A stretch of DNA of 64,000 nucleotides from Verrucomicrobiota bacterium (GTDB lineage Bacteria; Verrucomicrobiota; Verrucomicrobiia; Limisphaerales; Palsa-1400), in the NCBI GenBank assembly GCA_049510745.1, contig JBEKYR010000004.1, forward strand, positions 32,001 to 96,000, in the 5' to 3' direction. Under the pieces are notes generated by a model, which worked only from the letters and a program-made list of their open reading frames with translations, was not told where the DNA came from and searched no databases. The translations under genes and the position numbers were made by a program. Of the stretch, positions 1 to 64,000 are shown one piece after another. The first letter of the stretch is position 1; every line of letters begins with the position of its first letter.

Positions 1-1226
1 GCCAGCAGCGGCGAGCGCGTGGTGGCGGCAAAGACGCTGCCCATGCCGGCCAGGGCAAAAATGCCGATGGGCAAATGCGCCGGGGCCAATCCCCCGTGTT
101 GCAGGGCGATCCCCAGCAGGCTGCCCAGGCCCGCGCCCAGGAAGAGCGTGGGCGTAATCACACCGCCCACCGCGCCCGAGCCGACCGTGATCGCCGTAGC
201 CACCAGCTTGGCCAGCGAGATTCCGAGCAACTGGTCGAACTTCATCGGCTCCCGGATGATCTGGTTGGTCACTTCGTAGCCGTTGCCCCAGACCTCGGGA
301 AAGGCCAGCGCGATGCCTCCGACCAGGAGGCCGCCGACGGTCATCCGCGTGTAAAGCAGGGGCACACGCTGGAAGAACTCCTTGCTCACCTGCAGCAGCT
401 TGAGAAACATCGCGCCCAGCACCCCGGCAAAGAATCCCAGGATCAAAAACCACGGCAGTTGCGCGATGCTGGTGAAGTCAAAATTGGGAACTTCATACCA
501 TCGATGAATGCCGAAAAAGCTGCGCGACAAGACGGCGGAGACGACCGAGGAGCAGAGCAGCGGCGCAAAGAGGTTCATGGAGAAATTGCCCAGGACAATG
601 TGCGCGGCGAAAATCGCGCCGGTGATGGGGGCGTTGTAGGCGCCCGCGATGCCCGCCGCCGCGCCGCACGCCACCAGCAAACGCAGGCGATAGGGCTGCC
701 ACTTCGCCAACTGGCCCCACTTCGAGGCCAGGGTCGCGGACAATTGCGTGATGCCCCCTTCCCGCCCAATGGACGCGCCGGTGCCGATGCTGATGATCGA
801 GGAAACCGCGCGGACAATCCCGCTGCGAAAAGGCAGGCGGCCGTCGCCCGCCACCACCACCTCCAGGAGGTTGGTCGAGCGTTGCGTTCCGATCAGGCGC
901 AGGCCCCAATACAAAACGGCGCCGGCGGCCAATCCGCCCAGGGCCGGGGTCAATAATCGCCAGCGCGGGTCCAGCGTCCGCGCCACCTGCACAATGGTCT
1001 GGCCCGGACGGCCCGTCAGGAAGTCCTGCATCCCCTCGACCGAGAGGTAGAAAAGCACGTTGATGACCCCGCCGATCATCCCCACGACACTGGCGAGCAA
1101 AAAGTGGAAGGCCTCCTCGCTGAGCCACAGGCGTTCGCGCACCCGCAACGCTTTTTGCCAATGCTGGCGAAGATAATTGCGGGACGTCGCGAAAAAACGC
1201 TCGATTGTGGCCGGCCGATTCGCCAT
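1..1226 (-). CDS. ClC-family chloride channel/H+ antiporter (runs off the left edge of the window)
   Basis: Manual translation from ATG 1226 (not in ORF track): MANRPATIERFF...GASIGREGG...GAAAGIAGAYNAPITGAIF...GSGAVGGVITPTLFLG, which are ClC signature motifs. Confidence 0.92.
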   Translation of the reverse strand, partial: MANRPATIERFFATSRNYLRQHWQKALRVRERLWLSEEAFHFLLASVVGMIGGVINVLFYLSVEGMQDFLTGRPGQTIVQVARTLDPRWRLLTPALGGLAAGAVLYWGLRLIGTQRSTNLLEVVVAGDGRLPFRSGIVRAVSSIISIGTGASIGREGGITQLSATLASKWGQLAKWQPYRLRLLVACGAAAGIAGAYNAPITGAIFAAHIVLGNFSMNLFAPLLCSSVVSAVLSRSFFGIHRWYEVPNFDFTSIAQLPWFLILGFFAGVLGAMFLKLLQVSKEFFQRVPLLYTRMTVGGLLVGGIALAFPEVWGNGYEVTNQIIREPMKFDQLLGISLAKLVATAITVGSGAVGGVITPTLFLGAGLGSLLGIALQHGGLAPAHLPIGIFALAGMGSVFAATTRSPLL

Positions 1227-1288
1227 GCGTTGGACACAGTTATGATTGTTCTTGGCGCAAGAGGCAAACCCCTTTTTAATGGCGGGCG

Positions 1289-2167
1289 ATGCGGCCCATC
1301 GTTTCGCTGCTGGTTTATGTGATCGTTGTTTTTCTCGGTGGCGCCCTGCTCGCGCCCTGGCTTTACTGGTTTGCGCAGTGGGCGGCCGGTCACTTCCCCC
1401 CGCTGGCGCGGCTGGCCGCAAACCCGTTCCATCGCTTCCTTGGCCGGTCCCTGCTCGGTCTGGCGCTGCTCGGCCTGTGGCCGCTGCTGCGTTGCGCGGG
1501 CATGGCCCGGTGGCGCGATCTGGGCTTTGTCAAACAAAAGCAGCCGGGGAGGGAGCTTCTGCGCGGCTTCGCCCTCGGCTGGGCGTCGCTGGCGTGCGTC
1601 GCGTTGCTCGCGTTAGTCTGCCGCGCGCGCGCGCTGATCCCCGCTGCTTCCCCCGCCGAGCTTGGCCGGCATTTGCTCAACGCCACCCTGGCGGCGGTCC
1701 TCGTGGCCGTTCTGGAGGAGATTGTGTTCCGCGGCGCTCTTTTCGGCCTGTTGCGCAAGGCCATGCCGTGGCCCGCTGCGCTGGCCGTGAGCAGCGCGAT
1801 CTATTCGCTGGTCCACTTTATCGGAGAGGCGCAAACGGCGGAGCGGGTGCAATGGTTTTCCGGCCTGACGCTGCTGAGGGAGATGTGGCGGCATCCGCCC
1901 CATTTGGTGCCCGCGTTTTTCACCCTGTTTGTCGCCGGGGCCATTCTGGCGCTGGCCTATCAACGCACCGGCGCCCTGTTTTTCTCCATCGGCCTGCACG
2001 CGGGCTGGATTTTTTGGCTCAAGTCCTGCCGTTTTCTCCTCCACTCGTCGAGCGTTGATCAAGCCTTCTGGGGTTCCGACAAGTTGATCGACGGCTGGGT
2101 GTCGCTGCTCATGCTGATTCTCGTTTTCTTCCTGGTCGCATGGCGAAGACGAAGCGAGCCGACGTGA
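1289..2167 (+). CDS. CPBP (Abi/CAAX-like) intramembrane glutamic endopeptidase
   Basis: Multi-TM protein with LEEIVFRG, YSLVH and SIGLHAGW motifs. Confidence 0.85.
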   Translation: MRPIVSLLVYVIVVFLGGALLAPWLYWFAQWAAGHFPPLARLAANPFHRFLGRSLLGLALLGLWPLLRCAGMARWRDLGFVKQKQPGRELLRGFALGWASLACVALLALVCRARALIPAASPAELGRHLLNATLAAVLVAVLEEIVFRGALFGLLRKAMPWPAALAVSSAIYSLVHFIGEAQTAERVQWFSGLTLLREMWRHPPHLVPAFFTLFVAGAILALAYQRTGALFFSIGLHAGWIFWLKSCRFLLHSSSVDQAFWGSDKLIDGWVSLLMLILVFFLVAWRRRSEPT

Positions 2168-2275
2168 TTCTTTTCAGCGCTCATAAACGACTGGAGTTAT
2201 TCTGCGGCCGATTCCTTTGTTCACCGGTTTGCTCCTGGACGATCCCGCGGATGTATGCCCCCTGTGATGTCGATA

Positions 2276-4762
2276 TTATTGCTTCTGCAACTCTGCTTCC
2301 ATCTCCCGGGTCGCACCTTCAGCAAGGTTGAGTGACTGGGACCAGGTTCGGAAGCCTTCGGCCTCGACGGTGAGTAGAAGATCTTCATCGGGCAACAGAG
2401 ACGTCGAACGCCAGCGTCCATCTTGTTGTTTTTCGAACCTGACGTCACCGGAGTCGCCGTTAATCCAGTGCGGCGCCTGCGTGTATGGTTTTCTGTCGTT
2501 CGCATAGGTTGCCTGGCACTTGAAAGCCGAAATAGCACTACCGTCCTCCGCTACTGCTCGAATGAGGAGAATCGGCGCGGTGTAATACATGACGGAGATT
2601 TCATTGGTATCGTGATCGAGAATCGCGGCCGTCATCTCATTCTCGTTCCGCCAGGGGGAATCGTTGGACCAACGATATCGAGTTGATTGGTGTTCGTTCA
2701 CCATAAGAACGATTCGGACATCGGCAAGGCCTTGCGGGACCTTCACCACAATCCGGCCGTCTTGATCGGGACGCCCCTCACCCCACCAGGCTGTGTCGCC
2801 TAACCGACCTGAAACATGCACCTCGTGGGTCTTGTGCGGGTGGCCCTGTCCGTCGAGTTGCTGAATGCCGAGAAGGATATGAGGAACCGCATGGATCTCT
2901 ATGGATTGAGTCGCTTGCCCTGCTTGGATTTGCAGCTTCTGATGCAGGAACACGTCCGAAACCGGATAACGAGTGCGGTCTTGGGCGAGATTGTCCCGCG
3001 GATATTCGCTGATCAATATATGGTAGTCACCGGCCGGAAGCGGCCCGGTGGCGAACTGACCTTGCTCATCGGTGAGGGCGGAACGGGCAAGTGCGTCGGC
3101 CACCGGCATGCCGATTGACTTTTTGGCGGGGCCGCCGGAGAGTTCGGCATTCACCCAGACTTGGCTCACGGGCGAGCCATCGCTGTCGAACACCCGGCCC
3201 GAGAGGCGGACTCCATCTTCGAGCATGAACTGGCCGAGATCCCCGCGTTGCTGATGGATCAGGTGCGTAGAGGGAACGAAATCCTGGGGTAGCAACCACA
3301 GCACTGCTTCGCCGCCTTTGACGACGTTTATATGGAATGAGCCGGCGGCGTCGGTATTAGTGTCCGCGAATGAACCATAGTCGGACATATCTGTTTTGAC
3401 GGCTTTCGAGTATGTCAGCACTTTAACGCCGGCGGCGGGCGTGCCATCCGGGCGCACTAATGTCCCGCTGATGTCTTCCGCAGAAGCCAAGTCAAGATGC
3501 TCGAAAAACGGACGCTCTCCGAGGGATTGGTTCGTGCGAATCATGCTCAAGCTATAACCGTCCCACGGGCGGCGGGCATAGTTCGGGTGCGTGACCTCAA
3601 AATTCAAGTAAGTTGAGCGGTTAGTGGACTGCTCGGGCGTCAAGCCGAAGATGAACTGGCCATTCGCATCGGTCAGATGTTCAGTTTCCTCAAGCACGCG
3701 GTGTTCGGTGGAAGAGGAAATTTCGCGCCGCACCCGCACCGTTGCGCCTTGGACGGGTTCATGGGTGAGTTTATCAATGACCCTTCCCGTGAAGGACAGG
3801 GTATCCGTGACCGCACCCGTCTCTTCCGGCGCGCTTGATCTCTTTTTCATAGTGAGGGCCGAAAGGCCTTTCCTGTTCTGGTCCTGGGCGGGCACGCCAG
3901 CATCCGCGCCAGGGAAGCCATTGGCGGTGGCTGATGGTGACGCCGAATGGGGAGTAAACAAACCCCCGGCACTCACGAAGAGGAGAATTAAAGCCAGCGA
4001 AGCCCCCGCGAGGCCCGCGGCAAACTTCACCTTTGCCCAGTGCCAGGCGCGGAGAGTCTCCCGTGCCAATGGCGGCAGCATCGCGGAAGCAGATGCCGAA
4101 GTCGCTGCCAACGCAATCTTCGTGACGGCCGCGGCCATCGCTGCCGGAGCCGCCTGCACCGTTTTCTCGGCCAATACCCCGGCGAGCGCGACACCCCCCA
4201 GTTTAACACCCCGATGAACCAGAAACTCCCGCATCCTTTCCACAGCCCGGCTGACGCGCTTTTTGGCCGCCTCTTCGCTAATGCCCAGATGCTCACCGAC
4301 TTTGCGCATGGGCGCTTTTTCATAAAATCGCAGCAGAATTGCAGACCGGTCGGTTTCAGAGAGAGCGGCCACGGCCAGATCAAGGTGAGGCGCCAGTTGT
4401 TGCCAGAGGATCTCGTCGTTTTCGGGAGAATTGGGATCGTGGGTCATAATAGTGCAGGCAGTGGATTCACGGCTTTTGCGCCGCTGTTCTGCGCGCCGGG
4501 CATGGGCAGCCACGTGGCAGGTCGTGCGAAAGAGCCAGCCGCCCAGAACGGTGCCGGGACGGATCTCCCGGGCCTTGCCAGCCAGCAGCAAGAAGACCGA
4601 CTGGACCACGTCTTCGGCCAGATGCGGATCGCCCACCTGGCGGAGGGCGACGGAGTGAACCCAGTCGAGGTGGAGCCTGACCAGTTCGGCAAACGCCGAT
4701 TCCGAACGGTTCTTCGCGTAAGCCTGAAGTAATTCCCAATCGCTCATAGCGTGCAATGTCAT
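2276..4762 (-). CDS. ECF sigma-70 factor fused to a TM segment and a long C-terminal beta-sandwich (carboxypeptidase-regulatory-like) extension
   Basis: N-terminal SAFAELVRLHLDWV..AEDVVQSVF..GWL, region-4 HTH (LGISEEAAKKRVSRA), hydrophobic segment near aa 245-268, repeated GRV.D..G.PV / TD..G.F motifs. Confidence 0.85.
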   Translation of the reverse strand: MTLHAMSDWELLQAYAKNRSESAFAELVRLHLDWVHSVALRQVGDPHLAEDVVQSVFLLLAGKAREIRPGTVLGGWLFRTTCHVAAHARRAEQRRKSRESTACTIMTHDPNSPENDEILWQQLAPHLDLAVAALSETDRSAILLRFYEKAPMRKVGEHLGISEEAAKKRVSRAVERMREFLVHRGVKLGGVALAGVLAEKTVQAAPAAMAAAVTKIALAATSASASAMLPPLARETLRAWHWAKVKFAAGLAGASLALILLFVSAGGLFTPHSASPSATANGFPGADAGVPAQDQNRKGLSALTMKKRSSAPEETGAVTDTLSFTGRVIDKLTHEPVQGATVRVRREISSSTEHRVLEETEHLTDANGQFIFGLTPEQSTNRSTYLNFEVTHPNYARRPWDGYSLSMIRTNQSLGERPFFEHLDLASAEDISGTLVRPDGTPAAGVKVLTYSKAVKTDMSDYGSFADTNTDAAGSFHINVVKGGEAVLWLLPQDFVPSTHLIHQQRGDLGQFMLEDGVRLSGRVFDSDGSPVSQVWVNAELSGGPAKKSIGMPVADALARSALTDEQGQFATGPLPAGDYHILISEYPRDNLAQDRTRYPVSDVFLHQKLQIQAGQATQSIEIHAVPHILLGIQQLDGQGHPHKTHEVHVSGRLGDTAWWGEGRPDQDGRIVVKVPQGLADVRIVLMVNEHQSTRYRWSNDSPWRNENEMTAAILDHDTNEISVMYYTAPILLIRAVAEDGSAISAFKCQATYANDRKPYTQAPHWINGDSGDVRFEKQQDGRWRSTSLLPDEDLLLTVEAEGFRTWSQSLNLAEGATREMEAELQKQ

Positions 4763-4857
4763 TTAATTATGAATTCCCGCCAACGAGAAAAGGGGACACC
4801 TTTTCAGCAGCCAATGATGCCAAAAAAACCCTCAATGCTCCCAGTGCTCCTTTTATT

Positions 4858-6858
4858 TCAACGTTGCACCTTTGGCTCCGCCCAGATTGCCCAGGAACTG
4901 TGGTTGTGCCCTTCACCTCCGTCGGTCAGCAGTTCAAGTTCCTTCACCTGCGAGATGTCGATTTTCACGTCCTCCTGCTCCCCGACGCGCAGCAGGCGGG
5001 AGCGATAAAGCTCCCGGCCATCGCCGCGCACGGTAAAAATCGCGGAACCCTGGATGTTGGCCCCATCGCGCAAGCCGATCGTGGCGGTGAAGGTCTTCCA
5101 TTTGCCATCCACGGGAAAAACATACCGCGCAGGCGAGTGCGCGTAGAGTCCTTTGTCATAGAACCGGTCGCCGAGCGTGAGAAAAACGCCCTCCTGAATG
5201 CGCTGGTCGAACCAGAAATAATTGCGCGCGACCTGGCCCCACCCGACTTTTGCGTCGGTCCACGCCGCATCGGAAAGGAAGGCGCTGTCGCCTTGCACGG
5301 CGGCGAGGGCGAATGGGGCGGCGGGATCGAGCACGGCGCGCAGCAGGCGGAGTTTGCGCGCCGCCTCAGGCGTGGGCGCGGCGGCCACAACCTCATCGTT
5401 CACGAATTTTCGCGCGTCCGGTTGGCCGGTCGAAACCGCGCTTTCCGCCCGATCGACGATCCATTCCGCATTCAAGGCGGCAAGATCGGGCGCGGAGGAG
5501 GCATCGTAAGAGAGGGGAAAACCTTCCCCGTCTGAGGCCCCGTTCACATGCAGCCTTGTCAGGATGAGATGCCAGTGATCCCACTTGCCCCTGCGAAGCC
5601 CGTCCAAGTCGAGGGTAAAGGCGCCGTCTTTGAGCACGCAAGGAAAGGTGCGCGCCCGATGGTCGTCTATCCCCTTGTCCACCGGCCAGACATAGGCGAT
5701 GACCGCGTAAGGCGGAACGGCGCCGGTGACCACGCCTTGAATTCTGATCGTGCCGTTCGTGGCGGAGAAGTGGAGGGATTTGAAACCGCTCTCCAGCGCG
5801 TCCCATCGTCCGCGGTCCGAGCCGGTCAAGAGCGGGTGCGAGAGGAGTTGAAGCGCGGAGGCGCGGCCCAGATAGGTGGGCGGTCCTCCGCCCCACAATT
5901 CCTGGCGATAGGTGATATTTCCCCCGCCCATCAGCGAAACGCCGAAGGACTTCTCCGGTTCGCCGCCGTCATCGTGCGGGAGGCCGAGAGCGTGGCCCAG
6001 TTCATGAGCCGTGCCCCCAAGATACATGGAATTGAATTTGGCGACCGTGGTCTCGACGCGCGGATAGTAGTGCTCGGTAAAAACCATCGGCTGATTCGTT
6101 TCCTTCAGCAGGAGCGGATCGAGCAGTTCGCAATCCGCCGCATGACACATTCCGTTGCGCTCCGAACCGCCGCCGTAATACGGGGCGTCGAACACGTAGC
6201 GCCCGTCGGCCTCCTTGCGGCAGAGGGCGTAAAAGACCAGCAGATGCTCGCGATCCAGGTCCATCGTTCCTTTGAGGGCGAGGCGGATCTCCTGCGCCGT
6301 GCGGTCACCGGACTTGTAATGATACTCGCTGGCCGGCAACTGCCCCCGAACGAGATGCAACACCAGCTTTCCCTCCTGCCGCTCGAGCGGCAGCCCGGCC
6401 GTCTGGATCCCGAAGCGCCGGAACCCATCGCGATAGAAGTCGCTGACGTCATTTACGACGCGATCCAGCCGCTCGGCGAAGTTGGGGAGCGGGTCGCAGT
6501 CTTTGGGAACGAAATAGACCACCCGCAGCACGCTTTTTGCACGCGGCTGGCCCTGGTGGTAGGCGGAGATAATCCGTTGCGCCTCCTGGAGCATCGCGCT
6601 GCCCGCCGGATCGTCAGGAACCACCTTGTCATCAGCTTCCCCAACCTTATTTGTTTGGGCAGACGCGGACGAAGCAACCAGTGGGGCACCTGAAGCCTCA
6701 TGCCAAACGGTTTGTTGCGCGGAGGGCATGCCTTCGACTGTCTGCAAAAGGAAAATAAGGAGCGGCATGAGCACAGGCCAACTGATGTGGTTGGAAGGGT
6801 GCGCTGGAATAATGGTTCCCGCCGAGGCGGCGTTTGGATTTGCCGGTTCGTCTTTCAT
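4858..6858 (-). CDS. Secreted metzincin-like metallopeptidase with C-terminal NPCBM/NEW2 domain
   Basis: HELGHALGLPHD zinc motif plus SLMG Met-turn; C-terminal FLSD..W..AKVGWG...KGLYAHSP...FTATIGL..GSAIFTVRGDG..WAIWAEP. Confidence 0.8.
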   Translation of the reverse strand: MKDEPANPNAASAGTIIPAHPSNHISWPVLMPLLIFLLQTVEGMPSAQQTVWHEASGAPLVASSASAQTNKVGEADDKVVPDDPAGSAMLQEAQRIISAYHQGQPRAKSVLRVVYFVPKDCDPLPNFAERLDRVVNDVSDFYRDGFRRFGIQTAGLPLERQEGKLVLHLVRGQLPASEYHYKSGDRTAQEIRLALKGTMDLDREHLLVFYALCRKEADGRYVFDAPYYGGGSERNGMCHAADCELLDPLLLKETNQPMVFTEHYYPRVETTVAKFNSMYLGGTAHELGHALGLPHDDGGEPEKSFGVSLMGGGNITYRQELWGGGPPTYLGRASALQLLSHPLLTGSDRGRWDALESGFKSLHFSATNGTIRIQGVVTGAVPPYAVIAYVWPVDKGIDDHRARTFPCVLKDGAFTLDLDGLRRGKWDHWHLILTRLHVNGASDGEGFPLSYDASSAPDLAALNAEWIVDRAESAVSTGQPDARKFVNDEVVAAAPTPEAARKLRLLRAVLDPAAPFALAAVQGDSAFLSDAAWTDAKVGWGQVARNYFWFDQRIQEGVFLTLGDRFYDKGLYAHSPARYVFPVDGKWKTFTATIGLRDGANIQGSAIFTVRGDGRELYRSRLLRVGEQEDVKIDISQVKELELLTDGGEGHNHSSWAIWAEPKVQR

Positions 6859-6909
6859 AATCTGGTTCCACCTGTAGTGGCGTTATTTTGAGCCAAATGG
6901 GTCCATTTC

Positions 6910-8610
6910 CTAAAACTTGGCGCGGGAGAACGCCTCGACGCATTCATGCACCGAGGGGAAGAAAGATTCCTCGCCGATCTCGCTCGCCAACCCGGTGTTT
7001 TCGAGCAGTTCGCGCAAGGGCCGGTTGGCATGGGCGAATTTCAAGGCAATGCCCTTGTCCTTCAATTCCTGGTGCAAGGTGTGCAGCATTTCGACTGCGG
7101 TCACGTCGATATCGGTAATCGCCTGGGCGTCCAGCAGGAACCATCGGATCGGCTCGGGCCGGGCCGCGATCAAATTGTGGACGCGTTCGGCGAAGTAGCC
7201 GGCGTTGGAGAACAACAGCGGCGCGTAGAAACGGTAAGCCAGCAGACCCGGCACGGTTTCGCCCGCCGTCTCGCCCACGTCGTGGAAGCCGTGACCGGGG
7301 ACCTCGCTCAACACCGCGTCGGGCGGATGGGAGATTCGATTGATCAGGCCCAGGAGGGAAAGAACGACGCCCAGGAGAATGCCCACCACCACGCCGGCCG
7401 CCAGCACGCCCACCGTCGTCAGCGCCGCGATCCCCGCGGCGGTGGGATAGAACCGGTAAATGCGCTTCATCGCCTCGAATTCGACCAGGGTCGAACCGCC
7501 GTAAATGAGGATCGCGGCCAGCGCCACGATGGGCAAATGCGACAGCACCGGAGTCAAGAACAAAAGGAAGAGGGCCAGGCTCAGCGCCGCGACCAGGCTG
7601 GACATTTGCGATTTTGCGCCCGCGGCGTCATTGATGGTCGTGCGGGCCTGGCTGCCGGTGACGCAAAACCCCTGGAAAAACCCGTTGCACACGTTGGCCG
7701 CGCCCAGGGCCGCCAATTCCTGGTTGGGGGCAATCTCGTAGCCGTTTTTCGCCGCAAAGGCGCGGGCCAGCAGAATGCCTTCCGTATAGGCGAGAAAGGC
7801 GATGCCGATGGCCGCCGGCAACAGGCTGTGGATGTCATGCCAATCGGCCTCGGGCACTGCAAATCCCGGCAGCCCGCCGGGAAACCTTCCCACCACCGCC
7901 ACCCCCCGCCCCTCCAATCGCAAGGCGACGGAGACTGCGGTGGCCAGGACGCACGCCACCAGCGGTCCGGGAATCTTCGGCGCCAGCCGGCGCAGCGTGA
8001 AAAGCAAGGCCAGCAAACTCAACCCAAACAAGAAGGTCGGGAGGTGAATTTGGTCCAGCTTGCCGGCCACCTCGAAGACACGCGGGAAGAAATCGTTGTT
8101 GGTCAGCCGCACACCGAGCAACCCGCTCAACTGCGACGCCACCAGAATCAACGCCGCGCCCGTCATGTAACCGACCAGCACCGGTTTGGACAGGAAGTCC
8201 GCCACTTTTCCCAGTTTGACGCGGCTGCCCAGAAGCAGAAACAATCCGCTCAACACGCCCAACATGGCCGCCAACGCCGCCGCCCGGTGCCCGTCGCCGC
8301 CGGCCAATGGAATGATGGCGCTGGCCATGAGCAAAGAAATGGCGATGTCCGGTCCCGCAATGACCTGCCGTGAACTGCTGAAGAGCGGATAAATGATCAG
8401 CGGCACCAACGCGGCGTAAAGGCCGTGCTCGGGCGGCAAACCCATCAGCCGGGCATAAGCGATCACCGAGGGAATCATGACCACGCAAACGCTGGCCCCC
8501 GCCACCGCGTCCCCGGCCAGCCAGGAGCGCTGGTAATCGCGAAAGAGCGCCAGCCCCGGAATAAACCGGAAAAGCGCGGAAGGCGCGGGTTGGTCCGGGC
8601 GTTCGGTCAT
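6910..8610 (-). CDS. SulP-family anion transporter with STAS domain
   Basis: GDAVAG..IAYARLMGLPPEHGLY, NQELAALGAAN, C-terminal RFYAPLLFSNA..LDAQAITDID; start chosen at MTERPDQ. Confidence 0.92.
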   Translation of the reverse strand: MTERPDQPAPSALFRFIPGLALFRDYQRSWLAGDAVAGASVCVVMIPSVIAYARLMGLPPEHGLYAALVPLIIYPLFSSSRQVIAGPDIAISLLMASAIIPLAGGDGHRAAALAAMLGVLSGLFLLLGSRVKLGKVADFLSKPVLVGYMTGAALILVASQLSGLLGVRLTNNDFFPRVFEVAGKLDQIHLPTFLFGLSLLALLFTLRRLAPKIPGPLVACVLATAVSVALRLEGRGVAVVGRFPGGLPGFAVPEADWHDIHSLLPAAIGIAFLAYTEGILLARAFAAKNGYEIAPNQELAALGAANVCNGFFQGFCVTGSQARTTINDAAGAKSQMSSLVAALSLALFLLFLTPVLSHLPIVALAAILIYGGSTLVEFEAMKRIYRFYPTAAGIAALTTVGVLAAGVVVGILLGVVLSLLGLINRISHPPDAVLSEVPGHGFHDVGETAGETVPGLLAYRFYAPLLFSNAGYFAERVHNLIAARPEPIRWFLLDAQAITDIDVTAVEMLHTLHQELKDKGIALKFAHANRPLRELLENTGLASEIGEESFFPSVHECVEAFSRAKF

Positions 8611-8724
8611 GGGCCGTAGCTTCGCAGGAGAAAGCCGGTTTGTCGATTTGCGATTTACGAGAATTGGGCAAGGCGATGCGCTCGCTTCTTTGGACGGCCA
8701 ACCTAATAGGGGAAACCAGCCTTT

Positions 8725-8800
8725 TCGCGCAGAGGCGCAGAGCGCGCAGAGAAAAACTGTCTTCTTCCTCCCCCTCTGCGCCCTTTGCGCCTCTGCGCGA
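8725..8800. repeat. Intergenic inverted repeat with (CGCAGAG-n)x3 arms
   Basis: tcgcgcagaggcgcagagcgcgcagag ... ctctgcgccctttgcgcctctgcgcga. Confidence 0.85.
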
Positions 8801-8952
8801 GTATTCCCGCTCGGAGCGTTGTCACGCACCGGGAACGCTTCATTCCCTGATCGGCACAATATGAAGAAATTTGTCCTGCACCCATTTGCCATGCCAACGG
8901 GTCCAAAACCGCGAAATCATTTCGAATTAAGGCACTTCCCGAAACTCCGCTC

Positions 8953-8981
8953 TTGACACTAATAACGCCTGGCGTTATGTC
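8953..8981 (+). promoter_or_regulatory. Putative higA promoter with palindromic operator
   Basis: TTGACA at 8953-8958 followed by a perfect inverted repeat ATAACGCC-T-GGCGTTAT (8962-8978) just upstream of the higA ATG. Confidence 0.65.
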
Positions 8982-8995
8982 GATTAGCGCTGACT

Positions 8996-9298
8996 ATGAA
9001 AAGCAAACTGCTGACCAACATAACGCCGGGCGAAATCCTGGATGAAGAATTCCTCAAGCCGATGGCCATCACGCAATACCGGCTGGCCAAAGACATCGGC
9101 GTGCCCCCGCGGCGCATTAACGAAATTGTCAAAGGCCAGCGCGCCATCACGGCCGACACCGCCTTGCGGTTGGGACGCTACTTTGGCATGTCGCCGCAGT
9201 TCTGGCTCAACCTGCAATCCCATTACGACCTCGAACAGGAACAGGAGCGGCTGGCCGGCCGGCTCGACAAAGAAGTTAAAGTCCTGGCGGCGGCGTGA
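8996..9298 (+). CDS. higA: HigA-family addiction module antitoxin (orphan)
   Basis: TPGEILDEEFLKPMAITQYRLAKDIGVPPRRINEIVKGQRAITADTALRLGRYFGMSPQFWLNLQ. Confidence 0.93.
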   Translation: MKSKLLTNITPGEILDEEFLKPMAITQYRLAKDIGVPPRRINEIVKGQRAITADTALRLGRYFGMSPQFWLNLQSHYDLEQEQERLAGRLDKEVKVLAAA

Positions 9299-9309
9299 GT
9301 CGCCTCAAA

Positions 9310-9432
9310 GTAATGCGTCAGTGGCGGATGGTAGGGACGGCTCGCCGAGCCGTCCGAGGGTGGTTCTTGCCGGGTGGTCGCCTCGGCGAGGCGACCCTAC
9401 CATTCCCAGGCCCGCCGTCACTGAGTCATTAC
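9310..9432. mobile_element. 123-bp MITE containing a GTAG-type REP doublet
   Basis: TIRs gtaatgcgtcagtggcgg / ccgtcactgagtcattac; 8-bp direct repeat gcctcaaa at 9302-9309 and 9433-9440; inner GTAGGGACGGCTCGCCGAGCCGTCC...GGTCGCCTCGGCGAGGCGACCCTAC. Confidence 0.8.
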
Positions 9433-9486
9433 GCCTCAAACGAAAATCCGGTTGCATTTGGTGCAGAGTACTGCCAAATTCCGTCC

Positions 9487-9903
9487 ATGCCGATAACTAC
9501 TCAGATCGACGACGCGGTGCGCCAAAAGACGCTGGAACTTTGCGAAGCCATCGTCCAGCAGCCTCAATTTCAAGACATCCGCCGGCGGGTGGATTCGTTC
9601 ATGGCCGATGCCCAGGCCCAGGAACTTTACCGGAATTTGACCGAAAAAGGCCGCGCCCTGCACGAGAAACAGCACCAGGGCCTCCCCCTCGATGCCGGGG
9701 AAATCGCCGCCTTCGAATCCGGCCGCCAGACCCTGTTCGACCACCCGGTGGCCAGGGGCTTTATCGACGCGCAGGAGGAAATGCACGAGTTGCAGGAGGG
9801 CGTCCAGCAATTTGTCAACAAGACTTTTGAACTCGGCCGCGTTCCGTCCGGGGAGGACCTGGAAGGCGGCTCGTGCGGGGACGGCTGCGGCTGCCATCAC
9901 TGA
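9487..9903 (+). CDS. YlbF/YmcA-family regulator with Cys/His-rich tail
   Basis: Helical protein (KTLELCEAIVQQPQFQ..HPVARGFIDAQEEM) ending GGSCGDGCGCHH; start chosen at MPITT. Confidence 0.75.
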   Translation: MPITTQIDDAVRQKTLELCEAIVQQPQFQDIRRRVDSFMADAQAQELYRNLTEKGRALHEKQHQGLPLDAGEIAAFESGRQTLFDHPVARGFIDAQEEMHELQEGVQQFVNKTFELGRVPSGEDLEGGSCGDGCGCHH

Positions 9904-10226
9904 CCCGTTTCGCGCGCCAGCCAATCCAGATAGCGCGGCGTTCCGCCGGCCAATTCCAGCGCCACAAATTCGGGCGTGTCGTAGGGGTGCTTTTCCAGGA
10001 TGAGTTTTTCCAGCTTCGCCAGTTGGCGGGCGCGTGTTTTGAACACGATCAGGACCTCCGCGCCCGTCTCGATCCTGCCCCGCCACCAGTAATGGGATTC
10101 GAGGCGGGGAATCAGATTGGCGCAGGCGGCCAGGCGCGCCCGCAAGGCGGCGCGGGCCAGTTGGCGGGCGACCTTCACATTGGGCGCGGTTGCCAGCACG
10201 AGGCGGAATGGAGCGGCTTTTCTCAC
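9897..10226 (-). CDS. cutA: Divalent-cation tolerance protein CutA
   Basis: LAACANLIPRLESHYWWRG..HPYDTPEFVAL..YLDWL. Confidence 0.93.
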   Translation of the reverse strand: MRKAAPFRLVLATAPNVKVARQLARAALRARLAACANLIPRLESHYWWRGRIETGAEVLIVFKTRARQLAKLEKLILEKHPYDTPEFVALELAGGTPRYLDWLARETGQ

Positions 10227-10258
10227 TTCAGGAACCTAACACGTTTTCCAAACCGTTC

Positions 10259-10396
10259 TAGAGCGGTTTAAGAAATAGTGTAGCCGGTGTTCGACGGGAG
10301 ATGTGTTCGGCGAGGCGCCGAACACGGCGGGCGAGGGCGCCCGCGCTCCCCAAAACCCTACGCCTCAGCGGCTACAGTTTTCATGAAATTGTTCTA
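10259..10396. mobile_element. TA-dinucleotide-flanked MITE (IS630-like ends) with internal REP-like palindromes; right end overlaps the clpX-like stop codon
   Basis: Imperfect TIRs tagagcggtttaagaaatagtgtagccg / cggctacagttttcatgaaattgttcta; inner gtgttcggcgaggcgccgaacac and gcgggcgagggcgcccgcgctcccc. Confidence 0.65.
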
Positions 10397-11938
10397 ACCG
10401 GCGCGGTAGCTCTTGACCACCCATTCGCTCAGGGTCTTCTCCGGGGCCTCGACCGCGTCGGTGTCAATAATGAACTCCTGCTGGCCGGTGTTTTGCGCGA
10501 TCAATTTCAGGCCGAATTGGAAGTCCTTGAAGCGGGCGGCGCACAACTCGCGCACCGGGACGGATTGCTCCAGGGCCAGCGCGACGAGCCGATCGGCGGC
10601 GGGCGCGGTGAAACGGACGTTGAGCTTGTAGCTGTCCTGGAACCGCCGGGCGAAATCATGCACCAACTGCCGCGCCACCACGCGTTCCTCCTTCTCGTGC
10701 TCGGCCAGCAGCTTGGCCAGTTCCACGGCCGGCGCATCGACCAATTCGCGCGTGACGACAAAGCGGCGGACAAGGGTCGAAGGCAGTTCGAATTTGAAGT
10801 CGCGAAAGACCCGTTCGCACACGGTCATCAAGCCGCGGGCGCCGGTGGATTCGTCGCCGGCCAGCTCGGCAATGCGCCGCAGACCGTCATCGCGAAAGAG
10901 CACCTCGATGCCGTAGGCGGCGAAGGTCTGTTCGTATTGACGGATAATGCTGCCTTCCGAAGTCTTGAGGATGTTGAACAGGTCCTCCACGCTCAAGGGC
11001 TGGCACACCACCCGCACGGGCAGGCGTCCGATGAATTCCGGCTCGAATCCAAACTCGATGAAATCGCGCGTCTGCGCCTCGTCCAGCACGGAACTGTCGG
11101 AACCGCTTTTGGCGGGCGGACTGGCAAAACCGATGGAAGCTTCGCGCAGCCGTTTCTTGACAATCTTTTCCAAACCGTCGAAAGCGCCGCTGACAATGAA
11201 CAGAATGTGCTTGGTGTTGATGGTGGCGGGCTGTTTTTTGCCGCGCTGGGAAAAATCCATCATGGCCTGGATTTGGGCGCCGATGTCGTTGGGCGAGCGG
11301 GCGGGCACTTCGGTTTCCTCCATCAGTTTGAGGAGGTTGGTTTGGACGCCGCGCCCGCTGACATCGCGTCCGCTGGCGTTGGAGACGGAAGCGATCTTGT
11401 CGATTTCGTCGATGTAGATGATGCCGTACTGCGCGCGCTGGCAATCGCCGTCGGCGCGGCGGAGCAATTCGCGGACGAGGTCCTCGACATCGCCGCCGAC
11501 GTAGCCGGTTTCGGAGAACTTGGTGGCGTCGCCTTTGACGAATGGCACGCCGATGAGGTCGGCGGCGTTGCGGATGAGGTAGGTTTTGCCGACGCCGGTG
11601 GGGCCGAGGAGAATGAGGTTTTGCTTGGCGTAATTGGGCTGATCCTTGCCCTCGAAGGCCAGGCGGACGTGGTGATAGTGGTCGCAGAGCGCGACGCTGA
11701 GGACTTTCTTGGCCTCATCCTGCTTGATGACAAAGCGATCCAGGTAGCTTTTGACCTCGCGCGGCTTGCGGGCGAAGGAAAAGTCCCTGCCGGACGGCGT
11801 CGGCGCGGCAGGCTCCAGCGGGCCGTCCGTGTCGGGGTTGGCCTGGGCGGCGCCGGCAAAATGCTGGCGCATGAATTCCTGCAACTGGCGCTGGAACTCT
11901 TCGGGTGAGGGCGGCCCGTTGACACATCGTTTCTCCAT
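10394..11938 (-). CDS. ClpX-like AAA+ ATPase lacking the N-terminal Zn-binding domain, with C-terminal extension
   Basis: GPTGVGKT, DATKFSETGYVGGDVE, IIYIDEIDK, RDVSGRGVQ, SIGF loop, PEFIGRLPV, TGARGL. Confidence 0.88.
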   Translation of the reverse strand: MEKRCVNGPPSPEEFQRQLQEFMRQHFAGAAQANPDTDGPLEPAAPTPSGRDFSFARKPREVKSYLDRFVIKQDEAKKVLSVALCDHYHHVRLAFEGKDQPNYAKQNLILLGPTGVGKTYLIRNAADLIGVPFVKGDATKFSETGYVGGDVEDLVRELLRRADGDCQRAQYGIIYIDEIDKIASVSNASGRDVSGRGVQTNLLKLMEETEVPARSPNDIGAQIQAMMDFSQRGKKQPATINTKHILFIVSGAFDGLEKIVKKRLREASIGFASPPAKSGSDSSVLDEAQTRDFIEFGFEPEFIGRLPVRVVCQPLSVEDLFNILKTSEGSIIRQYEQTFAAYGIEVLFRDDGLRRIAELAGDESTGARGLMTVCERVFRDFKFELPSTLVRRFVVTRELVDAPAVELAKLLAEHEKEERVVARQLVHDFARRFQDSYKLNVRFTAPAADRLVALALEQSVPVRELCAARFKDFQFGLKLIAQNTGQQEFIIDTDAVEAPEKTLSEWVVKSYRAG

Positions 11939-12019
11939 ACGCGATTCAACTTAAACCACTCCGGCCAAAGCGCAATTCTCGACTCGACTTGTCGGTTAGG
12001 TTGTGGTTTATTTTCAGGC

Positions 12020-12343
12020 GTGCCAACAATTTCGCACAAATCGCCGGCGCCCGCCCAAGCGGAACGCCCACTGGATGCGCGACAAGCCGCCGAGTCGGCC
12101 TTCAACTATTTTCGGGCCCTTGTTCCCAACACCCTCCTGCGAGTTTCCGATCCGAGTCTGGAGGAGATCGAAATGTCCAAGGACGGCCGATATTGGCTGA
12201 TCACCCTGGGGATCAGCGAATCGCGCCGGAAAAACGAGAACCTGCCGAAGTTTTTGCAGGTGCCCCTGCGCAGGTTAAAGGTTTTCAAGGTGGACGCCGC
12301 CACCGGGCGGGTGTTGTCCATGAAGAATCCCAACGGTGAATGA
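12020..12343 (+). CDS. Small hypothetical protein, candidate partner of the downstream PIN protein
   Basis: LEEIEMSKDGRYWLITLG...KVFKVDAATGRVLSMK; stop overlaps next start (ATGA). Confidence 0.7.
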   Translation: MPTISHKSPAPAQAERPLDARQAAESAFNYFRALVPNTLLRVSDPSLEEIEMSKDGRYWLITLGISESRRKNENLPKFLQVPLRRLKVFKVDAATGRVLSMKNPNGE

Positions 12344-12870
12344 AGACGGATGCTCTGGGGCGCTTTCTGGGTAAATTCCACGGCAAGCGACTGTTGCTCG
12401 ATGCCAACCTGCTCCTTTTGTATTTCAAGGGTTGTTTCTATAAGGCGAATCTCCAAGCACCCAGGCATGGCACGTTCGTGGAGGAGGAATTCGTATTGCT
12501 CGCCCAGACCATTGAACATTTTAAGAAGGCAGGAAAGGTATTGACCACGCCGCACCTTCTAACGGAACTGTCGAACATTTCCGAGGATATGAAACTGAAC
12601 CACTTTCATTTCCTCAGGTCGATTCGAATCCTGATCGGGGATTTGGATGAGTGGTTCGACAAACCAAGAATTGGAGCCTATCGCTTGTCTGGCCAGAATC
12701 ACTTTGCCACGTTTGGGCTGGCCGACGCTGTGATCATTGAGCTTGCCCATGATCCTCTGCTCATCCTGACAAATGACAAACAGATGGCCCGCTATTTGCA
12801 GGATAAGAAAAGGAAGCGGAATGTTCTTTATTTCGGCGACTTGAAGGAACAATGCCTGGGCAGCAATTAG
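12340..12870 (+). CDS. PIN-domain protein
   Basis: LLLDANLLLL, TTPHLLTELSN, FGLADA, LILTND; more AT-rich than the flanks. Confidence 0.78.
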   Translation: MKTDALGRFLGKFHGKRLLLDANLLLLYFKGCFYKANLQAPRHGTFVEEEFVLLAQTIEHFKKAGKVLTTPHLLTELSNISEDMKLNHFHFLRSIRILIGDLDEWFDKPRIGAYRLSGQNHFATFGLADAVIIELAHDPLLILTNDKQMARYLQDKKRKRNVLYFGDLKEQCLGSN

Positions 12871-15068
12871 CGCGGCTCTTCGGGACGGAAGACCACGACA
12901 CTTAAAGGCGGCAAGGTCATGACCGCCGAGAAGGGTTGCCGGTGGATATGATACCCCTCGGCGGTGACGCCGCCGAAGTTTCCCTGGTTGCTCCCGCCGT
13001 AAAAGCCGGAGTCGGAATTGAACACCTCGCGCCAAAAACCGCCGCACGGCAACCCGACCCGGTACTGGTGCCGCAACACCGGCGTCAGATTCAGGATGAC
13101 CGCGACGCGGCGGCTGCCGTCGGAAGTCTGGCGGAGGAAGGAAAGGACGCTGTTGTCGGCGTCGCCGCAATCGATCCAGGAAAAGCCGGCGACGTTGTAA
13201 TCGCCCTCCCATAAGGCCGGCTCGTTTTGATAGAGGCGATTGAGGTCGCGGACCAGGCGCTGGACGCCGCGATGGTAAGGGCCTTCGTCCAGCAGCCACC
13301 AATCCAGGCTGGCGTTGGCGTTCCATTCGGCGCTCTGGCCGATTTCCGAGCCCATCATGAGCAATTGTTTGCCCGGAAAGAACCATTGGTAAGCCAGCAA
13401 GGCGCGGAGGTTGGCGAAGCGCTGCCATTCGTCGCCGGACATTTTGCCCAGAAGCGAGCCTTTGCCATGCACGACTTCATCATGGGAGAGCGGGAGAATA
13501 AAATTCTCGTGCTGATGATAGAGCATGGCAAAGGTCAGATCGTTCTGGTGAAATTTGCGGAAGATGGCGTCGCGGCTGAAATAACCCAGGGTGTCGTGCA
13601 TCCAGCCCATGTTCCACTTGAAGGTGAAGCCCAGCCCGCCCAGGTAGGGCGGCCGGGTCACCAGCGGCCAGGCGGTGGATTCCTCGGCGATGGTCACCGC
13701 CCCCGGGCACTCGGTATGCACCAGATGATTGAACTGTTTGAGGAACTCGACCGCCTCCAGGTTTTCGCGCCCGCCGAATTGGTTGGGGACCCACTCGCCC
13801 GGCTTGCGCGAATAATCCAGGTAGAGCATCGAGGCCACGGCATCGACGCGCAGACCGTCAATATGAAAGCGGTCGCACCAGAAGAGGGCATTGGCCAAAA
13901 GAAAATTGCGCACTTCATGGCGTCCGTAGTTGAAAATCAACGTGCCCCAGTCCTGGTGGGTGCCCTTGCGCGGGTCTTCGTGCTCGTAGAGGGCGGTGCC
14001 GTCAAAGCGCGCCAGCGCCCAGTCGTCCCGCGGGAAATGCGCGGGGACCCAGTCCAGCAGCACGCCGACACCGGCCTGGTGGAGTTGATTGACCAGGAAT
14101 TGAAAATCGTCCGGCGTGCCGAACCGGCTTGTCGGCGCGTAAAACCCCGTCACCTGGTAGCCCCACGAGGGATAGAAAGCGTGCTCGGCCACAGGCAAAA
14201 ACTCGACGTGCGTAAAGCCCATGTTCTGCACGTAGGCCGTCAGCGGCTCGGCCATCTCGCGATAGCTGAGGGACTCGAACTTGTTTTTCTTCATCCACGA
14301 CCCCAGATGCACCTCATAGATACTCATCGGGCCGCGGAAAGGATCGGCGGCGCGCCGCTTTTCCAGCCAGGCCTGGTCCTCCCAGCGGAATTTGCAGTTG
14401 TTCCAGACAATCGACGCGTTCTTGGGGGCGGTCTCGGAAAAGAAAGCATAGGGGTCGGCCTTGAGGATGACGGCGCCGGCGGCGGTCCTGACTTCAAATT
14501 TGTAATGAGCGCCCTCGACCGCGCCCGGAATGAAAATCTCCCACACACCCGAAGCGCCCAGGTTGCGCATCGCGTGCTGGCGTCCGTCCCAGTTATTGAA
14601 ATCGCCCACCACGCTGACGCTCTGGGCCGTCGGAGCCCAGACGGCAAAACTGGCGCCGGCCACGCCGTCGAGGACTTGGAGGTGCGCGCCCAATTTGTCG
14701 TAAATCCGGCGTTCGTTGCCTTGGGCAAAGAGGTAAAGGTCCGTTTCGCCCAGAGAGGGCAGGAAGGAATAGGGATCGCGGGTCTGGACCTTGGAGCCGT
14801 CCTGGTCGGTAATGATCAGGTCGTAGGCATAGACCGCCTTGGCGCCCGCAGTCGTTCCCTCAAAAAGGCCGGGACGGACCTGTTCCAATTTGAAGCGCGG
14901 CTTCTTTTTCTCGTGGACAGGCGCAATCTCCACAGCGGCGGCTTGCGGGCGGAAAACGCGCGCGACCACCCCGGACCCATCCCCCAGAGGATGCATGCCC
15001 AAAAGCTCATGGGGCGAACGATGCCGGAGGGCGATCAGACTGTCGGCTTCTTCCTTCGTTAAAATCAT
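12867..15068 (-). CDS. glgB: 1,4-alpha-glucan branching enzyme
   Basis: IYEVHLGSW, SWGYQ, DWVPAHFP, DGLRVDAVASMLYLDYSR, IAEESTAWP, LSHDEVVHGK. Confidence 0.98.
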   Translation of the reverse strand: MILTKEEADSLIALRHRSPHELLGMHPLGDGSGVVARVFRPQAAAVEIAPVHEKKKPRFKLEQVRPGLFEGTTAGAKAVYAYDLIITDQDGSKVQTRDPYSFLPSLGETDLYLFAQGNERRIYDKLGAHLQVLDGVAGASFAVWAPTAQSVSVVGDFNNWDGRQHAMRNLGASGVWEIFIPGAVEGAHYKFEVRTAAGAVILKADPYAFFSETAPKNASIVWNNCKFRWEDQAWLEKRRAADPFRGPMSIYEVHLGSWMKKNKFESLSYREMAEPLTAYVQNMGFTHVEFLPVAEHAFYPSWGYQVTGFYAPTSRFGTPDDFQFLVNQLHQAGVGVLLDWVPAHFPRDDWALARFDGTALYEHEDPRKGTHQDWGTLIFNYGRHEVRNFLLANALFWCDRFHIDGLRVDAVASMLYLDYSRKPGEWVPNQFGGRENLEAVEFLKQFNHLVHTECPGAVTIAEESTAWPLVTRPPYLGGLGFTFKWNMGWMHDTLGYFSRDAIFRKFHQNDLTFAMLYHQHENFILPLSHDEVVHGKGSLLGKMSGDEWQRFANLRALLAYQWFFPGKQLLMMGSEIGQSAEWNANASLDWWLLDEGPYHRGVQRLVRDLNRLYQNEPALWEGDYNVAGFSWIDCGDADNSVLSFLRQTSDGSRRVAVILNLTPVLRHQYRVGLPCGGFWREVFNSDSGFYGGSNQGNFGGVTAEGYHIHRQPFSAVMTLPPLSVVVFRPEEPR

Positions 15069-15245
15069 GATTGTCCAAGCGTAACAGGAAACGGATTAAA
15101 CACACGGAAATTGTCGCAGCGTCGATTTTTCGCCCGATCCTCCTTGGCGGTGGATTTCGCAACGGACTGCTGTTTCGGACAATGCCAGGGTTTGCGGCCT
15201 TTGATGTGTGAGAACCGCTGGCCAGCAAGGCCCGACCTCACGCCC

Positions 15246-15962
15246 TCAAAGTTGACGGAGGCGGAAAAATGAGGCCGCACCCAGGGCACTGTTGGTCACG
15301 AAATTCCAACCCCCGGACTGCGCGACCGGCTGAACCACAGACTGCCACTGATCCACCCCGCCCAGATTGGTGCAAGATTCGAGCTGATACGGCACCGGGA
15401 TGACCGGCCATGAAAGGGCCACCTGGGCCGATGCAGGCAGAGACTGAATCTGCAACTGCGGCTGGCCCACCCATTGGTAAATTTCCACCTCCTTGATCTG
15501 CGGCCCGTTGCCGCTGCTATAGGCCAAGATGCGAAGACCGGTCGTGTTCGTGTTGAGCGTGACTTCATACCAAACCTCCTCCGGCGTGCTGATCTGGTCG
15601 CTGGCTGCCACCCACGCCCCGCCCTGCGAGATGTCGAGAATGAAACTATCCAGGTAACTGTAGCTCGGATCGGTGGCGATGTAGCGGTCTGGCACCAAGC
15701 GAAACCGGGTGAGGAACAAGTTGGTGCCGAAGTCCACCTCCAGCCAGGCCTCCTGCTGGCCGCCGGCGGCGCACCAGCCGGTGTTCTCACCCTGGTCGCC
15801 CTCGAATGAGGTGATGGGGGTGTAACCATCGTACCAACTCGAGGCAGACACCATGCTCGCATCCACCGCCACCAGAGTCTCGCCTGCGGCAACCGGCAGG
15901 CAGGGTAGCGCAAGCGCCGTCAGGAATGCCAAAGCGACTGGAGTGAAGGGACATGTTTTCAT
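15246..15962 (-). CDS. Secreted discoidin/F5-8 type C-like domain protein
   Basis: Signal peptide; SASS..W..WLEVDFG..IKEVEIY; C-terminal LSWP..YQLES.TNL..FFRL domain. Confidence 0.7.
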   Translation of the reverse strand: MKTCPFTPVALAFLTALALPCLPVAAGETLVAVDASMVSASSWYDGYTPITSFEGDQGENTGWCAAGGQQEAWLEVDFGTNLFLTRFRLVPDRYIATDPSYSYLDSFILDISQGGAWVAASDQISTPEEVWYEVTLNTNTTGLRILAYSSGNGPQIKEVEIYQWVGQPQLQIQSLPASAQVALSWPVIPVPYQLESCTNLGGVDQWQSVVQPVAQSGGWNFVTNSALGAASFFRLRQL

Positions 15963-16001
15963 AGGATTTGGAGTTGTTTCTCTTGTTGTTATGGGTGATG
16001 C

Positions 16002-16220
16002 CTAACTGTGGCGGAAGGTGATGCGGGCCTTGCCCAGGTCGTAGGGGGACATCTCGACGTTGACCTTGTCGCCGACGCTGATGCGGATGAAGTTCTTGCG
16101 CATCTTGCCGGAGATGTGCGCGAGCACTTCGTGTCCGTTGGGCAACGCCACGCGAAACATGGTGCCGGGCAGGACTTGCGTCACCGTGCCAGTCAATTCG
16201 ATTGGCTCTTCTTTCGCCAC
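16002..16220 (-). CDS. infA: Translation initiation factor IF-1
   Basis: [46 protein letters not shown]. Confidence 0.98.
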
Positions 16221-16224
16221 GGGT

Positions 16225-18051
16225 CTATTTCTCAGTTTGGTAAGGTCCGATGCTGTCGATGCGGTAGCGTTTTCTGGCGTTGTCGATGGACACTTCGACC
16301 TCTTCCAGGGGTTTGCGGTTGAGAAGAGACTGGGCCACCGGAGTCAGGTAACTGATGATGCCCTTTTCCGGATTGGAGTCCCAGGCGCCGAGAATGACGA
16401 AGTGTTCGGCGTGCTGATGTTCCAGATCGGTCACGGCCACCTGGGTGCCGATGCTGACGACATCGGTGCGAGGGTTGGCAAAATCGGAGCCGCGGGCGCG
16501 GACCAACTGGGATTCCAGTTCGCCTTTGCGGCGCATGAGCATTTTCTGCATTTCCTTGGCGGCCTTGTATTCGTGGTTTTCGCGCAAATCACCGTAGCTG
16601 CGGGCGAGGGCAATCTCCTTGGAATTGGCGGGGATGGCCTTTTGCACCAGGTCGGCGTATTCGTTTTTGCGGCGCTCCAGGCTTTCCCAGGAAACAAGGA
16701 AGGAATTCTCCTGCCGGGTCTGGTCGCCTGAAATCATGGTCTGCACCGCCGGGTAGCTCTTGACGATGCGCGCCAGGAGCGACCGTTTGTCCATGTCGTT
16801 AAAACAGGGAGAAAGTTGCAAGGCGCGGGTCAGGTCCTTGATCACCTCCAGATCGGCCGAGCCGATTAATTCGACGAGGAGGGTTGGATCGTCCAGGACA
16901 TAATCGCGCAGCTTGTTGGAGCGTTTCTCGTTGAACTGGTCGCGTTCCATGGCCGTGAGCATGGCGCGGAACACTTCGGGGCCGAGGATGTCGGCAAAGG
17001 AATCCGAGCGCTCGCGGGCCAGCCAGAGGAGCAGATCGCTGCTGGCCTGATGCTGGCTGATGAGGCGGGCCAGCAACTCTTTGAGCGCCTCGAGGTTGCC
17101 GCCGGAAATGAGGGCATGGGCCACTTCCAAGGCGAGCTTGGCGGAGACGTGGTTGAGCGAGGCGAGCAGCGCGCCGGCCCAGCGCTCGGGAGAGCTCTCC
17201 TTGAAGGACTGCAAGGCGCGCCGATGTTTGGAGGCGGGCATTTGCTCGAGGATGGTTCCGACGCGGTTGGATTCCTGGAGCCAAAGGGAGGGAGCGGACA
17301 CTTCGCCGGGAGCCGGCGCAACGCCGAAAGTGTCGCGCAACTCGTCCCGGACAAAGATCGCCTCCAGCGCGATGGCGGGCTGGGTGCGCTGATGGGTGAC
17401 AATCTCGGCGTTCAAGGCGGGAAGGATCTCTTTGGCCAGGGCCGCCTTGTCCTGGATGTCGGAAAGGTTTTTCAAGATTTCATGGGCGACGGCGCCGCGG
17501 GCCTTGAGGCCCTTGGCGGCGCGAAACTCGCCCATCAACCGGTCTGGCAAGGCGACTTCCTTGGCCTGATAAAGGATGGGATCGGATTTTTTGGCGGGCA
17601 CCTGGAAATGGCCGTCCTTTTTCAGTTCGTGCTTGGCGCCCTCCCACCATTTCTTCCAGTCGTCCTTGATGACGTCGGGGACGAGGACCTGCTGGATTTG
17701 ATCGACGGTGGCGCGGTTGCCAAAGCTTTGCAGAACCAATTTGATCAAATCCAGATGGTGCAGGGCCGCCATTTGGCGCAGGGCGTCGAGGTCCGCAACT
17801 TTGCGGGCATAGATATGATCGCTGGAAATGGGCTTGAGCGACTCGGCGGCGAACGCCAAGTCCATGGTGTGGCCGGGTTTGGACTGAAAATCGATGACAA
17901 AGCGGGAGAAGACCGCGTCCACCGTCACAATTTTTCCGAATCCCCAACTGCGGTGGTAACAGTAGCCGCTGTCGGTCAACTCCACCAAAGCGTCCACGTG
18001 TTGGCGGGTGAGTTTCCCGGCGGCCGCCAGTTTTTCAAATTCTTCTTTCAT
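16225..18051 (-). CDS. greA: GreA/GreB elongation factor with long N-terminal extension
   Basis: C-terminal [39 protein letters not shown]; start chosen at MKEEFEK. Confidence 0.88.
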
Positions 18052-18095
18052 CGGTATATTCTCGCGTCCCATAAGTGTCCGATCATTATTAGGTC

Positions 18096-19397
18096 GTGAA
18101 CGGCGAAAATCCAAGAGAAATTGCCGTGCGCGTCTTGAGCCGGCGCGGACGGCCCGGCCAATACGTGGAAGTCCTGCTGGAGCGGGAGTTGGCCGCCCAT
18201 GCGCTTTCCCACCCGGACCGCGCCCTGTGCCAGGAACTGGTCTTTGGCCTGGTGCGCTGGCAACGCACCCTCGACTGGCTGGTCGCCCGCAAGACGGCGG
18301 GCCGCGCCCAAAACGCCACCGTCCGCCTTTTGCTGCACCTGGGGCTTTACCAGCTTTTCTGGCTGCAACGCATTCCCGACCATGCCGCGGTGCATGAAAC
18401 GGTCGAGTTGGGCAAACGTCTGGGTTTTGGGCCGCGGGCCGGCTTCCTCAATGCCCTGTTGCGCGGGTTTATCCGCGAACGCGAACAAACCAAACAATCG
18501 CTGGAGGCCCTGAAACAAACTGATCTGGCGCTGGGCTATTCCCATCCCGCCTGGCTGGTCGAGCGATGGCAGGCCCGCTGGGGCGTGGAGAAAACCCGGC
18601 GGTTGCTGGAATGGAACAACACCCCGCCGCCGACCTGCGCGCGGCGCAACGGATTGAAGACCGACTTCCCTTCCCTGGCGGCCCGGTGGAAGGAGGAGGG
18701 AATCGAGTTCGAGGAACGGCAATGGGACTGGACCGGGCCGGGGCTGGTCTTCGAGTTGCGCTCGCACCCGCCGCTGGCCGGTTGCCCCAGTTTTCAGGAC
18801 GGACTTTTTTACGTGCAGGACCCCGGCACGCTGCTGGCGGTCGAACAACTGGGGCCGCAGCCGGGCGAGACGGTCCTGGATTGGTGCGCCGCCCCCGGCG
18901 GCAAAACCACGTTTATCGCCCAGCTCATGCGGAATCGCGGACGGGTCGTGGCCCAGGACAACCAACCCGAACGGCTGGAGCTGCTGCGGGAGAATTGCCG
19001 GCGGCTCGGCGCCCTCTGCGTGGAGGTCTCCCCTGCCCCGCCCGCGCCCGGCGAGTTCGACCGAATTCTAATTGACGCACCGTGCTCGAACACCGGCGTC
19101 ATGCGGCGGCGGGTGGACTTGCGCTGGCGCCTGCAGCCGTCCGAGATTCCGCGCCTGCGGAAAGCGCAGGCGGCATTGCTGGCCCAGGCCGCGCCGAAAT
19201 TGAAGCCCGGCGGCACGCTGGTCTATAGCACGTGCAGCCTGGAACCGGAGGAAAACGAAGAGGTGGTGGGCGGTTTTCTCAAAGAGCAGCCCGGCTTCCA
19301 ACTGGACAGCGAGCGCCAACTGCTTCCGTTCGCCGAAGGGGTGGACGGGGCCTACGTCGCCAGGCTGCGGCGCACGATGGCGCATCTACAGGCTTGA
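18096..19397 (+). CDS. rsmB: 16S rRNA m5C967 methyltransferase RsmB
   Basis: NusB-like N-terminus; CAAPGGKT, ILIDAPCSNTG, LVYSTCS. Confidence 0.93.
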   Translation: MNGENPREIAVRVLSRRGRPGQYVEVLLERELAAHALSHPDRALCQELVFGLVRWQRTLDWLVARKTAGRAQNATVRLLLHLGLYQLFWLQRIPDHAAVHETVELGKRLGFGPRAGFLNALLRGFIREREQTKQSLEALKQTDLALGYSHPAWLVERWQARWGVEKTRRLLEWNNTPPPTCARRNGLKTDFPSLAARWKEEGIEFEERQWDWTGPGLVFELRSHPPLAGCPSFQDGLFYVQDPGTLLAVEQLGPQPGETVLDWCAAPGGKTTFIAQLMRNRGRVVAQDNQPERLELLRENCRRLGALCVEVSPAPPAPGEFDRILIDAPCSNTGVMRRRVDLRWRLQPSEIPRLRKAQAALLAQAAPKLKPGGTLVYSTCSLEPEENEEVVGGFLKEQPGFQLDSERQLLPFAEGVDGAYVARLRRTMAHLQA

Positions 19398-19430
19398 GCT
19401 TCCCGGACGGAACATGCTAGATTCTGGCCG

Positions 19431-19619
19431 ATGAGTACGTTTGGTGAAATTGAAGCCGCGGTGAATGCTCTGCCGTTATCCGAGCAGAAGGCGTTGTTTG
19501 AGCATTTGACGCAACGCCTGCAAATCGGGGAGGACGTGAGGCGCCGCCTGCCGCTCGTTCCGGCGACCGGGCATCCGATCACGCAAGAGGAGATTGACGA
19601 TGCCCTCGACGCCGACTGA
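19431..19619 (+). CDS. Putative antitoxin
   Basis: 62 aa, MSTFGEIEAAVNALPLSEQ; overlaps downstream PIN gene. Confidence 0.7.
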   Translation: MSTFGEIEAAVNALPLSEQKALFEHLTQRLQIGEDVRRRLPLVPATGHPITQEEIDDALDAD

Positions 19620-20046
19620 AGCGCTGCTGGACGTGAACGTGGTTATCGCCGCAACCTTTGCAGACCACGTGAAGCACGGGATTGCGCGAGGATTCGTCAA
19701 TAGACTCGACCATTTTCACACCACGCCAATGACGCAGGGCGGCTTCTTGCGTTTCGCAACGCGCCCCTGGAAGGACCACCGCAAGGTTGAACAGCCGCCT
19801 CGTCTGAGCATGTCGGAGGCGCAGTCGAAGCTCATGGAATTTACCAACGCGGCCGGGCACGTGTTTCTTTCCGACGACGCCCAGTTCACGGAACTGGGTC
19901 TGCGTTCCATGCAAGGGCATCGGCAGTGGACCGATGCCTACCTGCTTCATCTCGCTCGCAAGCACGGGTTGTCGCTGGCTTCATTGGAAAGTCGAATGGC
20001 AAACCTTGATGATCCGAGCAAGCCCGTATTATTTGTGGTGATGTAG
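19600..20046 (+). CDS. VapC-family PIN toxin
   Basis: LLDVNVVIA..H..TQGGFLR..GHRQWTDAYLLHLA. Confidence 0.85.
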   Translation: MPSTPTEALLDVNVVIAATFADHVKHGIARGFVNRLDHFHTTPMTQGGFLRFATRPWKDHRKVEQPPRLSMSEAQSKLMEFTNAAGHVFLSDDAQFTELGLRSMQGHRQWTDAYLLHLARKHGLSLASLESRMANLDDPSKPVLFVVM

Positions 20047-20202
20047 CCACACAGCACGCGTCCCCCATTGGACAAAACCATCGGCGGCGCCTTTTTCCGA
20101 GGACCTCTTACGGTGCGATGCGTGAAGAACGCAAAACCATCCGCTCTTGGGGGACCCCATTTCCATCGTGACCCCATTTCCATTTCCCCTGAAGGCATAT
20201 TT

Positions 20203-20961
20203 TTACTGTGCCGTCCAGCCGCCATCGACGACGATGTCGGTGCCGGTAATGAAGGCGGCGGCGTCTGAACACAGATAAAGCGCCAGTTGGCCGATGTCTT
20301 TGGGATCGCCCCAACGGCCCAACGGAGTCGCCGCGAGGAACTGCCGATTCAGCTCCGGATTCTCCATGAGCGGGAGGTTCATTTCCGTGGCAAACGGGCC
20401 GGGACTGATGCCATTGACGGTGATGCCGTCCGGGGCCAGTTCCAAAGCCAGAGCGCGAATGAAGCCCAGCAAGCCAGCCTTGCTGGCGCAATAAGCGGTG
20501 CGGCCCGCAATGGCAACATGGCTCATCGTGGACGTCATGTTGATGATTCTCCCATAGCGCCGGCCTTTCATCTGCGGCACAAAATAACGGCACATCAGGA
20601 AGACGCCGGTCAGGTTGGTGTCCAAAACCTGCCGCCATTCAGTGGAAGAAAGTTCGATAAGTGGTTTGCGAATATTGATACCGGCGTTGTTGATGAGAAT
20701 GTGCGGGACACCGGCCTCTGTGACGACGAGTTCCGCGAGCCGGGCAATCTGGGCCTCATTCGTCACGTCCGCCGGATGCACCCAAGCCTTGACGCCAAAG
20801 GCATGTGCCGCGCGCGCGGTTTCCTCCAGTTGTTCCCGGTTGCGCGAGACAAGCACAACGTCCGCGCCCGCCTCCGCCAAAGTGGTGGCCATTGCCCGGC
20901 CCAGGCCTTTGCCGGCGCCGGTGATTAGGGCGATCTTTCCCGTCAAGTTACAAGTATTCAT
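20203..20961 (-). CDS. Short-chain dehydrogenase/reductase
   Basis: TGAGKGLG, NNAG, YCASK, DGG. Confidence 0.93.
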   Translation of the reverse strand: MNTCNLTGKIALITGAGKGLGRAMATTLAEAGADVVLVSRNREQLEETARAAHAFGVKAWVHPADVTNEAQIARLAELVVTEAGVPHILINNAGINIRKPLIELSSTEWRQVLDTNLTGVFLMCRYFVPQMKGRRYGRIINMTSTMSHVAIAGRTAYCASKAGLLGFIRALALELAPDGITVNGISPGPFATEMNLPLMENPELNRQFLAATPLGRWGDPKDIGQLALYLCSDAAAFITGTDIVVDGGWTAQ

Positions 20962-21123
20962 TGAAGTTTCGGGTTGATTATGCCGCCCAACTCTGTTTTT
21001 GCCAGCGCCAAACTGGCGGTTTTTGACTTTCTGGCTTGTTAATGCAAAATTGTGCGACGAATGAGCCGCAACGCTTTTAACAGAGAAGAAGCACGGGCGC
21101 GGCTGTCGCCCGCCAAAACCGGT

Positions 21124-21705
21124 TTATTCCCAGTCCCACTCCTCGAACAATTCCGAGATCGGGAAGCGGAAGCCGGGCAGGAGGTCTTCGCCCTCCAGAA
21201 AACCGCCGCTGCCAATCAGTTTGCGGTCGGTGAGGGAGCGGCAGACTTCCACGTGCCGGGCTTCGGGATCGATGATCCACGCCAGACGCGCGCCGCTGCT
21301 GAAGAAATCCTTCAATCGGTCGTCGATCTCGCCGCGCGTGTTGCCGGGCGAAAGAATCTCCACCGCCAGATCGGGCGCGCCGGGAAAGAAACGGCGCGTC
21401 GAGCGCCGGAATCCCAGGGACGCCAAACGCGCCCGGCTGACAAAGGAAATGTCCGGCGCGCGGCAGTTGCGATTGTTCATCCAGAAGCCGGTGCTGGAAT
21501 CCAGGACCGCCCCCAGGCGGCCGGATCGGACAAAAGTAAGAAGCGCCGCCGACAGCCGCGTGCAGATGTCGCCATGAAAGAAATCATTCTTGGGGCTCAT
21601 AACCAGTTCGCCATCGACAATTTCGTGGATGAAGCCGTCTTCGGGCAAAGCCTGCACCTCGGCCTCGGTCCAGAGTTTTTTCGGCGCTTCAACCACAGCG
21701 TTCAT
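21124..21705 (-). CDS. Uma2-family endonuclease
   Basis: EIVDGELVMSP..H..RAPDISF..APDLAVEILSP..WIIDP..LLPGF. Confidence 0.9.
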   Translation of the reverse strand: MNAVVEAPKKLWTEAEVQALPEDGFIHEIVDGELVMSPKNDFFHGDICTRLSAALLTFVRSGRLGAVLDSSTGFWMNNRNCRAPDISFVSRARLASLGFRRSTRRFFPGAPDLAVEILSPGNTRGEIDDRLKDFFSSGARLAWIIDPEARHVEVCRSLTDRKLIGSGGFLEGEDLLPGFRFPISELFEEWDWE

Positions 21706-21744
21706 GGAAGCATATTACGAGCGTTGGCGGCGGCTGTCGAGACT

Positions 21745-21800
21745 AACCGCGCCAGTCGCGCCAGTCGCTGAAGACTTCGTCGCGCATGAGGGTGGCGGCC
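21745..21800 (-). repeat. 56-bp direct repeat, copy 1 (displaced 3' end of the DUF2252-like gene)
   Basis: Identical to 22589-22644. Confidence 0.92.
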
Positions 21801-21826
21801 CGCGAATCCGGCCATCGCCAATAACA

Positions 21827-22258
21827 CTACGGCGTAACGCATTGGAATGCGCCCAGGACCGCAAAATCATTCGCGTTTGTCGTGAGCAATGAATTGATTC
21901 CAGCGCTCCGGTAAGTCGCGGCCAGCAGTGTGTCCAGTATTCGCTTTCGTCCCAGACCGTGGCCGCGATGCCAGACAAAGAATTGTGCCATCGCGGCGTC
22001 GCCGGGAATGGTGTGTGTTACCTCGTGGGCAGTCCACCATTTTTGCGCCAAATCGCGCGCCGCCTCCATGCTAAGTGGCGCGGCAAACCGCTTGGCGTCA
22101 GTGACCACGTGGATAAACTCGGCCAGCACTTGCGGAGCCAGCGCGAATTCGTCCCCTGCGGCAACAAGTGCGGCGATTTTCGCCCGCGCGGCTTGATGAC
22201 TGGTGTGCTCTACAACTTCGGCGGCGACCAGGAATCCGGTGTCGATCCCGTGATTCAC
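21827..22258 (-). CDS. VapC-family PIN toxin
   Basis: IDTGFLVA..PQVLAEFIHVVT..RILDTLLAAT..LLTTNANDF. Confidence 0.88.
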   Translation of the reverse strand: MNHGIDTGFLVAAEVVEHTSHQAARAKIAALVAAGDEFALAPQVLAEFIHVVTDAKRFAAPLSMEAARDLAQKWWTAHEVTHTIPGDAAMAQFFVWHRGHGLGRKRILDTLLAATYRSAGINSLLTTNANDFAVLGAFQCVTP

Positions 22259-22476
22259 TGGCGCCCTTCCAGCATCTCACCCAGCAAGTCGTCATCCGGG
22301 CTGAACGGACGAATCACCCGGCCAAGACTCACCGGTGCGATGTCCAGCACACTATGCGGCAAAGCGCTCTTGAGTCGCCGGCGGCGCATCCGCTCGGAAA
22401 GCCACTCGAACAAGCTCTCCTGTTGCTCCAGCGGCAGGGCATCGGCAGCCTGTTCGATTTCAATCAAAGTTGACAT
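22255..22476 (-). CDS. Putative antitoxin
   Basis: 73 aa, MSTLIEIEQAADALPLEQQ; ATGA overlap with the PIN gene; N-terminus resembles the 19431 protein. Confidence 0.72.
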   Translation of the reverse strand: MSTLIEIEQAADALPLEQQESLFEWLSERMRRRRLKSALPHSVLDIAPVSLGRVIRPFSPDDDLLGEMLEGRQ

Positions 22477-22586
22477 ACCTTTTTTATACGCAAAAACCGG
22501 CGATTTTCAAGCAAAATGCCGTGAGGAATTCTGACGCCTCAATCCATTTCGCGGCAAACGCCATTCAACTCCAGTCCGATGCCACA

Positions 22587-23648
22587 TCAACCGCGCCAGT
22601 CGCGCCAGTCGCTGAAGACTTCGTCGCGCATGAGGGTGGCGGCCTGGAAAAGCCAGCGGGGCGGCTTGCGCTTGAGGTCCTGGCGCAGGGCCGCGCCCTG
22701 GCCGCTGCCCAGATGAATGTTGGCGGTTTCCCAGCCCATCGAATAAAGCAGTTTCAATTCGTCGCGCTCCTCCGGCAGATGGCTTAGCTCCAGCCGGAAA
22801 CAATCGGGCGAGAGGCGGCGCACGATCCAGGCGCCTTTGATCTTCCAATAAGGGTCCTGCGCGCGGACGGCGCGGCGCAGAATGTCCTCAAGGTAAAGAG
22901 GGCCGGCGGTTTTGCCCTCGGCGAAGAGGCAGGCGGAGAGGGCCCAGGCCTTGGCTTCGCGCGCCAGCCAGCCGCCCTGCCAGACGGCCAATCCCAGGTA
23001 GCGCTCGCGCCCCAGGCTGCCCAAACCCGCGATGCGATGGGCGAAACGCAATTGAATTTTCTGGTCCGGCAGAATGGAACGAATGGCCGGGAGGACAGTC
23101 GAAGGCAGGCGGGTTTTGAGCGGGGCCAGGCGGCGAAGCTTTTTCCAGAACTTCTCCGGTTCCCGCAGGCGGTGCCGCACCATGGCGCGCAACGCCGTGC
23201 CGCGATCCACCAGGACAAACGGCGCGCCGCCCACTTTGACGGCGTCCTGGTAGCCGCGCAGAATTTCCGCCGCGGCGTCTTCGGGCGAGACGTCCAGTTG
23301 TTCGACGGCCAGAAAGGCGCTGGCGGCCAGGCGGATCAAATCGTTGGTGTAGGGCAGCGGGCTGGCTTCGTCAAAATCGTTGACGCCCCAGACCAGGCGG
23401 CCTTCGGCGTCGCGCCAGGTGCCGAAATTTTCGACGTGCAGGTCGCCGACGGAGAGGACGCGGGGGCCTTCGCAAAATTTGGGGCACGCCTGCGGCCAGA
23501 CCTGCGCCCAACGGTAATAGGTGGCGCGAAGGAAGAAAAACGGGTCCGCGCGCATGCGCTGATGCTTGAGGAGCAGGTCGCCTTTGAGGAGACGGATTTG
23601 GCGGCCGAGCCAGGCTTCGTATCGGATGGTGGATTGGCGGATGTTCAT
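22587..23648 (-). CDS. DUF2252-family (kinase-like) protein
   Basis: KHQRMRADPFFFLRATY, GDLHVENFG, NDFDEA, RIAGLGSLGRERY. Confidence 0.82.
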   Translation of the reverse strand: MNIRQSTIRYEAWLGRQIRLLKGDLLLKHQRMRADPFFFLRATYYRWAQVWPQACPKFCEGPRVLSVGDLHVENFGTWRDAEGRLVWGVNDFDEASPLPYTNDLIRLAASAFLAVEQLDVSPEDAAAEILRGYQDAVKVGGAPFVLVDRGTALRAMVRHRLREPEKFWKKLRRLAPLKTRLPSTVLPAIRSILPDQKIQLRFAHRIAGLGSLGRERYLGLAVWQGGWLAREAKAWALSACLFAEGKTAGPLYLEDILRRAVRAQDPYWKIKGAWIVRRLSPDCFRLELSHLPEERDELKLLYSMGWETANIHLGSGQGAALRQDLKRKPPRWLFQAATLMRDEVFSDWRDWRG

Positions 23649-23670
23649 AAGGCAAAGGGCGGGCGCGCTG

Positions 23671-26316
23671 TCAAGAATCGAGGGCGTCCAGAGCGGCGCG
23701 GGTCTGAGCGCGTTTGGACTGCCAATCGGCCAAGCGCTGCTCGTGCTCCTGCAAGACGGTCGCCGGCACTTTCCGGGCGAAGTCCGGGTTGGCCAGCTTG
23801 GTTTTCACCTTCTCGATTTCCGCGTCGATTTTTTGAAGTTCCCTGGTCAGGCGGGCTTTTTCCGCCTCGGCATTGACCAGGCCGGCCAGGGGGATGAATA
23901 GTTTTCCGCCGAAACCGGGATGAATCACCGGCTCGCCTTTGGAGGGCTGGTATTCCGGGCGATGCTCAATGCTTTCAGCCCCGGCCAGCAATTGGATCAC
24001 TTCCTTCTCCGCGGGATCGATGTCCGCGGGGGCGTGATAAACAATTTTGAGCCGCTGGCCGGCCGGGATGCGGTATTGGGCGCGGATGTTCCTGATGGCG
24101 ATGACCAGCTTCTGTCTGTCATCTATAAAACTGAGGACGTCTTCGGAAAGGAGGTAGTGGGCCTTGAAATCGGCGTCGAAGGGTTTGGGCCACGGCGCGA
24201 ACACAATCGTCCGGCCGCCCTGGTCGTCCGGCATGTCCTCGGCGTAACCCATCCCGTGCCACAATTCCTCCGTGATGAAAGGCAGGAAGGGATGGAACAG
24301 GCGCAGCGTGTGGGACAGAATAAAATCCATCACCGCCAGCGTGTTCTGTTTGCGCGCGGCGTCGGCGCCCTGCAGCACGGCCTTGCTCGCCTCGACATAC
24401 CAGTCGCAATACTCGCTCCAGAAGAAGCGGTAGAGAGTGGCGGCGGCGTCGCTGAATTTGTATTCGGCGAAGGCGGCGTCCAATTCGCGGATGGCGGCGT
24501 CGAGGCGGAGGAGAATCCAGCGGTCGTCGCGCGTGAGGAGGGGGGGCGCGATTTCGCCCTGGACCTGGCCGGCCTGGAGTTGGCGGAAGCGGCAGGCGTT
24601 CCAGAGTTTGTTGCAGAAATTGCGGCCCAGCTCGACCTGCTGTTCGTCATAAAGAATGTCCTGTCCCAGGGGCGCGGAGCGCATGACGCCAAAGCGCAGG
24701 GCGTCGGCGCCGTAACGGCCGATGAGGTCGAGGGGATCGGGCGAGTTGCCCAGGCTCTTGGACATTTTGCGGCCCTGCTTGTCACGAATAATTCCGGTGA
24801 AATAGACGTTGCGGAAAGGCGGCTCTCCCGTGAATTCGTAGCCCGCCATGATCATGCGCGCGACCCAGAAGAAAATGATGTCCGGGCCGGTGACCAGGTC
24901 GGTTGTAGGATAGAACTTTTGCAGCGTGTCCGTCTGGTCGGGCCAGCCCATGGTGGCGAAGGGCCAGAGCCAGGAGCTGAACCAGGTGTCGAGCACGTCC
25001 GGGTCCTGCCGCCAGCCGTCACCGGGAGAATCGATTTGACAGCGGGTCTCGCCGTCCTTGTACCAGACGGGCAGGCGATGGCCCCACCAGAGCTGGCGGG
25101 AGATGCACCAATCCTTGATGTTGACCATCCAATGGAGGTAGGTCTTGCTCCAGCGTTCCGGGTGGAAGCGAATCTGGCCGTTCTCGACCGCGGCGGTCGA
25201 GGCGGCGACCGACGGGTAGCGCAAAAACCATTGCTCGCTCAGATACGGTTCGATGGGCACGTGGCTGCGCTGACTGTGGCCGACGCGATGAACGTATTTT
25301 TCCGTCTTGAGCAGCAGGCCGAGGCTTTCCATTTTCGCCAGCACGGCTTTGCGCGCCGCCATGCGGTCCAATCCGGCAAACTCCGCGCCCGCCTCCTGGG
25401 TCATTGAGCCGTCGGGGGCGATGACGACCGTCAGGGGCAGATGATGGCGCAGCGCCATTTCGTAGTCGGCGGGATCGTGGGCGGGGGTGACTTTGACACA
25501 GCCGGCGCCGAATTTCGGATCGACCAATTCGTCGAGGATGATGGGAATGGGCTTGTTGCGGAGGGGCAGCAGGACCTTCTTGCCGCGCAAATTCTCATAA
25601 CGCGGGTCCTGCGGATGAACGGCCACGGCTTCGTCGCCCAGCATCGTTTCCGGCCGTGTCGTGGCCACGACGACAAAGCCCTCCTCGCCGACGAGGGGAT
25701 ATTTGAAGTACCACAAATGCCCGTGCTGCTCGACCATTTCGACCTCCTCGTCGGACAAGGCGGTGCGGGCGGCGGGGTCCCAATTGACCATGCGCTTGCC
25801 GCGATAGATCAAGGACTTGTTGTAGAGATCGACGAAGACGCCCTGGACGCAACGGCTGTAGGCGGGGTCCATGGTGAAGCGCTCGCGCGTCCAATCGCAG
25901 GAAGCGCCCAGCATGACAAGCTGCTGAATGATGATGCCGCCGTGCTTTTCCTTCCATTCCCAGACCTTCTCCAGAAGTTTTTCGCGGCCGAGGTCCTCGC
26001 GGGACTTCATCAGGCCCTGCTGGCGCAAATTCTTCTCGACAACGGCCTGGGTGGCGATGCCGGCGTGATCGGTGCCGGGCAGCCACAACACTTCAAACCC
26101 CCTCATGCGGGCCAGGCGGGCCAGGATGTCCTGGATGGTGTTGTTGAGGACGTGCCCGAGGGTGAGCACGCCGGTGACGTTGGGCGGCGGGATGACGATG
26201 GAATAGGCCGGCTTGGCCGAGCGCGGATGGGCGACAAAGCACTTTTGGTCGAGCCAAAACCGGCGCCATTTTTCCTCGACGGCGCGGGGTTCGTAGGCTT
26301 TTGGGATTTCGGACAT
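23671..26316 (-). CDS. valS: Valyl-tRNA synthetase
   Basis: PPPNVTG, GTDHAGIATQ, DWCISRQLWWGH, KMSKS, C-terminal coiled coil. Confidence 0.98.
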   Translation of the reverse strand: MSEIPKAYEPRAVEEKWRRFWLDQKCFVAHPRSAKPAYSIVIPPPNVTGVLTLGHVLNNTIQDILARLARMRGFEVLWLPGTDHAGIATQAVVEKNLRQQGLMKSREDLGREKLLEKVWEWKEKHGGIIIQQLVMLGASCDWTRERFTMDPAYSRCVQGVFVDLYNKSLIYRGKRMVNWDPAARTALSDEEVEMVEQHGHLWYFKYPLVGEEGFVVVATTRPETMLGDEAVAVHPQDPRYENLRGKKVLLPLRNKPIPIILDELVDPKFGAGCVKVTPAHDPADYEMALRHHLPLTVVIAPDGSMTQEAGAEFAGLDRMAARKAVLAKMESLGLLLKTEKYVHRVGHSQRSHVPIEPYLSEQWFLRYPSVAASTAAVENGQIRFHPERWSKTYLHWMVNIKDWCISRQLWWGHRLPVWYKDGETRCQIDSPGDGWRQDPDVLDTWFSSWLWPFATMGWPDQTDTLQKFYPTTDLVTGPDIIFFWVARMIMAGYEFTGEPPFRNVYFTGIIRDKQGRKMSKSLGNSPDPLDLIGRYGADALRFGVMRSAPLGQDILYDEQQVELGRNFCNKLWNACRFRQLQAGQVQGEIAPPLLTRDDRWILLRLDAAIRELDAAFAEYKFSDAAATLYRFFWSEYCDWYVEASKAVLQGADAARKQNTLAVMDFILSHTLRLFHPFLPFITEELWHGMGYAEDMPDDQGGRTIVFAPWPKPFDADFKAHYLLSEDVLSFIDDRQKLVIAIRNIRAQYRIPAGQRLKIVYHAPADIDPAEKEVIQLLAGAESIEHRPEYQPSKGEPVIHPGFGGKLFIPLAGLVNAEAEKARLTRELQKIDAEIEKVKTKLANPDFARKVPATVLQEHEQRLADWQSKRAQTRAALDALDS

Positions 26317-26374
26317 AAATTTTCAACCACGAATGGACACAGACATATATTTTCAACCACGGATGGACACGGAT

Positions 26375-26539
26375 TCACACGGATAAAGCCAGTGAGTTCT
26401 CATATATTTTTTCGTTAAGTCCGTGCCCGATCTCGTTAAGCACCTCGAACGCAAAGCCAATAAGTTTCTCCGTTTCGGCTTTGAAAATCAATTTTGATTC
26501 GCGGCTGCTGCTTAAGTTCTGTCTTTCATCCGTGTCCAT
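26375..26539 (-). pseudogene. Truncated GxxExxY copy (54 aa)
   Basis: MDTDERQNLSSSRESKLIFKAETEKLIGFAFEVLNEIGHGLNEKIYENSLALSV*. Confidence 0.85.
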
Positions 26540-26635
26540 CTGTGTCTATCCGTGGTTAAATTGTTTTTTTCATCAGGCGATATTCCATGACATAAATTTT
26601 CAACCACGGATGGACACGGGTTCACACGGATAAAG

Positions 26636-27046
26636 CTAGAGCACCACACGCTCCCATTCCATTCGGGCGCGCTTAAAATTCACGATTAACCCCACCCGCA
26701 ATTTGGAGATGCGGAGATAATTCAGCATCTGGCCGCGTTCATGGTCGGTAATGCAATCAATGACTTTGGTGTCCACAATCACCGAACCAAAAGCGATAAG
26801 GTCTGGAATGAATTCGCCGACTTGAACACCCCGGAAACACACCGGGAATCTTCTTTGCTGGTCGAACGCAATCTCGTTTTGCTTGAACAAAACCACCAGT
26901 GAGTTCTCATATATTTTTTCGATAAGTCCGTGCCCGATCTCGTTAAGCACCTCGAACGCAAAACCAATAAGCTTCTCCGTTTCGGCTTTGAGAATCAGTT
27001 TTGATTCCCGGCTGCCGCTCAAGTCCGGTCTTTCATCCGTGTCCAT
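26636..27046 (-). CDS. GxxExxY protein (predicted PD-(D/E)XK-like nuclease)
   Basis: GHGLIEKIYEN motif; GEFIPDLI..VIVDTK..QMLNYL..GLIVNF. Confidence 0.92.
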   Translation of the reverse strand: MDTDERPDLSGSRESKLILKAETEKLIGFAFEVLNEIGHGLIEKIYENSLVVLFKQNEIAFDQQRRFPVCFRGVQVGEFIPDLIAFGSVIVDTKVIDCITDHERGQMLNYLRISKLRVGLIVNFKRARMEWERVVL

Positions 27047-27105
27047 CTGTGTCTATCCGTGGTTAAATTATTCTTTCATCAGGCGATACTCCGTGACATA
27101 AATTT

Positions 27106-27291
27106 TCAACCACGGATGGACACGGATTCACACGGATAAAACCGGTGAGTTCTCATATATTCTTCGTTAAGTCCGTGCCCAATCTCGTTAAGCACCTCGA
27201 ACGCAAAACCGATAAGTTTTTCCGTTTCGGCTTTGAGAATCAGTTTTGATTCCCGGCTGCTGCTCAAGTCCGGTCTTTCACCCGTGTCCAT
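27106..27291 (-). pseudogene. Truncated, frameshifted GxxExxY copy
   Basis: Matches the N-terminus to GHGLNEE, then a 1-nt deletion. Confidence 0.85.
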
Positions 27292-27373
27292 CTGTGTCTA
27301 TCCGTGGTTAAATTATTTTTTCCATCAGGCGATACTCCGTGACATAAATTTTCAACCACGGATGGACACGGAT

Positions 27374-27538
27374 TCACACGGATAAAACCGGTGAGTTCTC
27401 ATATATTTTTTCGTTAAGTCCGTGCCCGATCTCGTTAAGCACCTCGAACGCAAAGCCAATAAGTTTCTCCGTTTCGGCTTTGAGAATCAATTTTGATTCG
27501 CGGCTGCTGCTCAAGTTCGGTCTTTCATCCGTGTCCAT
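27374..27538 (-). pseudogene. Truncated GxxExxY copy (54 aa)
   Basis: MDTDERPNLSSSRESKLILKAETEKLIGFAFEVLNEIGHGLNEKIYENSPVLSV*. Confidence 0.85.
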
Positions 27539-27559
27539 CTGTGTCTATCCGTGGTTAAA

Positions 27560-29119
27560 TTATTTTTTCATCAGGCGATATTCCATGGAATCGACCAGGG
27601 CCTGCAAACTGGCCTCGATGATGTTGGCGCTGACGCCGACGGTGCCCCATTCCTCGGTCCCGTCGCTGGACTGAATGAGGACGCGGGTCTTGGCGGCGGT
27701 GCCGGCGGTCGAGTCAAGGATACGGACCTTGTAATCGGTCAGGCGAATGCGCTTGAGCTGCGGATAGAAACCGGCCAGGGCGGCACGCAAGGCGGAGTCC
27801 AGGGCGTTGATCGGGCCGTCGCCCTCGGCGACGGTGTGGGCGGACTTGCCCTCGACCCGGACCTTGACCGTGGCCTCGCAAATCGAGGAGCCGCCGTCGC
27901 GCCGCATCGAGACGTGATAGACGGTCACCTCGAACGGCAGCGTTTGGTGATGGAGTATCCTGTGGATGAGAACGGCGAGCGAGCCGCCCGCGGCCTCGAA
28001 TTCGTAGCCCTGGTGTTCGAGGGTTTTGACGCGTGCCAGGATTTCCTTCAACTCCGGTGCGTCGTCGGCCAGGCGGATGCCCAACTCGCGGGCCTTGAGG
28101 AGAATGTTGCTGCGGCCGGCCAGATCGCTGATGAGCACGTTGCGCGCATTGCCGACGGATGCCGGGTCGATGTGCTCGTAACTGCCAAAAATTTTCTGGA
28201 CCGCGTTGACGTGCATGCCGGCCTTGTGCGAAAAGGCGGCCGAGCCGACCCACGGCTGGCGCGGGCTGTGGCGGAAGTTGGCGATCTCATCCACGAATTG
28301 CGACAGGTCCTTGAGCAGCGGCAGCGAAGCGGCCGGCACGCACGTTTTGCGCAATTTGAACGCGATGTTAGGAATGACGCTGGTCAGGTTGCAATTGCCG
28401 GTGCGTTCGCCGTAACCATTGATGGTGCCCTGCACCTGCGTGGCGCCCGCCTCCAGCGCCGCCAGGGCGTTGGCCACGCCGAGGCCGATGTCATCGTGAG
28501 TGTGGATGCCGATGCGCCCCTTGAGCGCGGCGCGGGCGGCGCGGGTGATGGCGGCGATTTCGCCGGGCAACCTGCCGCCGTTGGTGTCGCACAAAACGAC
28601 CCTGTCGGCGCCGGCGTTTTCCGCGGCCTGCCAGGTGGCCAGCGCGTAGGCGTTGTTGTCCTTGAACCCGTCGAAAGCGTGCTCGGCGTCATAAACGACG
28701 AATTTTCCGTGCTGCTTGAGGAACCGGACCGTGTCGGCGATCATGGCCAGGTTTTCATCCGGCGTGGTGCGGAGGACTTTGCGGACATGCAACAGCCAGG
28801 TCTTGCCGAAAATAGTGACGACAGGCGTATGCGCTTCGAGGAGGAGCCGGACCTGGTCATCGGCGGCCACGGCGACATCCTTGCGGCGGGTCGAGCCGAA
28901 GGCGGCCAGTTGGGCGCGCCTGAATTTTTTGCGTTTGGCCTCGTGGAAAAACTCGATGTCCTTGGGATTGGAGCCGGGCCAGCCGCCCTCGATGAAATGG
29001 ACGCCGAAGGCATCGAGCCGTTCGGCGATGCGCAACTTATCGGTGAGGGAAAAGTTAACGCCTTCGCCCTGGCTGCCATCGCGCAAGGTCGTATCGTAGA
29101 TTTCGACATCGGGTTTCAT
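27560..29119 (-). CDS. cimA: Citramalate synthase
   Basis: YDTTLRDGSQGEG, IEGGWPGSNPKD, YDAEHAFDG, GYGERTGN, WGTVGVSANIIEASLQALVDS; start chosen at MKPDVEI. Confidence 0.93.
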   Translation of the reverse strand: MKPDVEIYDTTLRDGSQGEGVNFSLTDKLRIAERLDAFGVHFIEGGWPGSNPKDIEFFHEAKRKKFRRAQLAAFGSTRRKDVAVAADDQVRLLLEAHTPVVTIFGKTWLLHVRKVLRTTPDENLAMIADTVRFLKQHGKFVVYDAEHAFDGFKDNNAYALATWQAAENAGADRVVLCDTNGGRLPGEIAAITRAARAALKGRIGIHTHDDIGLGVANALAALEAGATQVQGTINGYGERTGNCNLTSVIPNIAFKLRKTCVPAASLPLLKDLSQFVDEIANFRHSPRQPWVGSAAFSHKAGMHVNAVQKIFGSYEHIDPASVGNARNVLISDLAGRSNILLKARELGIRLADDAPELKEILARVKTLEHQGYEFEAAGGSLAVLIHRILHHQTLPFEVTVYHVSMRRDGGSSICEATVKVRVEGKSAHTVAEGDGPINALDSALRAALAGFYPQLKRIRLTDYKVRILDSTAGTAAKTRVLIQSSDGTEEWGTVGVSANIIEASLQALVDSMEYRLMKK

Positions 29120-29213
29120 ACATTTCCGCCGGCCCGGACCAACCCGCCGCCGGCGGACTGAAACAATTACGACAGGGGCGCGGTTTTTGCAAAACATAAT
29201 GGGAAGACCCTCC

Positions 29214-29310
29214 TCGCCCAAGGATTTTTTTAAACCGCGAAATATGCGAAATATGCGAACGGATTGGATTTTTCGCGTCGTTCGGGTATTTCGCGGTTGA
29301 CTCGGTTTTC
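29214..29310. repeat. Dispersed 9-bp-periodic inverted-repeat element (CGCGAAA-type), copy 1
   Basis: aaccgcgaaatatgcgaaatatgcgaa...ttcgcgtcgttcgggtatttcgcggtt; outer ends shared, in reverse orientation, with 53864-54026. Confidence 0.85.
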
Positions 29311-29376
29311 TATATATGAAAAAACTCTCCGCGTCATCCGAAACAGTATTCACCGGGACAAACTACTGAATGCAAA

Positions 29377-32100
29377 TCAGCGCGCGCACGAATGGAGGAG
29401 GCGCCTTTCTTGACACTTACTGCGCATCGTCGAGACAATTGTCTCAGCCGCCCTTTTCCAGGTCCATTGCTTCATGTCTTCCGCGGCCGCCCGGCCGCGC
29501 GCTTGCGCCTCGGCGCGATGCTCGCGGGCGTATTCAATGCTGGCGATGATTTCGTCCAACGAAGGCTCAACCCACTGAGCCACCAATTGTCCTTGCGGGT
29601 CGTTGATGGCGAGAGGCCGGAGACTCTTGAGCAGGAAGGCATTGTTCTCATGGCAGACATCCTTGTGCCCGGTGGCATCGGTGACAATGGCCGGTTTGCC
29701 GCAGGCCATGTATTCCATGAGGACCAGATTGGTCCCTCCCTCACAACGATTGGGGAACAATCCAAGGTCGGATTGGCCATAGGCCCGGGCCATTTGTTCC
29801 GGCGTCAAATCCGCCATGGTGATCACTCGCCGGGGGTCGATCCCGTTGAGTCGATAGAGGTGCTCCATCTGCCCGACCCAATGGCGGCCGGACAATTCAA
29901 ACCGAATGTGAGGCGACGCCTTCATCGTCTCCATGGAGGCCGGCCACGGGTTGTGCCATGCTGTCAATAATATCATATCGGGATGCCTTTGGCTGAGGAT
30001 GGCGAAAGCCCTGAGCACAAGGTCCTGGCCCTTGCGCAGTTCGAATTTCCCGCCGGAAAAGAGCACGAAACGCCCGCCTGGCGCGGCCGCTTGGGGGTGA
30101 AACACCGTCCCGTCCACGCCTTGAATCAACAAGGCGCCGCGTGAAATGGCTTTCTCTCGCAGACGTTCCAGGCACCAGGTTGAGCCGGCAAAAACGACGT
30201 CGAACTGGCGGGCGTTTTCCACCGACTCGGACGTCAACTCGTTTTCAAAAAAGGCATAGCCGAAATTGTTGCGTCCCCGCGCGGTGGTGAAGGGAGTGAA
30301 AGCAGACCCTTGCAGGGGCGTGAAGAGATCGCCGGGCAGCGCTTTGCATTGGAACATGGGGTCGCTGCTCTCCAAAGGGCGCACTTCCACCAGTTTTGAC
30401 AATTCCGCCAACAAATGCCGGTTGCAGACGCCCCAACCGAAGCCGTGGCCCGGTTGTCCTGCGTAGTAAAGCGGGGTTGAGTCGGGGACGCCTGCCGGCG
30501 GCGCGACAGAATTGAATCCCGAATCAGCAGATTGATTCGCAGGCCGTGCAAGAGCGCGCAGAGCCACTTCGATTTGCGCGATGACCCCCGCCCAATCACC
30601 GGGCTTGGGCTGGCGAAAGAGGGTCATTGTGGGATACCAGGGGCTGTCCGAGCGTCCCTGCATCCAGCGCCAACAAGGGGCGTAAGAGAGAACTCCCCAC
30701 ACTGGACGCGCCAGCGCGCCGGCCAGGTGCAAGGTCGCGGTGCAGACAGAAATCACCAGGTCCATCTGGCCCATCGCCGCAGCGGTATCAGCAAAATCGC
30801 GCACGCGGCTGCCGAGGTCTTCAACCTGAATGTCCTCCGGCAACTGCCGCAAGTCAGCCGCGCGGGGACCACATTGAAGGCTGAAGAAACGAACGCCCGG
30901 CATCCGCAACAGCGGCAGAAACTGATCCAGCGAAGTCGAACGGATTCGATTCTTGCGGTATTGTTCGCCGCCAGCCCAGACGAGGCCCACTTTCAAAGTT
31001 CCCGCCGGTCCCGCGCTTAACGGAAACGTTTCGGCGGGCGGGATGGGAAGATAGGGGACGCGCGCCGGCACGTTTTCAAGCGTGGTTTTCAGCAGGTGCG
31101 GCAGGCTCATCAAAGCGGCGTGGGTGTCAAAGGGCGGGAGCGGTTCTCCCGAACCAAACAGTTGATCAATCCCCTGGACATGGCGCGCCAGAGCATGCAA
31201 GGGGGCCGGGCAAACCAGCAGCACGCGCGCTCCGCGCCCGGCCAGCAACGGGACGTAGCGGAGGAAATGGATGACGTCGCCCACGCCTTGTTCGGCGTAG
31301 AGCAAAATGGTCTGGCCTCCGAGGTCCCGGCCATCCCAGGCCGGCTCTTTCAAGGCCGGACGTTTGGCGGGCGCGTCGGGCCTGTTCCAACGCCACTCAT
31401 ACTCCGCCCATCCGCGAACAAAATCGCCGCCGGCCAGCAGCGCCAGGGACCTATTGTAACGCGCGTTGGCATCGTCCCCTTTGATGGCCAGTGCCTGATC
31501 GAAGGCCAGCACGGCTTCGCCGGGCCTGCCTTGGCCCAGAAGGGCATTGCCCAGGCTGTTGCAGGCGGCATTGGAACCCGGCTCCAACCGCAAAGCGCGC
31601 CGCGCGAACTCTTCAGCAAGGACAAAGTCACACTTCAGCTCCAAAGCCGCCGACACGGTATTGAGCAAGTCGGCGTTTGGATGCGGCTCTTGCCGGAGCG
31701 CCATTTCCAGGCTGGCCATGGCCTCGTCGCCACGTTCCAACTTGGTCAGAGCCGCTCCGAGTTGCGCGTGGACGCCGGGCAAATCCGGCTGGAGCGCCGC
31801 AGCTTTGCGAGTCGCCTCGGCCGCCTCGGCATACCGCCCCAGGGCCAGCAGGATGCTGCCTGCCGACCGGTGCGCTTCCGCGTTGGAGGGAGCGATTTTA
31901 ATGGCTCGTTGAACCCATGAGAGGGCTTGCTCGCTGCGACCCCGCTGGTGCTCGATCAGGGCCAGATAATTCAGCGCCAGAATATTGTGAGGCTCGTGCT
32001 GAATGACCTTCTCGCACAGCGCAACGGCTTGGGCGGGTTTTCCCGCCTCAAATTCTTTGACCGCTTGCTGGAGCAGTTGGATCAAATTGGATTTCAACAT
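29377..32100 (-). CDS. TPR-repeat protein fused to two GT-B glycosyltransferase-like modules
   Basis: N-terminal TPRs; YEWRW..EQGVGD..FLRY..DFADTAA..DLVISV module; C-terminal GKFELRKGQD..PNRCEGG..MEYMACGKP GT4-like module. Confidence 0.82.
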   Translation of the reverse strand: MLKSNLIQLLQQAVKEFEAGKPAQAVALCEKVIQHEPHNILALNYLALIEHQRGRSEQALSWVQRAIKIAPSNAEAHRSAGSILLALGRYAEAAEATRKAAALQPDLPGVHAQLGAALTKLERGDEAMASLEMALRQEPHPNADLLNTVSAALELKCDFVLAEEFARRALRLEPGSNAACNSLGNALLGQGRPGEAVLAFDQALAIKGDDANARYNRSLALLAGGDFVRGWAEYEWRWNRPDAPAKRPALKEPAWDGRDLGGQTILLYAEQGVGDVIHFLRYVPLLAGRGARVLLVCPAPLHALARHVQGIDQLFGSGEPLPPFDTHAALMSLPHLLKTTLENVPARVPYLPIPPAETFPLSAGPAGTLKVGLVWAGGEQYRKNRIRSTSLDQFLPLLRMPGVRFFSLQCGPRAADLRQLPEDIQVEDLGSRVRDFADTAAAMGQMDLVISVCTATLHLAGALARPVWGVLSYAPCWRWMQGRSDSPWYPTMTLFRQPKPGDWAGVIAQIEVALRALARPANQSADSGFNSVAPPAGVPDSTPLYYAGQPGHGFGWGVCNRHLLAELSKLVEVRPLESSDPMFQCKALPGDLFTPLQGSAFTPFTTARGRNNFGYAFFENELTSESVENARQFDVVFAGSTWCLERLREKAISRGALLIQGVDGTVFHPQAAAPGGRFVLFSGGKFELRKGQDLVLRAFAILSQRHPDMILLTAWHNPWPASMETMKASPHIRFELSGRHWVGQMEHLYRLNGIDPRRVITMADLTPEQMARAYGQSDLGLFPNRCEGGTNLVLMEYMACGKPAIVTDATGHKDVCHENNAFLLKSLRPLAINDPQGQLVAQWVEPSLDEIIASIEYAREHRAEAQARGRAAAEDMKQWTWKRAAETIVSTMRSKCQERRLLHSCAR

Positions 32101-32281
32101 CCAGTCAATCTGTACCAATAAACGGCCGCCGCCAATCCGTTTGACGCCTCCGGCAATTTTGCGTTTACCAACGCCATCAACTCAAATGCGCCGCAGACCT
32201 TGATAACCCTGAAAGTGCAATGAATCTAAATCCGGCGGCAAAATCTACCCGGTAGGGCGTCGGTGCTCTGACGCCTGCTTC

Positions 32282-32422
32282 AACCGCGTGGCCATTCGCT
32301 CGACCCTCCAGCCTGGAACGGTGACGCTGACAGCCACGCGCGCGGGCCTGGAACCGGCCACGGCGCGGCTCGAATCCAAACCGGTCAAAATCAAAGGCGG
32401 CCTGATGGAAGCGCCGCCCTGA
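32282..32422 (+). pseudogene. Orphan 3'-terminal fragment of a GH2-like glycosidase gene
   Basis: NRVAIRSTLQPGTVTLTATRAGLEPATARLESKPVKIKGGLMEAPP* with no in-frame start; preceded by a GTAG REP-like hairpin at 32251-32275. Confidence 0.65.
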
Positions 32423-32477
32423 GCCTTGAAAGTTCCTCTTTGCAGGCGCCCGTCGCTGTGTTAGACTTTTCTTCAAC

Positions 32478-32696
32478 ATGAGAACGGTTGAAGCAATCAT
32501 CCAGCCCAATGGCGAGGTCCGGCTGGTCGAGCCGGTGCGTGTGCGGTCTCCCAGACGCGCGCTGGTGACGATCCTCGAAGAGGAGCCGCAGGTGCAGGAC
32601 GCAGCCCTTTTGAGTGAAGCCGCGTTGGCGGAGGATTGGAATCGTCCCGAGGAGGATGCGGCGTGGGCACACTTGCAGCCGGCCAAGTCGTCATAG
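32478..32696 (+). CDS. Putative antitoxin
   Basis: ALLSEAALAEDWNRPEEDAAWAHLQ; overlaps the toxin gene. Confidence 0.8.
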   Translation: MRTVEAIIQPNGEVRLVEPVRVRSPRRALVTILEEEPQVQDAALLSEAALAEDWNRPEEDAAWAHLQPAKSS

Positions 32697-32989
32697 TTCA
32701 CTTCCCCTTTTCCGATCTTACTGCCTCCAAATTGCGGCCGGCGGTGGTGCTGGCGGATGCGGGGCGAGAGGATTGGATTCTCTGCCAAATTACGAGCAAG
32801 CCTTACGGCGACACACGCGCCATCAGGTTGGAGGACGGCGACTTTGCAAGCGGTTCATTGCGGCTCACGAGTTTTGCGCGCCCCGGCAAATTGTTCACGG
32901 CCCATGCCAGCCTCGTGGCCGGACAAGTCGGCGAGTTGAAAGCTGGCAAGTTCGCCGCCATCCGCGACGCCGTAAAACGGGTGATATAG
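32663..32989 (+). CDS. PemK/MazF-family toxin
   Basis: GQVVIVHFPFSDLTASKLRPAVVLA..ILCQITSK; GTG start after GGAGGA. Confidence 0.88.
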   Translation: MGTLAAGQVVIVHFPFSDLTASKLRPAVVLADAGREDWILCQITSKPYGDTRAIRLEDGDFASGSLRLTSFARPGKLFTAHASLVAGQVGELKAGKFAAIRDAVKRVI

Positions 32990-33150
32990 GAACCCAGGTC
33001 TAAAGTCGGCGGGGAAAAGGGGGAATGGGTTTGCTTTTGGGATGTGGCTGGATTAGTGTACAGTCAATTGGTTGGCCGTTGGTTCCGCCCAAAGTCGCGC
33101 AGAGACCGGCGCGGTTTGAGCTTGTGCGCGGAATGACCCAGACAACCCGC

Positions 33151-33942
33151 ATGAGAACCAAAATCGGACTTGTGTTGCTGGCCGTCACTTTGCCGCTGGC
33201 GGGCGATGTCGCGCCGCCGCCGGTTTACACCAGCGGATTCAGCATGACCATCCGGCTGGGACGGGAGTTGTCCGAGGCGTTGCCGGCCCAGTACGGCGAG
33301 CAGTTGGACCCGCAGGTTGTCACCCTCCAAACCCAGGATTTGCCCCTGGTGGCGCCAATTGCGATCACCGAGGAGAATCATGTCTTGCGCCAGGTTTCCC
33401 TCTCGGCCGGGTTCATCGACCTGGTCAATCATCTGGCCCACGCCAAAGCCATCGACCACGTCCAACCGGGTTATTTCGAGCAATACGTCAAGAATCTCGC
33501 CCTGCTCTGCACCAGCAACAGTTCAGTGCAGCCGCCCAATATCGTGGACACGCGCTATTGGGCCGAGGACGTCATGAACGACCAAATCAGCTACTTCAAT
33601 CAGATGATCGCCGTGGCCATGGCCATCAACTTGTCGCATCACTACTTGGGCCATTACACCAAGTACGCTCCCAAGCTGGCCGGGGCCGGGGACAAACCGG
33701 TTCCGATCAACAGTTTTTTGACGCCGGACGAATGGGAGGTTTCGGTCAAGGCCGGGACGGTGGACGCCCTCAATTGCGCCCTGTCCACCGAGGGCATCCG
33801 GGCGCTCTTTGAGGCGATCGACAAGATGCCCCAGCGGCCGGGGTGGACGGCCTACATCCTTCCGCAACAGGTCGATATCAAAAAGCTCAATAAACAACTG
33901 GAACGGTACGAGGACGATTTTTTCCACGGGAAGTTGAAGTAG
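33151..33942 (+). CDS. Secreted hypothetical protein, possibly a degenerate M48-like fold
   Basis: Signal peptide; VSLSAGFIDL and AINLSHHYLGH in place of HExxH. Confidence 0.6.
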   Translation: MRTKIGLVLLAVTLPLAGDVAPPPVYTSGFSMTIRLGRELSEALPAQYGEQLDPQVVTLQTQDLPLVAPIAITEENHVLRQVSLSAGFIDLVNHLAHAKAIDHVQPGYFEQYVKNLALLCTSNSSVQPPNIVDTRYWAEDVMNDQISYFNQMIAVAMAINLSHHYLGHYTKYAPKLAGAGDKPVPINSFLTPDEWEVSVKAGTVDALNCALSTEGIRALFEAIDKMPQRPGWTAYILPQQVDIKKLNKQLERYEDDFFHGKLK

Positions 33943-34002
33943 CCGGAATGGGCTTGACGCCGAGGCGCGGCGGGACAAGAATCGCGGGGTAAAGGTTATC
34001 TT

Positions 34003-35139
34003 ATGAGCAAAGTGGCAGGCATGGCGGCTGGGATGGTGTTTTTCTTCAGCATGGCAACGTCCATTCCCGCGCAAGAGCCGGTCCCTCCGCCCGCGCCGGA
34101 CACGCCGTTGCGCTCGGCGGCGGAATTGGATCAATTGCTCGGTCCCATCGCGCTTTATCCCGATCCGTTGATTGCGGAAATCCTTCCGGCTTCGACGTTC
34201 CCAAGCGAGATCGTGATGGCGGACCGTTATATCGGCGAAGGCGGCGATCCCAACCAAATCGCCAGCCAGGGGTGGGACCCAAGCATCCAGGGTCTGGCGC
34301 ATTACGCCAGCGTGCTCAAATGGATGGATGATAATCTGGCCTGGTCCACGCAATTGGGGCAGGCCTTTGAAAGCCAGCAAAGTGACGTGATGGATGCGAT
34401 CCAGCGCCTTCGCGCACAAGCCCAAAACCTCGGGAACCTGCCCAACACCCCGCAGGAAACGGTGGCCAGTGACGACGGAGCCATCGAAATCGAGCCGACG
34501 AATCCCGACGACATTTACGTGCCCGATTATTCGCCGGACACGATTTATTATCAGCCCGGCGTTTATTGCACCTACGGCATCGGATTTCCGATTGGCATCT
34601 GGCTGGCATATGATTGGAACTGGCGCGACCGTCATCTCATCTGGTGGGGGCCGGGGCATCCGCGTCCGGGCAACTGGTGGCATCAAACACCCCGCGAACG
34701 TCACGATTACATCGGCCAACACCCGGCGCCCGGCTGGCACGACGGCGGCAAGGCGGTCCTGCCGGCCAACCGTTATGACCGGGGCTTGGAAAAGCCGGAG
34801 GTTCCCCGCTCAGTCGCGCAGCCTGTGGTGCCGCGCGGGCATGCGGCCAGCGTGGTAACCGTCCACCCGGCGGAAACAGTTCGCGCTCGCGCCCCCGAGG
34901 TCGCGCCGGTGGAACGTCGCGCTCCGGCGGTCGCGCCGGTGGAACGTCGCGCCTCTGCGCCCAGCGAGTCGGCTGGCGGGGTTTTTGGCGGCTTCCAGAG
35001 CGGACGCCAGACGCAGGAGTCGAGTTCCCGCGGGCAGGCCAGCCGCGCCACGAGCGCCCCCTCCTTTTCGGCCCCGGTGTCGCATGGCGGCGGCGGTGGG
35101 GGCGGCGGGGGCGGTGGCGGTGGCTCAAAGCGACGTTGA
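34003..35139 (+). CDS. DUF3300-domain protein
   Basis: ELDQLLGPIALYPDPLIAEILPASTFP..WDPSIQGL..QLGQAF..DVMDAIQRLR; Gly-rich tail. Confidence 0.88.
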   Translation: MSKVAGMAAGMVFFFSMATSIPAQEPVPPPAPDTPLRSAAELDQLLGPIALYPDPLIAEILPASTFPSEIVMADRYIGEGGDPNQIASQGWDPSIQGLAHYASVLKWMDDNLAWSTQLGQAFESQQSDVMDAIQRLRAQAQNLGNLPNTPQETVASDDGAIEIEPTNPDDIYVPDYSPDTIYYQPGVYCTYGIGFPIGIWLAYDWNWRDRHLIWWGPGHPRPGNWWHQTPRERHDYIGQHPAPGWHDGGKAVLPANRYDRGLEKPEVPRSVAQPVVPRGHAASVVTVHPAETVRARAPEVAPVERRAPAVAPVERRASAPSESAGGVFGGFQSGRQTQESSSRGQASRATSAPSFSAPVSHGGGGGGGGGGGGGSKRR

Positions 35140-35148
35140 ATTCCAGGC

Positions 35149-36087
35149 ATGAAACCTCATTCTTTATCCCACAGTCTCCGAGTCGGAGTGGCTGCCGTTG
35201 GCGCGCTTCTTGTGATGGCCAGCCTCCAAGCCGTTGCGCAGGAGCGGTTTGCCACTTCTGATGACGCGGTCAAGGCGCTGACGGCCGCCACCGGAAACAA
35301 AGACACCAACGCTTTCGCTCAAATTTTCGGCCCGACGCTGCACGGCCTTGTTTCAGCGGATCCGGTGCAGGCGAGCAACGCCTTTGCTGTATTCACGCGG
35401 CGCGTCGCCGAGAAAGTCGAGCCGGTCCGCCAATCGGATGCGAAGGTCCGACTGGACTTGGGGGCGGACGCCTGGCCCTTCCCCATTCCGCTGGTGATGC
35501 AGAATGGGCAATGGTTTTTCGACACGGCGGCCGGGGCGGAGGAAATTCTGAATCGGCGCATCGGGCGGAACGAGTTGGACACGATCAGCGTCTGCCACGC
35601 TTATGTCGAGGCGCAACGCGCTTACGCCAGCCAGGATCGGTTGGGCGAGGGAGTGCTGGCTTACGCGCAGCAACTGCGCAGCACGCCCGGCGCGCACGAC
35701 GGTTTGTATTGGCATGCCGGGCCGGGCGAGGACGCCAGTCCGCTTGGCCCCCTGATCGCCCAGGCGCGCGGGGAAGGGTACCGGCACGAGTCCAAGATCA
35801 TGACGGAGGCGCAGGTTCCGTATCACGGCTATTATTTCAGAATCCTCACCCGCCAGGGCGCGCGCGCTCCCGGAGGGAAATACAATTACATCATCAACGG
35901 GCGCATGATCGCCGGGTTCGCCTTCGTGGCGTGGCCGGCGCAATGGGGGAATTCGGGCGTGATGACGTTCATCGTCAACCAGCAGGGCAAGGTTTATGAA
36001 CGGAACCTGGGGCCAAAAACCGACGCCATCGCCCGGAAAATGAGGGCTTACGACCCTGGACCGGACTGGAAAGCGGCGGAGAAATAG
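35149..36087 (+). CDS. DUF2950-domain protein
   Basis: WPFPIPLV..EILNRRIGRNEL..DGLYW..PYHGYYFRIL..GVMTFIVNQQG. Confidence 0.9.
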   Translation: MKPHSLSHSLRVGVAAVGALLVMASLQAVAQERFATSDDAVKALTAATGNKDTNAFAQIFGPTLHGLVSADPVQASNAFAVFTRRVAEKVEPVRQSDAKVRLDLGADAWPFPIPLVMQNGQWFFDTAAGAEEILNRRIGRNELDTISVCHAYVEAQRAYASQDRLGEGVLAYAQQLRSTPGAHDGLYWHAGPGEDASPLGPLIAQARGEGYRHESKIMTEAQVPYHGYYFRILTRQGARAPGGKYNYIINGRMIAGFAFVAWPAQWGNSGVMTFIVNQQGKVYERNLGPKTDAIARKMRAYDPGPDWKAAEK

Positions 36088-36349
36088 GCCGACACCAAAG
36101 CGACTTGAAATTTTCACGGGTTCGTGACGCGATTCCCGTTGACAAACGCGCCCGATTCTGCGAGTTTCGCCGCGTTAATGAATGGGAAGAAGGTCAAATT
36201 CGACGATTTTCTTGAGGCAACCCAAGCGGAAACCGGTTGCCGCGTTCTTTTCAACGGGATCGGAGCGTCAATTGAAACGTCAGTTGTCGGATCGCCAGGC
36301 CCTTTATCGTAAAAAACATCGATTAACAAACAAACAGCAAAGCCACCTT

Positions 36350-38560
36350 ATGAAAAAATTAGCTGCATTCCTCACCATTGCCTTTCTGACTTCCCTGTCC
36401 GTGCGGGCGGATGTGATTTTCCAGGATCTCCTGAATTACCCCGACGGATTGTTTGAAGGCGACGGTTTGTGGCAGGTCTATTCGCCAGCCCCCCCGATCG
36501 CTCCCTATGGGGACGCATTTATCACGAATGATTTGTTGATTCTCAACGAAAACAACAATGACTGCGTGGAGGCTCCTTTCACCAACGATCTCGCCAGCTC
36601 AGTCATCTTCGCTAGTTTTACCATCAATGTCACCACGTTGCCGTCGGTGAACGGCGGTTATTTTTGCGAGTTCCAGGATGCTGGCAACAGTAATGAGGTC
36701 GCCCACGTGTTCATCGCCACGACGGGCACCTCGGTTCCGGGGACTTATCGCCTGGGCATTAACAATTATATCGCATCCTCTTCCATCACCGCCAAGGCCA
36801 AGTTTTATCCGCTAGACCTGTCCACCAACATCACCTATTATGTGGTCTTCAGCTATGACACCGTTCAAACTGATCCGTATCCTGGCGCCACTCTGGTTGT
36901 CAACCCGGCAACGGTGGCTGATTATGACGCCAGCCCCGCTTTTGGCACTGATAACTCCCCCACGCCAGGCCAAGAGACTATAACAAATTCGCAGATTGGT
37001 TTCAGCCAGTACGACAATCAAGGCGTGGCGGGGATTGGCGATGTGTTTGTCGGCACCAGCTTCGGCGATGTTTTCACCAATACTCCTCAGATTCCGGTGA
37101 TTGGCATCCAGCCGCAGGACGGCAGTGTTTATTCCGGCAACAGTCTGACGCTTTATACGGCGGCTTCCGGCCTTGGCCAGTTGACCTACCAGTGGCTTTC
37201 CAACACCGTTCCGCTTTCCGATGATGGCATCACGGTGATCGGTTCGGCCTCGAACATCCTCGTTTTGAGCAACCTGCAAAACACCGCCAGCTACGGCGTT
37301 ATCGTCGGAAACACAGCGGGCACCACCAATAGCATGGCGGCGCTGGTGACGGTGACCAACACACCCACGGAGCCGTTTTTCATCACTCAACCGGTGGGCG
37401 TGACGAATGGCATCGGCGCCACCATCACCTTGACTGCGCTTGCCAATGGCACCGGGCCGTTGACTTATCAATGGTTTTTTGAAGAGACCAATCTCAGTAC
37501 TTATGTTTCGGTGGGAACCGGTCCCACCCTGACCCTGGCCAACGTCAATTTTAACCAATCGGGATCCTATTACGTTACTGCCACCGGCGGCGACGGCAGC
37601 CAAAACAGCGCCACCGTCAATGTGCAGGTGATTCCCCCGCCATTGGTCACTCTGGGCTATATGCATAGTTTGCTGATTCCCAATGCCCCTAATGGTACTC
37701 TTAATATCAACAACGGAGCGATATACACTGTTCAGGGTGTGGTTACGACTGTCGGCCAAATTGGGTCGAAAACTTACTCTGAATACTTTATTCAGGATGC
37801 AACCGGAGGCGCGCTGGTCTTTGTTAATCCTGCCACCTCCAATACGCCGCCCGTGGGCAGCCTCGTCACAGTAACGGGTCCGGCCCAGCAATATTATGGA
37901 GAATTAGAAATGGTTCCCAACGTGACGAACGGCAGCAGCACCGTAGGCATAATCAGTTCCGGCAACCCGGTGCCGGCGCCCGTGCCGCTGAACCTGCCAC
38001 TGATGGCCGCCACTCCCATGAGCGCCTATGGGCTTGGCATCCAATGTTCCCTCGTCACCCTTACCAATGTGTGGCTTTATTCCTCATCCAAGGGCGCTGC
38101 GGTCAGTGGCACTTACCCAAATAACAGCACCAAGGCGCTGTATGCGTTCAACCAGCCCTATTCCGCGGGCCAGCCGTATATGGAAGTTTATGTTTATACC
38201 TATACTAATGCTTCGAGCCTAAACACGAATTACTTCGGCAAGGCGATCCCCAGTTTTGCTTATGAAATAACCGGGGCGATGGCGCTCTACAACCCGACCT
38301 CGCCCGAAATCTATCCGTCACGTTATCAAGACATTGTCACCAACCCGCCGGCGTCCTTCCCGCTCAGCCTCTCATACACCAACGGAGTTTCAACGCTGAG
38401 CTGGCCGGCAGTGGTCGGCTCGACTTACAGCGTCTATAGCACCACCGACGCCGCCAGTCCCTGGACGCGGACCTTTGGTTTGAGTTATTATCCGAGCAGC
38501 GGCGTTTATACGACAACCAATTCCGCCGCCAGCCAGTTGTATTATGTCACCAGCCCCTGA
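36350..38560 (+). CDS. Secreted protein with Ig-like domains and an OB-fold-like module
   Basis: Signal peptide MKKLAAF; I..QP..LTYQW Ig repeats; [17 protein letters not shown]. Confidence 0.78.
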
Positions 38561-38583
38561 TTGCCGGGGACTGGCCTTGCAAT

Positions 38584-39519
38584 ATGCGTAACAAATTCAG
38601 TGCAGTGGGCGTGAATGCGGCCGGCAGGCGGCGCGCATTCACGCTCATTGAGTTGCTGGTCGTCATTGCCATCATCGCCATTCTGGCGGCCCTGCTGCTG
38701 CCGGCCCTGGCCAAAGCCAAGGAACAAGCCAAGCAGGCGCACTGTTTCTCCAATATCAAACAATGGGGGCTTGCCATCCAGATGTATTCCCCGGACAACA
38801 ATAACGGAATACCGCGCGATGGAATGGGAGTAAACGGAGACTACGCTCCAGATAGTACTGTAGCGGCAAGCGATCCTCGAAATCCTTATGGTGTTGCGGT
38901 TAACACCGGCACTCCCGAGGACCCGAGCGGTTGGTTTAACCTTCTCCCTCCGTATATGGGCGGAAAAACCCTGCTCACTTTTTACAACGCTCTCGAAAAT
39001 GCGCGGGGCGGAAGCGCGACAAAAGCAACACTTTATATGCCCTTTCCCGGCGGCCTTGGCCCTATCTGGGAATGTCCTTCCGCGAACATGACCTTGGGTA
39101 CTGTAGCCAATGTTTTGGCTGGACAGGGTGATTACGGCTTCTTTAGTTACGTCATGAACATTGACTTGAAAAGGGCAGATACTGGCGGCTACACCTCGGC
39201 GCTGCCCTGGCCGACCATGCCAAAGATGACCCGGCTTCCAAAACCGGCCGCCACGGTCTGCATGTATGACGAAGTCTTTGATCCGCTCACTGAAGTTGTC
39301 AACGGTTCGCCCCAGTATAATTCGGTCAACCCGGCTGATCGGCAAAACAGCTATGCCTCGCGTCATAACCAAGGCGGGATTATCAATTTTATTGACGGCC
39401 ACGCCCGTTTTTTCAAAACCGCCTATATCCAAAACAATCCCTCCACCGGCGGCGAGCTTGAACCCTTGTTGCCGGATGTTATTTGGGATTGGCCGTATCG
39501 AGCTTCCCTCGGTTTCTGA
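38584..39519 (+). CDS. Prepilin-type N-terminal cleavage/methylation protein with H-X9-DG motif (DUF1559-like)
   Basis: [40 protein letters not shown]. Confidence 0.9.
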
Positions 39520-39547
39520 GTTGCCGGCTTCCGTCCCGGACTTTCTG

Positions 39548-41797
39548 TCAGTTGGCTTGCCCATGAAATGGCCGGCCTGCCTCGAATGCCGCGCGCAATC
39601 GCCCGGCTTCTGCTTCCAAGTCTCTCTGCCCTTGCGCTTTGGCCAGTTCTTCGGCCTTCCCCACCGTGGCCAGCGCCTCGGCGAATCGGCCCGCTTCGGC
39701 ATAGGCCGCCGCCAGCGTCAGCAGCATCGCCGGCCGCTTCCGGCCCGTCAGTTCGCACGCTCGCGCGGCCATCTCGACGGCCTGGCCGCCGTTGCGCAGT
39801 TCCGGCTGGCCGTCGGTGGCGGCGATCCAGGCGAGGTGCTGCAAGGCCTCCGGGAAATCCGGGTTTTGCAGCAGCGTCGCCGCATAGTGGCTCATGGCGT
39901 CGCGCGTCTGGCCCAGGTGCTCCAAGGCCAGGCCGTACTGGAATTGCGCGTTGAAATTGGCCGGCTGTGTCCGCGCCAGCGGCTTCAGAAGTTCGGCCGC
40001 TTCGGCCCACTGCTGCCGCTGGTTGAGGGCCTGCCCCAGATTATACCGGGTTTCGGCGTCGCCGGGATTGAGTTTGAGCGCCGTCCGAAGCTCCGTCACG
40101 CCGTCGGCCAGCCGTCCGGTCTGCAAGTAAGCGACGCCCAGGTTGTTATGGGCCTCCGCCAGGGTCGGGTCCAGGCGCAAGGCTTGCTCGTAATGCGCGA
40201 TGCTCTCCTGCAACCGTCCCTGCTTCATGAGCGCCATCGCCCAATCGCTCTCGGCCGGGGCCGACTCCGGGTCGGTCTTGAGGGCGGCTTGATAATGGGC
40301 CACCGCCTGGTCGAATTTGTTCTCCTTGGCCAGCAGCAGCCCGACCATGATGTGCGCCGCGTCGAAGTCCGGCCTCAGCCGCAGCGCCTTGCCGTATTCC
40401 GACATCGCGTCGGCTGTCTGCCCTTTCCTCTCCAGCGCGCGGCCGAGAAAGAAATGGGCTTCCGGGTATTCGGGTTTGCAGGCCAGCGCCTGGCGGTAGA
40501 GCCGGATGGCGTCGTCCAGTTTCCCCTTGTCCGCCTCCATGCTCCCGACCAGCGTCATCGCCAGGTAATTGTTGGAGGTGATTTCCATCGCCCGCCCGAA
40601 AAGCGTGCGCGTGTCCTTCCAATACCGAAGTTCCGCGGAAGTCGCAACCACGAGCGCCGCGCCCAACAGCGGAACCAATAGTTTGACGGCGGGCTGGCGC
40701 GCCGCCCATTGCGCTCCGCCCCAAACCACGATCACGAAGAAACCGATGGAGGGCAGGTAGAGGTAGCGGTCAGCCCATCCCTGCCCGCCCACCTGCACCA
40801 AACCAATCACCGGCACCAGCATCCCCAGGAACCACAGCCAGCCCACAGCCAGCCAAGGCCGCCGGCGCGCCCCGGCCACGGCCAGCCACGTCATCAGTGC
40901 CAGGGCGGCGCCCGCTTCCGCGCCCCAAACCATCGGCTCACGATGTTGATAGGGATAATACACCGCCAGATGCCACGGAAACACCAGCACGCGAAGGTAA
41001 TCCAGATAAGAAATCAGCGCATGAGTGATCCGCCCCGAAACTGGCAACTCCGCCGCCGTCGCGACGGCCTGGCCAATGCCTTGCGCCCAGATCGTGATCG
41101 CGCACCAAACCGCGCTCAAGGCCAGCAACGGCCATTTCTCCGCCACCAGACGCCGCCATGATGGCCAGTCCAGGCCCCGCGCGCGACGCAGCGGCCAGAA
41201 ATCCAGCAGCAACAGCACAAAGGGCAGCGTCACCGCCATCGGTTTCGCCATCAAGGCCAAGGCGAAGAGGAGAACCACCGCCCAATAGAAGAATTTGAAA
41301 TTTGAAATTCGAAATTTGAACTCCTCCACATAGCGCAGGTACGCCCCAACCGCCAGCAGACAAAAGAAGGAACTGAGCACGTCCTTGCGCTCCGCCACCC
41401 ACGCCACCGATTCGACGTGCGCCGGATGCACCGCAAAGAGCGCCGCCACGCAGGCGCTGCGCCAGACCGCCCCCGTCATGCGAGTCAACACCAGAAAAAG
41501 CAGGACGCTGTTGGCGGCGTGAAAGAGAACGCTGGTTAAATGATGGCCCCAGGGCCGCAGCCCGTAAAGCTGGCAATCGAGCATGTGGGAGAGCAGGGTC
41601 AACGGATGCCAGTTGCCCGCCGTCGTGACGCGGAACGCCCAGGCGAGGCCGTCGAGGGTCAACCCGGCCTGCACGTGCCGGTTTTCCGTCACGTAAGCCT
41701 GGTCGTCAAAGGTCAGGAATTGGCAGCGCAGGGCCGGCGCATAGAGCGCCACCGTCAGGGCCGCCAGGGCCAGGCAAATCCATAATGAACGACGCAT
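39548..41797 (-). CDS. TMTC-like multi-TM + TPR protein (GT-C-like)
   Basis: FDDQAYVTEN..WHPLT..HP..VESVAWVAERKDVL..ADRYLYLP, followed by TPR repeats. Confidence 0.85.
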   Translation of the reverse strand: MRRSLWICLALAALTVALYAPALRCQFLTFDDQAYVTENRHVQAGLTLDGLAWAFRVTTAGNWHPLTLLSHMLDCQLYGLRPWGHHLTSVLFHAANSVLLFLVLTRMTGAVWRSACVAALFAVHPAHVESVAWVAERKDVLSSFFCLLAVGAYLRYVEEFKFRISNFKFFYWAVVLLFALALMAKPMAVTLPFVLLLLDFWPLRRARGLDWPSWRRLVAEKWPLLALSAVWCAITIWAQGIGQAVATAAELPVSGRITHALISYLDYLRVLVFPWHLAVYYPYQHREPMVWGAEAGAALALMTWLAVAGARRRPWLAVGWLWFLGMLVPVIGLVQVGGQGWADRYLYLPSIGFFVIVVWGGAQWAARQPAVKLLVPLLGAALVVATSAELRYWKDTRTLFGRAMEITSNNYLAMTLVGSMEADKGKLDDAIRLYRQALACKPEYPEAHFFLGRALERKGQTADAMSEYGKALRLRPDFDAAHIMVGLLLAKENKFDQAVAHYQAALKTDPESAPAESDWAMALMKQGRLQESIAHYEQALRLDPTLAEAHNNLGVAYLQTGRLADGVTELRTALKLNPGDAETRYNLGQALNQRQQWAEAAELLKPLARTQPANFNAQFQYGLALEHLGQTRDAMSHYAATLLQNPDFPEALQHLAWIAATDGQPELRNGGQAVEMAARACELTGRKRPAMLLTLAAAYAEAGRFAEALATVGKAEELAKAQGQRDLEAEAGRLRAAFEAGRPFHGQAN

Positions 41798-41800
41798 CCT

Positions 41801-41878
41801 GATTTACGATTTACGATTCACGATTTACGAGGGGACCGCAAATGGCAATGTTGAACTTTGCACTTTGAGTTTTGAACT
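41801..41878. repeat. Two heptamer tandem tracts in the divergent intergenic region
   Basis: (GATTTAC)x4 at 41801-41830 and degenerate (TTGAACT)x4 at 41851-41878. Confidence 0.75.
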
Positions 41879-41901
41879 TCTTCACGGCATACTCTGCGGC
41901 C

Positions 41902-42855
41902 ATGAATACTGTTCACCGGGTTTTGACTTCGTTGCTGGTCTGCGTCGCGTCCTCCGCTTTTGCCTGGGGCGACCAGGGGCATCGCACCACCGGCGCCATG
42001 GCCGACACGTTGATCGCCGGCACGCCGGCCGCCCAACACGTCCACGCGCTCCTGGGCGATGAGACACTTTGCGAGGCGTCCGTCTGGGCCGACGTGGTCA
42101 AAGGCCGCAACGATCAAACGGAGGAAATGCTCCAATTCAAAGCGGCCAACCCCAATCACTTCGTCTTCCATTACACGGACATCCCGTTCGAGGAACCGAA
42201 ATACCGCGACGACTCGATCGGCGCGACCAATGTCGATGTGGTCCACGCCATTCCCGCGTGCATCTTGATTTTGCAGGGGAAACCGGAGGCGCAAACGCTC
42301 TTCACCAACGTCAGCCCGCGCGTGGCGTTGCGGCTGCTGGTGCATTACATCGGGGACATCCACCAACCGCTGCACGTCGGGGCGGGCTATCTTGACAAGA
42401 CCAAATTCGTCGATCCCAACGGCTACGCGGGCCATTACAAGGACGACCAAGGGGCGAACCGGCTGCTGTTCGGCGGCACCAACAAACTGCACTTTTACTG
42501 GGACATCACCGTGGTGCAGCGGAACATGGCCAACGCGAACGCGCCGACCCCGCAGGACTATGCCGCCAAGCTGCTCGCCAGACCCGCTCCGCCCTGGAAG
42601 ACCTCGGGGCCGTTGCTGGAGTGGGACCGGGCCTGGGCCAACGAAAGCCTCGCTCTCTCGGCCAAAGTCCACGACGTCACGGTGGTGGATGAAGATGACA
42701 GCCAGGTGGACTATCGCACCGGCCAGCCGCGCCCGCAGTGGCACATCCAGGACCTCTCCCCCGCCTACCTCGATTGGTCCTGCAAGACGGCCGAGGAGCA
42801 AATGACCAAGGCCGGCTATCGAGTGGCGGCGACGCTGGAAGCCATCTGGCCGTGA
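41902..42855 (+). CDS. S1/P1 nuclease
   Basis: Signal peptide then WGDQGH; WAD; LVHYIGDIHQPLH; LHFYWD; AGYRVA. Confidence 0.92.
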   Translation: MNTVHRVLTSLLVCVASSAFAWGDQGHRTTGAMADTLIAGTPAAQHVHALLGDETLCEASVWADVVKGRNDQTEEMLQFKAANPNHFVFHYTDIPFEEPKYRDDSIGATNVDVVHAIPACILILQGKPEAQTLFTNVSPRVALRLLVHYIGDIHQPLHVGAGYLDKTKFVDPNGYAGHYKDDQGANRLLFGGTNKLHFYWDITVVQRNMANANAPTPQDYAAKLLARPAPPWKTSGPLLEWDRAWANESLALSAKVHDVTVVDEDDSQVDYRTGQPRPQWHIQDLSPAYLDWSCKTAEEQMTKAGYRVAATLEAIWP

Positions 42856-42873
42856 GCGGGATTTCGATTTCCT

Positions 42874-43515
42874 TCAGTTAAGCGGGTGGTAATCCTTCGT
42901 CCCGCCGAGTTGTTGATATTCTCTGAGCAGGACGCTGAAACGCTCGCGCGCCTTGTTGTAGTCGCTTTGAGCCTTCTGCGCCGTTTCGTCGGCGCTTTTC
43001 ACCGCGAACGGATTGGAGTTTCCCGGAAATTGGCGGTGCGCCAGGGTGCGGCTTCGTTCCGTCGTCGCCGCCCACACGCGGGCTTGCTCGACCACGTTGA
43101 TCTGCTGGCGCACGGCTTGCTCGGCCCGCGTCAAGTCGGTCATTTTCTGCCAGGCGCCGGGGTCGGCTTGGACGATCGGCTCTTCCGGCGGGGCCGGCGA
43201 CTCGATAAACTTGGTCTTGACGTAAGCCGCCCCCGCCAGCAAGGCGCCGACGATCAAGAAGGGGACAACACACTGCGCGACGGTTTTCCAATGAGGAAAA
43301 TCGCGCAGAAACAGGAAGAGGCCATGCGGGACCCAGGCCCATTTTCTGGCCGGCTTTTGATTGACGCGCAGGGCTTGGGCGCCGCCCTTGGGCGGAAGGG
43401 CGGGGAAAGTGATGGTGTTGCCGCAAATCGGACACTGGATTTGACGGCCGCAGTATCCGGCAGTGTAATCGACATGCTGCCCGCAATACGGACAGGAATG
43501 TTTGAAAGATTCCAT
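42874..43515 (-). CDS. Hypothetical protein with N-terminal zinc ribbon and TM segment
   Basis: CPYCGQH..CPICG; hydrophobic segment; coiled-coil C-terminus. Confidence 0.7.
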   Translation of the reverse strand: MESFKHSCPYCGQHVDYTAGYCGRQIQCPICGNTITFPALPPKGGAQALRVNQKPARKWAWVPHGLFLFLRDFPHWKTVAQCVVPFLIVGALLAGAAYVKTKFIESPAPPEEPIVQADPGAWQKMTDLTRAEQAVRQQINVVEQARVWAATTERSRTLAHRQFPGNSNPFAVKSADETAQKAQSDYNKARERFSVLLREYQQLGGTKDYHPLN

Positions 43516-43528
43516 AACCGTCCTCGCA

Positions 43529-44512
43529 CTAGCGCGCAATTCTTAACCGAAAGAAGTCCAGAGCAACAGCAAAATCGGGGGGCAACGGCGCCTCGAAAAC
43601 CAGGCGCTGCCCCGTGCGGGGGTGAACCAGCGCCAGCCGCCGGGCATGGAGCAACTGCCGCGGCGCCGCATAACCGGTCGATTCTTTGAGCAGCGCATTG
43701 GCGCGCCGGCCATAAACAAGGTCTCCCACGACCGGGAATCCCAGGTGCCGCAAGTGGACGCGGACCTGGTGCGTCCGCCCGGTATGCAACCCCACTTCCA
43801 CCCAGCTTGCCTCGCGCCACCGCTCCAGGACGCGGTAGCTGCTGCGGGCTTCGCGTCCCGCCGCGACGGCGACGGCCATGCGTTTGCGCTGTGTCGGATG
43901 GCGGGCGATGGCGGCGTCGATCAGGCCGGTTTCGGGCGTCATGCGGCCGCACGCGATGGCGTGATAGACCTTCTCGACCTGGCGGCCGGCGAATTGGGCG
44001 CTGAGGTGGTGGTGAACAAAATCGTTTTTGGCCGCCACCAGGCAGCCGGTGGTGTCTTTGTCCAAACGATGGACCAAGCCGGGCCGGGCCACGCCGCCCA
44101 CGCCGCTGAGGCGGCCGGCGCAATGATGGAGCAAGGCGTTGACCAGGGTGTGCTCGTGATGGCCGGCGGCGGGATGCACGACCAGTCCCGCCGGTTTGTT
44201 CAGCACCACCATATCGTCGTCCTCGTAAAGGATGTCCAGCGGGATGTCCTCGGCCTGGGCCAAGGCGGGACGGGCCTCCGGCCATTGCAGGGTGAGGGTT
44301 TCGCCGGCGCGGGGATGGTGGGTGGGTTTGACAATGCGGCCATCGACGCGGATGGCGCCCTGGGCCAGGAGGCGCTGGAGGGCGGCGCGGGAAACGGCGG
44401 GCAGGCGGCGGCGGAGAAAGACATCCAACCGTTCCTGGGGAAGCGATTTGTCAATTATTATTTGTTGGGGAAGGTTCGTGGGGGCGCGCACTTTCTTGAG
44501 TAATTGCGCCAT
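43529..44512 (-). CDS. rluD: RluA/RluD-family pseudouridine synthase
   Basis: S4 domain RLDVFL; NKPAGLVVHP; VHRLDKDTTG; TGRTHQVRVH. Confidence 0.9.
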   Translation of the reverse strand: MAQLLKKVRAPTNLPQQIIIDKSLPQERLDVFLRRRLPAVSRAALQRLLAQGAIRVDGRIVKPTHHPRAGETLTLQWPEARPALAQAEDIPLDILYEDDDMVVLNKPAGLVVHPAAGHHEHTLVNALLHHCAGRLSGVGGVARPGLVHRLDKDTTGCLVAAKNDFVHHHLSAQFAGRQVEKVYHAIACGRMTPETGLIDAAIARHPTQRKRMAVAVAAGREARSSYRVLERWREASWVEVGLHTGRTHQVRVHLRHLGFPVVGDLVYGRRANALLKESTGYAAPRQLLHARRLALVHPRTGQRLVFEAPLPPDFAVALDFFRLRIAR

Positions 44513-44517
44513 CCGCC

Positions 44518-45033
44518 TCAGGCCGCCACCTTCGCCCCGCCGCTGCGGGCGCCTTGGGACTCCTGTTTCCAGGAAATCAGGAGGAGCAATCCGACACCGA
44601 CGCAAATGGCGCTGTCGGCGATGTTAAAGGCCGGGAACCCAATCTCCGCGCCGCTGCGGCGCTGGAGATAAAAACGGAGAAAGTCGATGACTTGATGGTA
44701 ATGCAACCGGTCGAAGAGGTTGCCGGCGATGCCGCCAAAAATGAGGCCCAGCGAAATCTGGCCCGAAAGGGTCTGAATGTAGAAATGGTGGCGCCACAAG
44801 AACAGGCCGAGCAAGGCGAGGAGGGAAACGATGGCCAGGAGATCGTTGCGGTCGCGAAACAGGCTCCAGGCGGCGCCGGTGTTGGTCCAGTGGACGAATT
44901 TGAAAAAGCCGTTGATCATGACCCGCTCCTGGGTCGGCCCGAGAAAGCGCAGCACCACCCATTTGGCGGCTTGGTCGAGCACAAAAACCGCCAGGGCGAT
45001 TCCCCCCAGGCGGCGATTCGGAGTCCAGTTCAT
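44518..45033 (-). CDS. lspA: Lipoprotein signal peptidase
   Basis: NTGAAWSL, GNLFDR, VIDFL, PAFNIADSAI. Confidence 0.95.
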   Translation of the reverse strand: MNWTPNRRLGGIALAVFVLDQAAKWVVLRFLGPTQERVMINGFFKFVHWTNTGAAWSLFRDRNDLLAIVSLLALLGLFLWRHHFYIQTLSGQISLGLIFGGIAGNLFDRLHYHQVIDFLRFYLQRRSGAEIGFPAFNIADSAICVGVGLLLLISWKQESQGARSGGAKVAA

Positions 45034-45701
45034 CGTTTGTAAATCACCCGGGTTGCGGCCAGCAGATCGTGCAACGCCCGCTTGTCCGGTCGCAGGGCGA
45101 TGAGAAGGTAGCCGAAGCCGAATGTCAGATCGCTCAAGCGCGCCGCCAGCCAGCGGAGCAAGGCGCGGGTGTAGCCGATGGGCGAGCCGTCCTCCAGCGT
45201 GACGCGGGCGCCCACCGCCATCTTGCCAATCGTGGCCCCGTAGCGCCCGGTGAGCAGAACTTCATAAAGCAAAAACACCGGATACAGCACCGGCGCCGCC
45301 TGGTCCATCCAGACCGCCAGTTGCTGGCGGAATTGCTCCACCGCGGCGTCGGTCAGTTCCTGCGGGAAAACGGGCAGCGTCCAATGGTGCGCCTGGGCGA
45401 TGGGGGTCCAAATGACGAAGAAGATCGCGCCCCAGATCAACTGGTCCAGGATGCGGGCCGCCAGCCTTGCCCAAAACCCGCATGGCCGGACGCCTTGCGC
45501 CGCGGCGGCGGCCTGCAAACGCGCCAAATCCGCCCGCAACTCGGTATAGCGGTCGGCCTGCGCCCAGGCGGCCAAGTCGCTGCGCCAGACCCGGCTCATC
45601 CAGGCGACGCGCCCGTCACGAATCCAGCCTTTCACTTCGTCCAGCGTGGCCGGGCCGTATTCGGCGCCGTCGCCGCCGATTATTTTATAGTGTACGTCCA
45701 T
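45030..45701 (-). CDS. RDD-family protein with N-terminal GYF_2-like domain
   Basis: YKIIGGDGAEYGP..WIRDGR; GFWARLAARILD..TIGK..RALHDLLAATRV. Confidence 0.85.
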   Translation of the reverse strand: MDVHYKIIGGDGAEYGPATLDEVKGWIRDGRVAWMSRVWRSDLAAWAQADRYTELRADLARLQAAAAAQGVRPCGFWARLAARILDQLIWGAIFFVIWTPIAQAHHWTLPVFPQELTDAAVEQFRQQLAVWMDQAAPVLYPVFLLYEVLLTGRYGATIGKMAVGARVTLEDGSPIGYTRALLRWLAARLSDLTFGFGYLLIALRPDKRALHDLLAATRVIYKR

Positions 45702-45726
45702 GGCGCAAAGGGGCAAAGGAGGCGTC

Positions 45727-46113
45727 TCACGGGGCGATTTGCCCGGCATAGGCTTGCGGGCTGAGCAAACGGTCCAGTTCCGCCGGCTGCGCCAGTTTCA
45801 ATTTGAAAAACCACCCGGCCTGGTAAGGATCGCGGTTGACCAGTTCGGGATGCCGCGCCAGTTCCTGGTTCACGGCCACGACTTCGCCGCCGACCGGCGC
45901 GTAAATATCGCTGGCCGTCTTGACCGATTCCACCACCGCGCAGGCTTCGCCGGCCTTGAACGTGCGCCCGACGGCGGGCAACTCGACAAAGACCACATCG
46001 GTCAATTCGCGCTGGGCGTGATCAGTGATGCCGATGGCGGCGGTTTCGCCTTCGAGGCGGACCCATTCGTGGGATTTGGTGTATTTCAAATCAGCCGGAA
46101 TATTTTCGCTCAT
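45727..46113 (-). CDS. gcvH: Glycine cleavage system H protein
   Basis: [23 protein letters not shown]. Confidence 0.97.
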
Positions 46114-46178
46114 ATTTTTCGGCCCTAGCTTATGCGATTAAAACCGCTTGGAAATCTTTTTTAAACGCGCGGCCCTGC

Positions 46179-46490
46179 TCAGGCCCCAGGCGGACGGAAG
46201 GGAATCCGATCTCTCCAGTAGCCGGGTTCACGGCTCAAGTGCATCACGGCCACGATAAGGACATATCCCTCCTCGATTGTATAGAGAACGCCATAAGGAA
46301 ACCGATGCACCAAGCATCGGCGGATATCGTCTTCCAGACAACGCCATCGATCCGGCGCCTGTAGGATCCGCGCGATTGCCGCGTCCACTTCCTTTGTGAA
46401 ATCAGCCCCAAGACCGGGCACGCGTTCATCGTAATGCAGAGCGGCATCGGCATACTCGCCGAGGGCGCCGGGGTGGTAGATGAACCTCAT
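46179..46490 (-). CDS. RelE/ParE-family toxin
   Basis: HPGA..EY..RRCLVHRFPYGVLY..IVAVMHLSREPGYW. Confidence 0.88.
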   Translation of the reverse strand: MRFIYHPGALGEYADAALHYDERVPGLGADFTKEVDAAIARILQAPDRWRCLEDDIRRCLVHRFPYGVLYTIEEGYVLIVAVMHLSREPGYWRDRIPFRPPGA

Positions 46491-46720
46491 CCGCCAACCA
46501 GCTTTCGAACCATCGCCGAACCCTCCTCACCGGGAATCCCAGCCACCGCGCCTGAGCGAATCTCATCACGCCGTTTCCTGGCCAAGGCGAGCCATGCTGT
46601 CTGCGCCGCTGCGTCCTGCGGGACGGCCAGACTTTCCACCAGCCTCTCGGCCAATTCTGCCCGCTCATTATCTGCCAACGCCATCGCCTGCGCCTCAATT
46701 TGGTCAAAAGTGTTCGCCAT
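46487..46720 (-). CDS. Addiction-module antitoxin
   Basis: AMALADNERAELAERLVESL..AW..RRDEIRSG..IPGEE; ATGA overlap with the toxin. Confidence 0.85.
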   Translation of the reverse strand: MANTFDQIEAQAMALADNERAELAERLVESLAVPQDAAAQTAWLALARKRRDEIRSGAVAGIPGEEGSAMVRKLVGG

Positions 46721-46785
46721 ACCGGTAATTTACTGCCGGAACGAAGGACTGTAAAACCGAAAAGAACGGAAACTCAAAACAACCC

Positions 46786-47925
46786 CTAGCCCGAAGCGCC
46801 GGCGCGGGCCGGCCGATAGATTGGCCGCGAGACGATGACGGCAGGAACACGCTGGCTGCGGATTTCAATGGCAATGGCGGTGTTGGCTGGAGAGAATGCC
46901 GGAGCCACGTATCCCATTCCGATGCCCAAGCCGAGGGACGGACTTTGCGTGCCGCTGGTCACGCGCCCAATCGGCGCGGTCCCGCCCGACGCGCTCCAGA
47001 TGGGATACTGCGGCCGGGGCGGAGCGGAGCGCCCGGCCATTTTGAAGGCGGCCAGTTTTTTGGCGGGGCCTCTGGCCTTTTGCTCCGCCAACACAGCCCG
47101 CCCGACGAAGTCGCCTTTGCCAAGGGCAACGAAGAAGCCCAAACCCGCTTCCAGCGGCGTGGTCTCTTCGTCCAGTTCATGCCCGTAAAGCGGATAGCAA
47201 GCTTCGGTGCGCAGCGTGTCGCGCGCCCCAAGGCCGGCGGGTTTGAGGCCGAAGGGGCGGCCCGCCTCCAACAGGGTGTTCCACAGGGTTTCGATCGTTT
47301 CCGCCGGGGCCACCGCCTCGAACCCATCCTCGCCGGTGTAGCCGGTGCGCGAAAGCAGGACGCTTTGGCCGGCGAAGCTCAGGCGGGTGATTTCATTTTT
47401 CCGCAAGGCCGACGCCGTTGGCGAGGCCGCCGGAAAGCAACTGTCAATAAAACTGTGCGCCCGCGGCCCCTGCACGGCCACGGCAGCAAGTTCCTCCGAG
47501 CGGTTTTGCAGTGCGACCGCCCGCCGGCCGGCAAAGCCCGCCCACTGGCTCTCCAGCCACGCCACATCGGCCTGGAGGCGCGAGGCGTTGACCACCAGCA
47601 AATAATCCCCGGCGCCAAGCTGGTAAAGGTAAAGATCGTCGATGGCGCCGCCGCGCGGATTGCACAGCAAGGTGTATTGGCCCTGGCCGGGCTGCAATTT
47701 GCGCGCGTCATTAGTCAGGACGGAGTTGAGGAAATCCAGGGCGCCGGCGCCGCGGACGGAGACCTCGCCCATGTGCGAAATGTCAAAAATCCCGGCGGTC
47801 GAGCGGACCGCCCGGTGCTCCTCGAGGATGCTCGTGTAGCAGAGCGGCATTTCCCAGCCGCCAAACTCCACCAGGTGCGCTCCCAGTTTTTGGTGGACGG
47901 AATAGAGGGGAGTTCTTTTGAGCAT
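46786..47925 (-). CDS. gcvT: Glycine cleavage system aminomethyltransferase T
   Basis: LKRTPLY..FGGWEMP..FDISHMG..SRTGYTGEDGFE..GLGARDTLRTEA. Confidence 0.97.
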   Translation of the reverse strand: MLKRTPLYSVHQKLGAHLVEFGGWEMPLCYTSILEEHRAVRSTAGIFDISHMGEVSVRGAGALDFLNSVLTNDARKLQPGQGQYTLLCNPRGGAIDDLYLYQLGAGDYLLVVNASRLQADVAWLESQWAGFAGRRAVALQNRSEELAAVAVQGPRAHSFIDSCFPAASPTASALRKNEITRLSFAGQSVLLSRTGYTGEDGFEAVAPAETIETLWNTLLEAGRPFGLKPAGLGARDTLRTEACYPLYGHELDEETTPLEAGLGFFVALGKGDFVGRAVLAEQKARGPAKKLAAFKMAGRSAPPRPQYPIWSASGGTAPIGRVTSGTQSPSLGLGIGMGYVAPAFSPANTAIAIEIRSQRVPAVIVSRPIYRPARAGASG

Positions 47926-47936
47926 AAATCGGTTTT

Positions 47937-48653
47937 CTATCCCCACTTCTCGGTCTTCATCTGTTCCTTGGAGACGCGCAGTTCTTCCAGCACCAGGTTT
48001 TCGGTCGCCTCGACCAGCGGGTTCGGCCCGCAAGCGTAGAAGACGGTCTGGGAAAGGTCGGTCACGTGCTGGCGGATCCAGGGGGCATCGATGCGTCCGC
48101 GGCGTCCGGCCCACGGATCGTCCGGGGCCAGGCGGGTGCAGGTGACCAGGAATTTGAAATGGGGATTCTCCTGTTCCAACTGGCGGAATTCCGGTCCGAA
48201 GATGATGTCGCATGCCGTGCGCACACTGTAAAGCACGGTGATTTTCGTGGCGAGCCGGCGGCGCGCCGCCTCGCGCGCGAATGCGCGGAAGGGCGTCACG
48301 CCCGAACCGCCGGCGATGCAGACCAGGTGCTTGTCCGGCTCGAAGACAGGCAGAAACCTGCCCGTGGGCGGGATGACCCAAAGCCGGTCGCCGGGTTTGA
48401 CCCAATCGACGATGCGGGTGCCCATTTTGCCGTCGCGCTTGATGGTCACTTCGTAAAAGCCGCGGTCGAGGCAGGAGGAGGAGAGGGAATAGGCGCGTTT
48501 GTAGGAGGGGGCGTCGGCGAAGTAAAGGGTGATGAACTGGCCGGTTTTGAATTCGACATCATACCCCTCCGGCCACTTCAACTTCAAAGTCTTGGTGTCC
48601 GGCAACTCCATCGTGGCCGCCTCGACGGCCATTTCAACAATCTGTTTGCCCAT
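47937..48653 (-). CDS. FNR-like FAD/NAD(P)-binding oxidoreductase
   Basis: FKTGQF, RAYSLSS, IAGGSGVTPF, YACGP, terminal EKWG. Confidence 0.9.
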   Translation of the reverse strand: MGKQIVEMAVEAATMELPDTKTLKLKWPEGYDVEFKTGQFITLYFADAPSYKRAYSLSSSCLDRGFYEVTIKRDGKMGTRIVDWVKPGDRLWVIPPTGRFLPVFEPDKHLVCIAGGSGVTPFRAFAREAARRRLATKITVLYSVRTACDIIFGPEFRQLEQENPHFKFLVTCTRLAPDDPWAGRRGRIDAPWIRQHVTDLSQTVFYACGPNPLVEATENLVLEELRVSKEQMKTEKWG

Positions 48654-49034
48654 ACCAGGTTGCCATTTTCATCAAGCGCACAAAGGTAAGGCGCGCCACT
48701 CATTCGTAAAGGATTTTTCGGCGGCGGTTCAAACCGGCAAAACTTTCCCCATGCTTGACCGGGCCGCCAGATCAAGCCCGCAGCAGGGATCGTGCCAATC
48801 ACAGGCACCTGTTTTGGTTATAGTCATCCGGGCACTATCCTATTGCAACCTCCCGCCAAGAGGCGCATATTGTGTCCATGCCCGTCAATTGCGGAACGGA
48901 GGTTCTATCGGCGGCGCGAGCGCCATTGCGCCGGCGGGGTCGTCTGCCCAACGCTTCCGACTGTGGGGACGGGCTTTGTCGTCAGTTTAAATGACGTGAC
49001 ATTGGAGCATCGCAGACCTATCTTATTTAAGAAT

Positions 49035-49952
49035 ATGAACCCAAAAATGACGCCTCATGATGAGCGACCGGTCGGATTCACCCTTATCGAGTTGCTGGTT
49101 GTAATCGCCATCATCGCCATCCTTGCCGCCCTTTTGCTGCCGGCCCTGTCTATCGCGAAGGACAACGCTGTGAAAACGACGTGTACCAATAATCAAAAAC
49201 AAATGGGAACCGCCAACCGGATGTATTGCGATGATAACCGCGATTTTCTGGCCTTTAATAATTGGGACGACGCGGGAAACGCCGGCGCGGACCAGCCGGG
49301 CGGAGGCTGGCTTTATACGCTTAAAAACTGGGCAAACAGCACTACATATCCCATGCCGGATCCGTTTATGGCCCCGTGGTTAGCTTCCCCGGAGACGGCT
49401 TGGGCGGGCGGAATGAATGGCCAGCCAGGCGGACTTTGGTTCAACTACACTCATAACCCGAACTCCTACCTTTGCCCGAAGGATATTATGAGCAGCGATT
49501 ACGCAAAAGAGCCGAAAGGCGACAACGGACCCGGGCGGAATAACAAGCTTTCGAGCTATGTACAGAACGGCGCGGTGTGCGGTTTCGCGGAGGCCTCGGC
49601 GGCCACCACGGTACCCTACAACACTTGCAAAAGCACCCAGGTTTGGAGTCCGTTGTGTTATTTGATGTGGGAACCGGATGAGAACACCTTGGGTCCTGGG
49701 AATCCAGGGCCGCATGAATTCAACGATGGCGCAAATTTCCCGTCCGCGCCGCCTTATGGCGAAGAAGGAATCGGCCCGCTCCACACCAAAAAATGCGGAA
49801 ATATTCTCGCTTTGGATGGCCACGTGGATTTCATGGCGACAAACGTGTTCAACAGGATTGCCAACAATCGTGGCCCCGGGCCTGGCGGGAAAGGATTGCT
49901 TTGGTGGAGTCCTTGGCAGGGCGATGGCGGGTTTTCGGAAAGTGGTGAGTAA
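49035..49952 (+). CDS. Prepilin-type/H-X9-DG protein, tandem paralog 1
   Basis: [42 protein letters not shown]. Confidence 0.9.
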
Positions 49953-49977
49953 GAGGCCCTATATGTTGCTTAAGAAT

Positions 49978-50853
49978 ATGAAGCCAAAAATGACGCCTCC
50001 GGACGAGCGGCGACCCGTCAAACGGGTCGGATTCACCCTCATCGAGTTGCTGGTCGTAATTGCCATCATCGCCATCCTCGCCGCCCTTTTGCTGCCGGCC
50101 CTGTCTTCGGCCAAGGATAACGCCATGAGAACAACCTGTGTCAACAATCTGAAGACAATGGGACATGCCAACCGGATGTATTGCGATGAGAACCGCGATC
50201 TTATGGCCTTTCCCAATTGGGACAGCGGCGAGTATCTGTGGCCGGGCGGAGGCTGGCTTTATACGCTCAATGCCACCACCGCAACGATCCCGGATCCGTT
50301 TCTACCGAAGTACGGAGGAAGCACTGCGTTGGGAGCGGGTGGGGATTCGGCTTGGCTGAGCGGGCTTTGGTTCCACAATTGCCATAACCCGAAATCGTTC
50401 CTCTGCCCCAAGGATATCATGAGCAAGGATTACACCGCGGAGCCGCAAGGAGCGTACGGACCCGGCCGCAACAACAAGCTTTCAAGCTATGTCATGAACG
50501 GCGCGGCGTGCGGTTACCCGAGCGGCGGCCCTCCCTATACCACCTGTAAATCCACTCAGATTTGGAGCGCGGGGTGCTATCTCATGTGGGAGCCGGACGA
50601 GAACACCTTGGGACCGAACAACCCGGGACCTTTCGAGTTCAACGATGGAGCTAATTACCCCTGGGCACCGCCTACTGGCGGAGAGGGAATCGGTCCTCTC
50701 CACAACAAAAGAGGGGGGAATATTCTTGCGGTGGACGGCCACGTGCAGTTCCTGACGACCAACATGTTCCAGCACTTGTCGAACGACAGGGGCGGTGGTC
50801 CCGGCGGAAAAGGATTGCTCTGGTGGAGTCCCTTCTCACTCAATGGACATTGA
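49978..50853 (+). CDS. Prepilin-type/H-X9-DG protein, tandem paralog 2
   Basis: [42 protein letters not shown]. Confidence 0.9.
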
Positions 50854-50970
50854 CGAGGTGTGCCCGGGCGACTCCCAAACAACTGCTTTTTGACTTCCCT
50901 CCCGGCCTCCAGTCCCGCATCATTTCCGCTCATCAAACGAAAAAACCTGAATTGTGACCAAATCTGAACG

Positions 50971-53853
50971 ATGAATCCTATTCCCTCACTCGCACGAAGA
51001 CTGCGCGCGCCGGCCTGCGCCGCGGCGGCGGCTCTAACCCTGGCCTTAAGTTCCTCACTCTTCGCCGACGATGGCTCGCCGCGCCAACGGCTGCTGATGG
51101 ATTTCGGCTGGAAATTCCACTTGGGCAACGAATGGGGCCTGGCCGAGCGATTGGAAAAAGCGGGCGTCAGCACCGGCCCGGCCGCCTCTTCCTTCAGCCA
51201 GGCCCGCTGGCGCACGGTCAATCTCCCGCATGACTGGCTCCCGGAACTGCCTTTCGATCCCAAGGCGGCTGCTGATCACGGCTTCAAGCCTTTCGGTCCC
51301 GGCTTCCCTCAAAACAGCGTCGGCTGGTATCGCCGCACTTTTTCGTTGCCCGAAACCGACAAGGGGCGGCGCCTGCTGCTGGAGTTCGACGGCGTGTTCC
51401 GGGATTGCCGCGTCTTTTTCAACGGCTATTTGATCGGCCACCATGAAAGCGGCTACAGCAGTTTTCGTTACGACATCACCGACCTGGCCAATTGCGGCGG
51501 GAACAACACCCTGGCGGTGCGGGTCGATGCCTCGCAGTTCGAGGGCTGGTTTTACGAGGGCGCCGGCATCTACCGCCATGTCTGGCTGGTCAAGACCGCG
51601 CCGCTCCACATCGCGCCGGACGGCACGTTTGTGTACAGCGAATTTCCTCATAACGTGCCGGGCGACGCGGCGACGGTGCATGTCGAAACGCTCTTGCGCA
51701 ACGCCGGGAGCAACGGCGCCGACGCCACCGTGGCCTGCGAAATCCTGGACCCGGCGGGCAAGCGCGTGGCGCAGTTCAAGCAGGCCGCGCAACTCGAACC
51801 GTGGTCGTCCGGGCAGACGCGCCAGGAAATCCAAATCGCCTCGCCCGCCTTTTGGTCGCCCGAAACCCCGCAATTGTACAAACTCATCACCACCGTCCTC
51901 GCCGACGACGCGGTCGTGGACCGAACGGAGACGGAATTCGGCCTGCGCACCGTAGCCTTCGACGCCGACAAGGGCTTTTTGCTCAACGGCAAGCCATACG
52001 TGCTCAAAGGGACGTGCAATCACCAGGACCACGCCGGCGTCGGCTCCGCCATGCCCGACCGCCTGCAATACTTTCGCGTCAGCCGGTTGAAGGAGATGGG
52101 CGGCAACGCCATTCGGACCTCGCACAACGCGCCCACGCCGGAATTGCTGGAGGCCTGCGACCGCCTGGGTTTGCTGGTCATGGACGAGAATCGGCTCCTG
52201 GGCAGCGACGCCCAAAACCTGGAATACTTCGAGGGCCAATTGCGCCGCGACCGCAATCATCCGTGCGTCTTTATTTGGTCCTTGTTCAACGAGGAAGATC
52301 GGCAAACCACTCCCGCCGCCGCGCGCGTCACCGAAACCATGCAGCGCCTGGCACACCGCCTGGACCCGACTCGCCTTTGCACCGCGGCCGGTAACGTGGG
52401 CAATGTTTTCGATGGCGTCAACAGCGTGATTGATGTCCGGGGCTGGAATTATTATCCGGATGACGTGGATGCGTACCACAAAGCGCATCCCGCGCAGCCG
52501 GAGATCGGCACCGAGCAGGCCAGCACCGTGGGCACGCGCGGCATTTACGCCAACGACCCGGCGCGCGGGTATGTCAGCGCCTACGATACCAACGCGCCCT
52601 CGTGGGCCAACAGCGCGGAGAAATGGTGGACCATCTATGCCGCCCGGCCCTGGCTGTCGGGGGCGTTTGTCTGGACGGGCTTCGATTATCGCGGCGAGCC
52701 GACACCCTATGGCTGGCCGTGCATCAATTCGCATTTTGGCATCCTGGATACGTGCGGCTTTGCCAAGGACAATTTCTACTACTACCAATCCTGGTGGAGC
52801 GACCGCACGGTCCTGCACTTGCTGCCGCATTGGAACTGGCCCGGCAAGGAGGGGCAGGAAATCGACGTGCGCTGCCTGGGCAATTGCGAGGAGGTCGAGT
52901 TGTTCCTCAACGGCCAAAGCCTTGGCCGCAAGGCCATGCCCAGGAATTCCCACCTGCAATGGAACGTCCCCTACGCCCCCGGCGTCCTGCTGGCCAAAGG
53001 CTACAAGGCCGGCCAGGTGATCGCGGAAGACAAGGTCGAAACCACCGGCGCGCCGGCGGCGATCAAACTGACCCCCGACCGCGCCTCCATCGACGCCAAC
53101 GGCGAAGACATCGCCATCCTCAAAGTCGCGGTCACAGACGCCGAGGGACGCCTCGTGCCCGTGGCGAACAATCTTATTGACTTCGCCTTGAGCGGCCCCG
53201 GCAAGATCATCGGCGTGGGCAACGGCGATCCGAGCTGCCACGAGCCTGACGTCTATGTCACCGCGCCGCCGGGCCACCAGGTCGCGCTCAAGGACTGGCG
53301 CATGATACGGGTGCCCAGCGCCCGGGACCGGGCCGAGGTGGCGGAAAAGTTTGATGACAGCCAATGGCAAACCGTGGACGTGAACAGCCAGGAAGGCCCG
53401 CTCGCGCCCGACGAATCCGCCGTGTACCGCGCCACCTTCACGGCCACGCCGGACATGCTGGCCGCGCCATCCGTGGCCCTCAGTTTTGGAATGATCGACG
53501 ACGACGGCTGGGTCTATGTCAACGGCCAGCGGGCCGGGGAATCCCACGATTGGACGGCGTCGCCCTCGTTCGAGGTGCGGAAGTTTCTGCATGAGGGCGC
53601 GAATTCGATCGCGGTCGCGGTGAAAAACCACGACGGTCCGGGCGGCGTCAACAAGGGCGTTTCGCTGGACATTGAGGATCAACCGATCGAGCCGCAATGG
53701 AAGCGGAGCGTCTTCAACGGCCTGGCCCAGGTGATAATTCAAGCCGGCACGGAACCCGGCGCGCTGGCCCTGACCGCCCGCGCCGAAGGACTCAGCTCCG
53801 CCACCGCCGGGATTTCCGCCGGACCGGCCGTCCCCCGCCCTGCCCTGCCCTGA
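50971..53853 (+). CDS. Secreted GH2 beta-galactosidase-like glycoside hydrolase
   Basis: LPHDW, GWYRRTF, EGWFYEGAGIYRHV, NHQDHAGVG, RTSHN, RDRNHP..WSLFNEE, WTGFDYRGEP. Confidence 0.93.
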   Translation: MNPIPSLARRLRAPACAAAAALTLALSSSLFADDGSPRQRLLMDFGWKFHLGNEWGLAERLEKAGVSTGPAASSFSQARWRTVNLPHDWLPELPFDPKAAADHGFKPFGPGFPQNSVGWYRRTFSLPETDKGRRLLLEFDGVFRDCRVFFNGYLIGHHESGYSSFRYDITDLANCGGNNTLAVRVDASQFEGWFYEGAGIYRHVWLVKTAPLHIAPDGTFVYSEFPHNVPGDAATVHVETLLRNAGSNGADATVACEILDPAGKRVAQFKQAAQLEPWSSGQTRQEIQIASPAFWSPETPQLYKLITTVLADDAVVDRTETEFGLRTVAFDADKGFLLNGKPYVLKGTCNHQDHAGVGSAMPDRLQYFRVSRLKEMGGNAIRTSHNAPTPELLEACDRLGLLVMDENRLLGSDAQNLEYFEGQLRRDRNHPCVFIWSLFNEEDRQTTPAAARVTETMQRLAHRLDPTRLCTAAGNVGNVFDGVNSVIDVRGWNYYPDDVDAYHKAHPAQPEIGTEQASTVGTRGIYANDPARGYVSAYDTNAPSWANSAEKWWTIYAARPWLSGAFVWTGFDYRGEPTPYGWPCINSHFGILDTCGFAKDNFYYYQSWWSDRTVLHLLPHWNWPGKEGQEIDVRCLGNCEEVELFLNGQSLGRKAMPRNSHLQWNVPYAPGVLLAKGYKAGQVIAEDKVETTGAPAAIKLTPDRASIDANGEDIAILKVAVTDAEGRLVPVANNLIDFALSGPGKIIGVGNGDPSCHEPDVYVTAPPGHQVALKDWRMIRVPSARDRAEVAEKFDDSQWQTVDVNSQEGPLAPDESAVYRATFTATPDMLAAPSVALSFGMIDDDGWVYVNGQRAGESHDWTASPSFEVRKFLHEGANSIAVAVKNHDGPGGVNKGVSLDIEDQPIEPQWKRSVFNGLAQVIIQAGTEPGALALTARAEGLSSATAGISAGPAVPRPALP

Positions 53854-53863
53854 CGCCAATCTG

Positions 53864-54026
53864 GAAAACCGAGTCAACCGCGAAATACTCGCGAAGTTTG
53901 GAATAGGCCCATCTGGATGGTCTTATCCGTGTTAATCCGTGTCCATCCGTGGTTGAAAAAAATTGGGTTGCGGCTGCCGCGCTGAGTATTTCGCATATTT
54001 CGCGGTTTTAAAAAATCCTCAGGCGA
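53864..54026. repeat. Dispersed CGCGAAA-type element, copy 2, with a nested CACGGAT-type arm
   Basis: Ends gaaaaccgagtcaaccgcgaaatac and tatttcgcatatttcgcggtttt(a6)tcct..ggcga match the reverse complement of 29214-29310; interior atccgtgttaatccgtgtccatccgtggttgaaa matches the GxxExxY cassette arm. Confidence 0.85.
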
Positions 54027-54045
54027 TTGGGGGCCGCAAAACTTC

Positions 54046-54074
54046 TTGCCAGGACGGGCGGGGGAAATTAGATT
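54046..54074 (+). promoter_or_regulatory. Putative sigma-70 promoter of tRNA-Thr
   Basis: TTGCCA-17 bp-TAGATT ending 15 bp upstream of the tRNA. Confidence 0.5.
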
Positions 54075-54089
54075 ATGGCTCCTTGGGAC

Positions 54090-54165
54090 GCCAGTTTAGC
54101 TCAGTTGGTAGAGCAATGCTTTCGTAAAGCATGGGTCGCCGGTTCAAGTCCGGCAACTGGCTCCA
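54090..54165 (+). tRNA. tRNA-Thr(CGT)
   Basis: 76-nt cloverleaf GCCAGTT..AACTGGC-T-CCA; anticodon arm ATGCT-TTCGTAA-AGCAT; GGTTCAAGTCC T-arm. Confidence 0.96.
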
Positions 54166-54329
54166 GCCTCCGCGCTGCGCGCTACGGCTGGCAAGCCCGC
54201 CTTCGATTGAGGCAATGGCAGGTAATGGCGGCGTTGGTAATTTGAAAGCGCGAAGGCTGCCCGCCGTCTTGTCCGCCATAGTTTTAACGGCGGCGGAAGC
54301 TCGCGCAGCGCGACGGCGGGTTTCAAATC

Positions 54330-54856
54330 ATGACCAAATTCCATTACGTTTACGTCCTGCAATCGCTCTCCCATCGGAACCAGATTTATGGTTCCTCGAC
54401 GTTTTCAGTGGAATGGAAATGGTGCGTTCATCCAATCGCAGCCAATAACCGTTCTACAATCCCAAAGGGATTGAATGACTCAGCCCAGGGTTGGCCGATT
54501 CCGAGAGGCCTACCCTGGGTAGTTGCATTCGAGTGACACAACCCTGAAAGGGTTGAATATCAATGGCTTAGGAAACAGAGTCAACCCTTGCAGGGTTGTG
54601 ATTCTTCTCTGATCTTACCCAGGGTAGCTCGTGCCCCCGCCTTCGCTGCGCTACGGCGCGGCCAGTCGCAACCCTGGGCTGCAAGATTCAATCCCGTTGG
54701 GATTGGCAAAACCAATCACGACCCTCCAAACGTCGCTGTTCATTCCACTGGAATCGTCGCGGAACCAGATTTATACCGGGATCACTTGCGATTTGAAACT
54801 GCGCCTGGCGGAGCACAATTCGGGAAGGGTTTCGCACACTTCCAAATTCACGCCCA
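54330..54856 (+). pseudogene. GIY-YIG nuclease, interrupted by a MITE and 3'-truncated
   Basis: Removing 54390-54774 restores MTKFHYVYVLQSLSHRNQIYTGITCDLKLRLAEHNSGRVSHTSKFTP. Confidence 0.88.
54390..54766. mobile_element. 377-bp MITE with 26-bp TIRs, 8-bp TSD and internal palindromic repeats
   Basis: ggttcctcgacgttttcagtggaatg / cattccactggaatcgtcgcggaacc; TSD agatttat at 54382-54389 and 54767-54774; inner caaccctgaaagggttg, agcccagggttg..caaccctgggct. Confidence 0.88.
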
Positions 54857-55000
54857 AGGTCCGTTGCAGTTCATCCGGGGGAGCGCGCGCGCCCTCGCGT
54901 GCAGCGGTCGGCGCCCCCGCCGACCGCTTCTTCGCTCTCCTATCCAAATTGTATAGGTCATCGCTCGGCGGTAAAGCCGCGTTAAGCGAGAGTTCTGGGT

Positions 55001-55234
55001 CAAATCACCGGCATGTCCCTGCACAGCCACCGCCACGCTTGGGCGGAACGAGCCAAGACAGTCGGGATGCCCGAACGGTTCGCACAGCAGGCGCTTGGGC
55101 ACAGTTCCAAGCCGTTTGCGCGGGCGTATTCCAGTAAGGCTAAGGTTATTGTCCCGTCGCTGGAGGATTACGAGACGAAAGTCGTCCCCATGCCGATGGC
55201 GGTGAATCAACAATTTTCTATCACGGCGCGCTGA
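55001..55234 (+). pseudogene. C-terminal remnant of a tyrosine recombinase/integrase
   Basis: SLHSHRHAWAERAK..PERFAQQALGHSS..ARAY, matching box II H-x-x-R...LGH...Y. Confidence 0.78.
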
Positions 55235-57524
55235 TACGATAGTAGCGCGCCGCATAACCGACTTCCAACGGCTCGCTGAAATACACCAAACCGTTGGTGA
55301 GCGTGAGCGTTTGGAGCGGGCTCCACAGAGGATTGGCTAAATCCGTGCAGGCTTCCACCACTATGGGAATATTTGGGGTGCCGGTAATGTTAAATCCAAA
55401 TTGAGTGCCCTGCGTTCCAAAGTTCGTTCCACTGGTTTGAATCAGCGGATTCCACAATACGGCCGGAAGACCGCCATAAAAGAAAAAATTACCCCAACCA
55501 ACGGTTCCGGGAAGATAAAAGGCTATCGCGTACTGGTCCAAGTAGAACGCAGAAGTAGGTGCGCCGGGAGGGCCGGTGGGAACATTCGGAGCATTGCCCG
55601 CAAAATAAATGCCGGTTAAGTTGACGCACGACCAGAATGCCCCACTCTTTATGGTGGAGACACTTTTGGGTATGTTCACGTTCGTCAGGCTCGCGCAATG
55701 ATTGAACGCATACGCCCCAATATTCGTGACGCTACCCGGTACTGTAACGCTCGTCAGGTTCGTGCAGTAGTCGAACGCACCGGTTCCGATGCTCGTCACG
55801 CCATACTCGATCGCAGCGCTCCTCAGGCCATTGCAGTTCGTGAACACGTACATTCCGAAGTTGGTCACGCTACCGGGAATGATGACGCTGGCAAGGCCGG
55901 TACAGGAATCGAAATCGTAGTCGCCAATGCTGGCCACGCCGTTGGCAATCGTTACGTTGGTCAAACCTGAACAGGAATCGAAAACATATATCCCAATGGT
56001 GGTAACGCTGCCAGGGATCTCGATATTGCTTAAGCTTTCACATCCTCGAAAGGCGTAATCTCCAATGTTCGTGACGCCGACGGGAATTGCCACACTGGCC
56101 AGGTGACTGCATCCTTCAAAGGCAGACGGTTCGAGGATCATTACTCCATTGGAAATCGTCACAACGGCCAGATTGGTGCAGAACTTAAATGCCGAATTCC
56201 CAATGTCGCCAATACTGCCTGGTATGGCGATGTTGGTCAGGTTACAACAGTATTCGAACGCAGCTTGGCCAATGCTCGTAACGCTATCCGATATAGTGAC
56301 ATTCATCAGGCCGGTACAGTATTCGAACGCAGCCTTCTGAATGGTAATGACGCTGTCGGGTATCGTGACGTTCGTCAGGCCACCACAAAATTCAAACGCA
56401 GCCTCCCCAATGTTGGTCACACTGTCAGGCAACGCAACGCTGGCCAGATTAATACACTCGGCGAAAGCGCCATCTCCGATGTCGGTGGTGCCGGTCGCAA
56501 TCGTCACATTTGTCAGGCTACCGCAGACTGTAAGAACATTCACTCCAAAGTTGGTAATAGCTCCCAAAATTGCGGCGCTCGTCAGGTTAGAGCAGTACGC
56601 GAAGGCATAATCACCGACGCTCGTAACGCCACTCGGAATGGTGATGTCCGTCAGACCAGTACACGAAAAAAACGCATAATCCCCGATGCTTATAAGGCTC
56701 CCAGGCATCGTGATGTCCGTCAAATTGGTGCAGTAATCGAACGCGCCGTCACTAACCGCGCTGACGCCGTCCGGTATCGTATAACTTCCGCTCAATCCAT
56801 TTGGATATTGAAAAAGAGTGGTTTGGCCTTTGTCGAACAACACCCCACTCAGGCTGCTATAATTCGGATTGTCTTGGTCCACCGTAATCGCCGTCAGCGC
56901 AGCGCACGAAGCGAATGCAGAATTCCCGATGTTGGTGACGTTAGCAGGAATCGTAACACTTGTGAGACCGGTACAACCGTAAAACGCCTCTTCACCGATG
57001 ACTGAGACGCCGTTGGGAATCAGCAAATTTGTCAATCCCGTGCAGCTCTGAAACACGCCAACGTCGATGTTGGTGACGCTATCTGGAATCGTGATGCTGC
57101 TAAGACTTCTGCAGTCCTCGAACGCATTGGCACCAATTCTGGTTACGCCGTTACCGATGGTGACATCTGTTAGCACAAAGTCGTTGAAGAACGCACCCCC
57201 TCCAAAATTGGTGACGCTCCCAGGAATTGAAACGCTGGTTAAGTTGTAACAAAAATAGAATGCATAATCCCCAATGCTGGTGACGCTGTCGGGAATCGCC
57301 ACGCTAGTCACGTTGTGACCAAAAACAGGCTCACCAACGCCAATCCCAGTGACCAGCAAATTGCTGATGTTGTTTGGAATCGTTATATCGCCACCGGGCC
57401 CGCTGTAACTGGTTATGGTGATGCTCACGCTGTCGGTGTTCGTCTCGTACTCGAATTCGGCTTGCACCAGCGGTGGTGCGGTCAGGAGCAACGCAACCAA
57501 CAGGGCGAGGACGATTCCTTTCAT
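55221..57524 (-). CDS. BspA-type leucine-rich-repeat (LRR_5) surface protein
   Basis: Signal peptide; more than 20 repeats of C..LT.VTIP.SVT.IG..AF; more AT-rich than the backbone. Confidence 0.93.
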   Translation of the reverse strand: MKGIVLALLVALLLTAPPLVQAEFEYETNTDSVSITITSYSGPGGDITIPNNISNLLVTGIGVGEPVFGHNVTSVAIPDSVTSIGDYAFYFCYNLTSVSIPGSVTNFGGGAFFNDFVLTDVTIGNGVTRIGANAFEDCRSLSSITIPDSVTNIDVGVFQSCTGLTNLLIPNGVSVIGEEAFYGCTGLTSVTIPANVTNIGNSAFASCAALTAITVDQDNPNYSSLSGVLFDKGQTTLFQYPNGLSGSYTIPDGVSAVSDGAFDYCTNLTDITMPGSLISIGDYAFFSCTGLTDITIPSGVTSVGDYAFAYCSNLTSAAILGAITNFGVNVLTVCGSLTNVTIATGTTDIGDGAFAECINLASVALPDSVTNIGEAAFEFCGGLTNVTIPDSVITIQKAAFEYCTGLMNVTISDSVTSIGQAAFEYCCNLTNIAIPGSIGDIGNSAFKFCTNLAVVTISNGVMILEPSAFEGCSHLASVAIPVGVTNIGDYAFRGCESLSNIEIPGSVTTIGIYVFDSCSGLTNVTIANGVASIGDYDFDSCTGLASVIIPGSVTNFGMYVFTNCNGLRSAAIEYGVTSIGTGAFDYCTNLTSVTVPGSVTNIGAYAFNHCASLTNVNIPKSVSTIKSGAFWSCVNLTGIYFAGNAPNVPTGPPGAPTSAFYLDQYAIAFYLPGTVGWGNFFFYGGLPAVLWNPLIQTSGTNFGTQGTQFGFNITGTPNIPIVVEACTDLANPLWSPLQTLTLTNGLVYFSEPLEVGYAARYYRISAP

Positions 57525-57626
57525 TCGATTGGAATATTCTGCAACCCACCAACCGAAATCAATAATAATCCGACGAGAAATGACACATTTTTGCGGTTTT
57601 ACTCGCCAAAAACGGTCACGAAGTTA

Positions 57627-57863
57627 TCACGCCGCTGCAGATCGGGCAGCGAGCGCAAGTTGCTCATTTTGTAATCCATTCCGAGCATTCTCCTTTTGAC
57701 GCCCATTTCTTTTATGCTAATGCCGGCTGATCGTTTGCGTCATTCTTGCCAGCCATGCCCGGTCTTTGGCCATTTCCGTGACCTCTGCCGTCGAAAAGAA
57801 CTTGATCCCGTTTTGCAGCGGGTTTCCGAGCGGTTTGAGCAAACGAGTTGCGCCAAGGATTGG
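57627..57863 (-). pseudogene. Fragment of a small, possibly DNA-binding (excisionase-like) protein of an integrative element
   Basis: PILGATRLLKPLGNPLQNGIKFFSTAEVTEMAKDRAWLARMTQTISRH*HKRNGR with in-frame TAG at 57717-57719; family recognised from memory only. Confidence 0.5.
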
Positions 57864-57930
57864 CGTGTGCTTTCACGCAGTGCGCCTCATCTTCCCCGCG
57901 CGCCCTCTTCGCGTTGGGCCTTCTTTGGCG

Positions 57931-58014
57931 TTGTGACGGCATTGGATGACGGTTTGTGACGGCCAATGTGACGGTCTAAGCCCCTTATTATCAACGGTTG
58001 TGACGGTGTGACGG
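57931..58014. repeat. Cluster of TGACGG direct repeats (iteron-like)
   Basis: Six TGACGG copies, five of them as TGTGACGG, within about 85 bp. Confidence 0.75.
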
Positions 58015-58155
58015 CTTTTCCGATCCCAAGGGTATGCAAGCGCATAAACGGCGCCCGCTAAGAATCCTGGCGGGAGATGGATTTCACACGAATCCCATAG
58101 ACATCCTCAACTTTGTTCTGATACAGTCGCCCGGTTTGAAAAAATCCGGTTCATC

Positions 58156-61100
58156 ATGAATTCTTCCATTGACCCTGGCGTCCGCTCCCCGCGGCGCGTG
58201 TTCCAACGCTTTTTCGCCGCCGCAATCGCCGTCCTGCTGGCGGGCGTCACTGCTCCGGCCAGGAGCGGGGCCGCCCAGACGCTCCACAGCCGGGCGGCGG
58301 CGCTGGCGGGCGGGTTGCAGCCGCTCGGCGCCGTGGACGGCGCGAGCCGTCTCAATCTCACGTTGAGCCTGCCGCTGCGCAATAAACCCGCGCTGACCAA
58401 TCTCCTGGGCCAACTTTATGATCCGGCCAGCCCGAACTTCCACCGCTACCTCACCCCGGCGGAGTTCGCGGCGCGATTCGGGCCGACGGAGGCGGATTAC
58501 CAGGCGGTGGTCGATTTTGCGCAAACGCACGGGCTGGACGTCCGGGCCAAACATTCCAATCGCACGTTGCTGGAGGTGCGGGGCAGCGCGTCCGCCGTCG
58601 AGAGCGCGTTTCACGTCCGCTTGCAACGCTATCAGCACCCCACCGAGGCGCGCACTTTTTTCGCGCCGGACAGGGACCCTGCGGCGGATCTGAGTGTGCC
58701 GTTGCTGGGAGTCAAGGGTCTGGACAATTACAGTTTGCCGCACCCCAACCACCGGCACTTGCCGTTGAGCCAGGCGCCGGCCAACCGGCCCCGCGCCGGT
58801 TCGGGCCTGGAAGGCCTTTACATGGGAAATGATTTCCGGGCCGCATACGTGCCCGGCGTGGCCCTCAACGGCTCCAATCAGTCGGTCGCGTTGCTGGAAT
58901 TTGACGGCTACGATCCGAGCGACATTCTTCAATACGAATCCAACGCCAGCCTGCCCAATGTCGCCCTGACAAACGTCTTGCTCGATGCCTTCGATGGAAC
59001 ACCGCAAAGCCAGGACGGGCAAGTCGAGGTGTCGCTGGACATCTCCATGGCCATTTCGATGGCGCCCGGTCTGGCCAGCGTCATTGTTTATGAAGGGGAG
59101 ATGAGCGACGATATTTTGAATCGGATGGCGACGGATGATTTGGCCAATCAACTCAGTTCCTCGTGGTCCTGGGCGCCGATGGATGAAACAACCGAACAGA
59201 TTTTCCAGCAGTTCGGCGCGCAGGGTCAATCGATGTTCCAGGCTTCGGGAGATTCCGGGGCTTACGTGGGACCGATCCCGCCCCCTTCCGACGATCCCTA
59301 CCTGACGGTGGTGGGCGGGACCACGTTGACGACCGCCGGCCCCGGCGGGCCGTGGGTGTCGGAAACGGTGTGGAATTGGTTTTCAACCGGCCTGGGTCAA
59401 GCCGCCGGCAGCGGGGGCGTCAGCACCGTTTATCCGATTCCCGCCTGGCAACAGGGCCTGGACCTTTCCAAGAGCCAGGGATCGGCCACCATGCGAAATA
59501 TCCCTGACGTAGCCCTGACGGCGGACAACGTCCTGGTCATCGCCGCCGGGCAGACGTGGTATGTGGGAGGGACCAGTTGCGCGACGCCGTTGTGGGCGGC
59601 GTTGACGGCGCTGATTAACGAACAGCAGGCGGCCAACAACCAGCCGCCGGTGGGCTTTCTCAACCCGGCCATTTACGCGCTGGCCACGAGCAGCCGTTAT
59701 GGCGCCACGTTTCACGACATCACCACCGGCAACAATACCAATTACAGCAGTCCAACCGCTTTCTTCGCCCTGCCGGGATACGATCTTTGCACGGGCTGGG
59801 GAACCCCGACGGGCAGTAACACCATCGCCGCCCTGGTGACGCCGGCGGACCCGCTTTTGGTCAGTCCCATCGCCGATGTGTTTCTTCAGGGAGTTCCCGG
59901 CGGTCCGTTTAACGCGGCCAGCCAGCCGATGACGTTGACCAACGGCGGCGGGGCGGCGCTCAACTGGACGCTGGGCAATCCGACCGCCTGGCTGCGGGCG
60001 TCGTTGACGGGCGGGACATTGGTTGCGGGCGGCCCGGCCCGGACGGTGACGGTCAGTTTGAATTCTCTCGCAAGCAATCTGGCGGTGGGAATTTACAACG
60101 CGACCCTCTGGTTCACCAACCAGAACGATCACCTCGCGCAGGCAAGACGGTTTACGCTGGAGATTCTGCCGCTGGAGCCGCCGCTGATCGTGGCGCAACC
60201 GCAAAGCCAGGTCATCCAAGCCGGCGCAACCGCAGTCTTCAACGTCACCGCGCAAGGGCGGCCCCTGTTCTATCAATGGCAGAAAAACGGGACCAACCTG
60301 ACGGATGGCGGCCATATCAGCGGGTCGGCCACCGCGGCGTTGACTGTGGCCAACGCCGGCGCCGCGGATGCCGCGGTGTACTCGGTCATTGTTTCCAACT
60401 CTCTCGGCACGGCGGCCGGCGCGGCGGTCACGCTGGAACTTTACGCGTTGGCCCCCGGTGCCATGAATCTGGTGCAAAACGGCGGCTTTGAAACCGGCAA
60501 TTTTTCATATTGGAACGAAGCGGGCTACTATTACTACGCTGTTGTCAGCAGCAATCCGCTCTATGTCCACTCCGGCGCCTACGGCGCGGCGCTCGGAGAG
60601 TACTACACCGTTCCGGGATTCCTTTATCAGACCCTCTCGACGACGCCGGGCAACTCGTATCTGATTTCGATGTGGCTGCACAGCCCCGACGGTGTGGCGC
60701 CGAATCAATTCGACGTGCTCTGGAATGGCGCGACGATTTTCGGCGCCACGAACATGGGCGCCGGCCCGTGGACCCAACTTCAATTCTTGGTCACGGCCAC
60801 CAGCGCCGCCAGCATCCTGCAACTCGGCTACGCGGACGAGTCGAGCGACCTGGGTTTGGATGATGTCAGCGTGAGCAACGTGACCATTTCCGCCGCGCCG
60901 CCGGCCATCGTCAACCCACCCGCCAGCCAATCAGCCGGCAGCGGGAGCGCGGCTGTGTTTACGGTCACGGCCGCCGGCACCGTGCCGCTGGGTTACCAGT
61001 GGGAAATCAACGGCGCCACGCTGAACAACGGCGGCAACGTCGCCGGCGCCACGACCGCCACCCTGACTCTGAGCAACGTGTCCGCCGCCAGTGACGCAAC

Positions 61101-64000
61101 GTATTCCGTGGTGGTCAGCAACGCTTACGGGACGACGGTCAGTTCCGGCGCGACGCTGACCGTTCTCCCGGCAACGCAAACCGTGGATTTGATTACCTTT
61201 GATGATCTGCCCGACAACGAAACCCTCTTGCCGGTGCCCGGCGGCTATGCGGGACTTTCCTGGAGCAACTTCCTCCAACTGGACGGCATCAACTACCCCT
61301 ATCCGAGCGGCTACGCGGCGGCGGTCATTTCCGCCAGCAACGTCGCGGTGAACGCGTCCGGAGAAGCCGCCAGCATTTCCAGCGCGAATCCCTTTACGCT
61401 GCTCAGCGCCTACCTGACCGCCCCTTGGAATGACAATTTGGAGGTGGAAGCCCAGGGATTCAGCGGCGCGCGCGTGATCTATGACAACACCTATACGTTG
61501 AGCGCGACGCAACCGACCTTGATCAATTTCAACTATGCGGGAGTGACCCGAGTCAACTTCATCGCTTCCGGCGGCACCGCGCATCTGGCCTACGCCGATT
61601 ACCCCACCGAGCAATTCGCGATGGACAACGTGGCGGTGGCGATCTCGTCGGCGCCGCAAATCATCTCCCAGCCGGCCGGCCGGAACGCGCCGCCAGGAGC
61701 GACGGTCACGTTTGGCGTCACGGTCAACGGCGCGGCGCCCTTGGTTTATCAATGGCAGCGGAACGGGATCGCGCTGACGGACGGCGGGCCAATTGCGGGT
61801 TCCGCCACCGCCACATTGACGCTGACCGGCGTGGCGGCCGCGAACGCTGGAATCTATTCGGTGCTTGTCACCAATGTCTTCGGGTCGGTGGCCAGCGCCG
61901 GCGCGGGTCTGGTTCTCTATAATCTGGCGCCGGGCGCCACAAACCTCGTGCAAAACGGAGGGTTTGAAACGGGCACCTTTGCCAACTGGACACTTTTCGG
62001 AGAAACAAACTACGATTATGTCGGCTCCTATTATATATGGGTCCACTCCGGCGCCTACGGCGCGGCCCTGAGCACCGGGGGGAATGGTTTTGGGTATCTT
62101 TCCCAAACGCTTTCCACCACACCCGGCGCGTCCTACCTGGTATCCTTCTGGGCGGAGAATCCTTTTGGCGAGACCCCAAACCAATTCCTGGTCAGTTGGA
62201 ATGGCAATCCCATTTTCTCCCAGGACAATTTTGATTCCTTGAACTGGACCAACCTCCAGTTCCTTGTCACGGCCGCCGGCAGCAACAGCGTGTTGGAGTT
62301 TGGTTACTCCTTCGAGTATTACGACGACTATTTTGGATTGGACGACGTGACCGCGACGAATGTCATTATCGATGCCGCCGCGCCCACGATTACCAGCCAG
62401 CCCGCCAGCCAACTGGTCGCGCCCGGCGGCAGCGCCGTCTTCGATGTCACGGCGCTGGCCAGCCCGCCGCCGGGCTACCAGTGGCAGTTCAATGGAACCA
62501 ATCTGAGCGACACCGGCGGGATCACCGGGTCCGCCACCTCCGCGTTGACGGTCGCCAATGCCTCTCCGGCCAACGCCGGGACCTATACGGTCGTGATCAG
62601 CAATGCCTACGGCACGGCGATCAGCGCTCCGGCGCTGTTGTCATTGCCGCCGCCCGGCCAGATTTTTAATCTGCTCACGTTTGACGACTTACCCGACACC
62701 GAGTCGGGCTTGGCCGTGTCCAATGGCTACCAGGGCTTCGGGTGGGCGAACTTCTACGAATTGGATGGAGTGAACTTCCCAGGTCCGAGCGGCTACAACG
62801 CGGCGGTGGTTTCCGCCAGCAACGTTGTCTATAACGGAGGCGGCGCCGCCGCCACGATCACCAACGAGCAACCGTTCAGTCTTATCTCCGCCTACCTCAC
62901 GGCCGCGTGGCGGGACGGATTGGAGGTGGAGGTCAGCGGTTACGCGGGCGGCGCGTTGCTGAATCGCAACACCTATATTCTGAACGCCACGGAACCGACG
63001 CTCATTCAGTTTAACTACGCCGGAGTGGACACCGTTGAATTCGTTTCCTACGGCGGAACGGCGCATGCCGGATACGCGGGCACCGGCGAGCAGTTCGCCA
63101 TGGATAACGTCACTCTTCTCGTGTCCGCCTCTCCGCCGCAGATTGCCGCGGAGCCTGCCAGCCAAGTCGCGCCCGTTGGCTCGACGGTGTCGTTTTCCGT
63201 GTCCGCCACGGGCGCGGCTCCGCTCAGTTACCAATGGCAAAAGAACGGCGTGCCGCTGGGCGACGGCGGCAACGTTTCCGGCTCCGCCACCGCCGCGCTG
63301 ACTCTCACCGCGGTTTCCGCCGGGGACGATGGCGTTTATGCCGTCACTGTCAATAATTCCGCGGGCGCGGCGGCCAGTTCCGGGGCCGCGCTCACCGTCT
63401 ATTCGGTGGTCGCCGGAGCGACGAACACGGTGCAAAACGGCGGCTTTGAGACCGGCGACTTTACCGGGTGGACTCTCTCCGGCAGCACCAACGACATCTT
63501 CATCAGCACCAATTCCTCCTACGCGCATTCCGGCCGCGACGGCGCCCAACTTGGGCCGGGCAGCCCTCCGGGCGGCTTGCTCTCGCAGACCTTGTCCACA
63601 GCGCCGGGGACGGCTTACTTGCTCTCGTTCTGGCTCGACAGTCCCGATGGCTTGACTCCAAACGAGTTCCTGGTTTCGTGGAATGGCGCCGTCCTCTTTG
63701 ACCAATCCAACCTCGGCGCGCTCGGCTGGACCAACCTGCAATTCGTGGTCGAAGCCGCCTCCGCCGCCAGCGTCCTGCAATTTGAATTCCTTGACGCTCC
63801 AAGCTATTTGGGCCTGGACGACATTACGCTGCAAAGCATCGACCTGACCCCGTCGATCCTCACGCCACCCGCCAGCCAGACCGCTTGCGCCGGCCAGACA
63901 GTGACATTCACGGTCGCGGCCGCCGGCAGCGGTCCCCTCGCCTACCACTGGCGCCGAAACGGGGCCAGCTTGAGCGACGGCAGCGGCCTCAGTGGGACGG
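58156..64000 (+). CDS. Large secreted S53 (sedolisin/kumamolisin) peptidase with pro-domain, Ig repeats and repeated CBM-like modules (runs off the right edge)
   Basis: Manual translation (not in ORF track): pro-domain LYDPASPNFHRYLTPAEFAARFGP; catalytic EVSLD, ASGDSG, GGTSCATP; YDLCTGWGTP; then I..QP..YQW Ig units alternating with NGGFETG and TFDDL modules. Confidence 0.92.
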   Translation, partial: MNSSIDPGVRSPRRVFQRFFAAAIAVLLAGVTAPARSGAAQTLHSRAAALAGGLQPLGAVDGASRLNLTLSLPLRNKPALTNLLGQLYDPASPNFHRYLTPAEFAARFGPTEADYQAVVDFAQTHGLDVRAKHSNRTLLEVRGSASAVESAFHVRLQRYQHPTEARTFFAPDRDPAADLSVPLLGVKGLDNYSLPHPNHRHLPLSQAPANRPRAGSGLEGLYMGNDFRAAYVPGVALNGSNQSVALLEFDGYDPSDILQYESNASLPNVALTNVLLDAFDGTPQSQDGQVEVSLDISMAISMAPGLASVIVYEGEMSDDILNRMATDDLANQLSSSWSWAPMDETTEQIFQQFGAQGQSMFQASGDSGAYVGPIPPPSDDPYLTVVGGTTLTTAGPGGPWVSETVWNWFSTGLGQAAGSGGVSTVYPIPAWQQGLDLSKSQGSATMRNIPDVALTADNVLVIAAGQTWYVGGTSCATPLWAALTALINEQQAANNQPPVGFLNPAIYALATSSRYGATFHDITTGNNTNYSSPTAFFALPGYDLCTGWGTPTGSNTIAALVTPADPLLVSPIADVFLQGVPGGPFNAASQPMTLTNGGGAALNWTLGNPTAWLRASLTGGTLVAGGPARTVTVSLNSLASNLAVGIYNATLWFTNQNDHLAQARRFTLEILPLEPPLIVAQPQSQVIQAGATAVFNVTAQGRPLFYQWQKNGTNLTDGGHISGSATAALTVANAGAADAAVYSVIVSNSLGTAAGAAVTLELYALAPGAMNLVQNGGFETGNFSYWNEAGYYYYAVVSSNPLYVHSGAYGAALGEYYTVPGFLYQTLSTTPGNSYLISMWLHSPDGVAPNQFDVLWNGATIFGATNMGAGPWTQLQFLVTATSAASILQLGYADESSDLGLDDVSVSNVTISAAPPAIVNPPASQSAGSGSAAVFTVTAAGTVPLGYQWEINGATLNNGGNVAGATTATLTLSNVSAASDATYSVVVSNAYGTTVSSGATLTVLPATQTVDLITFDDLPDNETLLPVPGGYAGLSWSNFLQLDGINYPYPSGYAAAVISASNVAVNASGEAASISSANPFTLLSAYLTAPWNDNLEVEAQGFSGARVIYDNTYTLSATQPTLINFNYAGVTRVNFIASGGTAHLAYADYPTEQFAMDNVAVAISSAPQIISQPAGRNAPPGATVTFGVTVNGAAPLVYQWQRNGIALTDGGPIAGSATATLTLTGVAAANAGIYSVLVTNVFGSVASAGAGLVLYNLAPGATNLVQNGGFETGTFANWTLFGETNYDYVGSYYIWVHSGAYGAALSTGGNGFGYLSQTLSTTPGASYLVSFWAENPFGETPNQFLVSWNGNPIFSQDNFDSLNWTNLQFLVTAAGSNSVLEFGYSFEYYDDYFGLDDVTATNVIIDAAAPTITSQPASQLVAPGGSAVFDVTALASPPPGYQWQFNGTNLSDTGGITGSATSALTVANASPANAGTYTVVISNAYGTAISAPALLSLPPPGQIFNLLTFDDLPDTESGLAVSNGYQGFGWANFYELDGVNFPGPSGYNAAVVSASNVVYNGGGAAATITNEQPFSLISAYLTAAWRDGLEVEVSGYAGGALLNRNTYILNATEPTLIQFNYAGVDTVEFVSYGGTAHAGYAGTGEQFAMDNVTLLVSASPPQIAAEPASQVAPVGSTVSFSVSATGAAPLSYQWQKNGVPLGDGGNVSGSATAALTLTAVSAGDDGVYAVTVNNSAGAAASSGAALTVYSVVAGATNTVQNGGFETGDFTGWTLSGSTNDIFISTNSSYAHSGRDGAQLGPGSPPGGLLSQTLSTAPGTAYLLSFWLDSPDGLTPNEFLVSWNGAVLFDQSNLGALGWTNLQFVVEAASAASVLQFEFLDAPSYLGLDDITLQSIDLTPSILTPPASQTACAGQTVTFTVAAAGSGPLAYHWRRNGASLSDGSGLSGT

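Follow-up and report, generated by a model that had tools for sequence, protein, structure and literature searches.

A stack of GxxExxY gene cassettes with inverted arms between cimA and valS in a Verrucomicrobiota bacterium

Introduction

Between the genes for citramalate synthase (cimA) and valine-tRNA ligase (valS), the window, that is, the whole 64,000-nt stretch of Verrucomicrobiota DNA that was analysed, carries four diverged copies of one small cassette, and only one of them holds a complete GxxExxY gene. The locus raises the question of what this cassette is, how it reached the site and why it stands there four times. A sequence-only reading had proposed a minimal mobile or self-amplifying element with autonomous and non-autonomous copies. 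For the protein family, PF13366 (PDDEXK_3), the function is given as 'Unknown' in the accessible part of PMC3424549.

Organization of the array

The four units are direct and head to tail, with minus-strand starts at 27586, 27340, 27094 and 26588, lengths of 246, 246, 506 and ~247 nt, and pairwise identities of 91.9-96.8% (Table 1). Every unit leads from the last 8 cimA codons and the stop codon through two inverted arms to the valS leader and ATGTC, with the start codon of the GxxExxY gene inside the left arm. The complete 136-aa TIGR04256/PF13366 gene is present in unit 2 only; units 1, 3 and 4 have lost an identical 260 nt, from codon 51 to the stop, which removes the catalytic half. Units, order of parts within them and common deletion point are as the sequence-only reading had described them. 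The basic cassette, of ~465 bp, consists of the left arm with its start codon, the gene and the right arm. valS itself is single copy in the host assembly (tblastn of the genome).

Table 1. Features of the array and its flanking genes (positions in the window)
Feature	Position	Strand	Evidence
cimA, citramalate synthase, a host gene; unit 4 starts with its last 27 nt	27560..29119	-	TIGR00977 708.9 bits, cut-off 450
Unit 4: native cimA tail, left arm, GxxExxY codons 1-50, deletion, right arm, valS leader + ATGTC	27341..27586	-	
Unit 4 left arm, 3 x 10 bp, start codon at 27538	27527..27556	-	periodicity analysis
Unit 4 right arm	27354..27383	+	periodicity analysis
Unit 3, deleted and frameshifted, hybrid	27095..27340	-	unit alignment
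Unit 3 left arm	27280..27309	-	periodicity analysis
Unit 3 right arm	27108..27137	+	periodicity analysis
Unit 2, complete cassette with captured flanks	26589..27094	-	unit alignment
Unit 2 left arm, includes ATG at 27046	27035..27064	-	periodicity analysis
GxxExxY gene of unit 2, 136 aa, predicted PD-(D/E)XK fold	26636..27046	-	TIGR04256 117.1 bits; PF13366
260 nt absent from units 1, 3 and 4; encodes D82, D92, K94	26636..26895 of unit 2	-	unit alignment
Unit 2 right arm	26602..26631	+	periodicity analysis
Unit 1, deleted copy, nearest to unit 4 (96.8%)	26342..26588	-	unit alignment
Unit 1 left arm	26528..26557	-	periodicity analysis
Unit 1 right arm	26355..26384	+	periodicity analysis
Tandem duplication of 30 bp, made up of the right arm's outer half, the valS leader and ATGTC	26312..26341	-	TRF period 30
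valS, valine-tRNA ligase	23671..26316	-	NF004349/TIGR00422

Unit 3 has 6 variants of its 5' part in common with unit 2 and 2 at the deletion junction in common with unit 4. The 30-bp duplication, which is absent from the sequence-only reading, shares its end base in valS with the large units, 13 nt beyond the right arm; it is compatible with a TCCG overlap, and the valS breakpoint has been re-used. The TC(C) microhomology ascribed to the large junctions holds in part: valS head and cimA tail strictly overlap by one C, and TCC is obtained only if one C was lost. Across codons 1-50 of the units, 9/16 substitutions are synonymous, against an expected proportion of 0.27-0.33 (P 0.012-0.05), an excess greater than simple neutral decay after duplication would predict. 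The inter-unit changes are mixed transitions, by which adenine-biased (reverse-transcriptase) mutagenesis was ruled out.

The arms had been described as 9-bp periodic, a period refuted by their self-match, which is 0.65-0.75 at lag 10 in 8/8 arms and 0.14-0.19 at lag 9; they are 10-bp periodic. Core positions are equal between arms in 1466/1525 cells and spacer positions in 145/305, and A-C mismatches (60) are about as frequent as G-U pairs (56). Five of the 30 arm positions are free, with selection neither for pairing nor for G-U over A-C. Given this agreement of the cores, the freedom of the spacers and the parity of A-C with G-U, the three 7-nt cores are predicted to be protein-binding sites.

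The array in metagenome reads

The four units are real, and the earlier view that the array is no simple assembly artefact was borne out by read depth. In four peat-metagenome runs from four studies, contigs specific to single units match with 0 differences and have a depth close to that of a single copy: 12.7-25.2 against 15-16.1 for the single-copy flanks in run X1, 16.4-26.2 against 23.8-24 in X2, 14.2-18.5 against 13.4 in X3, and 4.5-5.8 against 5.4 in X5. A stretch common to two units reaches a depth of 46.8 in X2 and 23.5 in X3, and a contig from X5 runs across the junction of units 4 and 3. None of the contigs in these runs spans the whole array, and unit order is therefore taken from the assembly. 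In X1 and X3 the depth over unit 1 exceeds that of the flanks, and in X2 one bin of unit 3 is uncovered; because coverage holes occur in valS as well, this unevenness does not demonstrate copy-number variation. A metagenome scan for strain variants returned 1 contig, L105, broken inside unit 4, and no differences occur in the cimA contigs from the four runs.

The cassette family

Comparable arms accompany GxxExxY genes in many genomes. An arm score of at least 12 was obtained in 117/138 full-length loci, and in the first set arms were present at 60/61 loci against 1/150 control ORFs, so the enrichment of periodic inverted repeats that had been expected at these flanks exists. Among the 61 strict 10-bp cassettes, the start codon lies within the left arm in 58, a co-oriented ATG follows 5-31 nt past the right arm in 57 (mirror control 0/61), and a stop codon occurs at most 45 nt upstream in 50, a count that has no control set. 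The genes downstream include valS, thrS, a sufC-like gene, dxs and purA; a tRNA guessed to lie upstream of thrS-site cassettes was absent in 14/14 loci. Arms and gene form one promoterless unit, preceded by a stop codon and followed at short distance by a co-oriented start codon, and the proposal that the nuclease gene and its own inverted repeat belong together is thereby upheld across many genomes.

GxxExxY genes occur in 26/31 genomes of the host family, and this protein clade alone in 96/401 genomes of the order. Site switching of the cassette is seen among proteins more than 80% identical. Arm type changes 11 times on the protein tree against 33 times when shuffled, the co-variation that the sequence-only reading had proposed to test, with trees (a quick tree and FastTree) that rest on few columns and a sampling that is almost all Verrucomicrobiota and weighted toward this clade. 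Agreement between arm type and protein tree is expected from linkage alone. In the host genome, 12 near-identical gene-less arms are dispersed elsewhere, and these are better candidates for non-autonomous copies than the three deleted units. A plasmid search returned 7 distant records, and with this query none of 50,697 phage records gave a match. Searches of the openly accessible literature, main texts only, yielded no account of arms flanking GxxExxY genes. The cassette family is widespread, likely selfish DNA, and apparently undescribed.

The GxxExxY protein

The protein of unit 2 scores 117.1 bits against TIGR04256 (cut-off 35) and 108.9 against PF13366 (cut-off 22); these are the only profile matches at the gene, with none to a DDE, HUH, serine or tyrosine recombinase. 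E43, D82 and K94 are invariant among 110 aligned relatives. The top structural matches of the model (pLDDT 91.9) are PD-(D/E)XK proteins, the best being Cas4 SSO0001 (PDB 4ic1; Foldseek E 8.7e-4; VIA Z 7.8, rmsd 2.8, 97 aligned), a middling match at this Z and level with R.SwaI, while a sequence search of solved structures gave no match below E 0.84. The fold match and the E...D...D-x-K and QxxxY motifs are shared with Cas4/RecB-like nucleases, and the protein is predicted to be a Cas4-like PD-(D/E)XK nuclease. Cas4 has four conserved cysteines for an Fe-S cluster. Unlike Cas4, the GxxExxY protein has no conserved Fe-S cysteines, its two cysteines both being rare among relatives, and no CRISPR context, and its match is tied with restriction-enzyme folds. 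Amino acid identity of 78-86%, while fourfold sites stand at 36-56%, indicates that the gene is under purifying selection.

Likely gain at the cimA-valS junction

Empty sites, which the sequence-only reading had proposed to look for, do exist: a GxxExxY gene is present at this junction in 0/23 relatives having both of its ends, and no close copy of the cassette was found in 30 other family genomes. Presence is patchy at one intergenic site between conserved genes. The host nests among empty-junction genomes in the valS (98) and cimA (97) trees, FastTree trees of few columns, away from the other filled genomes, and the same protein clade occupies the valS site in distant families; the cassette was therefore likely gained horizontally at a favoured site, with no long co-converted flank. 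Right up to the junction, each 30-nt window of the flanks is native-like, a resolution that tracts shorter than 30 nt, or old ones, would escape. No obvious target duplication appears in 18 filled and 11 empty junctions, among which there is no close filled/empty pair. Fourfold sites are saturated, so the transfer was not recent, and a recent transfer from a sampled donor is ruled out. Long vertical inheritance is also common at filled valS sites, most of which belong to one host clade, with 3 changes on the valS tree; an ancient presence with many losses might likewise explain the distribution. Foreign alleles have been swapped in at the junction of some relatives (cimA 69% vs valS 91% in G001; valS 64-68% vs cimA 80% in G012 and G014).

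Origin of the stack

On balance, a horizontally gained ~465-bp cassette that was later copied in place, by mis-repair and unequal crossover, into four units is the slightly favoured view. The first part of this view, a promoterless unit of arms and gene placed ahead of a start codon, is shown by the comparisons above. The protein would bind each arm at its three 7-nt cores, which lie one helical turn apart, and would cut or nick DNA, and host repair would write the cassette into a short A/T-rich stretch before a start codon; such repair-writing would be the route of spread, and this clade would prefer valS. Judging by the sequence, the stack would have begun with one illegitimate tandem duplication, probably aided by the arms folding together, whose breakpoints lie 30 nt beyond the left arm and 13 nt beyond the right one; a single 260-nt deletion would have come next, and then the unequal crossover that made unit 3. 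The deleted units would be dead by-products and the array would have no function of its own, valS retaining its native leader.

Variant sharing among the units, the rarity of multi-copy loci and the known tandem REPIN clusters with flanks point to ordinary duplication in place as the likely source of the stack, later than the gain of the cassette. More than one copy is found in 4/166 fetched loci, and similar stacks occur in 3 other loci; tandem REPIN clusters including flanking DNA are described in the accessible part of PMC3116915. The other 18 valS-site cassettes are single, which does not support stacking as the normal spreading mode of the element. Nor are the three deleted units supported as mobile non-autonomous copies: they carry host flanks and are arranged head to tail, and unit 3 combines parts of units 2 and 4 as a hybrid. 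Re-integration of a circle was rejected as the normal route, the predicted junction remnant being absent from 17 other filled cimA-valS junctions.

It is fairly unlikely that the intact protein itself drove the amplification, by cutting a fixed short distance outside the arms, with repair then making tandem copies. Two separate duplications do share their valS end base, 13 nt outside the right arm. G022 has an independent stack of deleted 9-bp-type cassettes (arm-to-arm joins of at most 23 nt, units 93% identical), G008 a tandem copy at 83%, and locus C6 of the host genome (G000:C6) a gene-less duplicate with flanks ~850 bp upstream. Slippage beside an inverted repeat, however, gives short breakpoint overlaps without any enzyme; such overlaps are found at both breakpoints, so that slippage suffices, and multiple copies are as rare as stated above, also at the valS site. 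A phage precedent for segment amplification is provided by SegB, in the part of PMC13096335 that is accessible.

More improbable is a stacking of alleles, in which the array, after the first duplication, took up intact cassettes of related strains by recombination, and part of the 3-8% divergence would then date from the working-gene stage. The synonymous excess (9/16), the 4/5 private substitutions of broken unit 3 that are synonymous and the allele swaps in G001, G012 and G014 are consistent with such a course, but the numbers are small, one column is ambiguous, the three large junctions are all alike, and the identical cimA contigs of four runs mean that no allele pool is visible today.

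Somewhat more doubtful again is an RNA-level element, whose arms would base-pair within the operon mRNA, put the nuclease gene into a loop, as happens in 23S rRNA intervening sequences, and bring the cimA stop up to the valS start, and whose protein may process this RNA. The arms of unit 2 pair in the predicted RNA fold (z -2.3), polarity relative to the operon is strict, the start codon would sit hidden in the stem, and no sigma-70-like promoter was found in the array. Against this, five of 30 arm positions tolerate being unpaired, with no preference for G-U over A-C, and an Rfam search gave no family above its threshold, only 4 chance-level matches. The intervening sequences of 23S rRNA are located in rRNA within a paired stem, whereas the present cassette lies between cimA and valS and its spacer positions are unpaired.

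That the assembler chained strain variants of one cassette is very improbable: the source is a bin of 85 contigs from short metagenome reads, the array is not covered from end to end by any contig and the sole other matching contig breaks within unit 4, but the private contig of each unit stands at ~1x and not at a fraction of it in all four runs, and one junction is bridged.

Comparison with known mobile systems

The cassette, taken here as gained horizontally and then copied in place, has likenesses among several known systems. REPtrons and TIRtrons, with their REPINs, encode RAYT/TIRYT HUH transposases (PMC3733652, PMC3116915). As far as the accessible parts of these sources describe them, they too have a small enzyme gene within its own inverted repeats, dispersed gene-less repeat pairs, a repeat type linked to enzyme clade, and tandem clusters with flanking DNA. 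The cassette enzyme differs in being a predicted PD-(D/E)XK nuclease and not HUH-Y1; unlike the GTAG/CGTC palindromes of REPtrons, its arms are 3 x 10-bp direct repeats, the left arm gives the start codon, and the placement before a start codon is strict.

The free-standing homing endonucleases of T-even phages, seg and mob (PMC2988022; PMC10055350), among them SegB with its amplification (PMC13096335), are, in the accessible portions of those papers, likewise promoterless nuclease genes that occur patchily at a fixed site, with conserved and often essential genes on either side, and that adjoin gene-exchange boundaries, and they can drive tandem amplification. Homing, however, leaves co-converted flanks, of which the cassette shows none in 30-nt windows, where shorter or old tracts would be missed. 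Homing endonuclease genes are without terminal arms, whereas the cassette protein (136 aa) is without a separate DNA-binding domain, and the cassette is chromosomal and absent from the phage records searched with this query.

In IS elements and MITEs, terminal inverted repeats surround one ORF, and internally deleted derivatives retain both ends. The cassette shares both features; unlike them, it matches no DDE, HUH, serine or tyrosine recombinase, measures 0.47 kb, shows no obvious target duplication, and is long retained with one cassette per site.

Significance

The stack itself is a minor point. The locus offers a concrete substrate (arms and valS leader) together with natural dead controls, and its two breakpoints suggest where cuts might fall. 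A bolder and more tentative claim is that GxxExxY cassettes might be minimal mobile elements whose sole enzyme, a 136-aa PD-(D/E)XK nuclease, binds helically phased arms, and which insert precisely before start codons and return to the same essential-gene junction across families without flanking genes, the breakpoint 13 nt outside the right arm being the cut site. GxxExxY genes are common yet without known function, and should the protein mobilize its own cassette, it would count among the smallest mobility enzymes and belong to none of the DDE, HUH and recombinase classes.

Arms and GxxExxY genes in other genomes

The GxxExxY cassette forms one structural unit with a defined polarity. It was followed in 166 fetched loci, including two stretches of G000, the genome holding the window, and some places fetched twice. 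Going by record titles, almost every locus comes from Verrucomicrobiota, and the set is weighted toward the window's cassette clade; the tally of 96/401 genomes for this clade includes the unpublished G334, on which no other result depends. Of 175 profile hits, 26 were dropped as too short or lacking the motif, 9 as duplicates and 2 for lying at an edge, which left 138 full-length genes. An inverted repeat scoring at least 12 surrounds 117 of these, and in the first set it was present at 60/61, as against 1/150 long control ORFs of G000. Arm periods are 10 (89), 9 (10), 8 (3) and 7 (1). The window's own arms are 10-bp periodic, not 9-bp periodic as proposed from the sequence alone.

A strict 10-bp pattern, written from the window's arms, fits 61 loci. 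In 57 a co-oriented ATG lies 5-31 nt past the right arm (mirror control 0), in 58 the gene starts within the left arm, and in 50, a count without a control, an upstream stop codon is found within 45 nt. The distribution is patchy and site-faithful, with downstream genes including valS (19 loci, window included), a thrS-type synthetase (23), an ABC ATPase that we take to be sufC-like (10), and further an oligopeptide ABC ATPase, purA, dxs, BMC and dehydrogenase E2. The thrS-type site, a second aminoacyl-tRNA synthetase target, belongs to a sister clade of cassettes (23 loci among L125, L127, L134, L137-L190). Proteins 82-85% identical to the window's occupy valS, sufC-like and dxs sites. Arm type follows the protein tree, though linkage alone would give the same.

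Core letters of left and right arms agree in 1466/1525 cells at the strict loci. At the five spacer positions agreement (145/305) is no higher than in shuffles and shows no G-U preference, which suggests that the arms may serve as protein-binding sites repeated once per helical turn, not as a stem under selection, with the reservation that the left arm is also coding sequence. Twelve gene-less arms, with at most 4 mismatches from the window's right-arm core, were seen in G000 (contigs C1, C2, C4, C7, C10, C13, C20, C35, C54, C60), most of them as part of a composite repeat that also holds a small GC-rich hairpin and arms of another type.

The model of the unit-2 protein (pLDDT 91.9) has Cas4 SSO0001 as its top structural match (Foldseek E 8.7e-4; VIA Z 7.8, equalled by R.SwaI, at rmsd 2.8 with 97 aligned), ahead of other PD-(D/E)XK folds. 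G40, E43, Y46, D82, K94, N123, F124 and R133, invariant in aligned relatives, are intact; unit 2 departs at otherwise conserved sites (N42I, R98C, T114S, L129M). PDDEXK_3 is recorded in PMC3424549 as of unknown function, with multiple transfers, and the mention of GxxExxY in 10.1101/2021.01.26.428298 is incidental.

Probable gain at the cimA-valS junction

Both junction ends are visible in 23 of 29 relatives' loci, and 0/23 carries a GxxExxY gene there. Sixteen have a 0-54-nt gap, the empty sites sought since the sequence-only reading; six have a small pair of genes or what is left of it, and one has a different gene accompanied by two decayed arms. Thirty other genomes of the family, each with up to 20 candidates scored, yielded no close cassette copy. 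In FastTree trees, valS (98) and cimA (97) of G000 group with same-genus empty genomes, inside clades otherwise cassette-free and apart from the other filled genomes (17 for valS, 16 for cimA). Compared 30 nt at a time, the G000 flanks are nearer throughout to those of empty relatives. A gain of the cassette at this junction is likely.

Fresh transfer was ruled out by saturated fourfold sites, which, together with 78-86% identity of the cassette protein to its closest relatives, point to a protein kept by selection. Long vertical inheritance is also common, since most other filled valS sites fall in one host clade.

The small gene pair (L013, L019, L021, L022, L025, L026) resembles an RHH-PIN toxin-antitoxin module by eye, and in L135 the same pair or its remains comes after a cassette. 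Gene replacement stops at this junction in L004 (G001; valS 91%, cimA 69% identical to G000), L010 (G014) and L011 (G012; in both, cimA about 80%, valS 64-68%). Apparently the same upstream gene, its C-terminus similar by eye, precedes valS in L027 (G032) and L073; the full cassette of L073 against the mere decayed arm pair of L027 is likely a snapshot of cassette loss.

The four-unit array

Features of the array and other loci in the window
Feature	Position	Strand	Remark
cimA	27560-29119	-	TIGR00977
Unit 4	start 27586	-	between cimA and valS
Unit 3	start 27340	-	between cimA and valS
Unit 2	start 27094	-	between cimA and valS
Unit 1	start 26588	-	between cimA and valS
Extra 30-bp duplication	26312-26341		ends at valS base where large units end
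valS	23671-26316	-	single copy in assembly
Two PIN/VapC-like genes, Uma2-family nuclease gene	19594-22258		directly downstream of valS
Gene-less arm	53925-53953		one of the twelve in G000; beside tRNA-Thr
tRNA-Thr	54090-54165

Four diverged units with minus-strand starts, 91.9-96.8% identical, were confirmed. Each opens with 27 nt from the end of cimA plus TTT, which together make 30 nt before the left arm. The left arm (30 nt), gene sequence and the right arm (30 nt) follow, and a last 13 nt closes on valS bases 1-5. The complete 136-aa gene is confined to unit 2, and the common deletion described earlier in units 1, 3 and 4 is an identical 260 nt.

The array is real. Contigs from four peat-metagenome runs (four studies; 4 of 24 listed runs), one of them perhaps the run behind the assembly, were compared with 25900-28000. 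Private single-unit contigs show 0 differences, and their depth is close to that of cimA and valS: 12.7-25.2 against 15-16.1 in run X1, 16.4-26.2 against 23.8-24 in X2, 14.2-18.5 against 13.4 in X3 and 4.5-5.8 against 5.4 in X5. Alleles of one site would split a single depth among them. A stretch common to two units has about double depth in X2 and X3. In X5 a single contig crosses the unit 4/3 junction, with 48 and 31 letters. No contig in the four runs spans the array, and unit order comes from the assembly.

Six variants in the 5' part of unit 3 recur in unit 2, while two at its deletion junction recur in unit 4, a pattern that would be expected of unequal crossover in a 4-2-1 array. One primary duplication is enough, because all three large junctions are identical. 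Duplication with flanks and internal deletion is recurrent yet uncommon; more than one gene copy occurs in 4/166 fetched loci (window, L193, L060, L038). Tandem REPIN clusters taking in flanking DNA are on record (PMC3116915). The stack is likely an ordinary derivative of the cassette.

Cassettes of the 9-bp type that arose independently and are in tandem, or have lost internal sequence, yet keep both arms were seen in L193/L196, L197 (G008:C199), L201 and L202. At 1-610 of L193/L196 (G022:C231), at least two deleted units, 93% identical, lie at a contig end; the left arm of L202 has grown to about eight repeats. G000 has a second GxxExxY cassette, with 9-bp arms (L039, G000:C6:175900-177400); about 850 bp upstream of it lies a duplicate that lacks the gene but takes in the flanks.

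Origin and relation to known systems

We lean toward a selfish cassette that host repair would write in ahead of start codons, the array arising as a by-product. Arm binding, cleavage and self-mobility are its predicted properties. Amplification driven by the nuclease is unlikely. Stacked alleles are a more doubtful source of the units, favored by a synonymous excess: in codons 1-50, 9/16 substitutions are synonymous (one column ambiguous), where a fraction of 0.27-0.33 would be expected once transition bias is allowed for (P 0.012-0.05), so that part of the divergence may stem from intact alleles. An element acting at the RNA level is slightly less probable again. An assembly artefact, already disputed in the sequence-only reading, is scarcely credible given private unit contigs near single-copy depth in four runs and the bridged junction.

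A literature search, with subscription papers and supplements outside it, found no account of arms around GxxExxY genes. The nearest models are REPtrons/TIRtrons (PMC3733652), free-standing homing endonucleases (PMC2988022, PMC10055350) and SegB (PMC13096335). In design, the cassette is apparently an undescribed relative of REPtrons and free-standing homing nucleases.
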